From Pelagomonas calceolata (Eukaryota): a stretch of DNA of 64,000 bases. The notes beneath the pieces are model-generated. The model saw only the letters and a list, made by a program, of their open reading frames with translations, had not been told where the DNA came from and did not search any database. Shown here piece by piece: positions 1 through 64,000 of this stretch. Where the stretch lies: assembly GCA_918797485.1 (NCBI GenBank), contig CAKKNE010000001.1, positions 4,898,001 to 4,962,000 on the forward strand, written 5' to 3'. How positions within the stretch are numbered: the first letter of the stretch is position 1; the number at the start of each line of letters is the position of its first letter. The position numbers were made by a program, and so were the translations under genes.

Positions 1-2
1 TT

Positions 3-3000
3 CTCGATGGCGCGGACGTCAGGATCGCTGCTGAACTCGTAGGTCTGGGCCACCAAGTCCAAATCCTCGTCGTCGCCACCCTTCTCTACTGTTCTGGATG
101 AGGCGGGCGCTTTCGAATTGCGGCAGAACGCGAGGAACTCTTTGATCGACACGTTCCCGTTTCTGTCAGAGTCTAGATCTCTCTTTACTAAATCTTGCAC
201 GTCCCGCTTGTCTAACGAGTCGAAGATGCCGAGCTTGCTCAAGCCACCGAGTAATTCGTTGACCGAGAGTGAGCCGCTGTCGTCTTCGTCTAACGCTTCG
301 AAGACCGAGCGTAGCGACGTGCCCTTCTGCTCCGTCCTCAGGAGCAATGCGCGCAGCTTCTCCCGCACCAGATCGGGGGAGTCGCCCTTCTTGATGATAT
401 CTTTGCTATTCTTCGCCCGGTGGCTCTTGATGAAACTCCGTAATTCTCGCGCGTCGATGCCCCCGGAATCGTCCGCATCTAGGCTTCGTACTAACGCTCT
501 AGCGTGCTTCTTGTCCAAGGAATCAAACACCTCACCTAGACCGCGTAAGCCGCGATACAATTCGTCGCCCGTGACGCGGCCGTCGCCGTTCCTATCAAGT
601 CGCGCGATAAACCCATCGACGTCGCCGCCCTGGTCCTCGAAACTGATCAGTAAATCACCTAAATGGTCGGCGTCCTCGCTATCCACTTCCTGGGGTCCGT
701 CGCGCGCCTCCCGCGCCAGCCTCACGAACTTTCGTAACTCGACCAGGTCCAAATCTCCGGAATTATCCTTGTCCAGGGCCTTGACGACGCGGCGCGCGTC
801 GTCATCAGAGAAGTGCGCGAAGGTCTTGCCCAGTGATTTCAAGCCGCTCCGCAGCTGTCGCGCGTCGACCGCGCCGCTTCGATCAGTGTCCAGTTTCCTA
901 AAAGCCACGGCCAGGTCGGCGCCGTCGTCCTCGAACGCTAACAGTAAGTCGGCGAAGGCTCGTAGCGCCGGATCTCGTAGCGCCGGGTGCGCCATGATTG
1001 TTAATGGAGGTGTCGGCGGTGAAGCCGACGGTTCTCCCAGATCTTGGGCGATCTCGTCCGGGCTTCCGACGCCGCCCCTTTTCGCGAAGGCTGTTACTAC
1101 ACCAACAGACGGTCTACCTCCAAATCTCTCGAGGACCAATCGACGTTGTTCAGAAGACGTCCCCGTAGCACCTATCACATTCATCGCCTCCGACAGGCAG
1201 GCCTCGTCCACGCTCGATCCGCGCTTCTCCAGCGCCTCCTGGAAGGATGATCTTCCGCTCTTGGCACAGGCGGCTCTTAGCGAAGCGAGCACCGCACTCT
1301 CGGCCTCGCCGACCTTCCCACTACTACCCAACTGCCGCGTGAACTCTTCCAAGCTGATTTGATTGTCCCCATCGTCGTCGTACAACCGAGCCAAGCCGCC
1401 CGCGTCGGCGTTCGTGATGTCCTCCAGACCCGGTAATTCGCGCAAACCCGCGGCCAACTCATCGCGCGTAATCGCGCCATCTTCATCCTTGTCAAAGTGC
1501 TTGAACGCTTCGCTAGGTGCCAAATCCGACGAATGCACGATCTGCCTTAGTTTATTCTCGATACTAAACACGACGTCGCGGCCCATGAAACTTTGGAGTT
1601 CCCTCACACTTATCTTGTCATCACCATTTTTGTCGAACATCTGAATGAGGGCGTCGATTTCCTTACTGTCAGATCGAGAATCGCCCGTCATGTCCTTGAA
1701 CGTGCCCAAGGCCCTCAAACCTGCTTTGAGTTCCGTGTCCGTGATGAAGCCGTTGTCGTTCGAATCCCACTCTCGGAACGCCGCTTCGAGCGTCGTGCCC
1801 TTGCCCTCCGCCGCTAAGAGGATGGTTCGTAAGCGTCTAGCTAGCACAGCCACGTAGTTGCAGCCCGCAAACCTTAAGAATTCTGCTAAAGACAAATTGC
1901 CGCTGGCGTCGAGGTCGATCCTATTCAATAGTTTTTGCGCATCGGCATCTTGCACGCCCTTGAAGACTCCCAATGAATCCAATCCGGATCGTAGTTCGGA
2001 AGGCGAGATCATGCCGTCCCTGTTCGAATCCCATTCGCGGAACGCGGCGTCGAGCGGGACGCCGTGCTTCGCTTCTGCCGCTCGTAGGACCGCTTTCAAT
2101 CGAGCCGCAACGAACTCCCCATAGTCCCGCTTCGCGAAGGCGTAGAACTCCTTCACATCAATATCTCCGGACCCATCTTTGTCTATTTTTTTGAGCAAAG
2201 AGTCGACGTCCGTCTCGGCCATCTCCTTGAACACTCCCAGTCCCCGGAAACCGTTGAACAATTCCCTTCTGGACAAAGTGCCGCCGCGATCCTGGTCCCA
2301 CGCGGCAAAGGCGTCCGCGACGCGCACGCCTTTCTGTTCAATACCATCTAGTATACGTTTGAGTTTGAGCACGAGGTGGTCCGCATAGTCTCTCCCCATC
2401 AACGCGAACAACTCGTCCAATTCTAGGGTACCTGAGTTATCCCTATCTCGTAACTTAACGAAGGCCTCAACTTCTTTTCTCGACAGGTCCGCAAAGGTTC
2501 CTAGGCTCTTGAATGCTTTTATCAATTCATTGACCGTGAGTGTCCCACTCCCATCCTTGTCGAAGGACGTGAAGGCGTCGACCACCGACGCTCCTAGATC
2601 CTCGGCCTTGAGCAGGATGGACCTAATGCGAGCCTCCAAGGCCGCGCCCTCGACGGGGCCCATCGCCGAAGGTTCCCTTGTGCTAGTAGTAGTGTTCTGC
2701 TTCGATCGAATAAAGGCCAAGAACTCGTCCAATGAAATGACGCCGTCGCCGTTGCTGTCGAACTTCCGCAGCAACACGGACACGGCGCCACTGTTCTGGC
2801 CCCGGAAACACCCCAAGGCTCGCAGCGCGTCCTCGAGCTCCACCAAGCTGATGGTGCCGGACCTATCTCGATCGAAGTGCGCGAAGGATCTTTCTAGGGT
2901 CGTGCCCTTCCTCTCCGCCTTGGTCAAAACACGAACTAATTGCGCCTCGAGCGCTTTGAGATTGGGAGCTTCCAGCAGGGCCATCAACGGTCCGGCGTAC

Positions 3001-6000
3001 TTCACGCGCTTCGTGTCGTCGCGGAACCTTCTAACCATGGTCAGCACCTCGTCGTAGGTCACGGCGTTCTGGTCTGAACTGATCGATGGCGTCGCGTTGT
3101 TCGAGGCTTGCGTGAGCATGCCGCCGCGCTTCTCCCGGGCACCGAGCAAATGTCCTAATTCCGGCGAGGACTCCGCGAGAGGCCTCGCGCGGACGCGGTG
3201 GCCCGGTCTGCGCCTCCTTGACGAAGAATAACTGTTGCGTAGCGGGTCGTCCCTTTTCTCAGAAACTCCTTCATAGATCGTCTTCTTCAGGTCCGTAGAG
3301 GCACCCCTACGCCAATCCAACCAATCTCGAGAAGTGTTGGGCTCCTCGTTCTCCTTCGATTCCTCCCTATTGTTATGACTACTTTCTTCGCCGTAGTTGC
3401 AGCATACGACCTGGACGTGGCCCACCACAGAACCAGCGTTGCCCGCCGACGCCACCTGCACGTCACTACCAGAGGACGACGCACCGTACAACCCTTCGTC
3501 GACCAGGCCGTAAGGAGCCACAACAGAATACTCGGCGGCGACTTTGGCAACAGGGGCTCTTTGTCGTAGCAACCTATCTAACGGTATCGCCGACGTACCA
3601 ACATGTAGTCTTGAATCAGCATCCCACACATCAACGTGTAAGACTTTCGTCGCGAGGTACTCGGCGAAAAATCGCGCTTCGTTCGGCGCTCCGGTATTAC
3701 AGTCCACCGCGAACTTGAGGATGAGGGGAGGCTCGTCCGATCCCCTGCGTCCTGTCTCCCTCACTAGCAATCGTGACGCATCGTTGGGCGCTTCGACGCC
3801 TCTGTCGACCTTTGATTCTTCCGGGGCTCTCGAGGCTAGTCTCAATCGCTCTGTTCTTGTGGGAGGCAGCGTGTAGAACTGGAAGGTGAAGTAGACCGCT
3901 CTAGGTAACACCTGGGACGGCGTGTTCGCCCGAAAGGCGGCGAACTGCACCGTGATCTCGTGCAAGGCCAAAGGATCGGAGGCCTCGAGATCAAGATCGT
4001 ACTTGACCATCTCCGGGTTGCCCGGTTGTAAGGCTCTACTATCATCTAGTTGCACGGTCGGGTAGCCATGTCTAGCTAGACGAGACCGCTGGGCTCTCGA
4101 TAATGAATCACCTTGCGGCTTGGAGCCGCCGACGGCCGTCGTCACGGACGTCGGCGCCTGGGCGACGGGGTGGCCCTGGGCTTGGAACCCGTCGGCGCGG
4201 TGCAGAGGCGCGCCTAGCAGCGACGCGAGCATGCTCCCGGACGAGGGCGCGGCTTTCCGCCAGCCGTCCTCGTCTTTCCTCATTTCTATGCGAGGCACGT
4301 AGTCCTCGTCGTCCGACGAGTCCCTTCGGTACTTCTTCGTCTTCTTCTTGTGGCGGCGCTGGGGCCGGAGCTCGGATCGACGAGACGTGCCGGAGACGAC
4401 GCTTCTCGACAAAGTAGACGTGTCGTCCTCCTCGTCTTCCTCTGATGAGGACTCCCGTGCCTTCTTCGACTTGGACTTCTTCTTCTTCTTCTTCTTGGGC
4501 AGGGGCGCGATGGAGTCCTCTTCCTCCGATGATTGACCGTCGTCGCCCTCCTCGCCCAGGTCCTCGTCATCAACGACAGATTCCACATCTGAACTATCAT
4601 CAGAGGCTCGATCGGGCGTCTCGTCCTGCAATCTACGATCCTTGCCCTTCTTCGCGGCCGGCCCGTCGACCGCCGACAGACAAAACCGCACGACTTTCCC
4701 GGAAGCATACTGCTGGAGCGTCTGCGTATCGAAATCACCGGTGCCCGTCGCCGACATAGCCGACTGGCCCTCTCCAGTTGAGGACGGGGGAAACACGAAG
4801 CTTCTCGAAACTTCTCGACACGTATCGTCGGCGTTCAGGTCGATCTCGCAGTAGGACACGTTCTGCGCGTCTCGGCCCGTCGACAACCGTAAGCGCCGCC
4901 CGTCAAAGGGCACGTAGGCGCCCAATCCTAATGTAACCTTGAAGGTTTTCGGTGCCGCCGTTTTATTGGATAAAACAGCAACTTTCTGCGCGGGCTGGAT
5001 CTCGTACTCCAACGCGACGACCACGGCGTACAACGCGTGCTTCACGTAGCCATTCAGGATGATCTTGTCGTCGATCGCCGCCGACAGGTCGTCGCCGTTC
5101 GTGTCCAGGTCGACCCTTTCGAAGCCGTCGGCCCGCGTTCGTCTCCCAACGAGAGCGCGGCCGTTGTGCAGTCCGAGACACAACCGTCGCGCCACGATCT
5201 TCTCCGTGACCTCCTGACCTTCCGAGGGTTGCGACGGCCCGTGGAACGCGACGTATCTTTTCAGTCTTTGTTCGAGGCGCTTTCTGTCGGGCACGCGGAC
5301 CTGGAGACAATCCAGGTGCAAGGCGTGCTCCGTCGCTAATTTGGGCTTGGGCTGGGGCACGAGGTGCCACATCGAGGCATCACTCGTCCTTCCTCTCGAG
5401 TCGTCAATCTTGCGATAGCCCAGCATCGGTCGCTTACCTGACATGCTTCTACCGTCCGGCGGTAGCTGTAAAGATGAGCCACCGTGCGACGACCAGGGCG
5501 CCAAACCAGGCACTAAGTCGTCCGCCGCCACCACATCATCGTCGCCTAACAAATGCCACGCTCGTTGCAAGCCGTCGTGCCGTCTCGCGCGACACACCAA
5601 CGAGCAATTCTTGATCGTATCAGCACCGGCGGCCCTCGCTAGATCACCTTTGCCCTTCCCTTTCGGGTTTTGTCTACTAATATTCAGCTTGGCCGCCGCG
5701 ACGACCAACTTCCGCGGCGTCCCGTCATACAGCGGTCTTCTCTCATAACTCCCATCTTTCAGCACGTCGCCGTCCGGTTCCGCCGCCGCATCAATGGACA
5801 GAGGTGTATCTTCCCCGAACAGCCGCAAGTACGTCCAGCCGCACCCGTATTGCGCAACCGTCCGGCCATCCCTCTTCGCGCAAGCGACGACCTCAATGAC
5901 GGCGACGCAGGCCGGATCATCAACGCGAGAACACCAGTGGACCAGTTCCGACGATCGGATCGTACTGCCACGGGACGTGTCCACGGTCTGCGGCCGTCCG

Positions 6001-6308
6001 ATCCACGTGCCTCCGAAGAACCTTCTACTGGCACAATCGAAGAACGACAGTGATAAGGCGCACTCTAATGAAGCGCCGTCGGCCGCCAGGCGCTCCTTCA
6101 GCGCTCGAGGTGCCGACCAGCCCTCGATGCTCCTTAGACTGAGTGCGATCGGCGTCCGCTGCGTGGCCAAGCGAGGCCGCTCGGCCTGGGGCACGTCGTC
6201 GAAACCCAACAAGCGTCTTCTCCGTTGGAACGTCTGCCAGCGCCGGCATCGCCGTTCCGTCTTGATCTTGCGCTTTGTTAAAGGTGGGGCTTTGTCTTTG
6301 CGGCCCAT
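3..6308 (-). CDS. NPHP4: Nephrocystin-4-like ciliary transition-zone protein with an array of at least 18 EF-hands (3' end runs off the window)
   Basis: ATG at 6308 (MGRKDKAPPL...). The same frame is still coding at position 3, and the ORF track lists no closed ORF in it, implying no stop. NPHP4-type motifs: SLSFFDCASRRFFGGTW, EASDPLALHEITVQFAAF...VYFTFQFYTLPPTRTERLRL, FAEYLATKVLHVDVWDADSRLHVGTSAIPLDRLLRQ. DxDxxG EF loops lie between about 2890 and 140. Confidence 0.85.
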   Translation of the reverse strand, partial: MGRKDKAPPLTKRKIKTERRCRRWQTFQRRRRLLGFDDVPQAERPRLATQRTPIALSLRSIEGWSAPRALKERLAADGASLECALSLSFFDCASRRFFGGTWIGRPQTVDTSRGSTIRSSELVHWCSRVDDPACVAVIEVVACAKRDGRTVAQYGCGWTYLRLFGEDTPLSIDAAAEPDGDVLKDGSYERRPLYDGTPRKLVVAAAKLNISRQNPKGKGKGDLARAAGADTIKNCSLVCRARRHDGLQRAWHLLGDDDVVAADDLVPGLAPWSSHGGSSLQLPPDGRSMSGKRPMLGYRKIDDSRGRTSDASMWHLVPQPKPKLATEHALHLDCLQVRVPDRKRLEQRLKRYVAFHGPSQPSEGQEVTEKIVARRLCLGLHNGRALVGRRTRADGFERVDLDTNGDDLSAAIDDKIILNGYVKHALYAVVVALEYEIQPAQKVAVLSNKTAAPKTFKVTLGLGAYVPFDGRRLRLSTGRDAQNVSYCEIDLNADDTCREVSRSFVFPPSSTGEGQSAMSATGTGDFDTQTLQQYASGKVVRFCLSAVDGPAAKKGKDRRLQDETPDRASDDSSDVESVVDDEDLGEEGDDGQSSEEEDSIAPLPKKKKKKKSKSKKARESSSEEDEEDDTSTLSRSVVSGTSRRSELRPQRRHKKKTKKYRRDSSDDEDYVPRIEMRKDEDGWRKAAPSSGSMLASLLGAPLHRADGFQAQGHPVAQAPTSVTTAVGGSKPQGDSLSRAQRSRLARHGYPTVQLDDSRALQPGNPEMVKYDLDLEASDPLALHEITVQFAAFRANTPSQVLPRAVYFTFQFYTLPPTRTERLRLASRAPEESKVDRGVEAPNDASRLLVRETGRRGSDEPPLILKFAVDCNTGAPNEARFFAEYLATKVLHVDVWDADSRLHVGTSAIPLDRLLRQRAPVAKVAAEYSVVAPYGLVDEGLYGASSSGSDVQVASAGNAGSVVGHVQVVCCNYGEESSHNNREESKENEEPNTSRDWLDWRRGASTDLKKTIYEGVSEKRDDPLRNSYSSSRRRRPGHRVRARPLAESSPELGHLLGAREKRGGMLTQASNNATPSISSDQNAVTYDEVLTMVRRFRDDTKRVKYAGPLMALLEAPNLKALEAQLVRVLTKAERKGTTLERSFAHFDRDRSGTISLVELEDALRALGCFRGQNSGAVSVLLRKFDSNGDGVISLDEFLAFIRSKQNTTTSTREPSAMGPVEGAALEARIRSILLKAEDLGASVVDAFTSFDKDGSGTLTVNELIKAFKSLGTFADLSRKEVEAFVKLRDRDNSGTLELDELFALMGRDYADHLVLKLKRILDGIEQKGVRVADAFAAWDQDRGGTLSRRELFNGFRGLGVFKEMAETDVDSLLKKIDKDGSGDIDVKEFYAFAKRDYGEFVAARLKAVLRAAEAKHGVPLDAAFREWDSNRDGMISPSELRSGLDSLGVFKGVQDADAQKLLNRIDLDASGNLSLAEFLRFAGCNYVAVLARRLRTILLAAEGKGTTLEAAFREWDSNDNGFITDTELKAGLRALGTFKDMTGDSRSDSKEIDALIQMFDKNGDDKISVRELQSFMGRDVVFSIENKLRQIVHSSDLAPSEAFKHFDKDEDGAITRDELAAGLRELPGLEDITNADAGGLARLYDDDGDNQISLEEFTRQLGSSGKVGEAESAVLASLRAACAKSGRSSFQEALEKRGSSVDEACLSEAMNVIGATGTSSEQRRLVLERFGGRPSVGVVTAFAKRGGVGSPDEIAQDLGEPSASPPTPPLTIMAHPALRDPALRAFADLLLAFEDDGADLAVAFRKLDTDRSGAVDARQLRSGLKSLGKTFAHFSDDDARRVVKALDKDNSGDLDLVELRKFVRLAREARDGPQEVDSEDADHLGDLLISFEDQGGDVDGFIARLDRNGDGRVTGDELYRGLRGLGEVFDSLDKKHARALVRSLDADDSGGIDARELRSFIKSHRAKNSKDIIKKGDSPDLVREKLRALLLRTEQKGTSLRSVFEALDEDDSGSLSVNELLGGLSKLGIFDSLDKRDVQDLVKRDLDSDRNGNVSIKEFLAFCRNSKAPASSRTVEKGGDDEDLDLVAQTYEFSSDPDVRAIE

Positions 6309-6714
6309 CTTGCGCACGCGTTGCGGCTGCCCGCTTCTACACGCTGTGAGCTACGTAGACCGTAGCTGCGGTCGAGGCAGCGCTATCTATATTGAGGAGG
6401 TGGGAGCCGCCGTCGGAGCTGCCCGGTAAACCAGCCTAAAATTGCGGCGGTTTACCCCTGCCCCGAACGAAATTACGGTGCTGTTTCGTTGCCCTTGTGC
6501 GATCGAGGCCGGTCCCGCACGAGCTCGTGGGCGGGGAACGACGGATGCTTCCACGGGCCGACACTAGCCCGAGATAGAGATCATTTCCACAAACGCGAGA
6601 CGAGCTGCGCAGGGGCCGAATTTTGTACAAGGGCAGCCTCGCGGCCACCCCGAGCGCTCGTCTGCAGCAGCAGGAGCCGGCGCGGCCTCCCCAACCCCAG
6701 CTAGCAATCAGAAA

Positions 6715-8145
6715 ATGGCAGTGGTCGACGACTCCGACGCCGTGAGCCGCTTCGAGGCGGCCCTGGCGGCGCACCGCCGCCTCAACGCGCGGGAAGACGC
6801 CCTGGCCGACGCGCAGCGGGCGGCCCTGGAACGAGCCGAGTCCCACGACCTCGCGCCGCCGACGCCGCCCGTCCAGGCGAGCGAGCTCCAGGAGCTGCTG
6901 GACGAGTTCGAGGCGCACGCGCCCGCGGAGGAGACGAAGACCTCCGCGCCGCCGCCCAAAGTTGTGAAAGGTTCAGGCGGCGGCGTCTACGGGAGGGCCG
7001 CGCGGCGCAACGCCAACCAGGGCACGAGCAGGGACGAGTACGGCGACCCGGGCCCGGCGCTCGAGGCGCTCGGGGACGCGGCCGCGACGGCGGCGCGCGT
7101 GACGGGCGACGGCCTCGAGCTCGCGGCGAAGGGCGTCGCGGTCGCCGCCGGCGCGACGGTGGCCGTCGTCGTGGGGGCCGCCGCCGCGACGGGCGCCGCC
7201 GCGGTCGAGGGCGCCAAGGTAGCGGGGCCTGCTATAAGGGATGCGGCCAACGCCACGGCGGAGATCACGTCGGACGCCGTCGAGGCCGCGGGGCCTATTT
7301 TACAAGATGCCGCCGATGCAACCGTCGAGGCCGCGGGCCGCGCGGCCGACGTGGCCGGCCCCGTGATCCGGGATGCGGCCGACGCGACGGTCGAGTACGC
7401 CGGCAAGGCAGCGGACGCCGCCGGGCCCGTGCTCCGCGACGCGGCCGAGGCCACGAGCCAGGCGGCGAGCGCCGCCGTCGAGCAGATGCAGGAGATCGAC
7501 TGGGGCGACGTCGATCCCGGCTGCTCGTACAACTGCGGCATCCTCGAGGACACCGACCTCACGAGAATGGGGGAGATGTTGGGCGGCGCGGCCGCGCCCG
7601 CGCCCCCCGAAGCCGACGAGGCGCCGGCAGACGACGCGCCGGCGGACGACGCGCCAGCGGACGACGTGCCCAAGGGCCCGACGATCGACGACGTCGCGGC
7701 GCTCGTCCAGGCGTCCCTCGACGAAACGTCGGCCGCCGCGCTCCGCGTCACGGCCAAGGATGCGGCCTCGCCGACGACGACGTCGCCCGGCGACGACATC
7801 GCGTTCGACGGCGACGCCGACCCGGCGGACTTGCCAGAGAAGCCCAAGCCGAAGCGCCGCAAGTCGAAGAAGAAAAAGAAGGCTGATGGCGATGCGGCGA
7901 GCCCGAAGAGCCCGAAGCTCAAGCGGAAGGGCTCGCGCCGGAAAAAGAAGGCAGCTGAGGACGCCGCCGCGGCCGATGCGCGCGCGGCTGAGGCGGAGGC
8001 GCGCGTCGCGGAGCAGGTGGCCGAGCGCGAGGCGATGGCGTCGCGCATCGCGGAGCTCGAGAAGTCCGTCGAGGACCTCTCCGCGCCGGCGCCCGACCCG
8101 CCCGCGGCCGACGAGAAGCCGGTGTGCGGGTGCGTAATTGCTTGA
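6715..8145 (+). CDS. Ala-rich hypothetical protein with 22-aa amphipathic repeats, polybasic tract and C-terminal CaaX motif
   Basis: 476-aa ORF with coding-like codon use; four AGPxxxDAA.. 22-mers; KPKPKRRKSKKKKK tract; ends KPVCGCVIA. Confidence 0.7.
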   Translation: MAVVDDSDAVSRFEAALAAHRRLNAREDALADAQRAALERAESHDLAPPTPPVQASELQELLDEFEAHAPAEETKTSAPPPKVVKGSGGGVYGRAARRNANQGTSRDEYGDPGPALEALGDAAATAARVTGDGLELAAKGVAVAAGATVAVVVGAAAATGAAAVEGAKVAGPAIRDAANATAEITSDAVEAAGPILQDAADATVEAAGRAADVAGPVIRDAADATVEYAGKAADAAGPVLRDAAEATSQAASAAVEQMQEIDWGDVDPGCSYNCGILEDTDLTRMGEMLGGAAAPAPPEADEAPADDAPADDAPADDVPKGPTIDDVAALVQASLDETSAAALRVTAKDAASPTTTSPGDDIAFDGDADPADLPEKPKPKRRKSKKKKKADGDAASPKSPKLKRKGSRRKKKAAEDAAAADARAAEAEARVAEQVAEREAMASRIAELEKSVEDLSAPAPDPPAADEKPVCGCVIA

Positions 8146-8224
8146 GATACTACTACTACCTAGGAAGTTCTTACCAGGCGCACTCCCGGTGTCCGGCTCG
8201 GGTTACAGGCACCCTTAGAGCATC

Positions 8225-9163
8225 CTAGAAGGCGTCATCGCTCCAGACCTGGAGCGACTGCAGGGGCCAGTTGAGAAGGGTCTCCCGCGGGACTTCGCGT
8301 TGTTGATCCGGTTCTCCATGGCGAAATATGGTCACGGCCCCGTCTAGGAGCTCCTCCCACTGGTCCCAGAGCGTGTAATCGTCATTGTCTGCGAGTCCGA
8401 ACTGGATGTTGACGCCGCGGAGCCCCATAAGGGATCCGCACCTCGAGTCCCCGTAAGCCTCAACGTCCTCGAGATCGACCCCATAGGCTTCCAGCAAGTG
8501 CCGCAGCGGGGACCCGACCCGTATGCCGCGGCGGCCCACCGCGGGGCGCTCCGGATCGTAGAGGGTTCCCAAGGGGTTGTACACTACTAGACCCTTCAGA
8601 ATGCCCGCTTCGATCCATCTGTACTCCTCAGAGACTGGATCTTCGGCGTCGTCGTCCACGTCGTCGTCCACGTAGTCGTCGGGATGTACCCATACGTCCA
8701 CGTCCACCTCAAATGCACCGACAGGTATACCCTCGTCGTGGATGTAGTAGCGGAGCTCTAGCTCCTTCCCCCGGATATCAGGCACGGACAGCACGCCTTG
8801 GCCATCGGTTGCGTGAAAAATGTTTGTCGGTCTCACGCGGTGGTCGTAGCTCGAGAGAAACCGCCCGAGGTGGAGGCCCAGTGCGCCTGTGCCCGGTTCG
8901 CGCGACACGTCCACTCGCAACCGCCACGCCCGCTCGTATCGATCCCGCCACTTCGTCGTCTGAGCAGCTGTCTGAGCCGCTTCGCCGAACGTGTTCAGGA
9001 ACAACGGCTTCCAGTACAATACGTCGAGGTCCTTGTCGCGCCAGCGCCGCGAGCATTTCTGGACCATCATGTCCTGCGGCAGCATCTGTGACAAAACGAG
9101 GCTGAGCAGCTCCGGCGGCAGCTCGTCGAGCAGCCTCTTTTTGCGCATACTCCGAGTCCGCAT
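8225..9163 (-). CDS. F-box domain protein
   Basis: Likely start MRTRSMRKK at 9163; LLDELPPELLSLVLSQMLPQD...CSRRWR...LYWKPLF is a typical F-box. Confidence 0.7.
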   Translation of the reverse strand: MRTRSMRKKRLLDELPPELLSLVLSQMLPQDMMVQKCSRRWRDKDLDVLYWKPLFLNTFGEAAQTAAQTTKWRDRYERAWRLRVDVSREPGTGALGLHLGRFLSSYDHRVRPTNIFHATDGQGVLSVPDIRGKELELRYYIHDEGIPVGAFEVDVDVWVHPDDYVDDDVDDDAEDPVSEEYRWIEAGILKGLVVYNPLGTLYDPERPAVGRRGIRVGSPLRHLLEAYGVDLEDVEAYGDSRCGSLMGLRGVNIQFGLADNDDYTLWDQWEELLDGAVTIFRHGEPDQQREVPRETLLNWPLQSLQVWSDDAF

Positions 9164-9669
9164 TGTTAGTGTTGCTCTGGTATCTGCTCTGGTCTGAATT
9201 GCTGCTGCTTCACACGCTTGTGGCTTTCCGCGCGGGCGCGTCCGCGGCTGCGCAAGCACAAGAATATGTCCTTGAACGCGTGCGACGATCCGTGCGGCCA
9301 GCGGCGCCGCGCACACAGCGTTTGGGGCAGCTTTGCCAACAACTTTGCCAGGTTCTGCAATTTCCGACACCCGCCGCCGAACGCCCGAGCCGTAGCGACG
9401 CCCGAGAGACGTCCGCGAGCTCTCTATCGAGGCGTCCCTTTGGTTGACACCAGAACCCGACCCGGACGTCGTTTGTGTGTCGCAAAAGCAAGGTAGGAAT
9501 TGCTCCGAATACGCGCGCTTTCCGGCGAGCAAAGGTGTCGAGGCGTTACGTCTGCGACCATTTGGTAGTAGCGCACGCAAGGGCAGCGAGCACGTCAGGG
9601 CAGCATCCCAAGGCACAGCCCCTGCAGGAACTACAAGGGCAGCCGTCGCATCGGGCTGCCAAAGGAACC

Positions 9670-10824
9670 ATGATCACGGACATGGAATACCGCGCCCACG
9701 ACCACGAGCACGAGAGCTTCGGCGACCTGACAAAAACATCAGAAAAGCCGGGCAAGTTGTCAGCCGCGGCCGCGACGGCGCTCAAAAAAGACAAGGAGAA
9801 AGTAGAACACGCCCTCGCCAAGGCCGCCTACAACTTCATTGACCTGGTGAAGGTTGTGGGCTATTATGTGATCGGATGTTTGGTGCTGAAATACCTTCCC
9901 AAGGAAAACATGGGCCTCCGGGAATCGATCTATTTCCTCACGGTGACATTAACGACGATAGGCTACGGCGACGTCGTTCCCGAGTCCGACGGTGCGAAGA
10001 TTTTTATGATGTTTTGGATCGTGGTGGGGTTAGCTGCTGTTTTCCCTGTCATCATCAAGGCGGCGGACCACGTCGTGCGGCGGATGGAACGAATAGCCAT
10101 GCATCTGGTAGATAACGACCCCGATGATGATTATGACCCTTTATGGGTCAAGGGCGTTATAGCTATCATCATGATCGTGATCCCGTTGGCGGTCGGGAAT
10201 ATCTACTTCTTCACGCGAGAAAATAAGTGCGGGTGGAGCGAGCTCGACGCTTTATGGATGACCTTCGTGACGATGACTACGGTGGGCTACGGCGATTTGG
10301 CACTGTGCGACAAGGAGCAGGACCAGTTGTTTGTGACCGTGTTTGCGATTCTTTCCGTTGTTCTGGTGGCCGGCGCGATCGGCACGCTCGGCAATCTATA
10401 CGCGGAGAACGATAGGCAAAACAGGGAAGCCAAGATGCTGGCGTCCTTCGACATGGACATGATCAAGGCCCTGGACCAGGACGGCGACGGCGTCGACAAG
10501 AACGAATATGTGTTGGGGATGTTGAGTGCGCTGGGGCACTTGGACGGCGAGATCGTGGCGCGCTACGAGAAGCAGTTCAACTCGTACGATGTCGATGGGA
10601 GTGGTCGCCTGACGGAAGCCGACTTGGACGCGATCAACGAAGTCATCAAGCGGAAGCAAGAGGACCGCAACTCGCCTTCAAGAAGACGGTCGTCGTCGGC
10701 CGACTCGCCGATGACGGCCGAGGAGAAGACCGCGGAGCTGACGACGCCTGAGCGGCCGGCGCGGCGCGTGAATTTTGGGGCAGCGGACGCGAACGTGCTG
10801 TCGCCGCGGTACGCGGAGTGCTAA
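9670..10824 (+). CDS. Two-pore (TPK/KCO-like) potassium channel with C-terminal EF-hands
   Basis: Two selectivity filters TLTTIGYGD and TMTTVGYGD, four TM segments, EF-like loops DQDGDGVDKNE and DVDGSGRLTEADL; first ATG at 9670. Confidence 0.9.
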   Translation: MITDMEYRAHDHEHESFGDLTKTSEKPGKLSAAAATALKKDKEKVEHALAKAAYNFIDLVKVVGYYVIGCLVLKYLPKENMGLRESIYFLTVTLTTIGYGDVVPESDGAKIFMMFWIVVGLAAVFPVIIKAADHVVRRMERIAMHLVDNDPDDDYDPLWVKGVIAIIMIVIPLAVGNIYFFTRENKCGWSELDALWMTFVTMTTVGYGDLALCDKEQDQLFVTVFAILSVVLVAGAIGTLGNLYAENDRQNREAKMLASFDMDMIKALDQDGDGVDKNEYVLGMLSALGHLDGEIVARYEKQFNSYDVDGSGRLTEADLDAINEVIKRKQEDRNSPSRRRSSSADSPMTAEEKTAELTTPERPARRVNFGAADANVLSPRYAEC

Positions 10825-10855
10825 TACTGTTCTATAATCTACGTACGCGGGGCGC

Positions 10856-11709
10856 CTAGTTGACGGCCACGGCCACGGCGTTCTCCGCGGGGTCGGCCTT
10901 GGCGGGTACTTGTTCTGTGTCGTCGGCTATAGCGACGTCGTCGTCCTGGACGTCTAGCTCGTTGAGCGACTGGTGGCGCTTGAGGGCCACCGAGGGCTTG
11001 AACTTGTACGTAGAGTCGTTGGTCGCGAGGCACTCGAGGACGGCCTGGTGGAGGCGGCGCGTCGACTGCGTGCGGTGCGGCTCGAGGCGGTTCTCCACGC
11101 CGACCACGCGGTCCTCGCAGTCCTCGACGAAGCGCCGTACGTTGGCGCCCGGGCCGCCCGTGTTCACGGCAAAGTCGCGGAACGCCGCCGCGCGCGTCAC
11201 GGAAGACAGCGAGTCCGCGACCTCGAACTCCTTGGCGCGCGAGCCGCGGATCGTGTTCGCCGTCGAGCTCTTGCCCGCGCCGGTGATTCCGACCACCACA
11301 ATAACGCGGCGCTCGGGCTCGATCGCGTCGCGTGCCTTGAGGTAGTCCTCGACCGACGGGCCGCCCTGCAATCGCAGGCGCTCCTGGAGCCGGCGCTCGC
11401 CTGTGGGAATCAATTTTTGAGACGCCGTCGGGCCAGGAATCAATTTGCGAGAGCCGCGAAACCCCCGGCTCTCGCTCTCGGCCAAAACTCGGCCGTTTTG
11501 GCTAGATTTTTTACCAGGGGCGAGCCGTGGTGACGGTCTCGATCGCTAATGCTAAAACCGGTCGATGCGAGACCGAAAACCGCCCCAAAATCATTGATTT
11601 CTACACCAGTCTTGCTGTCACTCAAGCAGGCGGCGGCCGTCGCGGGAATAACCGCGGCCGCTGACGCGACCGAGACGCGCGATCCCAGTCGCAATGCACG
11701 GCGAAACAT
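10856..11709 (-). CDS. AIG1/GIMAP-like P-loop protein with mitochondrial-type presequence; internally shortened G domain; exons 11709-11607 and 11400-10856
   Basis: Exon 1 MFRRALRLGSRVSVASAAA... joins in frame across the introner intron to GERRLQ...; G1 VVVGITGAGKSSTANTI, G2 SSVT, GIMAP-like RRFVEDCEDRVVGVEN; no DTPG motif. Confidence 0.6.
11401..11606 (-). mobile_element. Introner element intron (206 nt, GT..AG; an in-frame GC donor at 11615 is an alternative)
   Basis: Ends GTGTAGAAATCAA...TTGATTCCCACAG match the family TIR; removal restores the reading frame; TSD is degraded. Confidence 0.75.
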
Positions 11710-11943
11710 CGTCGATATGGCTCCGCAAAACTTGCCAAAAGCGTTGGACGCCAAGGGTGGGCTAGCGGCCCGGTAAGACACTAGCAAGCGAAAAACGCGC
11801 ATGCTCAAGGAAAGAAGGAAATATCGGAGGGAACTCCATCTTACAAAGACGCATCAATCACAGATGGGTGGGCGTTGGGCGGCGCAGCGCGTAGGAAGCG
11901 AGGGAAAAGGGCGAGACGAGGCGAGCGCCGTCATGGTAGAGGC

Positions 11944-12474
11944 TCACGCCTGGATCGTCGCGCGGAGCGCGTCGGGCACATCGGCACGGGCCGCGGGCGG
12001 GTCCGTCAAAGACTGCGACCGGCGCTCGGAGCGCGCGACGCGCTGCATGTAGGCGTGCCGCGCGTTGAGCTCGTGGATGTTGTGGAACGAGGCCCGGATG
12101 AACCGCACCTCCTCCGGAATCAAGGATTGCGTACGTGGCAAATGAGCAAAGGGGTCGACCTCGGGCGATTGCACCTCAAGGCGCACCGGCTCCACGACGG
12201 CCTCGCGCCCGATGGGCCGGAAATCATTGCCGCTGGGCGACCCGCTGGGCGACGTCGGCGAGTGGCAGCGCAGGAAGACGCGGGGGCCCTCGGTTGATGG
12301 CGAGGGCCGCGGCGACGGGCACGATATGCGCCCTACTTGCAGAGCCTCGACGTCCTCGCGGCTGCGGCGCGGGCTCCGTGGCGGGAAGGGGCTCTGCGGC
12401 GGGCTGGCGACCTCCGTCGCCATTGGATCGGCCGTGTCTGTTTTTGGTCCCTCTTGTGTTCTTTTTGGATCCAC
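11944..12474 (-). CDS. Hypothetical Pro/Ser-rich protein
   Basis: 176-aa ATG-started ORF filling an intergenic gap; no recognisable domain. Confidence 0.4.
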   Translation of the reverse strand: MDPKRTQEGPKTDTADPMATEVASPPQSPFPPRSPRRSREDVEALQVGRISCPSPRPSPSTEGPRVFLRCHSPTSPSGSPSGNDFRPIGREAVVEPVRLEVQSPEVDPFAHLPRTQSLIPEEVRFIRASFHNIHELNARHAYMQRVARSERRSQSLTDPPAARADVPDALRATIQA

Positions 12475-12792
12475 TGCCTCTCAACTGACCGGGCTCGCTC
12501 CCCCGGCCGTCGGGCCGTTCGGGCGTGCCGGTCGTGCCGGCGGCTGCCCCGGGATCGCGCGCCGGTGTCGCTACGCGGGCTGCCAGGTTGGCACAGCTCA
12601 GAGCGCTCATTTGACGCCTACTAGTGGTGTCGCCAGCTTGAACCACAGCCAGAGTCTGATGCGAACGCAAACCACCGCTCCCAGGCGGGGGACGAGCGTT
12701 CCGACCAACCGGGGTGGAATTGCGGCGCATCAGCAGTGACCGCGCGCCTACCGAGCAGAGAGTAATGTCTTAATCTTCAGTCATGCAGACGC

Positions 12793-15039
12793 CTACTTGA
12801 GCTGGTGCCCGCACTTCGCGCACTTTTGGGAAGGCGCGCACTTCGTCACCTTCTGCCCGAACCGCAGCGTCGAGAGCGACTCCCGGAGGTGCGCCCGCTC
12901 CGGCGCGAGGTTGAAGATGGCCAGGCATTTGGCGTCGCCGCACAACGACGGCCGCAACAAGAACGTCAGCCGCGAATCCCTATAAGGTACGTGGCTCCGG
13001 TCCTTCTTCGCCAAAGCGCCGACGACCGTCCCCAGCGTAGATAGGGAAGAGTTGATGAACTTCGCCTCCCTTAGTAGTTGTGGATCGGCACCCGACCCAC
13101 TCACATGTAACCGTTCTGAGCCAGCCAAATCAACAAGATTCAACACGCCTTCTCGGGTCTCAATCCCGTTCGTGCCCGTGATACGCAGAGCAAACAAGCA
13201 GTGCGACCTCGACGACGTCTTGTTCGAGTTCGTGGCGGCCGTGTGCCTATTGCGTGACGCCGCTCGGAGTATTTGATCAGCATCCTCCGCGCACTCGACT
13301 TTACGTCGTGTCAAGTTCTCCACCACGATGTCCTCATCTAGCGTCTCTCGTACCGTAAGCTTCTCTGTGGAATCACCTAGTAAATCATAGACGCCATCCA
13401 GGTAAATCTCGAGCATCTCCACGCTTAATTCAAATTTCCAGTCCTGCGTCTGTTCGAGGTGCGCGACGCCGTCAAAAACTAAGCCCAGCGACCGTTGTAA
13501 AATACCGGCGTCGTCCTCATTCCCGCCAACCGGCGGCCCGAGCATCGTGTGCGTCTTGCCGGAACCAGTCTGGCCGTAGGCAAAGATACAAACCTTGTAG
13601 CCGTCTAATGCGGACTGGCAGAAGGGCCTTACCGCATCAAAGACGCCCAATTGATTTGTCTGAGGACCCAATACTCGATCGTAGGCAAATCTAAATGTTC
13701 TCGCTTTTCTCGGCGGCCCGCCGAAGGCTACGTCCTCCGGCACTTCGACCTCGTCCCCCGAGCTGTTCGCTCGACTGGGCGGGCAGCTCACGGCTTCATC
13801 AGAAGACACTTTGGAACCGACGGTCAGCGCGGGCCGCACGCGCACAAACACCCTAATGTTGCCCTGCAGCTCCACGACGCGATTATGTAAACGCCGTCGG
13901 ACCCCGTCCCAGAGCTTCCGGTCCCGATCAAACGCATCTCGACAGGCCTCCGCCTCCTTGGTTGCTGCTTTTGCTCTAGCGTCGGCGTTCCGCTCCAATC
14001 GTTGCGCAATGACCGCCTCCTCGGCCTTCGTCTTGGCTAGAGCCTCGGCGGCCTCGCGCGCTTGCGCGAGGCCGTCTATTCTAGAAGACATAGCGTCGGC
14101 GTGGGCCTGGGCCTCGCTTCGTGCGCGTTCCGCTCTTTCAACCGCGACGGCCGCGTCCGCCTCTCTTCTTAACTGCTCGGCCGCGCGCCGCTCCGCGTCG
14201 GCCCGCGCCGCGTCGCGCTCCCGCAACGCCGACGCCGCGCGCGCGTCCGCGTCCTCGAGAGCATGGAGACGCGCCTCGAGCGCCGCCGTGCGGGACGCTT
14301 CGTCGGCCTGGGCCCTTTGATGGGCCTCCGCCTGGGCCCGCTCGAGCTGGGCCACGCGCTCGGACAAAGCCTCTACTTCATCCTGCGCTTGTCGTTGGGC
14401 GGCCCGGGCCCGGTCCCGCGCCGCCTCGGCCTCGACGCGCGCGCGCCGCGCTTCGACACTTTCAGCCTCGGCCTTCTGAACCAATTGAAGGGCCTCCGCG
14501 TCGCGGTACGGCGACGGCGGCGGCGACCGCGGCGACCGCGCGCGCCGCCGTAATCGCTCGAGCTGCGCCGTCTTCTCGCGGGCTTTTTCAGCTCTACGGT
14601 GGTGCAGCAGCGTCTGCAATCTTAATGCAGCGACGTGCCGCTTCGACTCGCGACTTTCCAAATCGCGCGGCGTCAGCGTCCCGCGGTGCGGTAATAAACG
14701 CTTCACGGGTACCGGTGATAACGAATCGGTCTGGGCCTGGGCCGACGCGGCCTGGCGCTCGGCCCTGGTCGCCTGGCGCTCGAGCTCCTTGGCGAGGTCG
14801 TCGACGCCGTCGTCGTCGCCCAAGGGGCTCAGCCAGGAGTCGCGCGTCGTCGACGCGTCGTCGAACTGGACCTTGCGTACAGATATAGCTCGCGCGACGC
14901 CCTGCGTGTGCGGGGCCTCCATCGGCTCGGCCTTCTCGGCCGAGGTCGTCGTCTCGGCGGCCGTGCTGCTGGAGCGGGGCGGCGACTTCACCCGGGGCGG
15001 GGGCGGCGGGAGGTTGCTGGCTCCCAACGGTGTCGGCAT
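12793..15039 (-). CDS. Kinesin-14 (C-terminal motor, KIFC/Kar3-like)
   Basis: Coiled coil, neck RRRLHNRVVELQGNIRVFVRVRP, P-loop AYGQTGSGKT, NKTSSRSH, DLAGSER, HVPYRDSRLT. Confidence 0.95.
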   Translation of the reverse strand: MPTPLGASNLPPPPPRVKSPPRSSSTAAETTTSAEKAEPMEAPHTQGVARAISVRKVQFDDASTTRDSWLSPLGDDDGVDDLAKELERQATRAERQAASAQAQTDSLSPVPVKRLLPHRGTLTPRDLESRESKRHVAALRLQTLLHHRRAEKAREKTAQLERLRRRARSPRSPPPSPYRDAEALQLVQKAEAESVEARRARVEAEAARDRARAAQRQAQDEVEALSERVAQLERAQAEAHQRAQADEASRTAALEARLHALEDADARAASALRERDAARADAERRAAEQLRREADAAVAVERAERARSEAQAHADAMSSRIDGLAQAREAAEALAKTKAEEAVIAQRLERNADARAKAATKEAEACRDAFDRDRKLWDGVRRRLHNRVVELQGNIRVFVRVRPALTVGSKVSSDEAVSCPPSRANSSGDEVEVPEDVAFGGPPRKARTFRFAYDRVLGPQTNQLGVFDAVRPFCQSALDGYKVCIFAYGQTGSGKTHTMLGPPVGGNEDDAGILQRSLGLVFDGVAHLEQTQDWKFELSVEMLEIYLDGVYDLLGDSTEKLTVRETLDEDIVVENLTRRKVECAEDADQILRAASRNRHTAATNSNKTSSRSHCLFALRITGTNGIETREGVLNLVDLAGSERLHVSGSGADPQLLREAKFINSSLSTLGTVVGALAKKDRSHVPYRDSRLTFLLRPSLCGDAKCLAIFNLAPERAHLRESLSTLRFGQKVTKCAPSQKCAKCGHQLK

Positions 15040-15425
15040 CGTTTTGTGGCCGCGCGAAGCTGTTGCCTTTATCGGTGTATTTCGCAGCGCGTGCGTGTGC
15101 GGCGCGGCCGAGTTTGACCCCGACGCAGCGTGTCAGGTCTCCGGAGGTGATGTGATGCGGCGCGCTCCGTCGGTGGCGCCGCTGCGGCTCCACTACACTC
15201 GACAACGTGAAAATTGCCAATAGTGTCTAGCGTAAACTCTCTAGAGTTCGTAGGGTGTCGGTTTATCCACTAGTCCTAGCACCGTAACAATCGATTCTCG
15301 TGTCGGTTTATGCTGCCCAGTTTCAGTCGGGGCGCCACACGTGCCGGCCAGGACCCATCGCGCCCACCCCACGCCGTCGACGAACGATAACTATAGAATA
15401 AGCTTATGCCCCCCAAGGGAGACGA

Positions 15426-18105
15426 CTAATCAAGGAGGTCGTCGAGCTGCGCCGCCGAGTACCCCGCCTGCTCGAGGTCGCGCCGCCCGGTCCCCCCGAA
15501 CTGGTTGTAGACCTCGTTGCGGCACTCGCGGTAGTCGTGCATCTTGTCGCCCTGGGCCATGTTCGTGTACCGGCGGAAGCTCCGGTTGTGCGTGTCCCTA
15601 CCAGCCTCCAATTCATGCGCTTCAAAGTCCTCCGAGTCGCCGTCGTCGATCTCGACGTGCCAGAGGTCCATCTGCTGGACGTCGCCGTCTTGCTCCTCGA
15701 AGCCCTCGGGGACGAAGCCCGTCACGACGCCCTGCTTGAACTGTCTCCCATATTTCTTCGCGATGATGCAACCTAACGCTTCATTACCTTCCTTGAGCCA
15801 GCCGTTGTCGCCCTCGTCCGGTCTATCGGCATGATATCTATCGGCCAGAGCATTTTTTAAGTCGCGTTCCTCTTCAAAGGCGTCATCTAGCGCTCGGTAC
15901 AACGCCTTGACTTCCTGTTTCGACGCGTAGCACTTCCACTCGGATGTTTCCCTTAACTGTTGGGGTAACTCGGATACACTCTCCGTAACTCCACCAGGCG
16001 TCGGTGGCACCTTCTTCGGTGGAGGAGCCTCGACGAGGGTCTGGGCGAACACTCGACACAGTCCATGGTCCTCGTCCTTCTCGTCGAAGTCGTAGTAGCG
16101 CGTACCGGTTCTATCTATACCTAACGGCTCTCTACGAACCCCGGTGTTTGTCCTTCCACCAACTTCGTCTCTGGTCTGTCGCATCTCGTAGGTACACATG
16201 GTGTGCGCGGGGTTCGCCGACGCCAACTTCCTCAAAGCATCAGCGACGGGAGTGATGCACCACGGTTCGTCGTCCGGGCCGCCCTCGTCGCCCATCAAGT
16301 CCGCTCGGTCTGCGCTCTTTAAGGCGTTCTTGAGCAATTTAATGTCACCAGACTGCAACGCCGCTCTTAAATCCCGAAACGCCGACTCTCTATACTTATC
16401 TCTCTTTTCGCGCTCGTAGCGCCGCGACACGCGATTCTTATTCCTACGTCTAATAGCTTGATTGGTAGCTTGGCGCTTCTTCCTCTCGGAAGTTTTGAGG
16501 CCGTCTTCCTCCGTGTCGAGCTCCTCCTCGTCGTCTGAGATAGGTTCATCATCAGGTGGGCCAGCTAACACCTTCCTTCCACCCAGCGCTCGTTCCTTGC
16601 TCATGGCGTTCATTTTGGCGGTGATCTCCTTCTCCTTGATGTCTGCTGCTTTGATGGGCGCCTTGTCGCCCAACAACTTCGCGCGCTCGGCGCGTTCCTT
16701 TTTTATCTTCTCGAGGGCCTCTTTTTTCAATTGAGCCTTTGCTGAATCAGCGTCCTTGCGCGCCTGCTTCTGCTTCTTCTTCTCCTCCTTGGCCCAGGAC
16801 TCTTCGGCGGACTTGCGCGCTACGAGGGCTTTTCTGCAGGCTTGCGTGCGATACACAGCCAAAGCCAGGACAGCCATGGCGCTCACCTTCTGGTCGGACG
16901 GTAGGGAGCAGAAGGGCGTCTCCTTCATGGACCTTCTCGCTTGATGCGCACCGGCAGCACTCGAGAACCACGCGTCCCGCTTGCCCGCGGCGACGTGCAC
17001 GCATGACCGTAAAGATCTTCTGAGCATGGACTCCCAGTTGGAAGGTGTCACAGTATCAGCCTGGGCTATCGAACGTCTTCTTCTAGCGCTTCTAGGCGGC
17101 CGCTTCTTCGCCGGCGGCGTCGCGCTGTGGCCGAGGCGGTCGACCTTCTTGCGCTTGCGGCCCTGGTAGACGGGCTCGGGCTCGGCCTCCTCCTCGTCTT
17201 CTTCTTCCTCTTCCTCCTCCTCGTAGGAGTCCTCCTCCTCGGCCGCATCCTCCTGTTCTTCCTGCGTGGAACGGAGGCTCGCGCGCGAGACGCGTCGACT
17301 CTCGTGTGATCATGAAGGCGTCGCGGCGACGTGGGCTCACGAAGACGCCATCGACGCGACCCCGGCAAGTTAGTCATTCACGACACTGGCCACTGACCTC
17401 CTCCGCCTTGGCCTCGGCAGCCTCGGCCGCGGCCTCGTCCGCCGCATCTTCTTCGTCGAGGCCCACTAGGCCCTCCTTGAGCACCATGCGCAGCATGCCC
17501 CGCACCGTTTCAATCAACAACACGGAGTTCTCCGGCCCGCTCACCGCATGAGCGTAGTCATCAAATGAATATCTACACAAGCTTAGTTTGTCGTTGAAGG
17601 TCTGGGCGCAGTCCCACGCCAATAAGGCGGGGGCCATCAATTCTTCGGCGATGGGTAACCTTCCTCTCGGTTCCGGTAGATCGAGTGAGGGGAGTAACGA
17701 TCTAGAAACGCCGCCCTCGCGCGCCTTCCTCAGCTCATTTTCCAGGGCGGACTTCTGCCTCGTTAATTCTTTCAACTTCTGCTTGGCCTCGTCCTTCTCC
17801 CTCTTGGCGATGGGCAGCTCCGTGGCCTTGCGTTCCAAGTCCCGCGCGTCGCGCTCGCGCTGTTTTTTCAATCTCTCCATGCGCGACGCCTGGTCCGCCT
17901 CGCGCAATGCTTCGGGCGACGCCTCCCGCCGAATCCTCGCCTTCTCGCGCATCTGATCTAGGGTAATGTCGTTGTCGTCGCTGTCGTCGTCGTCCATCGG
18001 CGACGGGCGCGTCGCGTCGGGGCTCGGCTCGGCCGCGGTGGGCGAGGGCGGGGCGTCGACGTCCATGGGGTCCTCGTTTTCGTCTCCGATGGGGCCGTGG
18101 TCCAT
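15426..18105 (-). CDS. DDT + WHIM1/WSD chromatin-remodelling accessory protein (BAZ/ACF1-like); exons 18105-17398 and 17261-15426
   Basis: DDT-like ALLAWDCAQTFNDKLSLCRYSFDDYAHAV; WHIM1-like FCSLPSDQKVSAMAVL; WHIM2 REPLGIDRTGTRYY; WHIM3 WKCYASKQEVKALYRALD; a GTCAGT..CACGCAG intron joins the two ORFs in frame. Confidence 0.8.
17262..17397 (-). other. Spliceosomal intron (136 nt), possibly a decayed introner
   Basis: GT..AG, phase 0; contains ACGCCATCGACGCGAC, also present inside the intact introner at 21164-21366. Confidence 0.65.
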
Positions 18106-18477
18106 GGCTAGGGCGTGTTTGGCGTTTTCAGCGCTATGGCGCCTTTTGAGTTTGCGGCGCTGCGCGCGCGGCGGGGCTTTTCAGGGGTGCTGCGGGGCGC
18201 TGTGGGGGGCGCCTCGACAGGTGCGCTGCGTCCGCGGGCGCGTTTTGCAAGCTGCGCAGAGGAAGACGTCGCAAAAACTCAAAGGCCTTGACCTGAGCTA
18301 GTATGTTACCACGCTAGGAGAAAACTCAGAAGCCCCGTAAAATGGCCATTCGCCCTCCTGCCAGCACTGCAAGACCTCGCAACGAGCACCTGGACACGTC
18401 GCCGCCGCGTCTGACACCCCCCGGCGCGACCCGCGCGGCCATGGCTACTTCAACACATAGTATATTAGACGGCGTCT

Positions 18478-19488
18478 TCAGTTGATCGCCTCCACGACGC
18501 TCGAATCCGAGACGAACTTCTTCACGCGCGACGAGCCGCGGCGGCCCGGCCGCGACGGTTTTGTCGAGGGCTTGTGCACGAGGGGCACGTGGGCCTTTTC
18601 CACAGCCGTCTCATCCAACACGCCCGCAACACTCGAATCCAGCTCGGAGGCGTCGCGGCAGTCGACGAGCGTCGCTTGGATGCCCTTCTCGGCTACAAGT
18701 CCAGAAAACGTCTGCTTGGCGGTCGAATAGGTCATTTTTTGCTTGATGGGTGCACTGTCCGGACAATAGAACACTAAGACTGCTTTCTCGCTCCGCTTCA
18801 CGACCACGAAGCGCGGCGCGTCCAGAGCACTGAGGGCGTCGCGGATGCGCGCCGTCTCCTCACAGCTTTGAGCAAGCTCAAGCGTCTCGTTCGCGCCCAA
18901 CACGACCTCGACCAAGCCCGTCGACAAGCCTTGTAAAGCGGTCGACGCCTCGGCGGATAATTCGAAAGGTACCGAGGCCATGCCCGCGCACCGCGAGAAC
19001 GCGGGCCGCGTGCGCTCCTCGTTTTCCAAGCGTTCGGCGTCCGTGAGCGGCCCGTCGCTCTTCGTCTCTGCGGCGAGCAATGCTGCACCAGACAAATCAC
19101 TATCAAAAGCCGAGAAGTCCTTGTGCGAGGCAAAAAAACCGGCGCCTAGACTCTGCTTCAGGTCTTCGCGCGACGACGAGTAGAGCATTTTGAGGCGAGG
19201 CGGCGCGCAGTCCGGGGCCCAATTTAGTAATTGCCACCTCCTTGCTGTTGGTGTTCTTTCTCTTGCTATGAGTACAAAACATGGCTGCTCGTCATTCAAC
19301 GGTACGGCGGCTCTCAAGCTGTCGACCGTGCTTGATAGTTCACTGGTAGCGTCTTCGTGGGCCTTTATTAATGAGATAGCTTCGCCCTTGATGGTGCAGG
19401 CGATCCAGGCCACCTTTGAGTCTTGTGATTGGGCCTGGAGGAAGGCGCTAGCTAGCTCGACGTCGACGGGGAGGTGGGCGCGGGCCAT
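18478..19488 (-). CDS. TWF: Twinfilin (tandem ADF-H actin-binding protein)
   Basis: WAPDCAPPRLKMLYSSSR and FYCPDSAPIKQKMTYST in two ADF-H domains; basic tail KPSRPGRR. Confidence 0.9.
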   Translation of the reverse strand: MARAHLPVDVELASAFLQAQSQDSKVAWIACTIKGEAISLIKAHEDATSELSSTVDSLRAAVPLNDEQPCFVLIARERTPTARRWQLLNWAPDCAPPRLKMLYSSSREDLKQSLGAGFFASHKDFSAFDSDLSGAALLAAETKSDGPLTDAERLENEERTRPAFSRCAGMASVPFELSAEASTALQGLSTGLVEVVLGANETLELAQSCEETARIRDALSALDAPRFVVVKRSEKAVLVFYCPDSAPIKQKMTYSTAKQTFSGLVAEKGIQATLVDCRDASELDSSVAGVLDETAVEKAHVPLVHKPSTKPSRPGRRGSSRVKKFVSDSSVVEAIN

Positions 19489-19813
19489 GGCTGCTGCTGG
19501 CTGGCTGCGGCGGTGCTGTGAGCACTGCGGTACGCCGTCCCGGGCCAATATCGACGCGTCTGCGCCTTTTTTTGGCAAAAGCCCCGGGCCGGCATTTTTT
19601 AATTCGTCGAATCACGGGTTTTTCAATCAATTTTGACCGCATACTCGTCAAGGGTTGGCATAGTGGGCCGTTTGTGTGGCCTCAAGTCTCGCAAATGTCG
19701 TATAGTTTGCGCCATTAAAGCCGCGGCGCTCCTCGTAAACTCTATTGCCTGAAACCTCCTTCCAAGGACTTTATCTGCCGTGTACCGGGCGCCGCGCGCC
19801 CAAACGAGAGGCC

Positions 19814-21814
19814 ATGTACTACGCTACCGTCGCCGCCGCGGCCCTCCACCAGTTGCTCCTTCGTACCATCACGAAGGCCCTCGACGACAACGTCGTCGCG
19901 CAAAACGTGGCCTCCGGCCTTTTCTGCGCCCTGTTTGTGGCCCTCGGCGTCGTCAATCGGCCAACGCTGCTCGCCACAAGCATGCTCGGCTACCTCGTCA
20001 GCGACTCCGCGTCTGTGACCACCGCTGGGTATGCAATCCATCACGCCGTCACCGCGATGCTCCTGCTCGTGAGCCTTCACGCAGAGGGAGCCTACGACGA
20101 CCTGACTGTGGTACTTGGAGGCTACGGCGAGGCCTCGACTATCCTGCTTTGCGTCGCGGACACCTTCAAGCAGCGACCGCGCCTCCAAAAGGCGTACCCG
20201 CAATTGAACCAATTTGTGCGCTACGCGTTCGCTTTTGCGTTTTTTGGGTTGCGCGTGGGGTACTGGTCGGCGTCTGTGTGGAAATCAACCAGTGAGTTAG
20301 GTTGACAACGTCGCGTCGATGGCCTGAAAACTCCACGCCATCGAGCAGACGCAGCTACGGAGACAACATCGCGCCGATGGCGTGGGGCGCCCGAAATTTG
20401 ATTTCCACACAGGTCGGCTTGGATTATTCCCTGGACCGGACCACTGCCCGTGCGCCTCGGGCTCTACGCGCTGCTCTGCCTACAGTACTACTGGGGCTTC
20501 TGCATTCTGAAAAAGGTGGCGAGTTCGGTTGCCCCGTACCGCGACCGGTTTCGCCGGCCGCGCGGCAAGCACCGGCCCGTCTGCTGCTGTGTGGAAATCA
20601 AAGTTAGTAGGCTTCTCCGCGGCTGAATCATGACCTGCACGCCATCGACCTTGCTCGACGGCGTGGCGGTGTGGGTCTCTCTACACTCGATTCAGTGAAC
20701 ACGGTCGCGTCGCCGCCGAGACTCGAGAAAGTGCACCAGATCACTGGTTGATTTGCGCCCAGGTCTGCGGCGGTCTCTGCCTCGTCGCGAACATCAAAAA
20801 CAACCAGTTCCCCTGCGTGCCCTGGATGATCGTGGTCCCCAACGCGCTCTTCTGCCTCCTGCTGCCGACCAAGCTCGCGACCGAGAAACACGCTGCGCTC
20901 GCCTGCATGGCGGGGAGTCTCGCGTGTCTGGTGGCCGCGCGGTTCACGGAGCCCGGGATCCTGCCCGCGGCCGTGGACATCGACCACGACGCGCCCGATG
21001 CTCCGGTCACGCACGTCCTCATTGGCGGGAAACGGGTGCCGCTCGCCGACCGCCGCGCGAGATATTCGAGGTATACGGACGTCATCGTCGCGCGGCTCGA
21101 CCACTACTGCTCCTGGATCGGGAGCCCCGTCGGCGCGCGGAACCATTTCTACTACGTCGCGTTCTGTGTGGAAATCAGAATTTTACGGCGCGTTCGTGTT
21201 GAATCATCGCGTCCTCCTCCACGCCATCGACGCGACGCCTGCTCGATGGCGTGGCGATGCCGGTTCCTCACCGCTCGACCGAGCCAGGACGGCCGCGTCA
21301 TCGCCGAGAAATGACTTAGTGAAGAATTATCGCGTGCAGCCGGCACACTGGTTGATTTCCACACAGGTCGCGTTCCTCTTCTGGTCTTCGCTAGACGTCG
21401 CGATCATGGGGCCGGCGAGCGCGCTGCGCTTCGGGCGCCTCGCGCGGTCGAAACATAGTATCGAGCGGGTCTCGCCGCCCTTCGTGGTCGGCCTCGCGCT
21501 CCTGGGGTGCTACTGCTTCGGGGTCCTGGTCTGGACCGGCAGCCTCCTCGTCGACCAGGCCGGTCTCGTGCGGCTCGGTGCCTCTGCTCGATGGCGTGGA
21601 GGGCGACGCTCGCCACGTGCGCGGCCACCGGTCGACGTCCGCACAGGTCACGCGAAACGAGACGTCGATCGAGCGGGTGAAGAAGACGTGGCGCGGCCGC
21701 GCGAATCCGTACGACCGCGGAGCCTTCCGGAACTGGCTCGACTTCTGCTTTCGCGCGACGCCGTCGGTCGTCCTCGAATTGGATCAGGTAGAGAGCCGTT
21801 GTGAGGCCGCGTAA
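19814..21814 (+). CDS. TLC-domain / DHHC-family (DHYC) palmitoyltransferase fusion, about 459 aa; exons 19814-20265, 20413-20578, 20763-21155, 21367-21567, 21647-21814
   Basis: Removing four introns gives one open frame: TLC motifs IHHAV, GEASTILL, FAFAFFGLRV, LQYYWGFCILKK; then EPGILP, RLDHYCSWIGSPVGARNH, NETSIE, NPYDRGAFRNWLDF. Confidence 0.75.
20266..20412 (+). mobile_element. Introner element intron (147 nt; element 20274-20412)
   Basis: TIR CTGTGTGGAAATCAA...TTGATTTCCACACAG; TSD GTCGGCGT/GTCGGCTT supplies the GT donor. Confidence 0.9.
20579..20762 (+). mobile_element. Introner element intron (184 nt; element 20587-20762)
   Basis: TIR CTGTGTGGAAATCAA...TTGATTTGCGCCCAG; TSD GTCTGCTG/GTCTGCGG. 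Confidence 0.85.
21156..21366 (+). mobile_element. Introner element intron (211 nt; element 21164-21366)
   Basis: TIR CTGTGTGGAAATCA...TGATTTCCACACAG; perfect 8-bp TSD GTCGCGTT. Confidence 0.92.
21568..21646 (+). other. 79-nt intron, probably a decayed introner
   Basis: GTGCGG..CGCACAG; retains CTGCTCGATGGCGTGG found in the neighbouring introner; removal restores the frame to the DHHC C-terminal motifs. Confidence 0.7.
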
Positions 21815-21995
21815 AATCCTAGCTGGTCATCATGTAGAGAGTCGTCGTGAGGCCGCGTAAAATTCACGCTAGCGACGTGTGTCCGTCAGTCAGTCATTTG
21901 CGCGCCTCGACTCGGGCTGAAGCTAGCGGCGTAAGGACTCTAGAATCCAGTTAGCTGACAAAAAGACGATGGCACTGACTCCCTGAACGTCCACC

Positions 21996-23183
21996 ATGCC
22001 TCTCACTAACGGACACAGACGACGGAGACGACGCTGGGCCTTAGCCGCAGCCCTCTCGACAGCCCAAGCGTACGCACCTCGCCTCACGACGAGAGCCCTG
22101 CCGACAAGGAGCAGCAGCACCAGAGCCCTACGCACAAGACGCAGCGTAGCTGTGGTCGAGATGCCGCCCCCGCCCATAAACTGGGCCGACGACGCCCTCG
22201 CGGACGCGCCCTGGGAGCCGGCGCAGGCCCTCGAGGCGCCGCCACTCTCTCCAGCAATCCCGAAGCAGCCGCCGGTGGATCTTAGAATAGAAGCAACACT
22301 CGCCAACGCCACGGTGAAACAAACAACCATAAGCGCAATAATTGGCGGCGGCTGCTGCGGTTATGTCGCCGGCTGGTGTCTCCTGTCGTCGTTAGTGCGA
22401 CTGGGCACGGTGGCAGGAGCCACAACAGCTGGTTTGCTGGTAGTTCTCCCCCCACCGCCGTTAGCGGCGAACACGCTCTGGTTTGATGTTGACGGCGACC
22501 CGCGAGGCACGGCGCGACGCACAGCTTACCTCTGGGCGCGGGCGTGTGCGGCTTTCGTGCTAGTAGCTCGAGACTCATTGAAACGACTGTGGCAGTCGCT
22601 ATGGCGAAGGTACGGCCCGGCCCTGGAAGGCGTGTCGAACCAAATAGTGACCTTTGACTTCGAGAGCCTCCAGAAGCAGACGGCCCAGGTCACTAGAGAC
22701 ACGGCCAAAAACATTATTGAGTTGGGGGCGGACGTCGACCGCAAGTTCAACCTCGGAGGCAAACTCAAGGGGGCCGCGAAAACGACGCTGGACGTGATCA
22801 CTCCCGGTCACGACGACGAGTGGCGCGACGACGGCACTCCAGTAAGACCGGCTGTAAGTGCGGGCGAAGGGCTCAAACGAGTGCGCCGGCGAGTGGGATC
22901 GGCCGCCACGCGCGCGCGGGACTGGATGCTCGGCAGGGACGAAGTGGTCGAGAAGGAGCCGCCCTCGTCGATGCAGCAGCTCTCGACGGCGCTGTTCCTC
23001 ATGCTGCCGGCGATTTTTGTGGTTGCCGTCGATCATAGAGAAGAGGTCATGGCGTCGTGGGAGTCGCTCTCGAAGGTCGCCGCGGCGGCTGTGGCGGCGG
23101 CGGCCATCGAGGCGTCGAACAGCCCCATGGCGGCGCTGTCCTTCATGGCCGAGCACGGCCACGCGCCCCAGCACTTCGTGTAA
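21996..23183 (+). CDS. Hypothetical membrane protein, possibly plastid-targeted
   Basis: 395-aa ORF; WALAAALSTAQA-YAP resembles the ASAFAP bipartite motif; hydrophobic segments. Confidence 0.55.
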   Translation: MPLTNGHRRRRRRWALAAALSTAQAYAPRLTTRALPTRSSSTRALRTRRSVAVVEMPPPPINWADDALADAPWEPAQALEAPPLSPAIPKQPPVDLRIEATLANATVKQTTISAIIGGGCCGYVAGWCLLSSLVRLGTVAGATTAGLLVVLPPPPLAANTLWFDVDGDPRGTARRTAYLWARACAAFVLVARDSLKRLWQSLWRRYGPALEGVSNQIVTFDFESLQKQTAQVTRDTAKNIIELGADVDRKFNLGGKLKGAAKTTLDVITPGHDDEWRDDGTPVRPAVSAGEGLKRVRRRVGSAATRARDWMLGRDEVVEKEPPSSMQQLSTALFLMLPAIFVVAVDHREEVMASWESLSKVAAAAVAAAAIEASNSPMAALSFMAEHGHAPQHFV

Positions 23184-23248
23184 ATTGTATGTAAGCACAG
23201 TGACTACTAGTTAGGTATCGCGTCGGCGGCGTCGCCGCGGCGGCATCG

Positions 23249-24556
23249 TCACGTCACCGCCCAGACGACCGACTCGACGTTGCCCCCCCGTTGCTCGTCC
23301 TGCTCGTTCGCGACCGCGAGGTAGGTCCGCCCCCCCAGATCAAAAGCTACAAAAGCGACGGCGCCCGTCGTCGGCAGGGACTTCTTCCGGCGCACCACGA
23401 TCTCTGGATCAAGTGAAATCTCGTAGACGGGCGAATTACGAGAGTAGGACTTCTTCTCGCGGTCGCCGCAGCACGCGATCGCCAAGTATAGCTTACTGTT
23501 GGTCGCTTCGAACAAACACGCGCCGTGGGCGCCGTCGTCGTGGTCCAGTTCCTGTACCAACTGGTACTTGCCCCGTCTCCATTCATACAGGGGCGACCTC
23601 CGGCAACACGAGCCGTCGGGATTTTTATGTTTGGCGACGAAGCAGAAGTGGCGGCCCTGATACGTAAGCGTAGACGAGCCCTCACCACTGGACAGATCAA
23701 AGGAGGGCGCGAAGACGTCGCGCGTCAGCGAGAAGACCGTCGACGCCGTGCGCCACTTCGTGGTCGAGGACCAATTGGCTGCCGCTATTAAATAAGTGCG
23801 CTTGTTGAGGCAAGTTGTAGAAACGTGGCAGCAGCCATCCGCTTGTAAGTACTGTAAGTGGTGGAACTTATCCTGTTCAAGTCCAAACAAACTCACGCCC
23901 TTCTTGCCGAACTCCGCCACGGCTAGCCTTTGCTGACCATCTACTACGAACGCACAAATCCCACCACCACCTTCACAAGGCAGCCGCTGGTGCTCCTCGA
24001 AGCGGCTGCCGTCCCACTTGAGGATCGCGACAAAATCCGCGTAGTACATGGACACCGCGAGGTAGTGGCTTCCTTCTGAGGTGATGTGGGCGACGCCGTG
24101 CGCGCCGAACGACCGGAAGGTCTGCACCTCCTCCACAAGTAATCCGTCATCGTCCTCAATTCGCCAGATGCTCGACGTCGTCTCCGTCGACGGCGCGGCC
24201 TCGCCCTTCGTCGGGCCCGCCGCCGTTTTTAACGTTTCGAAGAAGTTCGCCACGCACAGGTACTGTACATTATCAATGACGAAGGGAGTTAATGCTGCCG
24301 CGCCGCGCGTCTTGAGCCGCGCGGCCTCGGCCCAGCGTTCGGCTCGATGTGCCGGGCGGGGCGCCGGCGCCGGGGGCGCCGGGTCCTTCGCGGGGGCCGG
24401 GCGCGCCTCCGGCTCCGTGGTCCCGGCGACGAGGCCGCGCGCCCGGGCGAGCCGGGCCTGCGCCCGGGCGGCGCCGTCCCGGACCTCGACCGTGTCGTCG
24501 TCGCTTTCATCATTCCAGCGGTCCCACTTGCTGTACGAGGCGGCTAGGGATGCCAT
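23249..24556 (-). CDS. EPTP/EAR-repeat beta-propeller protein
   Basis: Repeated blades such as PFVIDNVQYLCVANF, QTFRSFGAHGVAHI..SHYLAVS, SLPTTGAVAFVAFDLGGRTYLAVAN; N-terminal SYSKWDRWNDESDDD. Confidence 0.75.
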   Translation of the reverse strand: MASLAASYSKWDRWNDESDDDTVEVRDGAARAQARLARARGLVAGTTEPEARPAPAKDPAPPAPAPRPAHRAERWAEAARLKTRGAAALTPFVIDNVQYLCVANFFETLKTAAGPTKGEAAPSTETTSSIWRIEDDDGLLVEEVQTFRSFGAHGVAHITSEGSHYLAVSMYYADFVAILKWDGSRFEEHQRLPCEGGGGICAFVVDGQQRLAVAEFGKKGVSLFGLEQDKFHHLQYLQADGCCHVSTTCLNKRTYLIAAANWSSTTKWRTASTVFSLTRDVFAPSFDLSSGEGSSTLTYQGRHFCFVAKHKNPDGSCCRRSPLYEWRRGKYQLVQELDHDDGAHGACLFEATNSKLYLAIACCGDREKKSYSRNSPVYEISLDPEIVVRRKKSLPTTGAVAFVAFDLGGRTYLAVANEQDEQRGGNVESVVWAVT

Positions 24557-26181
24557 GCTGGCTGCAATTGTGCTGCCGCGGGCGGCGCAGGCGTGGACGA
24601 GGACTTCAAAAAACGTGTCCTATTGTGCAGAGGCAGCGGTCTGACCGCACAATATATAAAATAAGCTTGGGCAGCCTGTGGCGCGACGCGCGCGCGAGAA
24701 GACACACTAGGTTTTTTAGATGCGCGACATGCAGCCGTTCGAGTATGCTTCCGTTCGTTTATGGTCCAAAGAGAGCAATGGGACACTTCTTGGGGGCCGA
24801 AAAAATTAATTTTTTTAATTCGCGATATTGACGACGCCACCATGACGGCCGCGCCGGTGGAATCCTGTCGATTCGTGGTCCTGAGGTCTCCCCGAGGTCG
24901 CTTTTGGTCGGTGGTAGACATGCGCAATCGCCTACGCCGCATGCGCGGCGGCTTCCATCGGTGCATACATATAAGCAAGGTCCTTTGCGCTCTATGGCTC
25001 TGGACCATTTTTTTTTTTTTTTTTAATGTTTTAGACCTTACCGCCGAAAACAACCCCCCACGCCCCGGGAGGGAAAAAGACTTGGACCATGATTTGCCAA
25101 AGTTTTCGATCCAGAGCTCTCAGGAGAGCCCCAAGCGCTGCCGCATGCGGTGTCGGCGACTACCCGACCCCAGACCTATCCCGGAGGGAGTCCGCGAGCC
25201 GATCTGCATCCGAAAAAAGTGTGCAATTTGGGCCCGATGGCGCCCCGTTCCCGTCAAAAAAGGCAATTACTCGAGGGCCCCCAGTAGTCGCCGTAGCGGT
25301 CCCGTCGGACCCCATACTACCCCACCGATAGTCAATTACAAATATATGACATCTACACCACGAGAAGGGTACTTTGGGCCGACCACGCTCGGGACGTGAA
25401 CATCTTGATCTGGACCTCGCGCAAGTCGGTCGGTCACGGAACAAATGATCTCATTATGGTCCATGGTGTTGGTACACGGGCTGATGGTCGCAGGTCTACC
25501 TAATTCGCTCGAATTGACGAGATGATGCGGTCTCGAGACCGACGAGTCGCGCCGAGCATCTTGGGGTCTCGGAGCAATGTAGTACGCAACCAGGCCGGTT
25601 ATCTGGCCCGTCCTAGAACTAAATCGCCTGAAACGCAAATTTATTTTATAAACCACCGCTCTGGGGCCAATTCAGTGCCCCGCGTACGCACCGTCGTCCG
25701 CGGAGAACGGGCAAGTCGGTCGATTGTGAATAGAACAACGGCGTTATGGTCCATCCGGATGGTGGCGTCGCTGATATTCTCAGGTTTTACTTATTTATCC
25801 GTCTTCACATAAACCCGCGGTACCGAAGTCGCCGAATCCCGCGGCTTGTACGGATCAGGAGACTGGGCTCAGTAAATGTTGAGGCGGCCTAAATGGACTC
25901 TACCACTAACAAACGGAAGGAAACGAACATAAACGCGAGAGTTGTCTAGTAGAATTCTTTTCCCGCCCTCCGAGCGCGGGCCGTCGGCTCCGGTTCCGTC
26001 GAGTGTGTATGAAAACTGGGCTGGAGTTGATATGATGTACCATTTGGACGGTAGAAGGCACCGTCAATCGCTGGTGTATTTTGGCGAGCCGCAAGACCTA
26101 GTGATCTAGCGTATCGACACACTAGGAATCCGTATATATATATATATGTATGTATATACATACACCTAGTATACATGTATA

Positions 26182-26306
26182 CAGGCCTAGGCGGATGGCT
26201 TTTGAAAACAGACCTCTCCGACTGACCCCCGAATAGTGAAATTCAGAGCTTAAATTCCCGCTCTGCGCGGAACTCCCGGAGCTGAGCTTTTTCATGCGCC
26301 TACCTG
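26182..26306. mobile_element. Putative 125-bp MITE-like element flanked by TA
   Basis: TA-CAGG(CC)TAGGCGGATG...CATGCGCCTACCTG-TA imperfect TIR, next to a (TA)n tract. Confidence 0.4.
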
Positions 26307-26366
26307 TATGAGACAGACCCACAAAAATCCGACAAAAAAACCCGTGATGCAACAGACTCTCAAAGA

Positions 26367-28100
26367 TTACTCCTCCGCAGACGACAAGAACGGAAACGCC
26401 CGCTCCGGCCGCGGCGCGTCGTCGACAGCGTCCGCAGGAGCGACGAGGTGCACGTACGTCTCGAGGCACGCGTACCGGAGCTGCGCCGACGTCCGCCGCG
26501 TGAGGACAGCCCCCAGATCTCGCCCCACTTCGAGCGGGTCCTGGAGGCGGAGCCGGTCGCGGTGCTTTTTCGCGTCGGCGGGGAGCGCCGCGGCGGCGCC
26601 GCGCGTCGTTATAATATCCGTGCGCGCGAAGGCGACGAGCCGCAGCAGGTCGACGAAGCGGCCCGCGAGCGCGCCGTCGTCCGCAGCGGCCACCACGCCA
26701 GCTTCATCGAGATCCGTGGCGGCGGCGGCGGCGGCGGCGGCCGCGTCCATTTCACTGGAAGCCGCGAGCGCTGTGAGGGCTGGGCAGGGCAGCGCCGGGA
26801 GCTCCCCCCTCAACTGGAGCACGCGCACGCACAGCACGGTCCAGGCGTAGTGGCTCAGGTGGCGGCGGTGGTTGCCGCCGAACTTTTTCGCGCGCGAGAA
26901 GGCGCGCGCGGCCCGGCAGAGCGGCGCGAGCTGCGGCCGCCGCGCGCCCAGTTCCTTGAGCAGCGCCGTGTTGCAGAGCTCGCGCCGCGCGTTGACGACG
27001 ACGTCGATGCGCGAGCCTCCAGGTAACGTCGCGCGAGCCACGGGCACGCGCGCCGTCGCGATCGCCGTCGCCTTCTTCGCGTTCAGGGGCGGTCCCTTGA
27101 GCAGCTCCGCGACTTTGTTAACGTCAAAAATGCAGGGCTCCGGCAGGAGCAAACATAAATCGACGTCGCCGCGGCCGTCGCCCAGACCGGTCGCGGCCGA
27201 CCCGAAGGGCACGCATTGTGCGCGAGCATCTAAGGTCTTCGCGGCCGTCGCCAGCTGGGCGGCTATCTGAGCGTCGTCTCTGGTAGTTGAAGCCGGCGCC
27301 GCACGCGCTAAGAGCTTCGCAGTTAAAGCTGCACTATCGCCGGGCGCCGCGCCCGCCCGGAGCACCTTGAGTGACGTCGCGGCAGCTTTCAAAGCGCGCC
27401 GCCGCTCGGGCGAGCTCCAGTTCGCCCGGAGGCAGGGCCCCACTATTAACCGCGCGGCGAGGGCCGCGTCCCTGGACAGCGCGCGCGATAGCTGCGCGAG
27501 CGGCGCGTGCTCGGGCGCGCCGTCCACCGTGACCTCGTGCTCCTCCTCGGAATCGCCGTCGTCGTCCTCGGCCGGCGGGGCGCCTGATTTAGTCCGCGCG
27601 CGCGCCGCGCCGGCTGCGGCGACGGCGTCGACGGCTAGGGCGCAGGCGGCGGCGGCCTCTTGTATTGACCCTAATGATGTAGCAACACAGCACGCGGCCT
27701 CTAGTTTACCTTCGGCGGCGAGCGCCTTCGGTAGAATGGCTGCGGCCTTCGCCGCGCGGTCGCTGCGCGCGCGGCGGCCGTAGTGCGCGATCGTCCGGAA
27801 CCGCGGCTCGGCCTGCCTCGCTAGACATCCCAGAAATGCCACGAGATGCGTCGCGTCGTCGCCGTCCGCTTGTGAAGCGACGCGCTCGGCCGCGTCATAG
27901 GTAGCCGGCGTCGCGCACAGGCGCGATATGGCCGCGAGGGGCGGCTCGTCCGTGGACGTTGCTTGCGCCTCGCGTTTCGCGAGGCGCTCGGCTTTCGATA
28001 ATCGTGCGCCGCGGCGTTTTTTCTTCTTCTTTTGCGGCTGCGGTGCATCGGTGCGCGCCCGCTTTGTGGGCGGCTGCTCCTCCTCGGCTGTGTTGTCCAT
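26367..28100 (-). CDS. Cid1/TUTase-family non-canonical poly(A)/(U) polymerase
   Basis: PFGSAATGLGDGRGDVDLCL (GS..DxD), ARVPV, IDVVVN..NTALL, LQDPLEVGRDLG. Confidence 0.8.
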   Translation of the reverse strand: MDNTAEEEQPPTKRARTDAPQPQKKKKKRRGARLSKAERLAKREAQATSTDEPPLAAISRLCATPATYDAAERVASQADGDDATHLVAFLGCLARQAEPRFRTIAHYGRRARSDRAAKAAAILPKALAAEGKLEAACCVATSLGSIQEAAAACALAVDAVAAAGAARARTKSGAPPAEDDDGDSEEEHEVTVDGAPEHAPLAQLSRALSRDAALAARLIVGPCLRANWSSPERRRALKAAATSLKVLRAGAAPGDSAALTAKLLARAAPASTTRDDAQIAAQLATAAKTLDARAQCVPFGSAATGLGDGRGDVDLCLLLPEPCIFDVNKVAELLKGPPLNAKKATAIATARVPVARATLPGGSRIDVVVNARRELCNTALLKELGARRPQLAPLCRAARAFSRAKKFGGNHRRHLSHYAWTVLCVRVLQLRGELPALPCPALTALAASSEMDAAAAAAAAATDLDEAGVVAAADDGALAGRFVDLLRLVAFARTDIITTRGAAAALPADAKKHRDRLRLQDPLEVGRDLGAVLTRRTSAQLRYACLETYVHLVAPADAVDDAPRPERAFPFLSSAEE

Positions 28101-28519
28101 CTTTGAGCGGTTCTTGCTAGCTGTTGATCCCCGCGCGCGTCGTTATGCCTCGACGGCGGCGAGGGGCCGGTCCTTGGCTTTGCTCCTAGAGTCCGCAGCG
28201 ATGGGCGATTCGAGCGTATCGACCAGTGGAACGACGGAGGGGTTGCGAATCGCTTGTCTACGTCGAGCGTAGCGCTCGTCGCGTACAAAAGCGCCGCACT
28301 GCTAGCTAGAATCATTGACACACTAGGCTCGAACACAAAATCGCGCTTTATCGTGCCGTGAGGGCGCAGGAGTTGGCACAACGAGCGACCAACAACGCTG
28401 CTTAATCCCTAGAACGCGCCGCGCCGCGAGACGCTGCGCCGCACAAGAGCTAGGGCCCTGAGAGGCAAATAGCTCTCAGAGCTTCCGCGGGAGAACGAGG
28501 TGAATCCGTGCCAAACACG

Positions 28520-29239
28520 ATGCGGGCACACCTCTTCTGTGCGCTTGCCACGGCCGGAGCCCTGAGCACGAACAACCTGCGGGACGCGCGGTTCAGCTGC
28601 AGCATCGTCGGCGACTCGCTCCTCGCCGGGCTCGTCGCGGGCGGCGAGGGCGGCTTCGAGCCCGTGGCTAAAGTGGTGGTGAATGAGCTGAAGAAGCTCA
28701 TCCTGACGCCTGTGGATATTCGGGTCTCGGCCGAGCCGCTCCGGACCGCGGGACAGGTCGAGGTCGCGCTAAGCGAGGAGTTAAAATCAAGGACTCCCGG
28801 AGCCGTCGTGATCCTGGCGGGCACGAACGATTTGTGGAGATGCGATGCTGACGCGACCTTCAAGTCGCTGAAGCGCATGTACGAAAATTGTGCCAAGGCG
28901 GGCGTGCGTCACGTCGTCGGCATCACGCTCCCACCCTTCACGGCCGACGCGACGCAGTGGTTCTCGATCGTGGACCTGCCGCAGCGCATCGAGGCGACGC
29001 GATCAGCCGTGAACGACAACATACGAGACGCGGCGCCCGTGCTGCTGGACCTGGCTGCGGACGCGGAGGCCGACGCGGCGACGTACGTCCAGCCCGACGG
29101 CATCCACTTCACGCGCGCGGGCTACCGGGCGCTGGGGTTGCGCGTCGCGGAGACGCTCGAGGAAGCGTTGATCGGACGCAAGGCGCCGCCGCGGACGGCG
29201 ATCTACCCCGGCTTGAAGAAACCACCACCGGCGCGGTGA
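28520..29239 (+). CDS. SGNH/GDSL hydrolase with signal peptide
   Basis: Blocks VGDSL, LAGTNDL, DGIHF; hydrophobic N-terminus MRAHLFCALATAGA. Confidence 0.85.
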   Translation: MRAHLFCALATAGALSTNNLRDARFSCSIVGDSLLAGLVAGGEGGFEPVAKVVVNELKKLILTPVDIRVSAEPLRTAGQVEVALSEELKSRTPGAVVILAGTNDLWRCDADATFKSLKRMYENCAKAGVRHVVGITLPPFTADATQWFSIVDLPQRIEATRSAVNDNIRDAAPVLLDLAADAEADAATYVQPDGIHFTRAGYRALGLRVAETLEEALIGRKAPPRTAIYPGLKKPPPAR

Positions 29240-29528
29240 TTTCCTCTCCCTCCCTTCCTGTGTGGTCTTGGCACCGCTGTAATTATGATGTTAGCTTTGC
29301 TCGAGTGTCTGCGACCGTGCGCGGGGCGTCTGCTGCCGCTGGTTGTGTCGGCGTCGCGTTCTGGCGGGGTATTGCTGCCGACGGAGTCTTGGGCTCCGTG
29401 TGGATGCTTGTACGCGTGCGTGGCACTTTTAGGCTAGAGCCCAGGCCCAGCCTTAGGCGAGCGTCCCAAAGCGAGCTAAAAACGCTACCTACGGAGCACC
29501 GGAGCCGACACACGGCTCTCCAGCAATC

Positions 29529-30295
29529 ATGGTTCGAATGAGCGTTCGCCACTGCGTCGAAATTTTCAGCCGCGGCGATGGCGTACGGCCGTATTAGCAA
29601 GTGCTCGCTGCAGCTCAAATGCGGCAAAAACGCGGGCCGCGGCGGGGACCCAGCCGGCCAAATCTCGCCGTCGCCGCACCACTCGTGCACGGCTGACTGC
29701 AGAAGCGATCGCGGCTCGCGGGCGGGAGCTCCCTAGAGTTTCACCGCTCGCCGGCGGGACCTCGAGGCCCGGTCAGAGGCTGGAGGCCGGCCGCCGCTGC
29801 GCGCGTGGCCGCGGCCCGGCAGATCTGGCGCCCGGCCGCCGCCGCAGAACTCGCGGTGCAACACACACATCAGCAGAGCCGTCGCGAGCACCCATCACTC
29901 ACGCCCCCCGAACGCAGGTCCTCGCGGACTGCCTCAAGTCCATCTCGAACGCCGAGAAGCGCGGCAAGCGCCAGGTGCTGATCCGACCGTGCTCGAAGGT
30001 CATCGTCAAATTCCTGCAGACGATGCAGAAGCACGGCTACGTTGGGGAATTCGAGATCGTCGACGACCACCGGTCCGGGAAAATTGTGGTCGAGCTGACG
30101 GGCCGCATCAACAAGTGCGGCGTCATCTCGCCGCGCTTCGACGTGCCGCTCAAGGATATTGAAGCGTGGGTGAACAACTTATTGCCGTCGCGCCAGTTCG
30201 GCCACCTCGTCCTCTCGACGACGTTCGGCATCATGGACCACGAGGAGGCGCGCCGCAAGCGGACGGGCGGCAAGATCCTGGGCTTCTTCTACTAG
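29529..30295 (+). CDS. RPS15A: 40S ribosomal protein S15a (uS8); exons 29529-29543 and 29918-30295
   Basis: [29 protein letters not shown]...GGKILGFFY, 130 aa after removing a 374-nt GT..AG intron. Confidence 0.97.
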
Positions 30296-30510
30296 GATGT
30301 AAAACTGGTTGAGTAGTTGGTATCTGCACGGCGTCGTCGCCGCGTGTTGTCTGCGCGAGATGCGCCATCGAGCGCAAGGGTAGCTGCCCCGACGGGTCCG
30401 CGCGAGGCCGTGCGCCGCGCGGACCGATCCCGCCGGTCCAAAGGTACGGGATTGGAGCGCCTCCAGCGGACAAAATCATACCTGTGCGCGTACAGAGCGA
30501 TGGGGCAGCC

Positions 30511-31230
30511 ATGAGACGCCTCGCGCTGCTGGTCGCCGCGCTCTGCGGCGGCGGCGCGGACCTCGACGCGCCTATGCCCATGCTCAAAGTCACGCTGCAC
30601 CACGGCGCGGCCGATAAACGCTACGCGCCGCCCGACGCTCATGAATCGCTGGCGCGCATCGAGTTCTGTGCCTACTGCGAGGACCCGCACACCGAGGGCA
30701 GCCTCGCGCGCGGGCTTACTGCTCTGCAGGGCGCGCGCGACTACAAGATCACGTCGAAATTAGTTTATGCGTTACCGAACGACGCCTCTACAAAACCGAT
30801 GAACGCCGACGAATTGACGGGGAACGTGGCCTTGGTGCACCGGAGCGCGACGCCGCTCGTCCAGAAGATCCTGCACGCGCAAGAAGCCGGCGCCGTCGGC
30901 GTCGTCCTCGTCGACGACGGGCGCTGCGAGTCCGATCTAAACTGCGGCCGCATCGGCTCGGCGCGGTTGGGCGGCTTCGCGCCGCGCGACGACCCCTCGT
31001 CGTGGCGCCTCGTGAAGATCCCGTCCGTGCTCGTGTCGCAGGAGACGGGCAAGCGCATCCGCCGGCTGATGCCTTTGGAGCACTTCGAGGTGCCCAAGCT
31101 CGGGACGCAGTGGGTCTCGCCGCGCTCGGCCGCATCCCACAAGCGGCGGCGCGGGGCGCGGCCGCCGGCGCGGCCGCCCGAGCCGACGCGGCCGGCGCGG
31201 CGGCGGCGGCGGCAGCGTGAGGAGTTGTAG
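30511..31230 (+). CDS. Secretory-pathway PA (protease-associated) domain protein with ER-retention-like REEL
   Basis: Signal peptide MRRLALLVAALCGG; GNVALVHR..LVQKILHAQEAGAVGVVLVD; IPSVLVSQETG; C-terminal REEL. Confidence 0.8.
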   Translation: MRRLALLVAALCGGGADLDAPMPMLKVTLHHGAADKRYAPPDAHESLARIEFCAYCEDPHTEGSLARGLTALQGARDYKITSKLVYALPNDASTKPMNADELTGNVALVHRSATPLVQKILHAQEAGAVGVVLVDDGRCESDLNCGRIGSARLGGFAPRDDPSSWRLVKIPSVLVSQETGKRIRRLMPLEHFEVPKLGTQWVSPRSAASHKRRRGARPPARPPEPTRPARRRRRQREEL

Positions 31231-31335
31231 TTAAGGTGCGTTGTTTGTGTTATTTCCTGGATTGTGCGAAGTATTGAATGCCCAAGAACTTTTGTAAACT
31301 GGATGATTAGTCGGGACGGTGGGAGGCCGACGCCT

Positions 31336-32205
31336 TCAGTTGAACCCATTCACCTGCAGGTCGAGCGCCCGCTCGAGCGCGGCCATCTTATCCGTCAGCG
31401 TGCCGTCCGGCGCGCGGAGCTCGAAGTGGCGGATCGCGAGCAGCTCCGGCCCTTCCGTGGGGCCGTTGATTTGGATGCCTCCCAATAGATAGGCGGGTTG
31501 CCCGGGGCACGCCTTGTCTATTGCTTCCAGTAAACCGGCGCGGATGTCGTCGCAGAGCTTGTCACACAGCACGGCGACCTCGTCTTTCCCCTCGGTCGCG
31601 TCGATCGCCGGGAGGTGTCTTACGACGGCCTGCTTCACGCACGCCATCTGGTAGTCGCCCGGCGCGTCCGCCGGTTGGACACACGGCTGGCACGTCTGCT
31701 GCCGCGCCCAGGCCAAGGCGCCGACGCAGGCCCCGCACGCTCCGCTCTCCTTGGCCTGGCCCTCTCTCGCCACGGCGCCGATGCGCGCGCCGTCCGAGCT
31801 CACGCCGACGTGCGGGCCGTAGAAGACGAATAGACCGCCGCCGTCGGGCGCGTGCGACGCATAGGCTCTGAAACCCGTCGCGCCCGCGAACGGAAGCCCG
31901 GCCAAGCCGCCCAGGCGGAACGCCGGCAACACCCCATTATCAAACAGCGGCTCCCAGGCCTTGGCGCAGCAGATCTCGTCGGGGCAGGTGGAGGACGAAA
32001 ATAGTAATTTCTCTTTGGCGAAGCCGCCGTCGCGCGCGACGCTCAGGGCCGCGGTGGCGGCGACGCGGGGCTCGTGCGTGGCGCCGAATTGCAGCGCGAT
32101 CGCGGCGCCGCGGCCCGGCGACTGAGCGTGCGCGTGTACGCGAGAAGTCTCGTCTCGGAGCGACGGTAGCGAGCTCGCCGAGAGCTTCTTGCTCGACGAG
32201 AACAT
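31336..32205 (-). CDS. LCIB-family / theta-type carbonic anhydrase (5' end uncertain)
   Basis: STCPDEI, FRLGGLAGLPFAGATGFRAYASHAPD, YGPHVGV, GACGA retain the Cys-His-Cys zinc ligands; possible acceptor CACAG at 32216 suggests an upstream exon. Confidence 0.9.
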   Translation of the reverse strand: MFSSSKKLSASSLPSLRDETSRVHAHAQSPGRGAAIALQFGATHEPRVAATAALSVARDGGFAKEKLLFSSSTCPDEICCAKAWEPLFDNGVLPAFRLGGLAGLPFAGATGFRAYASHAPDGGGLFVFYGPHVGVSSDGARIGAVAREGQAKESGACGACVGALAWARQQTCQPCVQPADAPGDYQMACVKQAVVRHLPAIDATEGKDEVAVLCDKLCDDIRAGLLEAIDKACPGQPAYLLGGIQINGPTEGPELLAIRHFELRAPDGTLTDKMAALERALDLQVNGFN

Positions 32206-32582
32206 GCGCTTGAGCCTGTGTGCGCCACCATTCAGGAGAGAGTAGTTAAGCCACCATTCGTGTAACAAATCGTGTTTCGGCGACGGCGTCCCGGCGTTCG
32301 TTTTGAGTTTTCGTGGAGCGACGGCGAAACGTTGCAGGAATTTCGAGTCAGTTGTCGTGCGAGCTCTCGCACGCCAGTAGGCACCGTTGATTCGTCGACG
32401 CGGCTACTGGCGAGAAGCTCCTTTGCCTTTTTGGGCTCTCCTGGCTCGCGCGTCGTGACCACGCCCGCCATGTGACTTATCGATCGCGACGCCGTATTTG
32501 TGATGAGACTACTGTATTTGACCGCGACCCGGGGACAAGAGATTATGGTCTGTGGTCCTGCAAACTCGAGCTGCACTCCCAA

Positions 32583-33137
32583 ATGCCACCAGCCTCAGCC
32601 TCCGGCGGTGGAATCAATCTGCCGCCACGTCTCGCCGGAACATTCTATTGGACCCTTCTATTGGACGTGTGCATTCTGCGCCATCTCGGCAAAACAGCAC
32701 GGGTTTTCGACGATAATCTCACGTTCATGCTTTACGCGATGTATAGTCAAGCCATCGTTAAAAGCCTCTACGCTAACCGGTGTGCCGACGCCCGCGGCGT
32801 TCTAGATGCTGAGAAAACTCTGGAGGAGAATGCTGAGAGAGCGCGCCGGGTCCTGGGCCCGAAGCACCCGGTCGTCGCCCACATGCTCAGGGACCTCACC
32901 CTGCTGCGGAAGCTAGTAAGGGAATTGACGGACCCGGAGATCCAGGTCATCCTCCAGGACCCCAAGGTGCGGCAGGTGATCCAGGACCTGTCGGGCGGCG
33001 ACGTGGCGGCGGGCCAGAGGGCCATGTCCGACCCGGTCATGCGCGGCAAAATCGAGAAGCTGATCGCGTCGGGCGTGCTGCAGAAGAATGGGGACCGAAT
33101 TTCAGGCGTGAAGATAGAAGCGCTAAAAAGACCGTAG
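32583..33137 (+). CDS. Small protein with TPR-like helix and STI1/Hop DP domain (possibly chimeric or a fragment)
   Basis: AEKTLEENAERARRVLGPKHPVV followed by DPEIQVILQDPKVRQVIQDL...DPVMRGKIEKLIASGVL. Confidence 0.5.
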   Translation: MPPASASGGGINLPPRLAGTFYWTLLLDVCILRHLGKTARVFDDNLTFMLYAMYSQAIVKSLYANRCADARGVLDAEKTLEENAERARRVLGPKHPVVAHMLRDLTLLRKLVRELTDPEIQVILQDPKVRQVIQDLSGGDVAAGQRAMSDPVMRGKIEKLIASGVLQKNGDRISGVKIEALKRP

Positions 33138-33185
33138 GATTTACACATCGACGAGGGGGAGGAGGGATCGGGGGGCGTCGAATGC

Positions 33186-36100
33186 TTATGCCTGGGCCTC
33201 CTTGTACTTGCCGCCGCAGCACGGGTTCTCCTTGGGCGCCTCGTCGGACCGCCGCATCGTCGCGCAGCCGTAGGCCGCCGCGAGCGCGCCCACCAAAGCG
33301 GCGACCGCCGAGAGCGCGGGGTGGTCCGCGAAACTGAAGCCCGCGCCCCGCCGCGCCGCGGCGCGCTGCTCCGGCGTCATGTGGCGCTTGTTCACGTTTG
33401 TCGTGGGCTGCGTCGACGAGATAATGCCCAAGGCGCCGGACTCATCATCTTCAAACCCGTCCCAGTCCTTGCCGAAGTCGTAGTCGTCGTCCCACCACTC
33501 CTCGCTATCATCGTCGAACCACTCGTCGTCGTCCCAGTCGCCCAAGGGTTCGGTGGAACCGGCGGCGTCGTCGTCGCCGCCCATCAATTCCAAGGGACCG
33601 CCGCAGTCCGTGCAGTCCGTGCCCCGCACGCACGCCGGCATGGCCGCGTCGTCGCCATAGTAGCCGTAGGCGTCGTCGTAGTCGTACCCGTAGTCGTACT
33701 CATCTCCGAGATCCTCGGCGAGCTCGTCCGAGTACCAGCCCCCGAGGTCGTCGTCCTCCCACCAGGCGCCGCCCTTGTCCTGGTCCTTCTTGGTCCGCGC
33801 GCCCTGCGAGCCGTCGTCGCAGACGCCGTCATTGGCCCACATGCACGTGTCGTCGCAGCGCATGACGTCGCCGCTCGCGGTCGTGGCCGCGCTGTCGGGG
33901 ACGACGAGCGCGACCGTGACGGGCGCGGGCTTGCCGTTCGAGTCCTGGAAGATGTACTCGCCGGCGGCCGTGTCGATCTTCGTGACGACCAGGGGCATGG
34001 ACTCGGCGGAACCGAGCGCGGCCCAGGACTTGCCTTCCCGTAACCGTAAGACAACTTCGTTCTCGTACACCGCCTCGACGTCGTAGGCTGCTCTGCTGGT
34101 GGGTTCCAGGGTGAGCTCCGTGCCGTCAATCGCAAAGCCCGTGCCGTAGATCGACAATCGGCGAGTGGTGGAGGTCGTGATGCGCGCCGTGGACGTCGCG
34201 ACGGTCGGGTTGGCGGACACGTCCGCAACCACAATACCCGTGCCGTGGGCCATCTCGACCGGGCCGCTGCCCGTGTCCACGGACATGAGCATGAGCTGGC
34301 CCGCCGTCTGGCGCCACATCTTGCCCGCGAGCAGGCCGAGGACCATGACGTCCGACGTGGCCCTTAAAACTTTGTAGTCGACGCCCTTGGTCAAGGGCGG
34401 CGAGAAGGTCAGCTGCGCATCCACAGACAAAGACGTGCCGTGGATCTCGAGGTGGCGGATGGCCGGCGTCTGGTAGAGCACCTGGGAGTTCGTGCGCTGG
34501 ATCTCGACGCCAGAGGGGTGCGAGTCGGCGTCGGGCACGACGTGCGCGACCGCCGCGGGCTTGAAGCCCTCGTACTGGCCCGCGCCCGAGTCCATGCCGA
34601 CGACGTAGAGCGGGCCGGGCTGCGCCGCCCAGGCGCGGCCCTCGCGCAGTCTGACGAGCATGTGCGTGCGGTTGAAGACCGTGAGCATGTAGTCGACGCC
34701 GACCTTCAAAGCGGGCTCGAAGTCGATCTTGACCTCCCCACCCACGCCGTTGCGCGTGTCCGACCGCGTGAAGCCGACGCCCGTGATCCAGAGCTGCGCA
34801 CTGTGCGTGCGGAAGAGCGAGGTAAGAGGCTGGGGGTTCACCTTGGGGCACTCGAAGATCGTGGCCACGCGGATGCCCTTTCTCGCTTCCGTGGCGCCGA
34901 TGGCCACGAGGCCGGAGCCGACGTCCGCCGCCAGCAACGTGAGAGGCGCGGGCAGGTTCGCGCCGTTGCGGCGCCACACCGAACCGGGCTTGAGCACGAG
35001 CTCGAGCTTGTTGTCATCATACGAAGACACCGTGTAGTTGACGCCGCGGCCCAGTAAGCCGTTGGCCCAGCGGAGTCTGGGCGGGCCGAAGTTGTCGACC
35101 TGCTCGACGTGCGCGAAGCCCGAGCCCTTGATCTCTAAGCTGGGGGCGTTCTGGTACATGAGCTTCGTCGGATTGGCGCTAGCAGTCACACCATGTCCAC
35201 CAAGATCAACCTGGACCTCGGCGACCGTCACGCCGCCGAAGCGGGGGTCAATTCTAAGAGCGCCGGCGCCGGAGTCGATGCGGCGCAATCTGAGAGGCCC
35301 GGGCTCGCCGTCGGAGCGCCACTTTCTATCGGTCTTGAGCACGAGCTGCATGGCCGTCGGCGAGCGGACCGCCAACGCGTAATCGACATCCCTCACGAGA
35401 GGGGGATCAAAAGTCAAAGCCATGTTGCCCTCGCGGAAGTGAGTGCCGTTGATGAGGAAGCGGTTCGTGCCCGTCATGTAGATGAGCTTGTCCTCGCCGC
35501 GCACGACGGACGGCGGCTCGATGATCGTAGCCACGGGCACGGCGTTCTTGAGCTGGTTGCTCGAGCCGTGCTGGTCGACGACCAGGGACTGGAGGAACAG
35601 CGTCGACGACTCACCGGTCGTCGACGTGGGCCAGCGCATGCCCTTCTTGAGGCCGATCGAGATGACCGTGTCCGTGACGGTCAGGTTGTAGAAGCGCTTG
35701 CCATTCTTCTCGAGCGGAGGGACGAAGACGGGGTGCACGCCGGAGGCGTCCTTGCCGAAGCCCTTGCCCTTAATTCTTAGTTTCGGCGAGATGTTCGCGT
35801 AGAGGAACTGGGGGCGCTGCTCGACCTCGACGTCGGGGGCGATCTGCGATGGGCATTTGGGTTTTGGAATGTCGGCGCGGCAAATTATTTGTGTGTGTGT
35901 GGGCGGCGTGGCGGTGTGGCCGCGCGGGGTAGCTTGGCGGCTGCCCGAGCGGCCTCGGGCAATTTGAGATTTTTTCGGCGGAAGTGATTTTTGGTTGTGT
36001 GGCGGCGGACCGGCGGGCGTCTTGGGGCAGCGCCAAGGCGGCCGGGCAAACGCCCTGAGCGGGCTGCCGGGGCCCCCGGGCCGCGGGCGCCGCTCGTATT

Positions 36101-36215
36101 TCGAGTTTCGTTATCGACAAAGTTGGCAGCGGACGCTGGCGCGCGCCTCCATCTGGACTTCCTGTGCGACAGCGGCGCAGGCCACGAGGGCTGCGGCGAG
36201 GAGACCGCGCGCCAT
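33186..36215 (-). CDS. Type I membrane protein, about 912 aa, with about six Ig/IPT-like repeats and a Cys-rich domain; exons 36215-36135 and 35843-33186
   Basis: Exon 1 MARGLLAAALVACAAVAQEVQMEARAS is a signal peptide; 291-nt GT..AG phase-0 intron; repeats L.I.GxGF...FxPPL..GVDY...W...GPL...DSGAG; CDDTCMWANDGVCDDG...CVRGTDCTDCG; C-terminal TM. Confidence 0.8.
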
Positions 36216-36698
36216 GTTTGGGTTACTGGGGGCTGCCTCGCGTTCCCTTCCAATAAGCCCGGCGACGTCTGCGCAAAAAATATGCCGAGGGCGGCGGTTT
36301 GCTGTCCGTTGAGGGGGAAATCATTTGCGCATCCGCACGCGAGTGCTCATTCTTCTGTGTCGCCACGGATGTGTCCCGCCGCATCGTGCTGGGGCTGCTT
36401 TCCCCAAAGGAGCAAGGCCTGCTCAAAAAGGCTGCCCCCTGCAAGATCTGGGGGGGGGGCTTTCCCCCGCCTGATTTTGTCCCTACCCGTCGCGAGGACT
36501 CGTCTCTTGTCATCAATACCTCGAGGTCGGGCAAAACCCGAAGCACTCAGCAAAATGCAGCAAGGCCCCCAGACAGGCGGCGCATTCGTCGAACGCATCG
36601 CAGTCGAGCCTCAGAACTGCGCTGGATACTAAACACATAGTATATAGATCGCTGTCGAGAAACGCTGCTTGCGCGATCTGTAGAGTGATTTAAGAAGC

Positions 36699-37763
36699 AT
36701 GCTCTCTCTACTGCGCTGCGCAACAAGCAGAACGGGCGCGGCTCGACCGGGCGCGGCTCATGCAGCACGGCCGCGCGCGTCGCGCGCCGCGCCAGCGCAG
36801 CAGCGCTGCTACGCGTCGTCGACGGACGTCGAGCACCGCGTGCGGGCGACGAGCGTGTCGCACCTCGACCTCGTGGAGATCGACCGCTACCTCTTCCGCG
36901 CGCCGCGCGAGCAGCTCTGGGTGCCGCCGGGCGGCCGAGGAGTATTTGGTGGGCAAGTCATGGGCCAGGCGCTGCGGGCCGCGACGCTCGCGTTGGATGG
37001 CGACGAGGCCTGGCGCTGCCACAGCAATCATAGCTATTTCGTCAACGCCGTCGATCCGTCGCGCGACGTGCTGTACCGCGTCCGCGAGACGTCGACGCGG
37101 CGCTCCTTCGCGACGCGGTCCATCGACGGGATCCAGAACGGCAGCGTAATTTTCAAGATGATCGCGAGCTTCAACGTGGACCGCAGCCTGCCGAGCGACG
37201 CGCCTCCTCCACAACACCAGGACGCCGTGCCCGAGGGTATACCTTCGCCGGAGAGCCTGCCCTGCTACCGCGACGACATTCATAAAGCGCTGGAGCGGCT
37301 CCCCGCGGACAGCCCCTTCCAGAGCTGGTTTCGCCAGAAGCTCGAGAGCCCCGTCGACGTGCGCTACTGCGAGCCACCGCCGGACCCCCTCGACGCCGCG
37401 CCGGCGCCGCGGCCGCCGTCGCGATTGATGTGGGTCAAGGTGAGCCGGCCCATCGACCCCGAGGCAGACAAGGGCAACATCCACCAGTGCCTCGCGGCCT
37501 ACATCTCCGACGGGCCGCTCCTCTCGGTCGCGCTCCAGCCGCACGGGCTCCAGTTCCCGTCGACGCGGCTCGGCGCCGTCGCGTCGCTCGACCACTCCAT
37601 GTGGTTCCACGCGCCCTTCCGCGCCGACGAGTGGATGTTGTACGACATGCGCTCGCCGAGGCTCGTCGACTCGCGGGGGCTGATTTTTGGGTCGGTTTAC
37701 CAGGACGACGTGCTCGTTGCGACCGTCGCGCAGGAGGGACTTCTCCGCCTGAAGAGGGACTAG
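36699..37763 (+). CDS. Acyl-CoA thioesterase II (TesB/ACOT8-like) with mitochondrial-type presequence
   Basis: VFGGQVMGQAL, RRSFATRSI, LAAYISD, ASLDHSMWFH, ATVAQEGL. Confidence 0.93.
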   Translation: MLSLLRCATSRTGAARPGAAHAARPRASRAAPAQQRCYASSTDVEHRVRATSVSHLDLVEIDRYLFRAPREQLWVPPGGRGVFGGQVMGQALRAATLALDGDEAWRCHSNHSYFVNAVDPSRDVLYRVRETSTRRSFATRSIDGIQNGSVIFKMIASFNVDRSLPSDAPPPQHQDAVPEGIPSPESLPCYRDDIHKALERLPADSPFQSWFRQKLESPVDVRYCEPPPDPLDAAPAPRPPSRLMWVKVSRPIDPEADKGNIHQCLAAYISDGPLLSVALQPHGLQFPSTRLGAVASLDHSMWFHAPFRADEWMLYDMRSPRLVDSRGLIFGSVYQDDVLVATVAQEGLLRLKRD

Positions 37764-37815
37764 GATGTGTAATAATGATTTGACTACTTAGTACACAGGG
37801 GGGAAAGGATGCGAT

Positions 37816-38967
37816 TCACAGCGCCGGCGGCCCGGGCCCGCCCGACACGACGACGGACGGTTCTTCACTAGTGAGGTCCGCCACGGACTTCAGGCAGCGC
37901 CGCGACACCCAGCCGCGGACGGGCTCGACGATGCGGCAGCGCTCGACGCCGGGCCGGCCGTCGGGCCGCGTCGGCAATGCGCGGTGCTCGACGACGCGCA
38001 CCGGTTGTAATGTTGGTAATAAAGCGACCTCCGCGGAATCTAGTGATGCCGCTTCTCTGACCAACCCGCCGTTCTTGCCCTTGACGTAGTGCGACGCGCC
38101 GGCGATGTTCAACGACCGCTTCGGCGATTTCGGGGATTGTCCTGATGATTGCCGCGACAATGGTGGCGGCGGCGGCAGGGGCGGCGCTTGCAACACCTCA
38201 GCGAAGAAGGCCGCCACTAGTGGGAGAGAATCACCTGAGAACTTCGGAGGCGCGTGGTCGGAGCCCGGGCATCTAACTAATGTAGCATTTGTAAACTTCT
38301 GGCAGAGCCTTTCGGTGGCGGCCGCGGGTACGACCAGGTCTCGCTCGTGCACACAGAACAAGGCCTTTGTTGGTACAGAAGCACCATCTAACAATTTCAG
38401 TCTCGGATCGCGCGGCGGCGGCGGCGACAGCGCGACGACAAACCCGAAGCGGTGCGGGAAGTCGCCCGTCGCCGCGAGGTTGGCCAAGGAACACGCGAGA
38501 GCCGCACCTTGCGAGAAGCCGAGCAAGCCGTCGAAGGGGCCGTTGTTCACGATAAAGTCGTCGACATGTTTCAAAGTTGCCTCGAGCCGCGCGTACTCGC
38601 CGTTCGCCGACGCGTTCCACCACTCCCGGTACGGCCCGTACGTTTCTGTTGGAAAGTACTCGCGAACGGCCGCGTCCTGCCTCAATGCTTCATCTGTTGA
38701 ACAGGCGTAGGGCGCGTCGAGATACACGAACTCGACGCTGTCTCGCAGCCGCTTGAGCCAGCCTCTTAACATGAGCTGCGTCTCGAGGATCTTGGCGTTC
38801 GTCCGGAACGAATGGAGGCAGAGGACGCGCAGGCGCTTCTGCTCGTTGACGCCGAGCTCCGAAGCGTAGGCGGCGCAGCGGACGTCGTCGTCGCTGCGCG
38901 TCGGCGGGGTGACGCAGGCGGCGTTGCAGGTCTTGCCTGCCGTTCCGCAGGCGACGTTGCAGGCCAT
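37816..38967 (-). CDS. FSH1/OVCA2-family serine hydrolase
   Basis: RVLCLHSFRTNA, FVYLDAP, GPFDGLLGFSQGA, DLVVP, DHAPP. Confidence 0.88.
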   Translation of the reverse strand: MACNVACGTAGKTCNAACVTPPTRSDDDVRCAAYASELGVNEQKRLRVLCLHSFRTNAKILETQLMLRGWLKRLRDSVEFVYLDAPYACSTDEALRQDAAVREYFPTETYGPYREWWNASANGEYARLEATLKHVDDFIVNNGPFDGLLGFSQGAALACSLANLAATGDFPHRFGFVVALSPPPPRDPRLKLLDGASVPTKALFCVHERDLVVPAAATERLCQKFTNATLVRCPGSDHAPPKFSGDSLPLVAAFFAEVLQAPPLPPPPPLSRQSSGQSPKSPKRSLNIAGASHYVKGKNGGLVREAASLDSAEVALLPTLQPVRVVEHRALPTRPDGRPGVERCRIVEPVRGWVSRRCLKSVADLTSEEPSVVVSGGPGPPAL

Positions 38968-39379
38968 GGTTTTGGTGTTGGGTGAGTGGTAAGCGCAGCA
39001 GCGCGCAGTGTGCAGCAGCAAGCAGTGTGGTAATGAATGTGCTGATATGGGGCGCTCCCGCGCCGCCGGACCTTGCTGTTTCGAATCGGGCGAAGCACTA
39101 CTACACAGTGATCCACTTCAAAAAGCCTCGCGTGTGAAACCTTGAGTTGTTTGCGTAGGAAGTGGCCTGGACTAGTCTGGCATTTTCACTAATAACCTAG
39201 CGTGTGACGTGCACTAGCAAATTTATCCTGTCGGGAGATGCCCTTGACTCCGATTTGGGCCGTCCGCGTTGGTCCACCTCGACGTCCTAGCACCGCGACG
39301 GCGGCGACGCCAAGGCCAAAGAAGCATAGAGATAGAAATAAAGGTCATTATGTATCGCGAGAGTATCAGCTGGAGGCGG

Positions 39380-40387
39380 TCACGCCTCGACGAAGGCCAG
39401 GAGCGCGTCGAGCGCGACGGCGTCCTCGGACTCGACGGAACGGAAGACGCGGCGCACGTCGGCGTCGCTCAGCGTAGACGGAGCGACCTTGAGGACCCGG
39501 CGCACGGCGGACCGGAACTCGTCCGCGTCTAGGGTTATACCGCGCGGGAAGAGCCGCGAGAAGTCGCAACCAGAAGCGGTGTAGCCCGCGCGCTTGAAGA
39601 CCGACCGCGCGCGGTCGAGCGCCGCGGCCGCCGCGCGCTGGGCGTCCTTGCGGCTCCGGCCGCGCGTTTTTGGTCGGTTTTTCGTCGGCGGCGACGGCGC
39701 GTATGCGAGCCGCGTCCGGTCCAAAGGCGGCCGCGTCGGCGACGGCGACGGCCCGCGCCACGCCGGCGACGCCGGCCGCTTGGCCCGCGCGGCCTCGAGG
39801 CGCGCGGTCGCGAGCGTCCGGCGCTTTTCGACGACCGTCGCCGTCGCCTGCACGAGTTCGGCGAGCTGGCGCGCCTCGTCGCGCAGCCGCGCGGGCCGCG
39901 CCGACGACCGCGACGACGGCACGGGCGACGGCGGCGGCCGCGGCGGCGGCGCGCGCTTCGGCGGTGACCGCGCTTTGGACGAGGCCGGGCTGCGCGACAC
40001 GGCCGCCGGCGAAGGCTTTGAAGACTTCTGGGACCGCGGCGGCGTCTTGGCCGGGGACCGTCTTTTTGTAGGAGCGTGGCCATTAGCGGGCTTCTTCGCA
40101 GCAGCAAGCGCGGCGACGGCGGCGTCGCGCTCGGCTACTGCCGCGTCTCTTTCAGACAGCGCGGCGTCGCGCCGCCCGAGCGCGTCGGCGAGCGCCGCCG
40201 CGAGCTCGCCCAGGGTCTGGCCCATGCCATCATTAGATGCAGGTGGCTTCGGCACCTTCAGGGGAGGTGCCGGCGCGCGCGGCGGCCGCGCGCGCCGCGG
40301 CCGGCCGTCGGGCGCCTCGGCGGCGAACCAGACCACCCAGCCGTCCTCGGACTCGACGCTCACCGCCGACCGCGCGGGCGAATACAT
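39380..40387 (-). CDS. Hypothetical low-complexity protein with degenerate C-terminal EF-hand-like pair
   Basis: ATG at 40387; TLDADEFRSAVRRVL...LSDADVRRVFRSVE..VALDALLAFV. Confidence 0.55.
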   Translation of the reverse strand: MYSPARSAVSVESEDGWVVWFAAEAPDGRPRRARPPRAPAPPLKVPKPPASNDGMGQTLGELAAALADALGRRDAALSERDAAVAERDAAVAALAAAKKPANGHAPTKRRSPAKTPPRSQKSSKPSPAAVSRSPASSKARSPPKRAPPPRPPPSPVPSSRSSARPARLRDEARQLAELVQATATVVEKRRTLATARLEAARAKRPASPAWRGPSPSPTRPPLDRTRLAYAPSPPTKNRPKTRGRSRKDAQRAAAAALDRARSVFKRAGYTASGCDFSRLFPRGITLDADEFRSAVRRVLKVAPSTLSDADVRRVFRSVESEDAVALDALLAFVEA

Positions 40388-40857
40388 TTCAATAAAGCCG
40401 CGGGGTTGGGCTGCCGAGGCAGTCCCGCGGTCACAAGATGCGTCAGGCAGCGAGGCCCGCGCGCGCACGACCCTCAGCGACGCTGGGGAGCATGATTGCA
40501 GGCAGCTTAATATGTGAAGACGCTGCCTGGGGCGCCCGCGGGCGGGCAACAATGAGCGATGGGTGCTGGAGGGCCCCTGTATAAAGTTGCAACGCAGCGG
40601 GCTGCTCGCGGAAGGATGTTTTAGGTTTTACAGAGGCATGTGTCGTCCAAGATCAGGAGCCCTTGGCACGTACAGCCTCGTCCGAGCGCGGCCGCGCAAT
40701 TGTGAGAGGCGAGGGTTCCTACGACGTCTAAGCGGCGCCGCTCGCCGTTTTCTGCGTGCCGGAGGGACACCGACGCGCGTGGCGGCCGGCGGACGTACCC
40801 CCGCCCTACGCCATCGACGCAATACCGGGACGACGATAGAGCAACGTTACACGCGGC

Positions 40858-41523
40858 CTAGTACCGCATCCCTCTCAACCCGCCGGACCAGTGCCGCATG
40901 TTCCCCGCGCGCATCTTGTTGCCCCTATAAATCGAAGCCGCGCCGCGCGGCTCGAAGGGTAGGGTTGCTTGAAACGCCTCGGGCTGCGCCGTCATGGCCA
41001 GGTCGTTGTGGGCCGACTTGTTGAACGACGCGTCGAGGCGACCTTCGCTTAAGTCGAGAGCGCGACTTCTCGCCCGTGGCAAATCAGAAACCGGCGAGTT
41101 CAGTCTGGTAGGTTCCTCACGAAAGTAGGACGGGTCCTTGGGGTACAACACTCGGCCCCCCTTCGGGTCGGGGTGCACGCCGCGCCGATTCGTCTTCATC
41201 GGGTTGCGGTAGGAGGGATCGATGAAGGCGTATCTAGGCGGCTTTGTAGGGTCAAAACCAGGCCGCGTGAAGTCGCCGATCTCCCCGCTCACGAGGAACG
41301 CCTCGGCGCACTTCGCCCGGCGCTCCGGATGGGCGTGCTGCCACGACTTGGACCTACCTAGCACGACCTTCCTCTCGAAGGCGTCGTCCGTCTCGCTGCG
41401 CCACGTCGGGAAGCGCTCGGAGGGCGGGCCCTCCCGGTATATACCGTAGCCCCTCCCGCTCGTGTGGCGGTGGATGCTGCCCTTCATCGTTCCTCTTCTC
41501 TTCGGCAGGTCGTCGAGGGACAT
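40858..41523 (-). CDS. Hypothetical protein (221 aa)
   Basis: ATG-started ORF with ordinary amino-acid complexity; no domain recognised. Confidence 0.6.
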   Translation of the reverse strand: MSLDDLPKRRGTMKGSIHRHTSGRGYGIYREGPPSERFPTWRSETDDAFERKVVLGRSKSWQHAHPERRAKCAEAFLVSGEIGDFTRPGFDPTKPPRYAFIDPSYRNPMKTNRRGVHPDPKGGRVLYPKDPSYFREEPTRLNSPVSDLPRARSRALDLSEGRLDASFNKSAHNDLAMTAQPEAFQATLPFEPRGAASIYRGNKMRAGNMRHWSGGLRGMRY

Positions 41524-41803
41524 GGTGCTTCTGCTTATCACGGTGTGCGTGCTCCTGAGGCTGCCCGGCAGTCCTGTGGTCCTGTGGCTGGGCGTGCAAA
41601 CTTGTGCGGCGCTGAGAGCAAAGGGCTAGTAGCTTTTGCTGTGCTTGGCGGCAGCAATACTAGAAGTGTGTCAACCCATGTTACTCTTTCGAGCGCGGGG
41701 ATGCGGCTCTTTCGACACACGGTCAAGGGGGGCAGAGCCGCGGGGAGGGGGGGGGAACTTGAAGACGACAGGGGGAAACGGGAACGTCCGCAGAGCAGCG
41801 GCC

Positions 41804-42342
41804 CTAGTAGATCGTCTCGCCCTTCTTCGTGAACGACGTCGCCGACGAGATGACGTGCGCGATGCCCTGGGGCTTGGTCGAGGGCCGCTCGAGGTAGGTG
41901 TCCTCGTACTGGTCGTAGTTGAGGTAGACCTGGAGCGCCTTGACCCACTGGCGGCAGATGACGATCATGACGACGAGGATCGTCGCGGCGCAGATGAGCG
42001 CGCCTGTGCGGAAATCAAAATTTTATGGCGCGTTCGCGTCGTCCTCCGCGCCATCGACGCGACGCCTGCTCGATAGCGTGTTGGTTGATTTCCACACGGG
42101 AGCGCGCCGATGGCGTCCGCGCGCGCGCCGTTGACCTTTCGCTTCCAGCCCGACGCGGCGATGCCGACGCAGACAGCCGTCAGCGAGCGGATCGAGTCGG
42201 CCATGACGTGCGAGAGCGAGCCGCACATGTTCATCGCCGAGGCCTTCTTCTCGGCGACCTCGGTGCCGTGGACGGCCTCGGAGCGGACCTTGGACATCTT
42301 GGGCTGCATCGTGTCGGGGGCGCCCGGCGCGCCGCCCTCGAC
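41804..42342 (-). CDS. Cation-diffusion-facilitator (ZnT/CDF) C-terminal TM5-TM6 portion; exons 42342-42108 and 42003-41804; 5' end unresolved
   Basis: NMCGSLSHVMADSIRS (HxxxD metal site), ADAIG|ALICAATILVVMIVI after removing the introner. Confidence 0.6.
42004..42107 (-). mobile_element. Introner element forming a GC-AG intron (104 nt; element 42004-42099)
   Basis: TIR CTGTGCGGAAATCAA...TTGATTTCCACACGG; perfect TSD GAGCGCGC whose reverse complement supplies a GC donor; removal restores the frame. Confidence 0.88.
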
Positions 42343-42581
42343 CTATGTGGAAATGGTGATCCTGCGTCTCCCGGCCAGTCGACGAGGTGGCGGTTACAAT
42401 TGTGCTCCAGACGCGGGTGCGTGCGGCCAAAATCTTAATGTTTTTCGTCCATACGCACCCGCAGACCATGATTGCTGACGTTGTTTTAGCCTGCGCGTTT
42501 AGAAAAGTGAATTTAACTCTATTGACACTTTGTTGCCTGAGGGCTCTCACACGCTCGCGTCTTCGGCGGATTTCCGCTTAG
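42343..42581 (-). mobile_element. Diverged introner-like element
   Basis: Ends CTATGTGGAAAT and ATTTCCGCTTAG (10/12 inverted match); supplies a TAG acceptor to the CDF exon; no TSD visible. Confidence 0.45.
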
Positions 42582-42875
42582 GGCGGCGGCGGCGGTCGGC
42601 ACGGGTTGATTGAACGCCTGAAAAGACGCGGGGGCGCGCGTTTGTGTTCACAGGCAAGCAACAACTGAAGCCACATCGAAACTTAATACCCGCACGGCAC
42701 GTGCACCAAAATCGAGAAGGCGACGCGGACGCCCGAGCCCTCCAAGCACCCTACAACACCCCACAACACCCCTCCAAAGCCCCCCGGACGCCTCAGAGGG
42801 GGCGACGCGGCGCCGACGGAGCGCCATGGGGGTGAAAAGCGGTGTCGAGCTAGTCACGAGCGAAAGAAAGGACAG

Positions 42876-44344
42876 TTACCCACCCGACACGGTAGCAAGC
42901 CACGCCTCGACGGCCGCCCGGACCTTCGTAGGCAGCACCGCGCCCGGGTCCGTCCGCCGCTGCTTCGCAACAGCACATGCAGCACTAACGTCGCCCTTCG
43001 CAAGAATACCGCGCGCCGCGACCAATGCACCGATGTCGAGGAGCTTCTTGGTCAGGGCCTTCTTGCCGGACGCGCCTCGCAAATGCGCAGCGAGCGCCTG
43101 CTCGCGCTTCTTGGCCTTGGCCTTTGAAGTCAAATGGAAGGCCGACGACAGGATAGGATTTGTCGAGAGGGTCCCGACGGGCACGGCCCGGTACAGGAAG
43201 CGCGCGTCGATGTCCTTCGCGTCCTCGCGGTCGACGACGACGACCTGCGCAGCGTAGCGGCGTCAACGCGACCGCGACGACGGCGCGTCGTGGCGTAGTA
43301 GACCTCAGCACGCCCTCGCCGCGAAAACCACTCCGTCACTCTCGGGGGACCGAGACCGGCGGCACTCGCGTCAACCACCACGGTAAAAAAGAGCGAAGAA
43401 ACACGAGGACGCGGGAAAAGAACGTCGCGCGTGCGCACGCGCGCGTCGGCCTCCGTCGGCTGGTCTCCACTCAATTCAAGCACGCGCTCGGCCGCCATCT
43501 GGACCGTTAATTCAGACGCCTCGAAGGCTTCGGTGGCGAGCCCGCCCGACGACCGCGGCGCGATGATCAGCGTGGGAAAGCTGAAGGGCCGCTTCAGATC
43601 GTCACAGCGCCGCATCGCCTCCACTTGTAATTCTGATACTAAAGCGACCTCGTACGGCGTTAGTAATATGGACTTGTCGTCGCCGTCGGCATCCGCCCTC
43701 ACGACCGCCACGCCCACGACCTCCAGCCCGCACAATTGAGCAATTTCAAACACGTCGTCGTCCTTCACACCACACTGATAGGCAGTTTCGGCGAAGGTTG
43801 TCGCGTTCTCCTTCCGCACGCCCCGCCTTCCGATCAGCCACGCCGCGTGGGCGCCCCGCCCCGACAACTCCTCGACGCAGTCCTGGCTCAGCCGGCACAT
43901 GTCGCAGACTCTTTCAAAGGACTTGACGTAAAAGACGCCCTCCCGCTCCCGCAGCAGTTCCTTCCAGGTGTTCGCCCTTAAATTCTTCTGGCGCCGTTTC
44001 GCTCTCAAAGAAGACTTCTTCTGTAGTTCCGGGTAGGGGCTGAAGAAGGCCTCGGCCGCGGCCTCCTCGGGTTCTTCCTCTTTTTCCATGGGCCGCTCAT
44101 ACACCACAGCGCCATGTACCAAATCGTCGGCGGTGCACGCGCGCGTGCAGGCGTCATCACTGAAAAGCTCGTCGGCGTGCGCTCTCTCACAGAGTTCGTC
44201 GAGCGTCGCGGCGCCGTCGAACGCGACGCGCTTCACGGCGCCGTCGGACTTCTTGACGCGGAGTATCGTAGGCTTGCCGCTTTTTGGCGTAGTGGCGGCG
44301 GCGAGCGATGCCAGCGCGGCGACGGCGAGCTTCAGAAGCTGCAT
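42876..44344 (-). CDS. NPL4: Npl4-like protein with signal peptide (candidate SELMA sNpl4); exons 44344-43424 and 43244-42876
   Basis: Signal peptide MQLLKLAVAALASLAAA; UBL-like ILRVKKSDGAVKRV...LVHGAVVY; MPN-like CGLEVVG, LLTPYEV, EAFEASELTVQM; 179-nt intron joins RTRD|VVVVDREDAKDIDARFL. Confidence 0.7.
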
Positions 44345-44728
44345 GTTTGCAGCCCTTGTTTTGCTGCTGCTGCGGACGGCGCGCGATGCAAGTCAATACG
44401 GATAGCGAGAGCAGTCGAGACGGCTCTCACAGCGTTCAACGAGCTTCGTTTTTGCACGGCGGCAGCGTTTGGTGCTTGCAGACTTTGCAGAGCCCAGCCT
44501 GGGCAAGCTGGCTCTTTGGCTGAAAAGCAAGGCGAGCCTATAAAGGCATTGACCTGACGCTTAGACGTGCTCACTGTGTCACAGGAGAGCACTCCTCGAG
44601 GACTGCCGCTGCCTTGCGAAGACGCCCAGGAGAGCCATGCCACACAGCCCTTGCTGGCCCCTCACCGCTGGCAAGGCGCCCGGCCGCTAGAGCTTAGCTC
44701 CACATACGCGTCGCACGAAAGTAGCAGC

Positions 44729-45988
44729 ATGGACGACGCTGGCCTGCCGCCGCAAACCGAGGACGAATGCGTGGAAGTGGGGGGTTCGACCCTCGCCGCG
44801 CTGCTTCTCGAGCCCCTACACCAGCCGCAAGCCCATTCAGGACTCCTCTTCGGCGTCGTGAAACACGCCCCGGCGGCGATCGCGAGCCGTAATAGTATGG
44901 GCAGTTATAATGGAGAGGACGACGACGGCCCCACGAAAACGACCGTCGTCCTGAGCCACGCGCGCGGCACGGATCCCTCGCTCGCGACGTCAGTCGCACC
45001 GGAGGAGGCGAGGGTCGTCGGGCTGTGGGTCGCGCGACCCGCCGCGCCGCCCGTGCCCACTTTAAGAGATGTCGCGGCGGTCGAGAAGCTACGAGAGACG
45101 GCGCGGGACGCGATTTTGCTGGTCGTGACGTGCGAGGGCGCGAGCGCGCGGTACCGCTGCTTCGTCGGCGGCCATGCGGTGCGGCCGTGCCGCGTGCGCG
45201 TGCGGACGCTGACGCACGACTCGAGGCGGGAGTACGAGGCCTGCCCCGACGGCGTCTGCGGCGCGAGCTGGCCGGCGCTGCGGTCCGCAACTGCGGCGCC
45301 CTTCGACGCTTCGACGGCGACGGCGGCCTTCGCGCGCGACCGCGGTTTGTTGGACGGGCTGCTCGCCGACGGCGCGCGGCTCGGCGCCGAGGCGGACGCA
45401 CTCGAGCGCGAGAGCCGCGAACTGCGCGCGGCGCTGGCCGCGGCGCGCGCCGACGCAGCGGCCGATGCCCCCGCGATGTGCCTCGACGACCTTCGCGACG
45501 CGGCGAGCGCGGCGCTCGAGGCCGACGACGCGGCGCTGAGAGCGGCGCGCGCCGCCGCGGCCGACGACGACGCGGCCGCCGCGGAAAACGCCGAGATAGC
45601 GGCCACCGTTCCGCCGACGCCGCACAACTCGCTCACCGCGCTGGACGAAGCGGATGCGACGGACGGCGAGCGCACCGCGACGCCGGCCGACCTCTGTGCT
45701 CTCGATCCGGACGCGTTGGAACGCACCGCCTCGCCGGCCGACCTCACAGCTCTTGATGCGCCGCCGCCACCGCCCGCTGCCTTCATGCTGCCGCCACGAA
45801 CGGCCGCCGAGGCCGACGACGCAGAGCCTGCACGCGAGGACGTCGGCTCAGAGCCTGCACGCCCTGTTCCCGTAGCAACGGCCCCGCGCGTCGCGGAAGA
45901 CGTCGCCGCCCTCGCCCAGCTCCAGCGGGACATGGACTCGGACGACGACGCGGCGCCTGCACAAATCGCGGAGCCCCCCGGCAGGTAG
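44729..45988 (+). CDS. Abraxas/ABRO1 (FAM175)-like inactive MPN-domain protein with coiled coil
   Basis: VEVGGSTLAALL...SGLLFG...VVGLWVAR...PTLRD resembles the Abraxas N-terminal MPN- domain. Confidence 0.55.
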   Translation: MDDAGLPPQTEDECVEVGGSTLAALLLEPLHQPQAHSGLLFGVVKHAPAAIASRNSMGSYNGEDDDGPTKTTVVLSHARGTDPSLATSVAPEEARVVGLWVARPAAPPVPTLRDVAAVEKLRETARDAILLVVTCEGASARYRCFVGGHAVRPCRVRVRTLTHDSRREYEACPDGVCGASWPALRSATAAPFDASTATAAFARDRGLLDGLLADGARLGAEADALERESRELRAALAAARADAAADAPAMCLDDLRDAASAALEADDAALRAARAAAADDDAAAAENAEIAATVPPTPHNSLTALDEADATDGERTATPADLCALDPDALERTASPADLTALDAPPPPPAAFMLPPRTAAEADDAEPAREDVGSEPARPVPVATAPRVAEDVAALAQLQRDMDSDDDAAPAQIAEPPGR

Positions 45989-45999
45989 TTTTGTTAAGA

Positions 46000-46851
46000 T
46001 TAATTACCCAAGCTCTTCCCCTTCCACCGCACCTTCGGCGCGATGGCAGGCCGCTGGCGGTAGAACTCGTCGATGGCCTCGCGCGTCGCCCTGCTGTCGC
46101 GCAGCCACTGTTCAAAGACCGGCGCCAAATGAGCGAAGTCCGGCTGGCCGTAGCACCGTATCAAATTCTCGCGGTTCGGCGTCACCTTGAGCAACAGCTT
46201 GCCGACGCGGCGCTGCCACGCGAGGTTGTAGGGCGCGGTCGTTCTCAAGTAAGCCTTCGTGGCGGACTTGACGACGTCGGCGGCGTCCGTTTTTAGTAAT
46301 TCCTCGAAGGTCGCGGCGACCTGCTGGAGGATGCGGTTCAGCCAGAAGAGCGCCATCGTCGGGCCGTGGACGTGCGTGTAGTCCGGGTCGTCCAGCACGA
46401 CGGTCCCGACGTCGCGGACGCCGGGCCCCATGCCCGCCTTGCGCAGCTTGCGCACGTTGCCCGTGAGGTCCGCGCGCGCCGCCCGCGACAGCAGCGGCCC
46501 GTAGGAGTCGAAGGCCGGGATCAGGGCCTGCGAGGCCTGGAGGAGGAGCTCCGCGTCGACGCCGGTGAGCGGGCCGCGCCGCTTCGCGCCGCGAAACGCC
46601 TTCGCGCTGCGCAGGAGGGCCGCCGTCGCCTTGTTGTTCTTCCCGTAGATCGCCGCGCCGGGCGTGTTGAGGCCGCGCAGCAGCACTGTGATTATTGCGA
46701 CGCCCGCGATCACGAGGCCGCGGCGGCGCGGCGCGGTTTTGCCGGTTTTGCCGTTTTTGTGGCTACCGTTCGTCGCGCCGTTGCCGTGCTTTGCAGGCGA
46801 CCCGTTCGTGCGCCGCCGCAGCGCTGCCGCCGTCGGTGCGCCACCAGCCAT
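46000..46851 (-). CDS. Glycolipid transfer protein (GLTP) domain protein with N-terminal TM anchor
   Basis: ADLTGNVRKL, ALFWLNRIL, AYLRTTAPY, VTPNRE; TM LVIAGVAIITVLL. Confidence 0.75.
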   Translation of the reverse strand: MAGGAPTAAALRRRTNGSPAKHGNGATNGSHKNGKTGKTAPRRRGLVIAGVAIITVLLRGLNTPGAAIYGKNNKATAALLRSAKAFRGAKRRGPLTGVDAELLLQASQALIPAFDSYGPLLSRAARADLTGNVRKLRKAGMGPGVRDVGTVVLDDPDYTHVHGPTMALFWLNRILQQVAATFEELLKTDAADVVKSATKAYLRTTAPYNLAWQRRVGKLLLKVTPNRENLIRCYGQPDFAHLAPVFEQWLRDSRATREAIDEFYRQRPAIAPKVRWKGKSLGN

Positions 46852-47290
46852 GGTGCACAACTGCTGACGTTTCTTGTGCAGCGGTGCCAGCGCTTGCAAA
46901 CGAGAGCTAGATGCACAGTGCAGAGCACGTTTTGCAGTGCTATAGCACTTATGCTGCTCGTTTTAGCAGCGCACTTTTCAAGAGCATGCACTTTTGCTGG
47001 CGGATGGTCGATTGGTCAAAGTCCCTTGACAGAGCCTCGGATCATCTTCGGGACGCCTACAACGGGATAGATGCCGAAAGAAAAACAAGTGGGCACGCCT
47101 CTAGTATGTTTGCCCCTTCGACAAACAAGAGACGGACGCTGGACGAAGCGAGCTTGAGCGTCCGTCCTTTGGGGCCGAGACCTTTCACCCTCTGAGCGTA
47201 GCCTCTAGTCCCATCCTCAGCTCCGGCGCGGCCGCGGGAGGCTGCCTCCAGCTCGAAAAATCGATACTACCCAGACTGCTGCCCCGACTG

Positions 47291-47347
47291 GCGGAGAGCG
47301 CTACGACACGCGGAGAGCGCTACGACACGCGGAGAGCGCTACGACCC
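47291..47347 (+). repeat. 19-bp tandem repeat x3 immediately upstream of the ATG at 47351
   Basis: GCGGAGAGCGCTACGACAC repeated three times (last copy has one mismatch). Confidence 0.9.
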
Positions 47348-47350
47348 GCG

Positions 47351-48481
47351 ATGGACGTCCGCCCGCTCCTCGCGCAGCGCCGGGCGCCGCCAGCGCCCAA
47401 TCAGCACCTCTGGCGCGCGTTCGGCGCCGTCGCGCTGCTCCAATTCGTGACGCTGGCCGCGGTGCTCGCGTCGCGAACGGCTCCTGACGGCCGGAGGCAG
47501 CTGCTGGCCGACGAGCTCGAGCCGCCGTTCCGGAAAATACGCGAGGATATCGATCTCGGCGCCGACGAGCGGCGGCGGCTCAGCGGCGCGCTCTGGGGCC
47601 TCAAGACCGCGACGGCCGCCACCACGCTCACGAAGTTCATGGGTACCATGGTCCTCTGCGACACGTCGTCCGCGGCCATCACGGTGACGCTGCCGGCCGC
47701 GAGCGACATGTCCGAGCAGTCCGGCGCCTCGCTCCGCCACTACAAGTTCATCAACACGGGCAGCAACGACTGCACGGTCGCCCGCGCCGGGTCCGACACG
47801 ATCGTCACATCGACGCTGACCGCGACCTTTTCCGGCGGCGCGACGACGTCGACCTTCACGGGCACGGCCTTCACGCCCGCGGGGACGGTCTCGCAACCGA
47901 CCTTCACGGGAACGCAGTTCACGCCCGCCGGAACCATCTCAGCAATTACTCCCGCCGGCACCAACGACGCGCCGACGTTTACTGGTCAAGCGCACACCCC
48001 GACGTTCACCGGCGGTGCCATCACGAGTACGGTGACTCAGGGCACGATTACCACCGCCACGGTGTACACTGGGGCGGACGCCACGGCGACCACGACGGAC
48101 ACGGCGGTCGACGTCGTCACTGCGGTCGCGGCCAGCACCGTCGCGAGCGGGACCGCGAGCGGGACCATCTCGCAAATTACGCCGCAGGGAACCGTGGCCG
48201 CGCCGGTATTTAGTGGTACAGCGCACACCCCGACGTTCACGGGAACCGCGGTGACTCCAGGGGGGACGGTCTCGCAACCGACCTTCACGGGGACTCAGGT
48301 GACGCCCCAGGGCACGATTCAAACCGACACGCCCGGGGGCACGGTCGCGATCGTCAACGCCGCGACGGCGTCGACGGGCTTGACGGCGATCACGCTCAAG
48401 CCCGGGTCCTCGCTCGCGCTGGTGGGCGACGGCACGAGCGCCTGGTACCAGTACGGCGGGACGAGCATCGCCGTCGCGTAG
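47351..48481 (+). CDS. Membrane-anchored Thr/Gly-rich fibre-like protein, short paralog (8+8 modules)
   Basis: 376-aa ORF; single TM; RRQLL and RRRLS motifs; phage-fibre-like domain VLCDTSSAAITVTLPAAS...GSDTI // ITLKPGSSLALVGDGTSAWY split by FTG/PxG repeats. Confidence 0.85.
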   Translation: MDVRPLLAQRRAPPAPNQHLWRAFGAVALLQFVTLAAVLASRTAPDGRRQLLADELEPPFRKIREDIDLGADERRRLSGALWGLKTATAATTLTKFMGTMVLCDTSSAAITVTLPAASDMSEQSGASLRHYKFINTGSNDCTVARAGSDTIVTSTLTATFSGGATTSTFTGTAFTPAGTVSQPTFTGTQFTPAGTISAITPAGTNDAPTFTGQAHTPTFTGGAITSTVTQGTITTATVYTGADATATTTDTAVDVVTAVAASTVASGTASGTISQITPQGTVAAPVFSGTAHTPTFTGTAVTPGGTVSQPTFTGTQVTPQGTIQTDTPGGTVAIVNAATASTGLTAITLKPGSSLALVGDGTSAWYQYGGTSIAVA

Positions 48482-48783
48482 CAAGAGGTACTATACTTAT
48501 ATAGGGTAAGTACCTTGCGCGTAGGACCCCGCGTAACCCGAACGAAAATCAGGTGTACCTATCTCGTGGCGAGCGCTCGCAGGCCTCCCGACGACGGGTA
48601 GTCATCCAAAATGACGGCGCGAAGCCAGCGCCCAAGCACGAAGCCTGCGGTCCGGCGGAGGAGCGCTTTTGTGAGGGCTGCCGGTCGAGCAACGCTGCCC
48701 CACGCAGCCGCGATGGACCCGTGACACACCCATCATGGCGACCGACGCCAGGCATTGCCAGTGAGCGCCAGGCATTGACACCG

Positions 48784-50991
48784 ATGAAGGTAGCTTGCTC
48801 ACCCGAGGCCTGGCCCCCCAGGCGCCCCCCGGCGCCGTCGACGACGAGAAAGGTCTGCTCGCCCGTGGAGACCTGGCCCCTCCGGCGGCCCCCGGCGTCG
48901 CCCGAGGAGACCTGGCCCCTCCGGCGGCCCCCGGCGCCGCCGGCGCCCAACCGGCGCGTCTGGGGGGCCATCGGGGCCATCGTGCTGCTCCAGACGGCCA
49001 CGATCGCGGCGGTGCTCGCGCCGCGCCCCGAGACCGACGCCCGGCGGCGGCTGCTCGACGAGGAGATGATCGAGCCGCCGTTGCTCAAGGTCCGCGAGGA
49101 CCACGACCTCGGCGAGGTCGACGAGCGGCGACGGCTCAGCGGCGCGCTCTGGGGCCTCAAGACGGTGACGACCGCCACGACGCTCACGAAGTTCATGGGC
49201 ACGATGGTCCTCTGCGACACGTCGTCCGCGGCCATCACGGTGACGCTGCCGGCCGCGAGCGACATGGCCGAGCAGTCCGGCGCCTCGCTCCGCCACTACA
49301 AGTTCATCAACACGGGCAGCAACGACTGCACGATCGCCCGCGCCGGGTCCGACACGATCGTTACTTCTACCCTGACCGCGACCTTTACCGGCGGCGCGAC
49401 GACGTCTACCTTCACAGGAACGCAGTTTACGGCTACCTTCACCGGCGACCAGTTCACGCCCGTCTTTACGGGAACAGATTATACGCCAGCAGGGACCGTC
49501 TCCGTACCGACCTTCACGGGAACGCAGACGGCCCCGGCGGGCACAATCGGTGCGATTACACCAGCCGGCACAGTCTCGCAGCCCACGTTTACCGGCGACG
49601 CTTACACGCCTGAAGGCACCAACAATGCGCCAGCGTTCACGGGGACGCAGTACACGCCCACCGGAACCATATCGGCAATTACGCCAGCTGGAACCGTGGC
49701 CGCGCCGGTATTTAGTGGTACAGCTCACACCCCAACGTTCACGGGTGATGCAGTAACCCCAGCGGGAAGCGTGGCCGCGCCGGTATTTAGTGGTACAGCA
49801 CACACCCCAACGTTCACGGGTGATGCAGTAACCCCAGCGGGAGACGTGGCCGCGCCGGTATTTAGCGGTACAGCTCACACCCCAACGTTCACGGGTGATG
49901 CAGTAACCCCAGCGGGAAGCGTGGCCGCGCCGGTATTTAGTGGTACAGCTCACACCCCAACGTTCACTGGCGATGCAGTAACCCCAGCGGGAAGCGTGGC
50001 CGCGCCGGTATTTAGTGGTACAGCTCACACCCCAACGTTCAGTGGCGATGCAATCACAAGTACGGTGACTCAGGGCGCGATTACCACGGCCACCGTGTAC
50101 ACTGGGGCGGACGGCACGGCGACCACGACGGACACGGCGGTCGACGTCGTCACGGGGGTCGCGGTAAGCACTGTCGCGAGCGGGACCGCGAGCGGGACCA
50201 TCTCGCAAATTACTCCCGCTGGCACCAACGATGCGCCGGCGTTCTCGGGGACGCAGTTCACGCCCGCCGGTACCATCTCGCAAATTACTCCCGCTGGCAC
50301 CAACGATGCGCCGGCGTTCACGGGGACGCAGTTCACGCCCACCGGAAGCATCTCGGCGATTACTCCCGCTGGCACCAACAATGCGCCAGCGTTCACGGGG
50401 ACGCAGTTCACGCCCACCGGAAGCATCTCAGCAATTACTCCCGCTGGCACCAACGATGCGCCGGCATTTACTGGTACGCAGTTCACGCCCGCCGGAACCA
50501 TCTCGGCAATTACTCCCGCTGGCACCAACGACGCGCCGGCATTTACTGGTACGGCTCACACCCCGACGTTCACGGGTGATGCAGACACCCCAGAGGGAAG
50601 CGTGGCCGCGCCGGTATTTACTGGCACGGCGAAGGCGCCCGCCGGCACGGTCAGCCAGCCGACCTTTACCGGAGACGCGTTTACTGCGACATTTACTGGG
50701 ACGGACTACACCCCCGCCGGGACGATCAGCCAGCCGACCTTCACGGGCACCCAGACGGCGCCCGCCGGCACGATCGCCGCGATCACGCCCACGGGGACCA
50801 TCTCCGCGGTGACGCCCGCCGGCACGATTCAAACGGACAACCCCGGGGGGACGATCGCGATCGTCAACGCCGCGACGGCGTCGACGGGCTTGACGGCGAT
50901 CACGCTCAAGCCCGGGTCCTCGCTCGCGCTCGTCGGCGACGGCACGAGCGCCTGGTACCAGTACGGCGGGACGAGCATCGCCGTCGCGTAA
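48784..50991 (+). CDS. Membrane-anchored Thr/Gly-rich fibre-like protein, long paralog (27+27 modules)
   Basis: First in-frame ATG at 48784; same architecture and near-identical flanking domain as 47351-48481. Confidence 0.85.
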   Translation: MKVACSPEAWPPRRPPAPSTTRKVCSPVETWPLRRPPASPEETWPLRRPPAPPAPNRRVWGAIGAIVLLQTATIAAVLAPRPETDARRRLLDEEMIEPPLLKVREDHDLGEVDERRRLSGALWGLKTVTTATTLTKFMGTMVLCDTSSAAITVTLPAASDMAEQSGASLRHYKFINTGSNDCTIARAGSDTIVTSTLTATFTGGATTSTFTGTQFTATFTGDQFTPVFTGTDYTPAGTVSVPTFTGTQTAPAGTIGAITPAGTVSQPTFTGDAYTPEGTNNAPAFTGTQYTPTGTISAITPAGTVAAPVFSGTAHTPTFTGDAVTPAGSVAAPVFSGTAHTPTFTGDAVTPAGDVAAPVFSGTAHTPTFTGDAVTPAGSVAAPVFSGTAHTPTFTGDAVTPAGSVAAPVFSGTAHTPTFSGDAITSTVTQGAITTATVYTGADGTATTTDTAVDVVTGVAVSTVASGTASGTISQITPAGTNDAPAFSGTQFTPAGTISQITPAGTNDAPAFTGTQFTPTGSISAITPAGTNNAPAFTGTQFTPTGSISAITPAGTNDAPAFTGTQFTPAGTISAITPAGTNDAPAFTGTAHTPTFTGDADTPEGSVAAPVFTGTAKAPAGTVSQPTFTGDAFTATFTGTDYTPAGTISQPTFTGTQTAPAGTIAAITPTGTISAVTPAGTIQTDNPGGTIAIVNAATASTGLTAITLKPGSSLALVGDGTSAWYQYGGTSIAVA
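49684..50058 (+). repeat. 75-bp coding tandem repeat x5 (PAGSVAAPVFSGTAHTPTFTGDAVT)
   Basis: Five near-identical DNA units visible directly. Confidence 0.9.
50194..50562 (+). repeat. 75-bp coding tandem repeat x5 (GTISAITPAGTNDAPAFTGTQFTPA)
   Basis: Five near-identical DNA units; different sequence from the first array but same unit length and copy number. Confidence 0.9.
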
Positions 50992-51001
50992 GAAACTTGA
51001 A

Positions 51002-52069
51002 CTACTTCTTCTTCTTACCCTTCCCCTTTTTACCTTTCTTTCCTTTCTTGCCCTTCTTCTTCTTGCCCGACCGCGCGCGCCGCCCGCGGAACTGCGCCTG
51101 GATCCGCGCGATGCCCCGCTCCATGCGCGCGCGCTTCTCGTCCGCCTCGCGGTTCGCCTCCTTGATGAGGCGCTCCTCCTCGGCCTCGATTGCTAAATCT
51201 TGGTCGATGACGGCGTAGTACTCGGCGAGCTCATTATACTCCTTGAGCTCCCGGTCGTACTTTTCCCGTAAGTCGTCGACCTCGCCCTGGATTTGGAACA
51301 TATTCACGTCGTACTTCTCGATCGTCGCCCTCAATTCCGCCTCGACCTTGTTCCGCCGCCGCCGCCACAACAACAACTCGTCGGCCTGCTCTTGGAGTTG
51401 CACCGCGAGCTTGGCCTCGGCCTCGGCGATCTTGACCTCGTTCTCCTTGACCGTCTCCACGTGAATCTCTTCGTATTCCTTGATCTTCTCGTCGGCCTCG
51501 CGGTCCCTCAACGCCTTCTCCGCTTGCGTGGCTTTCTCGTGCTTCTCGATCTCGGCGCTCAGCGCCGAGCAGATCGTCGCGGCCGTGGCGCTGTCCTCCT
51601 CGAAGCGTCGGCGAGCCCTACTCTGCTCGGCCTCGACCGCGGCCTTCGTCTCCGCGGCCTGCTGGCTCTTCATCCGTGCTCTACTCAAATCCTCCTCCTG
51701 CCGCCGCTGGTGCTGCACCGTCTCGCCGAGCCGTCGCCCCACGACCTCCTTCAGATCCAATAAAGCGTCCACGAAGGCCTTGGACTCGGACCGGTCGTGC
51801 GCCCCGTACCGCTGCAGGACCGCGAACGTCCGCGGGCTATCCCTTAAACACCGGCAGACCTCCCGCGCCGACTCTTGGAGTGCTGCCGCCTCGCCCTTCG
51901 CCTCGAGCTCCCAGTGCCGCGAGAAGACGTCGTAGGGCCCCGGCTCCAATTCGGCCAACACCGCCTCGTGCGCGCGCTCGGGCACGTACGACAAGAGCAT
52001 GATGCGCTCGATCGAATCATCCAGGATGCTCACGACGCGGTTGCGCTCGGAGTTCGTGATCTTGTGCAT
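51002..52069 (-). CDS. DRC10: Dynein regulatory complex subunit 10 (IQCD)
   Basis: KITNSERNRVVSILDDSIERIMLLSYVP, long coiled coil, RRRNKVEAELRATIEKYDVNM, IQ motif IQAQFRGRRAR, Lys/Gly tail. Confidence 0.85.
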   Translation of the reverse strand: MHKITNSERNRVVSILDDSIERIMLLSYVPERAHEAVLAELEPGPYDVFSRHWELEAKGEAAALQESAREVCRCLRDSPRTFAVLQRYGAHDRSESKAFVDALLDLKEVVGRRLGETVQHQRRQEEDLSRARMKSQQAAETKAAVEAEQSRARRRFEEDSATAATICSALSAEIEKHEKATQAEKALRDREADEKIKEYEEIHVETVKENEVKIAEAEAKLAVQLQEQADELLLWRRRRNKVEAELRATIEKYDVNMFQIQGEVDDLREKYDRELKEYNELAEYYAVIDQDLAIEAEEERLIKEANREADEKRARMERGIARIQAQFRGRRARSGKKKKGKKGKKGKKGKGKKKK

Positions 52070-52434
52070 GGTCTCTTTTCGTCGGTCTCCCTATCTCTGA
52101 GCGCCCTCTCCGCTTGGGTGGCTTTATTGTGCTTCTCGATCTCCGCGCTCAGCGCCGAGCAGATCGGCCTCGGGCCCGCCGCTCAGGGCAACACGCTGTG
52201 GGCTACGAGCTTGTATCCGCCCGAGGAGACGAGCTTCGCTGCCCTGAGCCGTGCGGATCGCTACAAAGCTCGTGCGGATCGCTGGTGGCACCCGGGCAGC
52301 TCTTCGGCCTCGCCTAGGCTATTTAGTAGAGTCGGCGCTGTCTGCATGAGACGCTGGGCTAGTAGCTTCCCCACTTGCGCTATGAATGGAGCTGCCAAGA
52401 ATGTACTGCGCAAGCATTCATACGATTAATATTA

Positions 52435-55431
52435 TCACAAAGCCCCCTCTTCGGGCATTTCCCCTTCCGAAATCTCCGCGGTGGCGTCGCGCACATCGGC
52501 AGCCGCGTCGGGCGCCGCCTCCTCCACAGACTCAGGTTCCGCGGCGCTGGCGTCGGGAACAGCATTTTCAGGCTCTACCGCTGCCACAGGCGTCTCCGAT
52601 GCCGGAGGAATCTCCTCGTCGGATGACGTGGTTTCCTCGGGTTCCGCCGCGGCGTCGGCGGGCTCAGGTTTGGGCGCAGGCTCAGACGCCTCTTCCGCAA
52701 GCGGAGCACCCGCCTCGGACTCAGGACCCGATTCCCGCTCCGGCTCAGACGCCGCCGCCTCTGCCTCGGCGTCCAGATCCGCGCGCGCCGCCGCCAGGAT
52801 CTCGCGCTTCGCGCCCTCGTACTCGTAGAGGTGGTCCAGCGCATCCAACGCCAGCAGTTGGACCCGCTTGTCGCGCGACGCGACGACCACGCTGCTCCCG
52901 ACCACGGCCGGCGCCGCGTTGTACGACGCCGCGTCGTGGCGCCACCGCGTGGTCCCATCGGCCAGATTGACGGCCGTGAGCTTGAGGTCCGTGCCGGTCA
53001 CGACCAGCGCGCCGCCCGCGAGGCTCGGCGCCGTCCACCGCACGTCCTGCGATTCCGTGGTCCAGCTCGCGACGCCAGTTCTCGCGTCGACGGCGACGAG
53101 CGCCGCGGGCGTCGAGGCAATTAGTAAATTACCGACCAGCGTCAGCGCGACGACCGGCGCGCCCACGTCGAGCGCCCATATTTTTTCACCCTCGGCCGTG
53201 TCGAGGGCGTACACCTTGTGGTCCTGGCTGCCCGCATAGACGACGCCCGACGCGAGGACGAGGTTCGCCTCGACGGGGCCATTAGTTTTGAACCGCCAGC
53301 GCACGTGGCCGTCGTGGGCCCGCAGCGCGTAGACATATGAATCGACGCCGCCGGCGTATACGTGGCGCGCGTCCGCCGCCGGCCGGCCCGTCACGAGCTG
53401 GCCCGTCGGCTGCGCCCATTTCAAAGCGCCGCTCGTGCGGCGGAGGCAGGCGATGTTCTGGCCGATCCCCACGAACAGATCCTCGTCGTTGACCGTAAAA
53501 CGGCCGACCTCGCCCGCGTGGTCCGCGCGCCACCTTTCGAGGCCAGTCGTCGCGTCCAGCATGCGGACCTCGCCGCTCTTCGACCCGACGACGACAGAAT
53601 CGTCCGTCGCGACGACGGACGTGTAGGGCCCGCCGTCGACGAACCACAAGGGCCCCCCCGTTGTCTCGCTGATACCGTACAAGCCCTCGGCGAAGCCCGC
53701 CGTCACCACTGTACCGGAAGTGACGGCGGGCGCCCAGGCGCTCAGGAGCGTCTCGGCCTTGAAGCGCCACTTTACTAATTCGTCGCCCGACGACTCGATG
53801 AACCCGCGTTTCACGGGCAGCGGCTTTTCTACCACTTCTTCTACTCTCTCGAGGGCCGCCTCCTCGGCTCTAGCTTTCCACTCGCTCGCCGCCTCTTCAT
53901 CCTTCGCCAGCCCGGGGCCGCCCCCCTCGTAGGCGAACGCCAGCGCGAACATCGCGTCGACGTCCTCCCGCAGCTCCACGGCCTTCTTCCACCTTTGAGT
54001 CGCCGCCCGCAGGTCGCCGTCCTGCTCCGGACGTCGTATGGAACTAAAGGACAAGAGCTCCTCCTTCGCCTGCCTGCGCCGGAGCTGGTCCTGGGCTCGC
54101 TCCGCCTCGAGCTCGCGCATCCGCCGCGTCCGCTCCCGCCGGTTCTCCCGATGCATTCTCATCTTCTCGGCCTGGTCGCGCCGGGCGGCCTGGTGCTCCT
54201 CCGAGGCTTGTTCCGCCTTCCGGCGCCGCTGCTCCAGCTGCTCGCGCGGCGCGAGCTGTTGTATTTCTTTCTCCTCGCGGAGGGCCTCCATGGCCTCGCG
54301 CTGCATCCGCTCGGCCTCTTGGAGCGCTCTTTTAGCTTTATACCGCGCGTAGGCCGCGCCGGCCGTGGGCAGGGGCTCCTCCTCTGGCTCGTCCCATCCT
54401 AGTTTTGACTCGGGCTCCTCCTCGGCCTCTTCCCATTCTTGCTCTATTTCTGGCTCAGGATCAGCCTCGGGCTCCTCTTCTGGCTCGGTCTCTGGCTCCG
54501 GCTCTGGCTCCGGCTCTGGCTCCGGCTCGGGAGCGTCGGACTCCTCCTCCTCCGCTGCTAGCTCCCCTTCCGTCTCGGGCTCGGCCTCGGGCGCCTCGGA
54601 CACGTCGGGTGCCGCGTCCGCCTCCGCCTGCTCGGCGGCGCGTCGTTCCTCGGCGGTGGCGCTTGCCCTGGCCTCGGCCGCGCGGCGCTCCCGGTCTGCC
54701 CGTTCCGCGGCCTCGCGGGCCTCGGCCTCTGCACGCGCCTCTGCGGCCCGTTCTTCCTCGAGTCTCTGGCGCTCCCGTTCTGCGGCGGCCGCCTCGGCTT
54801 CGCGCGCCGCCGCCTCCCGTTTCTCCGCCTCGGCGCGCTCGCGGGCCTCGGTCTCGCGGCGTTCTTTCTCCGCCGCCGCTTCCGCTTCCTGCTCAGCTAT
54901 CCGCTGCGCCTCAGCCTCGCGTTCCCGCGCCGCCGCGGCCTCGGTCTCGCGGCGTTCCCGCTCCGCCGTCGCCGCGCGCTCGGCTTCGGCCCTCTCGGCC
55001 GCGACGCGCCGTTCCTCGGCGGCCCGCGCGGCGGCGGCTTGTTCCGCCTCCAAGCGGTCCGCTTCTGCTTTTTCGGCAGCTAACCTTTCCGCTTCTGTGC
55101 GCTCCGCCGCCAATCGCTCGGCCTCTAGCTCTTCGGCGGCGCGGTCGTTTCCCGTGACCAGGCGCACCGGCACGTCGTCCGAGGCCGGTCCCGCGGCCTC
55201 GGCCGGCGCGGCCGCGGCATCGACGTTGTCGAAGAGGCGGCCCGCGCGCAGCCTGTCGAGGCGCGCGCGCAGGTCCTCCGCCGCCGCGCCGTCCGGGGCG
55301 GCACCGGTGCCCGCGCCATCTGGGGCGGCACCGGTGCCCACCCGGCTCAAAATGTTCTTTATGCGCGCTGAGGCGTCGTCGTTCGGCTGCGCCACCGCTG
55401 CAGCGGCGGCTAGCAGCATAAATCGAAACAT
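52435..55431 (-). CDS. Secreted protein: signal peptide, E/R/A coiled coil, Sel1-like repeat, PQQ/BamB-like beta-propeller
   Basis: MFRFMLLAAAAAVAQ; AMFALAFAYEGGGPGLAKDEEAASEW; repeated VYALDxxxGxxxW blades. Confidence 0.8.
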   Translation of the reverse strand: MFRFMLLAAAAAVAQPNDDASARIKNILSRVGTGAAPDGAGTGAAPDGAAAEDLRARLDRLRAGRLFDNVDAAAAPAEAAGPASDDVPVRLVTGNDRAAEELEAERLAAERTEAERLAAEKAEADRLEAEQAAAARAAEERRVAAERAEAERAATAERERRETEAAAAREREAEAQRIAEQEAEAAAEKERRETEARERAEAEKREAAAREAEAAAAERERQRLEEERAAEARAEAEAREAAERADRERRAAEARASATAEERRAAEQAEADAAPDVSEAPEAEPETEGELAAEEEESDAPEPEPEPEPEPEPETEPEEEPEADPEPEIEQEWEEAEEEPESKLGWDEPEEEPLPTAGAAYARYKAKRALQEAERMQREAMEALREEKEIQQLAPREQLEQRRRKAEQASEEHQAARRDQAEKMRMHRENRRERTRRMRELEAERAQDQLRRRQAKEELLSFSSIRRPEQDGDLRAATQRWKKAVELREDVDAMFALAFAYEGGGPGLAKDEEAASEWKARAEEAALERVEEVVEKPLPVKRGFIESSGDELVKWRFKAETLLSAWAPAVTSGTVVTAGFAEGLYGISETTGGPLWFVDGGPYTSVVATDDSVVVGSKSGEVRMLDATTGLERWRADHAGEVGRFTVNDEDLFVGIGQNIACLRRTSGALKWAQPTGQLVTGRPAADARHVYAGGVDSYVYALRAHDGHVRWRFKTNGPVEANLVLASGVVYAGSQDHKVYALDTAEGEKIWALDVGAPVVALTLVGNLLIASTPAALVAVDARTGVASWTTESQDVRWTAPSLAGGALVVTGTDLKLTAVNLADGTTRWRHDAASYNAAPAVVGSSVVVASRDKRVQLLALDALDHLYEYEGAKREILAAARADLDAEAEAAASEPERESGPESEAGAPLAEEASEPAPKPEPADAAAEPEETTSSDEEIPPASETPVAAVEPENAVPDASAAEPESVEEAAPDAAADVRDATAEISEGEMPEEGAL

Positions 55432-55726
55432 CCTGATCGATCAGTTAAGGTTCAGAAGCATGCCGGGCAGCCTACCTGCGACCTCATCGTGGCCCTCGAG
55501 CACTTGACCCCGCACCCGACTCGCGCGATCGCGCCGCTGCCATTCACCGGTCCAGAACACTCTACTAGGACATGCTAGACGTGGCTGCGCGCCGACGATA
55601 ACTGCAGAAAGTTCTGCAAACCCGCCAAGCTCTCAATCAAGCACCAACTCTCACACAAAGGCTGAGAGGCTGCCCCAAGCCAGCTCTCCGCAAGCAAATA
55701 AAATCTACCTGTCGCGCGAACCCAGA

Positions 55727-56158
55727 ATGACGACCCAAGAAGAGGACGCTTTCGACCTGTCGCGCGTGCAGCTCAACAAAACGCAGGATTGGTGCTATCA
55801 TGAAGGCTCCTACGGCCACAACCCGGAGTATGGCGCAACGCACATCCTGACGATCGGCAGCAACAACACAGCACATACCACGACGGACTACGACGACGGC
55901 GCCAACGTGAACAAGTCGGCGGCGAAAGGCGCGATCACGTTCTGGCGGATAAGCACGCGCGGCGAATGTTACGTGCCGAAGGAGGTTTCCCCGACGGGTG
56001 ACATCGGCCACACGCACAGCGTCTCAAAACGAGGCGACACGCTGACCGTCACGGTCAACTACGGCAAGACGGGCGAGAAAAAGACGGAGACGCTCTCCGT
56101 CGCCGAGCTCTACCGGCAGTTCGTCGCGGGCGGGGAGGCGGTGTACTACAAACCGTGA
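55727..56158 (+). CDS. Hypothetical protein (143 aa)
   Basis: ATG ORF with GC3-biased codons and globular-looking composition; no family recognised. Confidence 0.65.
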   Translation: MTTQEEDAFDLSRVQLNKTQDWCYHEGSYGHNPEYGATHILTIGSNNTAHTTTDYDDGANVNKSAAKGAITFWRISTRGECYVPKEVSPTGDIGHTHSVSKRGDTLTVTVNYGKTGEKKTETLSVAELYRQFVAGGEAVYYKP

Positions 56159-56213
56159 TCCCGTCGTCGTTCGTGTGTGAGCTGTCATCATTCAATCCTT
56201 CGTCTTCTCCCCT

Positions 56214-56325
56214 GTATTCCCAACGAGATTAACAATCATCATTCAACCGTACTAGTAGTATTCCCCAACGAGATTAACAATCATCATTCAACCGTACTAG
56301 TAGTATTCTCCAACGAGATTAACAA
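56214..56325. repeat. 45-bp AT-rich tandem repeat (about 2.5 copies) between convergent 3' ends
   Basis: Unit CAACGAGATTAACAATCATCATTCAACCGTACTAGTAGTATTCCC. Confidence 0.85.
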
Positions 56326-56344
56326 GCCCCAGGCACCCGCGCGC

Positions 56345-56953
56345 CTAGAAGTAGGGGAAGCCCTTGCCCGTGAGCACGGCCTGCGTCACGACGCCCGAGA
56401 ACGCGAACATGGCGAGCCGGCAGTGCGTGATCTCCTTGAGCTTCATGTCCGCCGCCTTCTCCGGCGTCGAGCAGAAGTCGAGCGGGTCGAGGCCGAAGTC
56501 GCCCGGCTGGCGGTCGCTGCCCATCCACATCATCTGCGCGACGCCGAACGAGTGGACGACCTCGATGAACGAGAGCCAGAGGAAGATCTGCTGCATGGCG
56601 CCGTACTTGCACGCGACGTCGTGCGCCTCGACGCTCGACACCTGGTGCATGTCGCCGGGGAGCGTAAATCCTAAATCCGTCGCGACGAAGCCCGTCCACG
56701 CGAGCATGCAGATGCGGCCGTGCTTGATCTCGGCCTCGCGCAGCCACTTGACGTTGAAGATGCTCGAGAAGCCAAAGGGGTCGAAGCCGACGTCGCCGGC
56801 CATCTCGAGCTCGTCGAGCGACGCGGGCCGCTCCATGAAGGGCAGCGCCTCGCTCGCCGTGTAGGCGAGCCGCGTCGCCGGCCGCGCCGGCGTCGCGGCC
56901 GGCGGCACGAGCGCCGAGGCCGACGCCAGCAGCAGGGCGACGGTCCGCGCCAT
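56345..56953 (-). CDS. LHCR: Light-harvesting chlorophyll a/c protein, Lhcr-like, with bipartite plastid-targeting peptide
   Basis: GDVGFDPFGF, WLREAEIKHGRICMLA, PGDFGLDPL, KEITHCRLAM; signal peptide ending ASA-LVP. A TTTCAG just before the ATG suggests a 5'UTR intron. Confidence 0.93.
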   Translation of the reverse strand: MARTVALLLASASALVPPAATPARPATRLAYTASEALPFMERPASLDELEMAGDVGFDPFGFSSIFNVKWLREAEIKHGRICMLAWTGFVATDLGFTLPGDMHQVSSVEAHDVACKYGAMQQIFLWLSFIEVVHSFGVAQMMWMGSDRQPGDFGLDPLDFCSTPEKAADMKLKEITHCRLAMFAFSGVVTQAVLTGKGFPYF

Positions 56954-57622
56954 CCTGAAACAACCTGTGTGTCATGCGAGGGTGAATGCTTTGGTTCGAC
57001 GGCGTGGTGCGGTCGTATGGTGTGTGTGTCGACAGCCGCCGCGCCGTTCCGTCCTGCCGCTGAGACGTCCGGGGCCGCTGCCACCGCGTCTGAGAGCCGG
57101 GGCCAGCGGTCCTCGCCGAGTTGGGCGCGTGGAATGCGCCAGAACCGCGGCCCGCGTGGGAGCCAGCGGTCCGTCGCAGCCACACGCCACAATTCCAGCA
57201 AAAGAGCCGGCCGTCCGACCTCGGAGAAGCGAGGGATTTACCAAGCGTCTCCAGGTAGCGCGGCGCCCTCTAGCGGTGCGCGGCGTCCAGTGGCGTCGCT
57301 GAGAGTCAGCAACGCACAGCTGCACGGCCGGCGCGCCCAGAGAAGGCCCGCGGCCCCAGGCAGCAGGACCTCTATCTAAGCCGCAAGTGCATCAATTTGA
57401 GCCGGGAAAACGGCTGCAGATCGATTCGTTCGTCCATTGTTGGTCGTCTCATGCTCTAAAACGCTCCAATTACCACGCAGTAGCCGCGCTTTTGCACAAC
57501 TTGCAAGCCGAGCCAAAATATCGAACCCGCACTATCGAGTAAAAAAACTTCCCAATCCACCCCTTGAGCCCTCCAGCGTCTCCGCCAGGTCTCCCTCGGT
57601 CGTTAAAATGACACAGACTTAG

Positions 57623-58216
57623 TCAAACCCTCCTCAAAACCGCAATAGCCTCCGCCAGGTTCTCGTCGGTGAACCCCACGTTGGGATCCGTCCGCACGAA
57701 GCGCCGCGCCGCCGCCAGCTCCGCGCCGCGCGTCTCGCGCGTCAGGTCGCGGTCGTCGAGCACGACGTAGCGCCCGTTGTGCTCGTCGGGATGCGTCGAT
57801 AGCCACTGGAAAATCTCCGCCGGCCGCGCGAGGGCCCGCGTCCGCGCGAGGGGCGTGGCGCCGATCACCGTCACGTCCAGGGCAGCGAGGCGCCGCTCGA
57901 TGTACGTCTTCGCCTCCGGTTGCGTCCGCCAGTCCGAGCTAATGACAACGACCGCGCCCGCGCTGTCCGCGAGCTGCCTTACCCTCATCAACATCGTCGC
58001 GTCGACGCGCTCCTCGCTCGGGTCGTCGACGCGGTTGAGAACACCATCGACATCCAGGAAGATGACGGGCGGCGCGCTTGCCATGCTCATGGCGCCGAAG
58101 TCGGGTAACGGGTTCGTGCGCGTCGATCCCTCTTGCAAGAGCCGCAGCATGTCCGCCTCGCCGGGGTTGCAGAAGCCCAGCAGGTGGCCCCGCAATGGGC
58201 TAGGGAGGTTATTCAT
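57623..58216 (-). CDS. HAD-family phosphatase of the Swiss-Army-Knife RNA repair type (HAD_SAK_2-like)
   Basis: VIFLDVDGVLN, VVISSDWR, RPAEIFQWL, YVVLDD. Confidence 0.8.
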   Translation of the reverse strand: MNNLPSPLRGHLLGFCNPGEADMLRLLQEGSTRTNPLPDFGAMSMASAPPVIFLDVDGVLNRVDDPSEERVDATMLMRVRQLADSAGAVVVISSDWRTQPEAKTYIERRLAALDVTVIGATPLARTRALARPAEIFQWLSTHPDEHNGRYVVLDDRDLTRETRGAELAAARRFVRTDPNVGFTDENLAEAIAVLRRV

Positions 58217-58435
58217 CCTGGCTCGCGCTGTGGCTCCGAAGCGATGGTCGCAGCGCGTCGGCGGGCGTTATGGAGCAGCGATGCACGATTCTGCTGCTTC
58301 GTGGATGCGTTTAGGAGCGCTGTCGCCGTCCGAGTCGGGTCGAAAAACCCGATTTGATGCGGCGTCGGCCGGCGCGCGGCGACCGCACCGCACGCCATCG
58401 ACGCGACGATTCTAAGAAATAAACTTTATTACACT

Positions 58436-60199
58436 TCAGAGCCGCCCCGGCGACCGCGACCGCACGGACCCACCACCTGTTGAAGCCTCCGGCGGCTTCT
58501 TGTCGCGCGGGTGCTCCTGGCGGCCCGCGACGAAGCGGTGCTTCAGGCACTCGTTCACCGACGGCCGATTGTCCGGATTGAGCATGCAGACCTGCTCCAG
58601 GAAGTCGGCCAGATCTAAGACAGTTCGCTTGTCGTCGGCGCCCGCTTTTTTGGATAAAAACGTCTGCGCTATGGATCGAGTCGGCTTGTCGATGGACACA
58701 AGTGTCAGGCGCGGCTCCTTCGTCCTTTCATCCAACACCCGGTGCTGGAATTTGAACGACGACTGCACATCTAGGAAGTGCGGGTCCAAGAGTAGCAACT
58801 CGGTATATACTCGGACATGAGCTCGTAGCATGCGCACCGGAAACCTTCCTTTCAACTCCATCATGAGCCGCAGCATGTTGTTGTTGTCGACGCCGGGGTA
58901 CATGATGTGCCCCGTATACAATTCATAGAGACACGTCGCGATCGACCACAGGTCGACCCTTGTGTCGTATTTCAACCCTAGAATGATCTCCGGAGCGCGA
59001 TAGAAACGACTGACGAGATAAGGAGACGGGTCGCTACACCCAGGATCGGACTCGCGAAAAGCTGACCCGAAATCACATATTCTAAGAACAGCGTTGTTCT
59101 CGCTTACCAGTATGTTATCTGGCTTGATATCAGCGTGCACTATTCGTAGCTTGTACAAATGCCTCAGAGCGAATAAAAGTTGCTTGGCATATATCCTAAC
59201 AGCGTCGATATTTATACCGACATGTTTACCATACTTTTTGAGAGCTTCCCTCAGGTTCATCGCCATGGACTCGAAGATCAACGCGGTGTGGGCCCGGTGC
59301 TCCGTCTCATTGAGCAACCTGACACAATGACACCTTCCATTGGGGTCACCGGCAGAAATTTCCCGCAGTAACTCAATCTCTTTGGCGGCGGCCTTCGTCA
59401 TCGTCTCGTTGTTCCGGATCATCTTCACGGCGACGTAGCACGGTTCGTTCTTTTCTTTCTCTTGGACTTCGTCTCGTGCTTTCAGTACGGACGAGAAGAC
59501 GCCTCGTCCGACCACACCGAGGACGCGATACCGCCCATCAATCGTTTCTCCAGGCCTCGCCATGTAGTACCCGTCCGTGTCGTCCCAGTTCGCCTGTTCT
59601 TCCTCACCCAACTCTCCCGCGAGTAGTTGCGCCGCCGTCGCGCGTTTGCCCACTTTGACCGGCGCGGGCGCGTCGATGTCGCCCTCACCAGTAAACATGT
59701 CGAACGCATCATCATCTGGCTTGACCTCCGTCAACCCCAAAGGCGTCACTTCGTATTTGACGGCCTTGTCTCGTGCGCTCTGCTCCTCTTGGGCCTTTGA
59801 TGGATCTTCTACAATTGGTTGTGGAGCCTCCTTCGCGGCGGCGTGCTTCCGCTCAATCGCCTGGCGCCGCTTCCTACGTTCCGCCGCGCGCTTCGCCTCG
59901 CGCGCGTCCTCGTCGTCGGACGCGAGGAAGGCCTCCACCTCGGCCTCATCCACTTCAATCCCATCGTCCTGATTTAGGACATCCACGGGCTCGGGGACCC
60001 GGGCCTCGTCTCGTCGTCTTTTACTTGCCTCCTCCTCGGCCCGGGCCCGCGACGACGGCTGCGGCCTCCGATCTCTGCTTCTATCTCGGTCTCTCCGCGA
60101 GCGGTCGCGGTCGCGGTCGTCGCGGCGGTCGCGGCGGTCACGAGAGCGGCTGCGGCGCCGCCGGCCGCGGCTGCGGCTGCGGCTGCGAGAGCGCGGCAT
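58436..60199 (-). CDS. PRPF4B: PRP4 splicing kinase
   Basis: RS-rich N-terminus, NWDDTDGYY, GRGVFSSV, HADIKPDNIL, PYLVSRFYRAPE. Confidence 0.95.
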   Translation of the reverse strand: MPRSRSRSRSRGRRRRSRSRDRRDRRDDRDRDRSRRDRDRSRDRRPQPSSRARAEEEASKRRRDEARVPEPVDVLNQDDGIEVDEAEVEAFLASDDEDAREAKRAAERRKRRQAIERKHAAAKEAPQPIVEDPSKAQEEQSARDKAVKYEVTPLGLTEVKPDDDAFDMFTGEGDIDAPAPVKVGKRATAAQLLAGELGEEEQANWDDTDGYYMARPGETIDGRYRVLGVVGRGVFSSVLKARDEVQEKEKNEPCYVAVKMIRNNETMTKAAAKEIELLREISAGDPNGRCHCVRLLNETEHRAHTALIFESMAMNLREALKKYGKHVGINIDAVRIYAKQLLFALRHLYKLRIVHADIKPDNILVSENNAVLRICDFGSAFRESDPGCSDPSPYLVSRFYRAPEIILGLKYDTRVDLWSIATCLYELYTGHIMYPGVDNNNMLRLMMELKGRFPVRMLRAHVRVYTELLLLDPHFLDVQSSFKFQHRVLDERTKEPRLTLVSIDKPTRSIAQTFLSKKAGADDKRTVLDLADFLEQVCMLNPDNRPSVNECLKHRFVAGRQEHPRDKKPPEASTGGGSVRSRSPGRL

Positions 60200-60743
60200 T
60201 ATCTTTCTTCGAGCGCTGCGTCAGCGCAAGGCGTCGTCGGCACTTACGCGCGCCGCGGCACTTATGCGCGCCGCCGTGGCGCTTGTGCTGCTCTGTTAAG
60301 GCCTCTCTGCTGGCGTAGCACTAATTGTAGGCGATCCTCGTTCTACTGCAGAAACGAGTGCTGGCTTCGCAACGCGTGTAACCGTTCGATAAATGCCAGA
60401 GGCCGACGCGCCGTCTCGATTTTTGTCGTCGATTACTAGTATGTCGCACGCTAGCCCGTTCCGCATTTGGCTCGTTGAATCGTGTCTATAGTTATCCTGA
60501 AGCGTCGCCAAGCGGCACGAGCTCTGTTTTTAATCAAGCAACACAGGCAAGGTAGCACAGTCGAGCACTGCCGCGCCGCGCGCCCTTCGGCTCACGCGGT
60601 CCTCGCAAACGCACGACGCATCAACGCTGTCAAAAACAACCGCTGCAAGCACTTGTTCAGTCCGAGCCTCTGCCGCGCCGCGCCCACCAGCAGAGCAGTG
60701 GACCCCACTGCTGCCCAGACACTGTTGCCGCGCGCACAGAACG

Positions 60744-61484
60744 ATGAGAACGAAGACCGCCCGCACCTCGACAAAGGCGGTCGCCAAGCCCGCGCCCCAG
60801 CGCCAGCAGCCGCCGAAGAACGCGCCACTCTCGCTCTACGACGGCCGAGTCCTGCACTTCCGGAACGCCCTCAACTCCAATGACCTCGCAGCGCTAGATG
60901 ACTACTTGAATAGCCCCGCCGTGAGGCAAGAACTCTTCGACGCCGTGTTACATGATTCGACGGACACGCAGTACGGCTCGCGGAAGTGCGACGCTGCCTG
61001 GCTCAAGCTCCAGAACCTGCCGGCCCATAGGAAGCTGAGGAAGCTCGTGAAAGCCTCGAACGACCGATGGCACCTCCTCCCCAAGAAGAACGGAGCTGGT
61101 TTCAGGTGCGAGTACGAGGACGCTCAGTATACTGAATACCGAGGTGACCGAGAGGCGCATTTCAAGCAGTGGCACCTCGACGCTCATGAAGGAGGGGAAG
61201 ACGCCGAGGACGCTAGGGCGATCACGTTAGTGGTTCTACTGACGGAGCCGGGCGTCGACTTCCAGGGCGGCGATTTCGAGGTGATGCGGCCGCAATGGCC
61301 GGGCGGCGTTTCTTCAGCGGTGGATTGGAGTAGAGGAGACGTCATCGCCTTTCCCGCTTGTGAAGTGTGGCACCGCGTCCTGCCGACAACGCGAGGCATC
61401 CGACGGACGTTAGTGGTCTGGGCCAAGGACCCCACAGCACTGGCTCGGAACGCCGAGGCGAACTTCGAGAAGGGGTATGACTAA
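60744..61484 (+). CDS. 2OG-Fe(II) dioxygenase (PKHD/prolyl-hydroxylase-like)
   Basis: WHLD (HxD), DFQGGDF, WHRVLPTTRGIRRTLVVW. Confidence 0.88.
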   Translation: MRTKTARTSTKAVAKPAPQRQQPPKNAPLSLYDGRVLHFRNALNSNDLAALDDYLNSPAVRQELFDAVLHDSTDTQYGSRKCDAAWLKLQNLPAHRKLRKLVKASNDRWHLLPKKNGAGFRCEYEDAQYTEYRGDREAHFKQWHLDAHEGGEDAEDARAITLVVLLTEPGVDFQGGDFEVMRPQWPGGVSSAVDWSRGDVIAFPACEVWHRVLPTTRGIRRTLVVWAKDPTALARNAEANFEKGYD

Positions 61485-61508
61485 GTACAAACATGGTATA
61501 GCAGGCGC

Positions 61509-62486
61509 TCAGAAGTTCATGGAGCCCGTCCGCCGCGCGGCGCCCCGACCTAACGCGCGGCGCCCGGGCGGAGGCTTCGGCCGGTTCCGCGTCTTCGCGC
61601 AGTGGGGCACGTGTCGCTCCCAGGCCTTCGGGTTGAAGGTCCGGCCGCAGTGCGGGCACTGCCGGAAGTCGCTCGTCTCCAGGTCGTAGGCGTCCTGCGC
61701 AGCCCGAGAAGGCTGGATGTCGCGGAGCGGCACGCCGGATTTCTCCGCCATGGTCATGCGCCGCGCGTCGCGGACCATAGCTCTAAAAGCGTTCGACTCG
61801 GCGCGCCAGTTCTTCTTGGGCGGCGCGGGCGGTTCAATGTTGGCGGACGGCGGCCGCCGCCGGCCCGGGCGCCGCCGCGGCGGCGCGGCCAGCCCGTTCT
61901 CCTCGGCCATCGCGCGCTGGCGCATGGACGCGCCGTCGAAGACGGGCCGCCGGTTGTTGTGGGCCTTGCGGCAGATGTTCTGGTGGACGCCGAGTCGGTC
62001 CGCGGAGAACTTGCGGCCGCAGACGGCGCAGGGCAGCAGGCCGCCCGGCGCCGCGGCGGTGGTGGAGAACGCTGTCGTTTCAGCGGGCGGTTCCCACCGC
62101 TTCGTGCGCGACGCGGGCCGCGGCGCCTTCGGCTTGAACTGCGTCCGGAAGGCGGCGGCGGCGGCCTGGCGCGGCGAGTCGTGTTGCGTGGGGCCGGACC
62201 ACGACGCGCGCTCGCGCGGCGGCCGGGCCCGCGAGATGGGCAGCGACAGCGCGCGCGCGGCGTTCGCCGTGTCCCCGTTCCACGACCGCCGGTGGAGCGC
62301 CGCCTTCCGCGGGGCGCGGCACTTCTCGAGGTGCTCCTCGAGCTCGCCTTGTAAGACCGGCTTGTCGCAGCGCGGGCAGGGCACCTCGACGGACGCCCAC
62401 TTGCGCTGGCACTGGGGCAGGTGGATTTTGAGGGAGTGAGGAAAGTACCTTTTCCCGCAGATGGGGCAGCCCACGTCGTTGGGCAT
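61509..62486 (-). CDS. C2HC zinc-finger protein (ZC2HC1-like)
   Basis: Four CxxC..HxxxC fingers, e.g. CAVCGRKFSADRLGVHQNIC and CPHCGRTFNPKAWERHVPHC. Confidence 0.85.
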   Translation of the reverse strand: MPNDVGCPICGKRYFPHSLKIHLPQCQRKWASVEVPCPRCDKPVLQGELEEHLEKCRAPRKAALHRRSWNGDTANAARALSLPISRARPPRERASWSGPTQHDSPRQAAAAAFRTQFKPKAPRPASRTKRWEPPAETTAFSTTAAAPGGLLPCAVCGRKFSADRLGVHQNICRKAHNNRRPVFDGASMRQRAMAEENGLAAPPRRRPGRRRPPSANIEPPAPPKKNWRAESNAFRAMVRDARRMTMAEKSGVPLRDIQPSRAAQDAYDLETSDFRQCPHCGRTFNPKAWERHVPHCAKTRNRPKPPPGRRALGRGAARRTGSMNF

Positions 62487-62719
62487 CGTTTGCGGCCTCC
62501 CCGGCGTGACCCGGGCGTCAGGGGCCGGTCTCGGAGGCAAAGCAGGGCGCTGCTCGTTTGTGTTTGCTAGCGTGTTACACACTTAGTCACAGCGCCTTTT
62601 GCTCTCGGGACCTGTGAGCCGTCTCCCTGGCACCAGACGCAGCCCAAACTGCGCGCGAGGCTCGCCCCAACCCCAGGCTCCGGCACGCGCTCGCTGCCCC
62701 GCGCAGTCCACTCCCAATA

Positions 62720-63400
62720 ATGGGCCATCCTCCCCTGGAGCCGCCGCCCACCAAAGCCAGCGTCGCGCGCGCGGACGCCAAGAAGGCGCCCTGGCTCCTC
62801 CCGCAGAACCAGGTCGAGGCCACGCACACGCCGCGCACAGATAAAGTCGAGAACGGCTACGGGCTCCCGACGACGTTATACAGCATCACGCACCTCGGCC
62901 ACGCCGACTTTAGCACCGCGGCCACGAAGGGCCGCGTGCAAGAAAAAGCCTGCTTCGTCAACAAGCGCTTCCACAACCCGTCGCGCAAGAACCTGCACAT
63001 GCAGGTCGCGTACCCGGAAACGATCGCGAAATTGCAGCCCCTGCAGGGCGACCTCTCGCGCGCCGTCACGCCGCCGCAGCTCAAGGAGATGGACCCGACG
63101 AAGCGCAAGACGCGCGGCGAGGAGCGCCAGATTCCCTACGAGGAGACGAACCCCGCCGACACGCGGATGCGGTATGGTTTGACGCTGAAAACGAAGGACG
63201 ACCGAGAAAGGAACAAGCGCGAGATGAACCGCTGCCAGATCGATTTTAGTTCCGAGCCGCACTTCTCGCCGCGGGGCCGGCCGACGTCGGCGCCCTGGGG
63301 CACGGATGGCAACCTCGACGCGGCGCGCGACCCGCCGGCGCAGCGGCCCGCGCCGTTCTACGACGGCGACGACACGAGCATGCGGCTTCGTGCGACTTAG
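62720..63400 (+). CDS. Hypothetical protein (226 aa)
   Basis: ATG ORF with coding-like codon use; no domain recognised. Confidence 0.65.
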   Translation: MGHPPLEPPPTKASVARADAKKAPWLLPQNQVEATHTPRTDKVENGYGLPTTLYSITHLGHADFSTAATKGRVQEKACFVNKRFHNPSRKNLHMQVAYPETIAKLQPLQGDLSRAVTPPQLKEMDPTKRKTRGEERQIPYEETNPADTRMRYGLTLKTKDDRERNKREMNRCQIDFSSEPHFSPRGRPTSAPWGTDGNLDAARDPPAQRPAPFYDGDDTSMRLRAT

Positions 63401-63483
63401 CGCGCGTGCATTGTATTAACCTCGAAGATTAGTATACTTGTAGAAGGTTTAGAAGGGTCACGCGAAGGAACGTTCGGTGCAGA

Positions 63484-64000
63484 TTAATTGGTATTGTCGT
63501 CGTGCACGCGCCCGTCCCATCGCGGCCACTCGCCGATCGAGTTCCTGAACCATCCGCAGCGCGGGCACGCATTATTGATGCGACCAGGACCGCGCTGCTC
63601 GCCGTGGTGCGTCCGAAGATTATTGCATGCCATGTGGTCGATGGGTCCGAAACCGCAACCACCGCACTGGCGCGCGTTGGGAAAGTCGCGCCGGAGCGCC
63701 TCCACCAGCGCCTGACGATCGCGCTCAGCCTGGCGTCGAGCACGCGCGGCCTCCTCCTCTTCTGCGAACTGGTTTTCCTCCGCCTGGAGGCGTTCCGCAA
63801 AAATTCGATCCTCCGTCTCCCTCACAGCACGCGTAATTCGCTCCTGCGCCTCCGCAAAGATGCGGTCTTCGACGGTCCTGTCCTGTGCCGCGCGGTACGC
63901 CTCAAATACTGCCGGCGCGAGGCACCTTGCAAGCGTCCGGTCGGAATAGTCCGAGCCGCAGCCACCAGGTCCACCGTAACTTGCACACCGAATGCGCCCG
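63484..64000 (-). CDS. C-terminal part of an RBR/IBR-like zinc-finger protein (5' end outside the window)
   Basis: Frame open to the edge: RIRC...C..DYSDRTLARCLAPAVFEAY, then QCGGCGFGPIDHMAC...NACPRCGWF..IGEWPRWDG. Confidence 0.65.
   Translation of the reverse strand, partial: GRIRCASYGGPGGCGSDYSDRTLARCLAPAVFEAYRAAQDRTVEDRIFAEAQERITRAVRETEDRIFAERLQAEENQFAEEEEAARARRQAERDRQALVEALRRDFPNARQCGGCGFGPIDHMACNNLRTHHGEQRGPGRINNACPRCGWFRNSIGEWPRWDGRVHDDNTN

What the first reader, a model, noticed from the sequence alone, without database searches (positions are those of the whole stretch)
47351..50991. Proteins written as a reverse-complement hairpin: a two-letter F/P module code with perfect antiparallel complementarity in two paralogs
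Seen in sequence: the Thr/Gly-rich inserts parse into only two Gly-centred modules, F (xxF[TS]Gxxxx) and P (PxG[TS]xxx). They form two arms around a conserved tip, 150 nt Gly-to-Gly in both genes (STVTQG.ITTATVYTGAD.TATTTDTAVDVVT.VA.STVASGTA). Short gene: out arm FFPFPPFF, return arm PPFFPFPP. Long gene: out arm FFFFPFPPFPFPPFFPFFPFFPFFPFF, return arm PPFPPFPPFPPFPPFFPFPFFPFPPPP. In both, the return arm is the out arm reversed with F and P swapped (8/8 and 27/27). Gly-to-Gly spacing is 7 for F-to-P and 9 otherwise, so register is kept. Arm spans are identical: 47834-48011 and 48161-48338 (59 codons each); 49390-50044 and 50194-50848 (218 codons each). The irregular, non-tandem outer modules obey the rule too. 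Inference: each chain folds as one very long antiparallel beta-hairpin in which F modules pair only with P modules, probably oligomerising into a needle. At an assumed 0.33 nm per residue that is roughly 20 nm versus 70 nm, i.e. a length-programmable surface filament. I do not know of this pairing code being described in a eukaryote.
Basis: partly seen in the sequence, partly recalled or inferred. Interest (0 to 1): 0.95.

Follow-up and report, generated by a model that had tools for sequence, protein, structure and literature searches.

The report
Algal fold-back needle with pairing code
Two neighbouring genes of a marine eukaryote (likely an alga) encode proteins whose two halves match in mirror order under a strict two-motif rule that many phage tail-region proteins also follow; they are predicted to fold back into three-chain needles, likely about 25 and 70 nm long, that would project from the cell surface.

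Summary
Gly faces Gly in one gap-free register, module Phe faces Val/Ile/Asn, Pro mostly faces Ala/Gln. Relatives with other strings obey it (30/30, 5/5); one metagenome assembly does not (21 vs 18). The code is not alga-specific: 38 of 93 non-algal clusters, where checked in phage tail regions, are perfect against 1.7 expected. A trimer model of the short protein passes (0.79, best control 0.00) with its best contacts in the predicted register. The needle is inserted into a phage-type beta-sandwich (Z 11.4), behind a signal anchor and RRRL motif. The long gene is transcribed unspliced. It works like the T4 gp37 fold-back needle but lacks its His-x-His iron sites, so it is a new metal-free variant, here in a eukaryote. 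Function is inferred: a surface strut or adhesin of gene-encoded length.

The parts
47351..48481 (+). Short paralog ORF, 376 aa
   Evidence: near-identical proteins in marine assemblies
47417..47473 (+). Hydrophobic segment aa 23-41, likely type II signal anchor or signal peptide
   Evidence: Kyte-Doolittle 19-mer 2.04; kept in all 7 family members examined
47570..47581 (+). RRRL motif directly before the base domain, likely propeptide cleavage site
   Evidence: diatom RXL precedent in PMC5525289 passages
47582..47821 (+). Base beta-sandwich, N-terminal part (short)
47834..48013 (+). Out arm, modules FFPFPPFF
48014..48160 (+). Tip between the arms (50 codons Gly-to-Gly)
   Evidence: not in the confident interface of the trimer model
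48161..48340 (+). Return arm, modules PPFFPFPP (first module ASGT)
48353..48478 (+). Base beta-sandwich, C-terminal part (short)
48784..50991 (+). Long paralog ORF, 735 aa; transcript from about 48661 to poly(A) at 51004, unspliced
48964..49020 (+). Hydrophobic segment aa 61-79, likely signal anchor
49126..49137 (+). RRRL motif before the base domain (long)
49138..49377 (+). Base beta-sandwich, N-terminal part (long); 4 aa differences from the short paralog in 80
49390..50046 (+). Out arm, 27 modules, including a 75-nt tandem array (49684-50052, 4.9 copies, unit PFF)
50047..50193 (+). Tip (long); 4 aa differences from the short paralog in 47
50194..50850 (+). Return arm, 27 modules, including a 75-nt tandem array (50193-50540, 4.6 copies, unit PFP)
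50863..50988 (+). Base beta-sandwich, C-terminal part (long), identical in protein to the short paralog

Best explanation
The two genes encode proteins whose arms match in mirror order and are predicted to form homotrimeric, six-stranded fold-back needles rooted in a phage-type beta-sandwich, likely exported to the cell surface as rigid struts whose length is set by the number of modules. Shown: the mirror code, the insertion of the arms into a base built from both chain ends, transcription. Predicted (model): three chains run out and back; at each level three Phe (two before Gly, F module) pack on the axis with three Val/Ile/Asn (two after Gly, P module) of the antiparallel strands, Gly meets Gly, and Pro needs a small or polar partner, which is why F pairs only with P. 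Inferred: each added module needs its complement in the other arm, so length grows in matched steps (about 19-28 nm short, 56-80 nm long); the protein enters the secretory pathway by its hydrophobic segment and may be cut at RRRL; the conserved base and tip bind fixed partners, so the needle acts as a spacer in the cell covering (my odds for this role about 0.4; for the needle structure about 0.85). The parts were likely acquired from viruses and joined in the algal lineage.
For: Mirror register and residue pairing, including a finer rule: P modules with Asn after Gly-Thr/Ser face an F module preceded by VAAP in 12 of 12 cases and 0 of the other 57 pairs. L005 (755 aa) is 30 of 30 with the PFP and PFF tandem units in the opposite arms to the window's long gene; P0017/L002/L003 5 of 5; L001 8 of 8. 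Non-algal relatives: 38 of 93 clusters perfect vs 1.67 expected by shuffling, 20 of 74 irregular strings vs 1.18; reverse-swap beats mirror-without-swap 82:0 and direct copy 69:0; P-minus-F excess anticorrelates between arms, rho -0.80; P0159 has ten F out and ten P back with equal spans. Trimer model of aa 80-376: score 0.79, best of 3 controls 0.00; the mark was reached by 21 of 30 proteins solved as pairs and 0 of 23 solved as single chains; runs agree in at least 62% of contacts, pLDDT at least 78; 21 of the 25 best pairs have i+j 489-492 and the other 4 are self-contacts of F185, V307, V180, F312. Base: pLDDT mostly 70-92, Z 11.4, rmsd 1.9, 92 aligned to a phage tailspike C-terminal domain. 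T4 gp37 precedent: equal 50-residue stem halves inserted in a collar, stem Gly packing on a Phe core of another subunit (PMC6957217 passages). Base and tip change mostly at silent sites between species (e.g. base-N 3 aa vs 25 silent codons, tip 13 vs 21). Pelagophyte coverings have a fibrous layer with fibres perpendicular to the membrane, 40-50 nm in one genus (PMC12168098 passages).
Against: No experimental structure. AlphaFold2 monomers leave the arms unresolved (mean pLDDT 45 alone, under 50 over the arms with 17 sequences). The complex test is calibrated on dimers of microbes; on eukaryotes it was reached by 17 of 29 pairs but only 1 of 7 without an older solved relative, so the pass may come from memory of gp37-like needles; only 3 copies and only the short protein were tried, and the tip is not in the confident interface. 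L004 has 21 vs 18 modules (168 vs 143 residues, one 25-aa unit), and tip-less or unmatched forms (P0016, P0213, P0014) exist in assemblies; I read these as collapses over repeats shared by the arms but could not prove it. 55 of 93 non-algal clusters are not perfect, and the count rose from 24 of 95 when I relaxed the module pattern. Localisation, cleavage and the organism's name come from no call.
Confidence: 0.72

Rival explanations
1. Same needle, but used as a receptor-binding adhesin or decoy, as phage fibres are: the tip binds an outside ligand (bacteria, viruses, particles, mates) and length only sets reach.
For: Non-algal F/P needle genes lie among tail-fibre and lysis genes; the T4 tip binds LPS and OmpC (PMC6957217 passages); the two paralogs seem to be expressed in different conditions.
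Against: The tip is conserved between paralogs and species (4 of 47 aa; 6-13 of 47 between species, with 21-27 silent codons) and partly in needle-less P0217, unlike a tip under host-driven change.
Confidence: 0.3
2. Each chain is a two-stranded ribbon acting as a monomer, or chains assemble into another oligomer or an open-ended filament by swapping arms.
For: Only three copies were tested; the confident contacts are between chains; the arms are self-complementary, so swapping is sterically possible (inference).
Against: Self-contacts of F185, V307, V180 and F312 on an axis suit a closed trimer; the base's structural relatives include phage tailspikes and spikes, which are trimers by recalled knowledge.
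Confidence: 0.1
3. A disordered, O-glycosylated mucin-like stalk whose symmetry is a by-product of repeat recombination.
For: Arms are 25% Thr, 11% Pro; low monomer pLDDT; arms exchange DNA blocks.
Against: Block copying gives direct, not reverse-swapped, order (0 of 74 irregular strings perfect as direct copies); one-residue register kept over 218 codons; same rule in phage proteins; trimer model.
Confidence: 0.04
4. An artefact of DNA inversion or mis-assembly.
For: The arrays are longer than the reads that were laid.
Against: No inverted DNA between arms; reads lie without joints or indels; independent strings in other species.
Confidence: 0.01

Closest known systems
Needle (D10-D11) of the T4 long tail fibre tip, gp37, and its relatives in Felixounavirus Bas63 fibres
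   Same: Chain doubles back; equal stem halves (882-931, 960-1009) around a tip, inserted into a domain made of both flanks; six-stranded antiparallel trimer; Gly packing against a Phe core (passages of PMC6957217, PMC9659904, PMC12609058).
   Different: No His-x-His iron sites; register set by F/P modules; arms up to 218 residues against 50; base is a different phage beta-sandwich; eukaryotic gene with signal anchor; no sequence match in the PDB.
Uncharacterised phage and prophage F/P needle proteins (e.g. P0044, P0129, P0159, P0047)
   Same: Same module vocabulary and the same reverse-swap rule; some are inserted in gp10-C domains (PF21939) or tail-collar-like domains.
   Different: Usually longer spacers (13 and more) and bulges; other bases and tips; none of 177 carries the algal base motif; not described in the papers searched.
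Phage tailspike C-terminal / T4 gp9-gp10 N-terminal type beta-sandwich (PF25692-like; PDB 24qj, 7rej, 9ny6)
   Same: Fold of the base: Z 9.0-11.4, rmsd 1.9-2.5, 92-97 aligned; family profile hits T4 gp10 residues 53-121 at E 0.01; many phage and some giant-virus models in BFVD.
   Different: Split by a 180-540 residue insertion; below Pfam cut-offs.
Diatom RXL-propeptide secreted proteins (silaffins, Sin1)
   Same: Hydrophobic N-terminal segment followed by a stretch ending in RRL (PMC5525289 passages).
   Different: No other similarity; cleavage here untested.

Membership tests
T4 gp37-type collar-and-needle fibre tip | Long insertion into a domain formed by both flanking segments | tested here: met
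   alignment and model: base = residues 1-76 and 261-292 of the mature chain
T4 gp37-type collar-and-needle fibre tip | Two equal arms around a tip | tested here: met
   59/59 and 218/218 codons
T4 gp37-type collar-and-needle fibre tip | Homotrimeric six-stranded antiparallel needle | tested here: inconclusive
   model supports it (0.79 vs 0.00) but is a prediction, possibly from memory of solved needles
T4 gp37-type collar-and-needle fibre tip | His-x-His motifs binding axial iron | tested here: not met
   0 HxH in either protein
T4 gp37-type collar-and-needle fibre tip | Base has the collar (gp10-C/gp12/D10) fold | tested here: inconclusive
   base matches another phage beta-sandwich; collar chains not listed, which does not exclude them
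T4 gp37-type collar-and-needle fibre tip | Part of a phage or tailocin tail gene cluster | tested here: not met
   neighbours are kinesin, cofilin, kinase, GLTP and other eukaryotic genes; poly(A) transcript
Phage depolymerase C-terminal / gp9-gp10-N beta-sandwich (PF25692-like) | Fold | tested here: met
   Z 11.4, rmsd 1.9, 92 aligned, well above unrelated rows
Phage depolymerase C-terminal / gp9-gp10-N beta-sandwich (PF25692-like) | Pfam gathering score | tested here: not met
   no hit for the window proteins; unsplit homologs P0244, P0253 score 19.7 and 18.2 bits against a cut-off of 25
RXL-propeptide secreted proteins of heterokonts | Hydrophobic segment then RxL motif | tested here: met
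   7 of 7 family members examined
RXL-propeptide secreted proteins of heterokonts | Cleavage after the motif | not testable with these tools
   needs proteomics
Mucin-like disordered stalk | No fixed fold or register | tested here: not met
   fixed mirror register and confident trimer model; monomer models alone would allow disorder

The most novel reading that the evidence does not exclude
A virus-derived, metal-free needle with a readable two-letter (plus sub-letter) pairing code has been domesticated by marine algae as a membrane-rooted molecular ruler: the cell switches between a short and a long paralog to change the thickness or reach of its covering, and the code lets one write protein rods of any length from a string.
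Probability: 0.3. Interest if true: 0.92.

Novelty: new variant of a known kind. Interest (0 to 1): 0.76.

Why it matters
It turns a beta-fibre's register into a rule that can be read from sequence and tested by swap-and-rescue mutations, and that holds across algae and many uncharacterised phage tail proteins with no Pfam family. It suggests a design rule for rigid protein rods of chosen length. It is also a candidate case of phage fibre parts reused on a eukaryotic cell surface, and gives a first molecular candidate for the perpendicular fibres seen in pelagophyte coverings. How tandem expansions in two arms stay matched is an open, now testable, evolutionary question.

Tried and rejected
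No whole genome is held, so paralogs outside the window were not counted; the window holds two copies of the base. Pfam, NCBIfam and PDB sequence searches of the window proteins found nothing; PHROGs gave one hit at E 0.084. The Atlas gave only leads under 0.9, all viral clusters; a second Atlas look-up did not complete. Single-sequence AlphaFold2 was uninformative. Foldseek against the PDB had no match at E 0.001; the needle itself could not be fold-searched because no confident monomer model exists. tblastn of the arms against annotated phages found nothing (low-complexity filter on); P0044 found no viral contigs and one weak phage match. A DNA inverted-repeat origin was rejected. An endogenous virus insertion was considered: the 17 long window ORFs scanned show no viral families. 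Ice-binding was considered from Thr richness and dropped for lack of any test. Literature: nine searches found no description of an F/P pairing code or of this algal family; the original gp37 structure paper is not held, most subscription papers are not searched and no supplements were read, so absence from print is not established.
Full report
Observation. The region holds two tandem + strand ORFs, 47351-48481 (376 aa) and 48784-50991 (735 aa). Reading the chain against itself at i+j=492 (short) or 892 (long) needs no gap: 8 of 8 and 27 of 27 module glycines face glycines, each time F opposite non-F. In the long protein Phe faces Ile 12, Val 9, Thr 7 (spacer Phe), Asn 6 times; Pro faces Ala 32, Gln 14, Asp 2, Val 1. 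A finer rule appears over four algal proteins: P modules with Asn two after Gly face F modules preceded by VAAP in 12 of 12 cases and in 0 of the 57 other pairs; tandem copies inflate this count. The symmetry is not in the DNA: the longest inverted matches are at most 30 nt and unrelated to the register, and the arms share 0 inverted 12-mers but several direct 24-mers.

Is the gene real. Neighbours are ordinary eukaryotic genes. Stranded poly(A) reads cover the long gene from about 48661 to a poly(A) tail at 51004 without introns, joints or indels at 10% (2 raw runs of one sample; a third shows one 123-nt skip in 3 reads). The short gene is almost silent in these runs (depth 0-6) but in the contigs of run X10 (RNA by guess) its unique 5' piece has depth 214 against 7 for the long gene's; in X8, 16 against 34. 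Contig depth is a poor measure, so reciprocal expression is a lead only. The stretch occurs in marine metagenomes and metatranscriptomes. No call names the organism; a pelagophyte is my inference from GC of about 64%, habitat and gene style.

Relatives in algae. Near-identical 8/8 alleles are common (L001). P0017/L002/L003 have 5/5 (with a 9-residue F-to-P spacer, so the 7 is not universal). L005 has 30 modules per arm, 30 of 30 complementary (29 counted by script, the PGG module read from the printed mirror), with the PFP unit expanded in the out arm and PFF in the return arm, the reverse of the window's long gene, so matching arose again independently. Against: L004 has 21 out and 18 back, one 25-residue unit apart, and P0016, P0213 and P0014 lack the tip. 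These come from metagenome assemblies over repeats shared by both arms and are probably collapses; this is not shown. More distant proteins with the same signal segment, RxL motif and base carry other inserts without F/P modules (P0217, P0229, P0251).

Relatives outside algae. From I took 177 proteins (leaving out the 34 algal-type or fragmentary ones), grouped them at 65% identity into 96 clusters, dropped 3 with no parsable arms, and set the tip at the largest gap. With a relaxed module pattern 38 of 93 are perfect reverse-swaps (1.67 expected from shuffles); of 74 strings that are not simple alternations 20 are perfect (1.18 expected), none perfect as mirror or direct copy; reverse-swap scores above mirror in 82 and below in 0, above direct copy in 69 and below in 0; excess of P in one arm goes with excess of F in the other (rho -0.80). 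A stricter first pattern gave 24 of 95. Clusters are related, so the P values overstate. P0159 is ten F out, ten P back, in register. For 12 loci I scanned 53 selected neighbours: tail, head or lysis families turn up at all 12, tail or tail-fibre families at most; 18 IMG/VR contigs and 3 bacterial genome contigs also match. None of the 177 has the algal base motif, and none of 49 base homologs outside the algal family has an F/P needle, so the fusion is so far algal.

Structure. ESMFold2 on three copies of aa 80-376 scored 0.79, best of 3 controls 0.00; the mark was reached by 21 of 30 solved pairs and 0 of 23 single chains (on eukaryotes 17 of 29, and 1 of 7 without an older relative); runs agree in at least 62% of contacts, pLDDT at least 78. 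Of the 25 most certain pairs, 21 join out-arm and return-arm residues with sums 489-492 and 4 are self-contacts of F185, V307, V180, F312. That is the register read from sequence alone and gives the code a physical basis: axial layers of Phe from F modules with the beta-branched or Asn residue of the facing P modules. AlphaFold2 monomers do not fold the arms but fold the base from both chain ends, which matches phage tailspike, spike and baseplate beta-sandwiches (Z 11.4 to 9.0), viral models in BFVD (15 at E 0.001 or better, including two Pithovirus proteins) and, by profile, T4 gp10 residues 53-121 (E 0.01).

How it likely works. Shown: code, insertion architecture, transcription, purifying selection on base and tip. 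Predicted: trimeric six-stranded needle. Inferred: export through the hydrophobic segment, possible cleavage at RRRL as in diatom RXL proteins (PMC5525289 passages), base at the cell, tip outward. Because base and tip are conserved while length varies from 5 to 30 modules, I favour a strut of set length, for example in the fibrous layer of the pelagophyte theca where fibres run perpendicular to the membrane (PMC12168098 passages), over a variable adhesin; this step is weak (about 0.4 against 0.3). Arms grow by copying DNA blocks within and between arms, and selection likely removes or repairs unmatched steps.

Comparison and novelty. It works like the T4 gp37 needle (passages of PMC9659904, PMC6957217, PMC12609058) but is not a member: no His-x-His, no phage context, a different base. 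Passages of two fibre surveys (PMC12143355, PMC12923769) mention such needles and no pairing code. Nine paper searches (listings and abstract starts) found neither the code nor the algal family; the original gp37 paper and supplements were not seen. Earlier notes of this scan report mirror-coded fibres with other codes in marine phages (unchecked AI notes, not support), none similar in sequence; they suggest the principle recurs, which lowers its uniqueness, while the eukaryotic host and the passing trimer model are particular to this case. Verdict: real, new variant of a known architecture, interest 0.76.

Noticed in passing
window 47316-47605 vs 48664-48896: Paralog-unique pieces show opposite depth in different RNA sets (214 vs 7 in X10; 16 vs 34 in X8; long dominant in X21-X23), hinting at a short/long switch.
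   Followed up: partly
window 48713-48724 and 48735-48764: Two short upstream ORFs (3 and 9 codons) lie in the transcribed leader of the long gene (read; 5' ends near 48661).
   Followed up: no
window 47291-47350: A 19-nt tandem repeat (3.2 copies) ends just before the ATG of the short gene.
   Followed up: no
window 48859-48941: A 39-nt repeat encodes Pro/Arg-rich WPLRRPPA units before the hydrophobic segment of the long protein; the copy number varies among alleles.
   Followed up: no
window 51002-52069 (-): A 355-aa coiled-coil gene with a C-terminal IQ-like motif and Lys-rich tail (resembles dynein regulatory subunit DRC10, recalled; no Pfam hit) is transcribed convergently; its ORF ends at 51002, two bases inside the long gene's poly(A) site at 51004.
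   Followed up: no
L001 213-1646 and 1725-2354: Two long-type N-termini in tandem, the first on a short 8/8 needle: N-terminal regions and needles are shuffled between paralogs (also P0007-P0011).
   Followed up: partly
proteins P0229, P0251, P0217: Same signal segment, RxL motif and split base with different Thr/Ser-rich inserts of about 70-300 aa and no F/P modules: a wider family of hairpin-bearing eukaryote-type proteins.
   Followed up: partly
L030 4608-5375: An F/P needle gene sits between portal and head-maturation protease genes, suggesting a head fibre rather than a tail fibre.
   Followed up: no
L005 8529-10007 (-): A sigma-70 factor gene with an N-terminal extension near the needle gene, as expected for a nucleus-encoded plastid sigma factor.
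   Followed up: no

Follow-up and report, generated by a model that had tools for sequence, protein, structure and literature searches.

The window, a stretch of 64,000 nucleotides of Pelagomonas calceolata (contig CAKKNE010000001.1, positions 4,898,001 to 4,962,000), is eukaryotic, as seen from the genes that flank the pair studied here, which encode a kinesin, a cofilin, a light-harvesting protein, a protein kinase, a GLTP and an LCIB-type protein. The two genes, hereafter A and B, lie in tandem on the + strand, and the list of open reading frames (ORFs) with their translations revealed a common architecture. The sequence motifs that an earlier note had picked out were found in frame in gene A, with matching parts in gene B. 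An exact copy of the gene A protein and near-identical proteins are on public record. The features of both genes are the following (window coordinates, with the evidence in brackets).

47351..48481, + strand: gene A, 376 aa, with leader, hydrophobic segment, RxL, split XD1 domain and 191-aa hairpin insert (ORF)
47417..47473, + strand: hydrophobic segment of A, aa 23-41, a predicted type II signal anchor (mean hydropathy 2.04)
47573..47581, + strand: RRL motif of A, a predicted pro-region cleavage site directly upstream of the domain (fixed RxL offset across the family)
47582..47803, + strand: N-part of the XD1 beta-sandwich of A, aa 78-151, with both conserved cysteines (profile and profile-profile matches; pLDDT mostly 70-95)
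47804..48376, + strand: out-and-back needle insert of A, with out arm, tip (48017-48166) and back arm (7/7 mirrored anchors; repeats match phage-type proteins)
48377..48478, + strand: closing strands of the A XD1 and C-terminus (+13 bits of profile score; pLDDT blocks 71-93)
48661..51004, + strand: transcript of gene B, without intron (raw poly(A) reads, four runs, one sample)
48784 (ATG)..50991, + strand: gene B, 735 aa, A-like architecture with a 509-aa insert, the expressed copy (ORF, reads, mirror pairs)
48964..49020, + strand: hydrophobic segment of B, aa 61-79 (mean hydropathy 2.02)
49129..49137, + strand: RRL motif of B (fixed RxL offset across the family)
49138..49359, + strand: XD1 N-part of B (211/219 nt identical to A)
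49360..50886, + strand: needle insert of B, arms of 231 and 229 aa, tip at 50050-50199 (26/26 mirror pairs)
50887..50988, + strand: closing strands of the B XD1 (last 123 nt: 120/123 identical to A)

Several smaller features accompany the pair. A short tandem repeat of about 17 nt, in three copies, lies upstream of A (window 47291-47345), and the leader of B contains WPxRRPPA tandem units (window 48787-48950); the copy number of both repeats differs among public variants. The variants P0007-P0011, P0014 and P0016 combine the B leader with the 191-aa insert of A or with shorter inserts (173 and 64 aa), and either the tandem copies have recombined or these mosaics stem from assembly collapse. 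Window 51002-52069 on the - strand holds a convergent gene that is expressed and encodes a coiled coil ending in a basic tail; it has no Pfam match, and its stop codon falls a few bases from the poly(A) site of B. Further downstream, a well-expressed 143-aa gene, also without a Pfam match (window 55727-56158, + strand), adjoins the light-harvesting gene.

Expression was analyzed with the reads of four poly(A) runs from one sample. Gene B gave a strand-specific poly(A) transcript, with a read depth of approximately 6-626 across coding bins of the + strand, read ends near 48661-48679 and a poly(A) tail behind 51004, while A, at a depth of 0-5x, was nearly silent in those runs. Both genes are embedded among host genes according to the flanking annotation, and B is transcribed as a host mRNA. 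Gene B is unspliced: no GT-AG joint was detected in its reads, the sole joint being a 123-nt skip within the repeats with GG..AC ends. Gene A is one open frame with too few reads to judge splicing, and hence the statement of the earlier note that both genes lack introns is borne out by reads for B and, for A, by the single frame only. As an argument for transfer, intronlessness carries no weight, because the neighbouring genes (13 kb at 51-64 kb, two of the runs) were also devoid of GT-AG joints and few introns are reported in P. calceolata (0.186 or 0.45 per gene, depending on the literature source). At window 50844-50865, about 5-12% of the reads carried other letters, some with loose ends, and two of the read changes yield the Ile-Ser-Asn reading of paralogue P0017, which suggests that another place in the genome holds a third expressed paralogue, more distant from A and B. 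Window positions 53166 and 60172, on opposite strands, are also linked by reads (81 of them in one run, with a short side of about 20 letters), probably owing to a short sequence common to both places.

The host domain was characterized by profile comparison. A word-based search with the N-part of A returned one insert-free tandem protein, P0136 (E 8.9). At a threshold of E 0.001 this protein has 1356 relatives, the best 120 of which were used. A first profile, built from 136 insert-free domains cut from the P0136 relatives and containing no window sequence, gave 35.7 bits for the A N-part and 44.6 bits for the rejoined domain (the best of 432 rejoined forms), compared to a maximum of 10.4 bits for 1000 full shuffles and -1.3 for the reversed sequence. 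In a six-frame scan of the window with this profile, scores above 5 bits were confined to A and B. Against a larger profile of 244 insert-free domains (the 136 plus 108 from viral loci and further matches), the rejoined A domain reached 62.5 bits over profile positions 25-115 of 122. With the junction optimised for real and control sequences alike, the score was 66.4 bits with the real C-tail and 53.4 bits for the N-part alone, and none of 300 shuffled C-tails equalled the real one (best shuffle, 65.0). The occurrence of a split domain in A and B is confirmed as real and beyond chance.

The profile built from eukaryotic sequences only matched the insert-free profile at 97.7% and E 1.8e-12 over the N-part. 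A mixed profile reached residues 47-131 of T4 gp10 (E 1.1e-5), a protein that the eukaryote-only profile did not reach in the PDB, and 12/35 of the alignment members matched PF07880. The N-part alone matched phrog_31104 at 8.5e-5, with only E 0.084 in PHROGs for the whole A protein. At its best, the split domain is 41-46% identical to insert-free domains over approximately 100 residues. Neither protein matched a Pfam or NCBIfam family, and the N-part likewise has no Pfam match, missing the curated cut-off of PF07880; since P0136, the nearest insert-free seed, also stays below that cut-off (17.7 of 25 bits), the PF07880 model is narrow. Judged by these comparisons, the link of the window proteins to gp10 runs through intermediates. 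Whole proteins searched against PDB sequences retrieved nothing useful, the N-part in tblastn against cultured phages gave matches at E 1-8 only, mostly to tail genes, and the viral contigs yielded nothing closely related to the N-part, P0287 or the long clade. An atlas search, which provided leads only, scored the whole protein at 0.80 or lower and the N-part at 0.90-0.93 to unnamed, mostly viral clusters.

These data, together with the Z-scores to phage chains given below, identify what the earlier note had called a phage tail-fibre or baseplate-type domain as the XD1 sandwich of phage baseplate and tailspike proteins. XD1 has been described as common to gp9, gp10, CpaA and StcE, and as a trimeric spacer module in phages (PMC8825819). 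By profile and by model, A and B share the beta-sandwich of T4 gp9 and gp10 (PF07880) and of CBA120 TSP4 residues 79-183; they differ from these in that the domain is split by an insert of 191-509 aa and equipped with an anchor, an RxL and a fixed cysteine pair.

In two AlphaFold2 models, the N-part and the closing strands form one confident sandwich. A wide structural search ranked the Solidus tailspike first (Z 13.4, rmsd 1.6, 90 residues aligned), and the seven top chains (Z 13.4-7.8) also comprised the Pa223 capsid spike (Z 10.8, rmsd 2.6, 96 aligned), CBA120 TSP4 twice (residues 79-180: Z 10.4, rmsd 2.4, 94 aligned), a KP1 baseplate chain and, behind these, CpaA 6O38 (Z 9.3, rmsd 2.7, 91 aligned) and StcE 4DNY (Z 7.8, rmsd 2.7, 87 aligned). 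The next row scored Z 4.9 and the best eukaryotic chain Z 4.0, with similar results in an earlier search. The best matches among solved structures are thus not vertically inherited eukaryotic domains, an outcome that would have spoken against the earlier note, and no XD1 from a eukaryote was found among the structure-search matches. The structural comparison of the rejoined domain placed phage chains on top, although Foldseek gave no PDB match at E 0.001 or better. Because the alignments behind both models contained XD1 homologues, the fold match indicates compatibility and is not independent proof. The accessory domains of CpaA and StcE resemble those of A and B in fold and in their secreted context; in contrast, they are modules of bacterial proteases, have no needle and are 13-14% identical.

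The insert follows an out-and-back layout, as had been proposed. Outward from a 50-residue tip, PxG on one arm faces F-x-G on the other at a constant offset, in 7/7 mirror pairs in A, 26/26 in B and 5/5 in the paralogue P0017. None of 300 shuffles of the back-arm modules of B reached the real score (best 15); the mirror of A is weak when taken alone, as 28/1000 shuffles reach its score. In the second model, short strands and bridges are symmetric about the insert centre. This is a monomer model in which pLDDT is about 50-70 in the needle arms and below 50 in the tip, and a comparison of the needle with PDB chains returned the sandwich in all top rows and no needle match. The arm complementarity of B, kept through repeat expansion, points to selection on a paired needle. 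Assuming approximately 3 angstrom per residue, the predicted needle would measure roughly 20 nm in A and 60-75 nm in B.

The likeness of the repeats to phage fibres, also raised by the earlier note, was substantiated, since the TPxGT..PTFTG repeats occur in phage collar and gp10_C fibre proteins. The lower ranks of the first homologue list are taken up by proteins with both repeats and mirror; one of the repeat-bearing homologues is a named Caudoviricetes protein and several carry Gp10_C. On the viral contig L009, two ORFs hold needle repeats inside a collar-like domain. Neither A nor B matched a Collar or Gp10_C domain, and neither the insert nor a needle protein gave a match against cultured phages with the low-complexity filter on. 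Of 122 needle-repeat proteins, P0085 (21.4 bits) was the only one beyond the algal family to match the domain; in P0085, an unsplit XD1-like stretch precedes a gp10_C that holds the needle. The closest known layout is that of the T4 gp37 needle, where D11 is inserted out and back in the compact collar domain D10 (PMC6957217), a site comparable to the needle insertion point at which the L009 collar proteins hold their repeats. Unlike in gp37, the host of the insert in A and B is XD1, and HxH motifs are lacking. An iron-bound needle of the gp37 type was ruled out by the count of zero HxH motifs in A, B, P0017 and P0287.

The Thr-rich needle proteins contain 31-34% Ser+Thr. The TPxGT repeats are absent from P0287-P0314, of which P0287 has the tip motif in common. 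The fourfold-site G/C of the A repeats is 60/76, compared to 137/142 in the rest of the mature part (p 6e-5) and 69/70 in the domain, whose codons are fully host-like; in the B repeats it is 203/303, counts that are not independent. Tandem amplification could alternatively account for the low third-position GC of the repeats.

Each protein carries one 19-residue hydrophobic segment, conserved in 9/11 family sequences (the other two have no N-terminus) versus 4/120 insert-free proteins. Flanking charge fixes the orientation in neither A nor B; in A it is +2 on each side, and for this reason we infer the orientation of its anchor. An RxL stands at a single offset before the domain in 10/10 family sequences versus 2/99 insert-free controls. 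In each of the six distant sequences measured, it precedes the domain core by exactly 25 residues, an offset shared by A, B and P0017, while the spacer upstream of it varies widely in length and sequence. A and B have a second RxL closer to the anchor. Both cysteines are present in 7/7 split domains versus 9/243 insert-free ones, and they covary in the insert-free set (p 7e-4). No N-glycosylation sequon was found in A or B.

A pro-domain that follows the signal peptide, ends in RRL and is removed has been reported for secreted diatom proteins (PMC5525289). Given the RxL offset fixed in 10/10 family sequences and this removal at RRL in diatoms, the anchor is likely part of a cleaved pro-region, with cleavage predicted from sequence. 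Of the eukaryotic membrane anchor claimed by the earlier note, the conserved hydrophobic segment stands, whereas a permanent anchor is unlikely, as the fixed RxL points to a cleaved pro-region. The mature protein is predicted to start at 47582, almost exactly at the domain boundary drawn in that note. A and B share with the diatom RXL pro-domain proteins silicanin-1 and the silaffins an N-terminal targeting sequence, a spacer and an RRL end (PMC5525289); they differ in that the targeting segment lies 20-100 residues in and is signal-anchor-like, and no likeness of the mature parts is expected.

A phmmer scan of 1.84 billion representatives gave 60 matches, of which 26 were inspected. P0287, P0289, P0291, P0295 and P0314 are built like A and B but carry other inserts, and their rejoined domains are 39-52% identical to that of A. 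The contigs that encode four of these distant relatives are 2.1-2.4 kb in size, hold a single ORF between long untranslated ends and resemble eukaryotic transcripts; none of the distant relatives was found on viral contigs. In the long members of the family (P0289, P0291, P0295, P0314; L005-L008), the insert is a different one, rich in Val, Ser, Thr and Asn, with extra cysteines near the middle. The split point falls in the same loop in 7/7 domains, and the family is diverged (33-65% between lineages). With relatives at 39-52% identity that retain the anchor, RxL, split point and cysteine pair, the family is, by sequence, old.

Phylogenetic trees were unrooted and based on 105 columns. In an LG+G4 tree of 47 rows, in which 40/82 insert-free rows were kept and most long-branch and many distant rows dropped, the seven split domains formed one clade (100/99). 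The same clade was recovered in a 63-row LG+G4 tree (99/97, bootstrap unsettled), whereas the family fell into two groups in a mixture-model tree of all 89 rows whose calculation was unfinished. No sister group was supported, the best value being 49/88 in the 63-row tree, whose rows had been chosen for a common motif. Of the phylogeny against viral and bacterial homologues that the earlier note had proposed, the outcome is therefore a single family clade in two of three trees, but no supported viral or bacterial sister. The XD1 fold is carried by tailed phages, archaeal viruses, giant viruses and bacterial contigs (6 loci, prophage-like). All of the 45 viral ORFs that share the exact T[VI]ARAGSDTI motif of A lack a needle, and no needle-type insert was found in the insert-free homologues examined.

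As to origin, the claim of horizontal acquisition agrees with membership in the XD1 family and with the embedding in host sequence, but a phage donor is not shown, because the fold also occurs in giant viruses, in prophage-like bacterial contigs and in the bacterial enzymes CpaA and StcE, and no sister was resolved. A single, ancient acquisition from a virus or prokaryote is likely, the direction and donor of which we infer.

On balance, and by a modest measure, we favour the explanation that A and B contain a split domain of the XD1 family, likely an old single capture from a virus or prokaryote, which is predicted to form the base of a secreted, RxL-cleaved hairpin fibre. XD1 would have been captured early, and the anchor, RxL and disulfide then fitted to it. 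The TPxGT..PTFTG repeats would be a second, phage-type module that arrived later and lengthened an older, shorter stalk; the later arrival is suggested because the repeats are missing in distant members and show a lower fourfold G/C. The protein may enter the ER via the type II signal anchor, its two conserved cysteines may form a disulfide, and cleavage after RRL would free the fibre from the anchor. By analogy with gp9, gp10 and TSP4, it may trimerise through XD1, whereupon three hairpins could zip into a six-stranded needle presenting the 50-residue tip. Such a product might serve as a fine extracellular filament, be it a theca fibril, a hair filament or an adhesive fibre. The theca of pelagophytes is reported to be perforated, to contain fibrous layers and to be made in the Golgi (PMC12168098), and a secreted Thr-rich needle would fit the theca, flagellar hairs or an adhesive fibre. 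A bolder version, which we put forward only tentatively, is a two-step family of needles made from viral parts, in which an XD1 base bears hairpins with swappable tips as fine filaments of the flagellar hairs or perforated theca of P. calceolata, an abundant marine picoalga. Lineage-specific needles of tunable length would here be plugged into one XD1 loop, and the tip might act like a phage receptor-binding fibre.

Other explanations concern the source, the fate of the anchor and the role of the domain. The donor may have been a giant or other eukaryotic virus instead of a phage or bacterium, a possibility that is compatible with the favoured explanation, concerns the source only and, in our view, should be given limited credence. 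Predicted structures from Pithovirus, Klosneuvirus, Fadolivirus, Edafosvirus, Faunusvirus and Clandestinovirus match the model, the top match among them, giant-virus MAGs make up 2/80 viral loci, and virus-derived genes have been reported in a pelagophyte (bioRxiv 10.1101/2024.10.30.620910). However, two giant-virus domains fall outside the family clade and are not among the best pairwise matches, and it was in tail-collar and gp10_C proteins that the needle repeats turned up. With the same origin, the product could also remain uncleaved as a type II fibre on the plasma membrane, as the earlier note proposed; a strong hydrophobic segment is conserved across the family, and an RxL tripeptide can exist uncut, cleavage being predicted only. 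The RxL offset, fixed at 25 residues in the six distant sequences and shared by A, B and P0017 despite the variable spacer, and the second RxL nearer the anchor in A and B make this unlikely.

A mainly glycan-binding XD1 of the CpaA/StcE kind, with the insert as a spacer and not a load-bearing trimeric needle, would agree with Z 9.3 to 6O38 and 7.8 to 4DNY, domains of the same fold described as glycan-binding (PMC8825819), but phage chains score higher and the exact 26/26 arm complementarity points to a selected paired needle, so we regard it as improbable. We attach little belief to an ancient, vertically inherited eukaryotic domain whose viral likeness is convergent or stems from eukaryote-to-virus transfer: the divergence of the family (33-65%), the fully host-like codons of the domain and the unrooted trees could accommodate it, yet no eukaryote-like relative outside the small family was seen among the inspected phmmer matches, and the insert-free family is large, mostly viral where labelled, and represents the simpler state. 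Least credible of all is the view that the genes are a decaying endogenous viral remnant with no role in the host. Gene A is nearly silent in the four runs, and the copies vary and recombine; against this, the strand-specific poly(A) transcript of B is deeper than those of most neighbours, the flanking genes are ordinary eukaryotic ones, and both frames and mirror register are intact.

In the literature searched, no description of an XD1-based eukaryotic family was found; supplementary LGT tables of the pelagophyte genome papers may list A or B. Eukaryotic reuse of phage fibre parts already has precedents, as phage fibre-associated ICA domains occur in MYRF, a eukaryotic membrane precursor (PMC3742443), and in the TLP-12 candidates of Amoebophrya, a eukaryotic fibre (bioRxiv 10.1101/2025.09.30.679562). 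In contrast to ICA, an autocleaving chaperone, the domain of A and B is a structural one, and the proteins would depend on a host protease for their cleavage. An identity of A and B with TLP-12 was rejected, TLP-12 being described as a parallel triple beta-helix with GSxxS repeats (bioRxiv 10.1101/2025.09.30.679562). If the favoured explanation is true, A and B are candidate structural proteins of the fibrous layer of the pelagophyte theca or of hair filaments, and a further case of viral fibre parts serving as eukaryotic building material; the 26-pair mirror code would be a natural rule for needle length, setting about 20 nm against 60-75 nm. The TPxGT repeats also occur in other unlabelled host proteins, P0312 and P0050, the first of which begins with a signal-peptide-like segment.

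What the first reader, a model, noticed from the sequence alone, without database searches (positions are those of the whole stretch)
49684..50562. Matched expansion of two different 75-bp arrays on opposite arms, with module blocks swapped relative to the short paralog
Seen: the long gene has five copies of a PFF unit before the tip and five copies of a different PPF unit after it, both 75 bp. The two arrays are not DNA inverted repeats. In the short gene the TISAITPAGTNDAP block is on the out arm and VAAPVFSGTAHTP on the return arm, the reverse of the arrangement beside the tip in the long gene. Inference: separate slippage or unequal-crossover events at two sites were retained only when copy numbers matched. 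This implies selection on protein-level pairing and shows that modules work on either arm.
Basis: partly seen in the sequence, partly recalled or inferred. Interest (0 to 1): 0.75.

Follow-up and report, generated by a model that had tools for sequence, protein, structure and literature searches.

The report
Self-pairing fold-back stalk in an alga
A marine alga expresses a protein whose outgoing and returning halves match each other unit by unit in reverse order, so it likely folds back into a long phage-fibre-like stalk whose length would change when both halves gain repeats together, though one wild copy of the gene has unequal repeat counts.

Summary
The 5+5 arrays of 75 bp are real, expressed, and not DNA inverted repeats. 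They are the inner part of a 510-residue insert in a small head domain, built of F-x-G and P-x-G modules. The return arm is the exact reverse complement (F<->P) of the out arm, 26 of 26 modules, and all 27 Phe face a Gly on one gap-free antiparallel register. Phage tail-region proteins use the same code. There the arms covary in length, residue covariation falls on the predicted antidiagonal (24 of the top 24 pairs), and an 81-sequence AlphaFold model has mirror-placed strands. Selection on hairpin register is well supported. Strict 1:1 retention is not: a syntenic wild allele has 3+2 units (collapse not excluded). The 'swap' reduces to one 9-residue F module exchanged between direct-repeat cassettes flanking the tip, and the arrays were likely seeded by cross-arm copying. 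It works like the T4 gp37 needle without its iron-histidine core; no solved structure or paper with this code was found. Verdict: new variant of a known kind.

The parts
47351..48481 (+). Short paralog, 376 aa: hydrophobic segment aa 23-41, RRRL at aa 74, split head domain, 192-aa insert with code FFPFPPFF | tip | PFFPFPP
   Evidence: weakly expressed in X21/X22 (depth 0-3)
47804..48379 (+). Stalk insert of the short paralog; 7 of 7 modules complementary, one antidiagonal (i+j=490)
48784..50991 (+). Long paralog, 735 aa from the first in-frame ATG after the RNA 5' ends (48661-48679); poly-A after 51004
48964..49020 (+). Single hydrophobic segment (predicted type II anchor or signal anchor)
   Evidence: Kyte-Doolittle 2.0 over 19 aa; role inferred
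49126..49137 (+). RRRL motif just before the conserved mature region (candidate convertase site)
   Evidence: also in P0224 and P0226; cleavage inferred from recalled knowledge of dibasic sites
49138..49359 (+). First part of the head domain (ends GSDTI); 214 of 222 nt identical to the short paralog
   Evidence: profile of uninterrupted domains P0212-P0215 hits at E 9e-14
49360..49692 (+). Outer out arm, 13 modules FFFFPFPPFPFPP; its last 75 bp (49618-49692) are a PPF-type unit (7 of 75 differences to the return array at 50374; 37 bp identical to 50371-50407)
49684..50058 (+). Array A: five PFF units of 25 aa; units 1-4 differ by 2-5 nt
50047..50196 (+). Thr/Val/Ala-rich tip hairpin; predicted turn at about 50116 (G-A-D-G-T), centre of the register
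   Evidence: a similar tip in the code-less algal homolog P0226
50185..50559 (+). Array B: five PPF units of 25 aa; units 1-4 differ by 3-10 nt
50551..50850 (+). Outer return arm, 13 modules, exact reverse complement of the outer out arm; its first 75 bp (50551-50625) are a PFF-type unit (7 of 75 differences to array A at 49720 and 49870)
50851..50991 (+). Linker and second part of the head domain (LTAITLKPG...WY); 137 of 141 nt identical to the short paralog
   Evidence: weak profile match of this half on its own, E 0.09

Best explanation
The two arrays are the inner rungs of a stalk whose return arm matches its out arm module by module in reverse, so the chain is predicted to fold back as one long antiparallel beta-hairpin, likely trimeric and displayed on the algal cell surface, and unequal copy numbers would be selected against because they break the register. 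Shown: the F/P reverse-complement code, the single register, expression, and cross-arm DNA identity. Strongly inferred: hairpin topology (covariation and model in phage relatives). Inferred by analogy with T4 gp37: at each level a Phe from one arm packs over a Gly from the other, so an F module must face a P module; three chains give a six-stranded needle. Long stalk about 60-85 nm, short about 20-30 nm, 6-8 nm per unit pair (my estimate at 2.3-3.3 A per residue pair). Inferred history: (1) one 9-aa F module was exchanged between the direct-repeat P-F-F cassettes flanking the tip; (2) template switching or conversion copied a return-arm piece into the out arm (first A unit) and an out-arm piece into the return arm (first extra B unit); (3) each array then grew and turned over by slippage on its own. 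A one-unit mismatch is probably tolerated for a time as a loop-out and then compensated. Likely role: a spacer that holds a small tip away from the cell (adhesion, decoy or spacing); untested.
For: 26 of 26 and 7 of 7 complement. 27 of 27 Phe face Gly on i+j=890 over 253 residue pairs with no gap; P0017 has a different code, 5 of 5. Full-length algal records with a tip: besides the window's own proteins, 14 of 15 are matched (12 are near-identical short types, so not independent). Phage or prokaryote relatives: 30 of 111 representatives are exact complements against 2.6 in arm-swapped controls, arm-length Spearman 0.74; 30 of 67 viral loci against 6.6; 25 of 33 independent close pairs change both arms in the same direction. 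MI-APC on 81 sequences: 24 of the top 24 and 64 of the top 100 pairs lie in the band i+j 433-441, which holds 4.3% of pairs; the code predicted 436. The AF2 model (pLDDT 72.6) has seven strand pairs mirrored at sums 437-438. P0047 and P0067 carry the stalk inside a Gp10_C (collar-fold) domain. In gp37, out-arm G921 packs on return-arm F970 of another chain (PMC6957217, passages).
Against: L005 has 3 A and 2 B units, one unit unmatched. 3 of 9 pairs with tip identity >=90% differ in one arm only. 21 of 60 viral needles differ by one strict 13-mer core (degenerate motifs not inspected). A single-sequence AF2 model of the long protein folded as parallel beta-helix (pLDDT 49.6; Z up to 12.4 to beta-helices). 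Covariation and the confident model come from phage relatives, not the algal protein. No solved structure matches the stalk by sequence. No HxH metal motif. Surface location and cleavage are inferred from a hydrophobic segment and RRRL only.
Confidence: 0.8

Rival explanations
1. Hairpin stalk is right, but the 5=5 match is coincidence or only loosely enforced: both arrays drift by slippage and loop-outs of whole units are tolerated indefinitely.
For: L005 is 3+2. Array B is about 2.3 times as diverse as array A (mean 7.7 against 3.3 nt among units 1-4), so they did not grow in step. L005 and the window use different A-unit variants. One-arm differences exist in phage pairs. Only two full-length long alleles are known.
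Against: The outer 13+13 modules, themselves products of older duplications, are gap-free. 5 of 9 very close phage pairs show equal gains on both arms, up to 9 modules each (P0121/P0125). Older pairs are nearly all matched, as expected if mismatches are purged or compensated.
Confidence: 0.25
2. Each array folds on itself as a parallel beta-solenoid (Thr-rich, adhesin- or ice-binding-like), and the mirror code has another cause.
For: Single-sequence AF2 model and its beta-helix matches; 26-31% Thr.
Against: Low confidence (pLDDT 49.6, no alignment). Covariation is antidiagonal; only 7 of the top 100 pairs sit at the repeat period. The alignment-based model is a hairpin. A solenoid gives no reason for an exact reverse complement.
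Confidence: 0.07
3. The 5+5 count is an assembly artefact or a culture-specific expansion.
For: No other record with five units was found; the long protein is absent from the protein collection; environmental copies show 3 (L005) or 1 (partial P0013) A units.
Against: Raw reads span every exact repeat without joints; unit-specific letters are in 82-95% of reads; unitig boundaries match in two DNA runs, and the 449-bp unitig starting at 50436 recurs in two further runs. The runs may all be of the strain that gave the window, so a strain-specific expansion stays possible.
Confidence: 0.05
4. One DNA event (tip-spanning duplication or inversion) made both arrays at once, so no selection is needed.
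For: Each array's unit has a close DNA copy on the opposite arm, so cross-arm recombination happens.
Against: The arrays are not inverted repeats. A tip-spanning duplication gives two tips, not matched arms. The arrays differ in diversity and vary separately in L005.
Confidence: 0.05

Closest known systems
Needle domain (D11) of the phage T4 long-tail-fibre tip, gp37 (PDB 2XGF); lambda Stf and Bas63 fibre tips
   Same: Chain leaves a small domain, runs out, turns at a tip and runs back; the insert sits within one domain (PMC6957217, PMC12609058, PMC7291167, passages read). Gly of the out arm packs on Phe of the return arm (G921/F970). Relatives with this code carry the stalk in a Gp10_C collar-fold domain and lie among tail-fibre genes in 3 of 4 loci annotated.
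   Different: No HxH iron sites; a binary F/P module code instead; up to four times longer; the host domain here is not the collar but a different small domain; eukaryotic, with a hydrophobic anchor and RRRL motif; trimer not tested.
Uncharacterised phage tail-region proteins with TPxG/FxG stalks (P0027-P0203, L017-L096)
   Same: Same modules (7- and 9-residue spacing in P0027/P0028 identical to the alga's), same reverse-complement rule, matched gains on both arms.
   Different: Mostly alternating (PF)n codes with other N-terminal domains and tips; no membrane anchor; no Pfam or PHROG family for the stalk itself and none in the annotated phage collection.
Algal RRL-leader split-head proteins without the code (P0226, P0233, P0230, P0236, P0238)
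   Same: Same split head domain and a Thr-rich insert at the same loop; a hydrophobic N-terminal segment with an RRRL or RxL motif in four of the five; a similar tip in P0226 and P0233.
   Different: Their inserts (about 75 to 320 aa) have no F/P modules. That they are algal is inferred from the shared leader architecture.
Chemoreceptor (MCP) signalling-domain heptad classes
   Same: Length classes of a fold-back hairpin (PMC7184735, passages: classed by heptad number). That the classes arise by symmetric indels in both arms is recalled (Alexander and Zhulin 2007; not held).
   Different: Alpha-helical coiled coil, no homology, no tandem DNA arrays.

Membership tests
T4 gp37-type needle | Out-and-back antiparallel chain inserted in one small domain | tested here: met
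   Split head domain, single antidiagonal; covariation and model in relatives
T4 gp37-type needle | HxH motifs binding iron along the needle | tested here: not met
   His is about 1% of the insert, single His per AHTP module, no HxH
T4 gp37-type needle | Collar domain (PF07484 or Gp10_C fold) as host domain | tested here: not met
   No Pfam or PHROG match for either paralog; the head matches another domain. Met only in relatives P0047 and P0067
T4 gp37-type needle | Homotrimer with six-stranded barrel | not tested
T4 gp37-type needle | Structural match to 2XGF | tested here: inconclusive
   VIA search of the relative's model listed only weak rows, best Z 4.9 (rmsd 3.9, 58 aligned) on the N-terminal domain
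F/P-code phage stalk proteins (unnamed) | TPxG and FxG modules at 7-9 (or 13) spacing in reverse-complement order | tested here: met
F/P-code phage stalk proteins (unnamed) | Common descent of the stalk rather than convergence | tested here: inconclusive
   phmmer E down to 5e-23 but on low-complexity repeats; tips and host domains differ; algal relatives lack the code
T4 gp9/gp10 N-terminal-like domain (PF07880) | Profile match of the head domain | tested here: inconclusive
   P0214 hits phrog_958 positions 48-133 at E 9e-5; Atlas lead 0.83; no Pfam hit
Parallel beta-helix adhesins or ice-binding solenoids | Contacts at a fixed sequence offset (coil to coil) | tested here: not met
   7 of the top 100 covarying pairs at offset 21-23 against 64 on the antidiagonal (tested on phage relatives)

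The most novel reading that the evidence does not exclude
An ocean alga has grafted a phage-derived binary pairing code onto its own family of RRL-processed surface proteins and uses it as a length-tunable nanospike. Two unlinked 75-bp arrays act as one dial (6-8 nm per matched unit pair), alleles of about 20, 55 and 75 nm segregate in nature, and new rungs are written by copying each arm's partner sequence into the other arm: a protein palindrome that evolves like an RNA stem.
Probability: 0.3. Interest if true: 0.82.

Novelty: new variant of a known kind. Interest (0 to 1): 0.6.

Why it matters
It gives a readable pairing code for a beta-stalk, so register and length can be predicted and designed from sequence alone. 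It makes compensatory evolution between two separate tandem arrays directly testable: count A and B units in long reads, and see how long a mismatched intermediate persists. It also points to an unstudied family of algal surface proteins with phage-fibre-like architecture, which could bear on how small algae meet viruses, bacteria or grazers.

Tried and rejected
No genome is held for the window, so other paralogs outside it could not be searched; none lie elsewhere in the window. Pfam, PHROG and PDB sequence searches of both paralogs: nothing of use (the designed-propeller hits at E>=0.01 are chance). The tip as query in metagenome contigs: no hit. GenBank phages: no match for the short protein or P0031. 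Complex prediction of a trimer: tool not available, no verdict. Foldseek with the single-sequence model: nothing at E<=0.001. VIA search with the alignment-based model: no match for the stalk, T4 gp37 not listed; this shows neither difference nor novelty. Logan contigs cannot count units: the joints are all short-gene contigs laid on the long gene; missing cover over B units 2-4 in a seawater run (X13) is only a hint. Records with a long leader and short stalk (P0007-P0011, L004) and tipless records (P0014, P0016, P0206, P0217) were set aside as probable assembly chimeras through shared repeats; L004 re-enters its own upstream DNA. Ordering duplications by a unit tree: differences too few (2-5 and 3-10 nt) and mosaic. 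Literature searches that found no description of this code or protein: (open-access library only; supplements not read). The original gp37 structure paper was not held.

Full report
1. Setting. The window is from a GC-rich photosynthetic eukaryote: a nearby gene is a fucoxanthin-chlorophyll protein (E 5e-62), and runs that hold the stretch are cultures of one organism and marine (meta)transcriptomes. I take it for a pelagophyte alga; that is recalled inference, no call names it. The finding lies in the second of two tandem paralogs, 47351-48481 (376 aa) and 48784-50991 (735 aa). Both have one hydrophobic segment, an RRRL motif, and then a nearly identical mature head (214 of 222 and 137 of 141 nt) interrupted by a Thr/Ala/Gly-rich insert of 192 or 510 aa. 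The long gene is transcribed in raw poly-A reads (depth 80-700 over the insert, poly-A after 51004); the short one hardly at all in those runs.

2. The observation. Two 75-bp arrays of 4.9 and 4.6 copies flank a 50-aa tip; phased from the P module they give five PFF and five PPF units. They are not inverted repeats (longest reverse match 10 bp). The count is supported. Reads of 151 nt exceed the longest exact repeat (83 bp) and show no joints or indels at 5%. Unitig boundaries simulated from the window (47316-47605, 47881-48111, 48451-48896, 48907-49161, 49303-49644, 50436-50884) recur in DNA-run contigs. All these runs may be of one strain.

3. What it is part of. The whole insert parses into modules ending F-x-G or P-x-G. 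Read backwards with F and P exchanged, the return arm equals the out arm in 26 of 26 modules (long; p about 2e-7) and 7 of 7 (short; p 0.03). Without the arrays it is still 13 of 13 (p 6e-4). All 27 Phe face a Gly and 26 Pro face a Gly on one antidiagonal (i+j=890) across 253 residue pairs without a gap; the short paralog (490) and a divergent homolog with another code (P0017, 450) do the same. A profile of uninterrupted head domains (P0212-P0215) matches the part before the insert at E 9e-14 and the part after it weakly, so the stalk is inserted in one loop of a small domain.

4. Relatives. Of 176 non-algal homologs, 173 had six or more modules. Among 111 representatives under 70% identity, 30 are exact complements against 2.6 (max 10) when arms are exchanged between proteins; arm lengths correlate at 0.74 (strict motifs miss degenerate modules). 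Of 80 viral loci, 72 had a complete ORF, 67 unique: 30 exact against 6.6. A stricter count gave equal 13-mer cores in 39 of 60 against 20.8, and 21 differed by one. Neighbours are tail or tail-fibre genes in 3 of 4 loci annotated. In P0047 and P0067 the stalk sits inside Gp10_C, the collar fold. Among 33 independent close pairs that differ in length, 25 change both arms in the same direction, 2 oppositely and 6 in one arm (pair order favours equal signs, and some one-arm rows are parsing errors). Of the 9 pairs with tips >=90% identical I read 5 as matched, 3 as truly one-armed, 1 as a parsing error.

5. Topology. On an 81-sequence alignment of the phage family (effective number 55), 24 of the top 24 and 64 of the top 100 covarying pairs fall on i+j 433-441, a band holding 4.3% of pairs; the code had predicted 436. 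Exchanging second halves among sequences removed the signal in 5 of 5 trials, which shows only that column make-up does not produce it. AlphaFold on the same alignment (pLDDT 72.6, pTM 0.31) gives strands mirrored at sums 437-438 (I saw secondary structure, not coordinates). Against this, the algal long protein folded from a single sequence gave a low-confidence parallel beta-helix. I weight that little, but no confident model of the algal protein itself exists. In T4 gp37 the chain doubles back to give a six-stranded needle (PMC12609058, PMC7291167, one passage each), and out-arm G921 packs against return-arm F970 of another chain (PMC6957217, passages). That supplies a physical reason why F must face P-x-G. 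The trimer was not tested.

6. One other full-length long allele was found: L005, syntenic, about 95% identical. Both arrays are shorter, but 3+2, one unit off. Its A array was resolved despite a 74-bp exact repeat, yet a collapsed B unit cannot be excluded without its reads. A partial record (P0013) has one A unit, return arm unknown. So copy number is polymorphic and moved the same way on both arms in the one informative allele, but 1:1 is not shown. Array B is more diverse than A (7.7 against 3.3 nt), and the two alleles use different unit variants, so the arrays turn over separately.

7. The swap and the origin of the units. In the short gene a P-F-F cassette lies on each side of the tip as a direct repeat; the long gene differs by exchange of the middle 9-aa F module (TNDAP type against VAAPV type) between them. 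The long gene reads B' A5 tip B5 A': a B-type unit precedes array A and an A-type unit follows array B, each 7 nt of 75 from its nearest array unit, with a 37-bp exact match across arms. The simplest history is template switching between homologous modules on opposite arms to seed each array, then slippage. This is inferred. Partner pairs are kept when arms are exchanged (TAHTPTF faces TQ[FY]TP.G in both genes), as expected for a two-stranded ribbon that can be flipped.

8. Wider family. A profile search of 1.84 billion representatives gave 61 hits; I read 16. Five (P0226, P0230, P0233, P0236, P0238) have the same split head and a Thr-rich insert without the code, four of them with a hydrophobic leader and an RRRL or RxL motif. 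The head also occurs uninterrupted in phage-type fibre proteins (P0242, P0244). So the anchored fold-back architecture is older than the code in this lineage; whether the code came from a phage or arose again is open.

9. Novelty. The architecture works like the gp37 needle but fails its defining HxH and collar tests, so it is not filed there. Nine literature searches found no account of this code or protein; subscription papers and supplements were not seen. Earlier notes of this scan describe fold-back phage fibres with other codes (unchecked leads). That lowers the surprise of matched arms as such, and leaves the F/P code and its use in a eukaryote as what is new. Papers seen only as passages: PMC6957217, PMC12609058, PMC7291167, PMC3004832 (needle about 150 by 25 A), PMC12724248, PMC7184735, PMC12168098, PMC6851490 (not relevant).

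10. Verdict. Observation confirmed; interpretation partly supported; best explanation 0.8; new variant of a known kind; interest 0.6.

Noticed in passing
window 49360-50850: G+C at fourfold sites is 0.74 in the non-redundant stalk (0.49 in array A) against 78 of 78 in the head (p 6e-9) and 0.92-0.99 in three neighbours (0.73 and 0.85 in two others). Identical peptides on opposite arms often use different codons; possibly selection against tip-deleting recombination.
   Followed up: partly
window 49800: An A>C letter in 12-18% of RNA reads matches no unit in the window; error, minor allele or unseen copy.
   Followed up: no
window 48859-48941: A 39-bp repeat (2.1 copies) in the long gene's cytoplasmic leader; its copy number differs among P0007-P0011 and P0016.
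   Followed up: no
P0230, P0236, P0238: Split-head proteins with inserts of about 270-320 aa rich in Thr/Val/Ser/Asn and no F/P code: probably other long fold-back stalks with a different pairing rule.
   Followed up: no
P0152, P0240, P0124: Stalks with an all-F arm facing an all-P arm (or the reverse), the simplest form of the code; P0152 has 10 Phe-Gly pairs on one antidiagonal.
   Followed up: partly
P0022, P0024: Partial algal records with a third stalk type (P0022) and a short return arm carrying one extra B unit (P0024); further paralogs or alleles, or chimeras.
   Followed up: no
window 47291-47350 and 56214-56325: A 19-bp repeat (3.2 copies) directly before the short gene's ATG and a 45-bp AT-rich repeat (2.5 copies) downstream of the light-harvesting gene.
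   Followed up: no
window 52074-52156: An 83-bp stretch similar to part of the coding region of the 51002-52069 gene lies just upstream of it (seen as a second match of L005).
   Followed up: no
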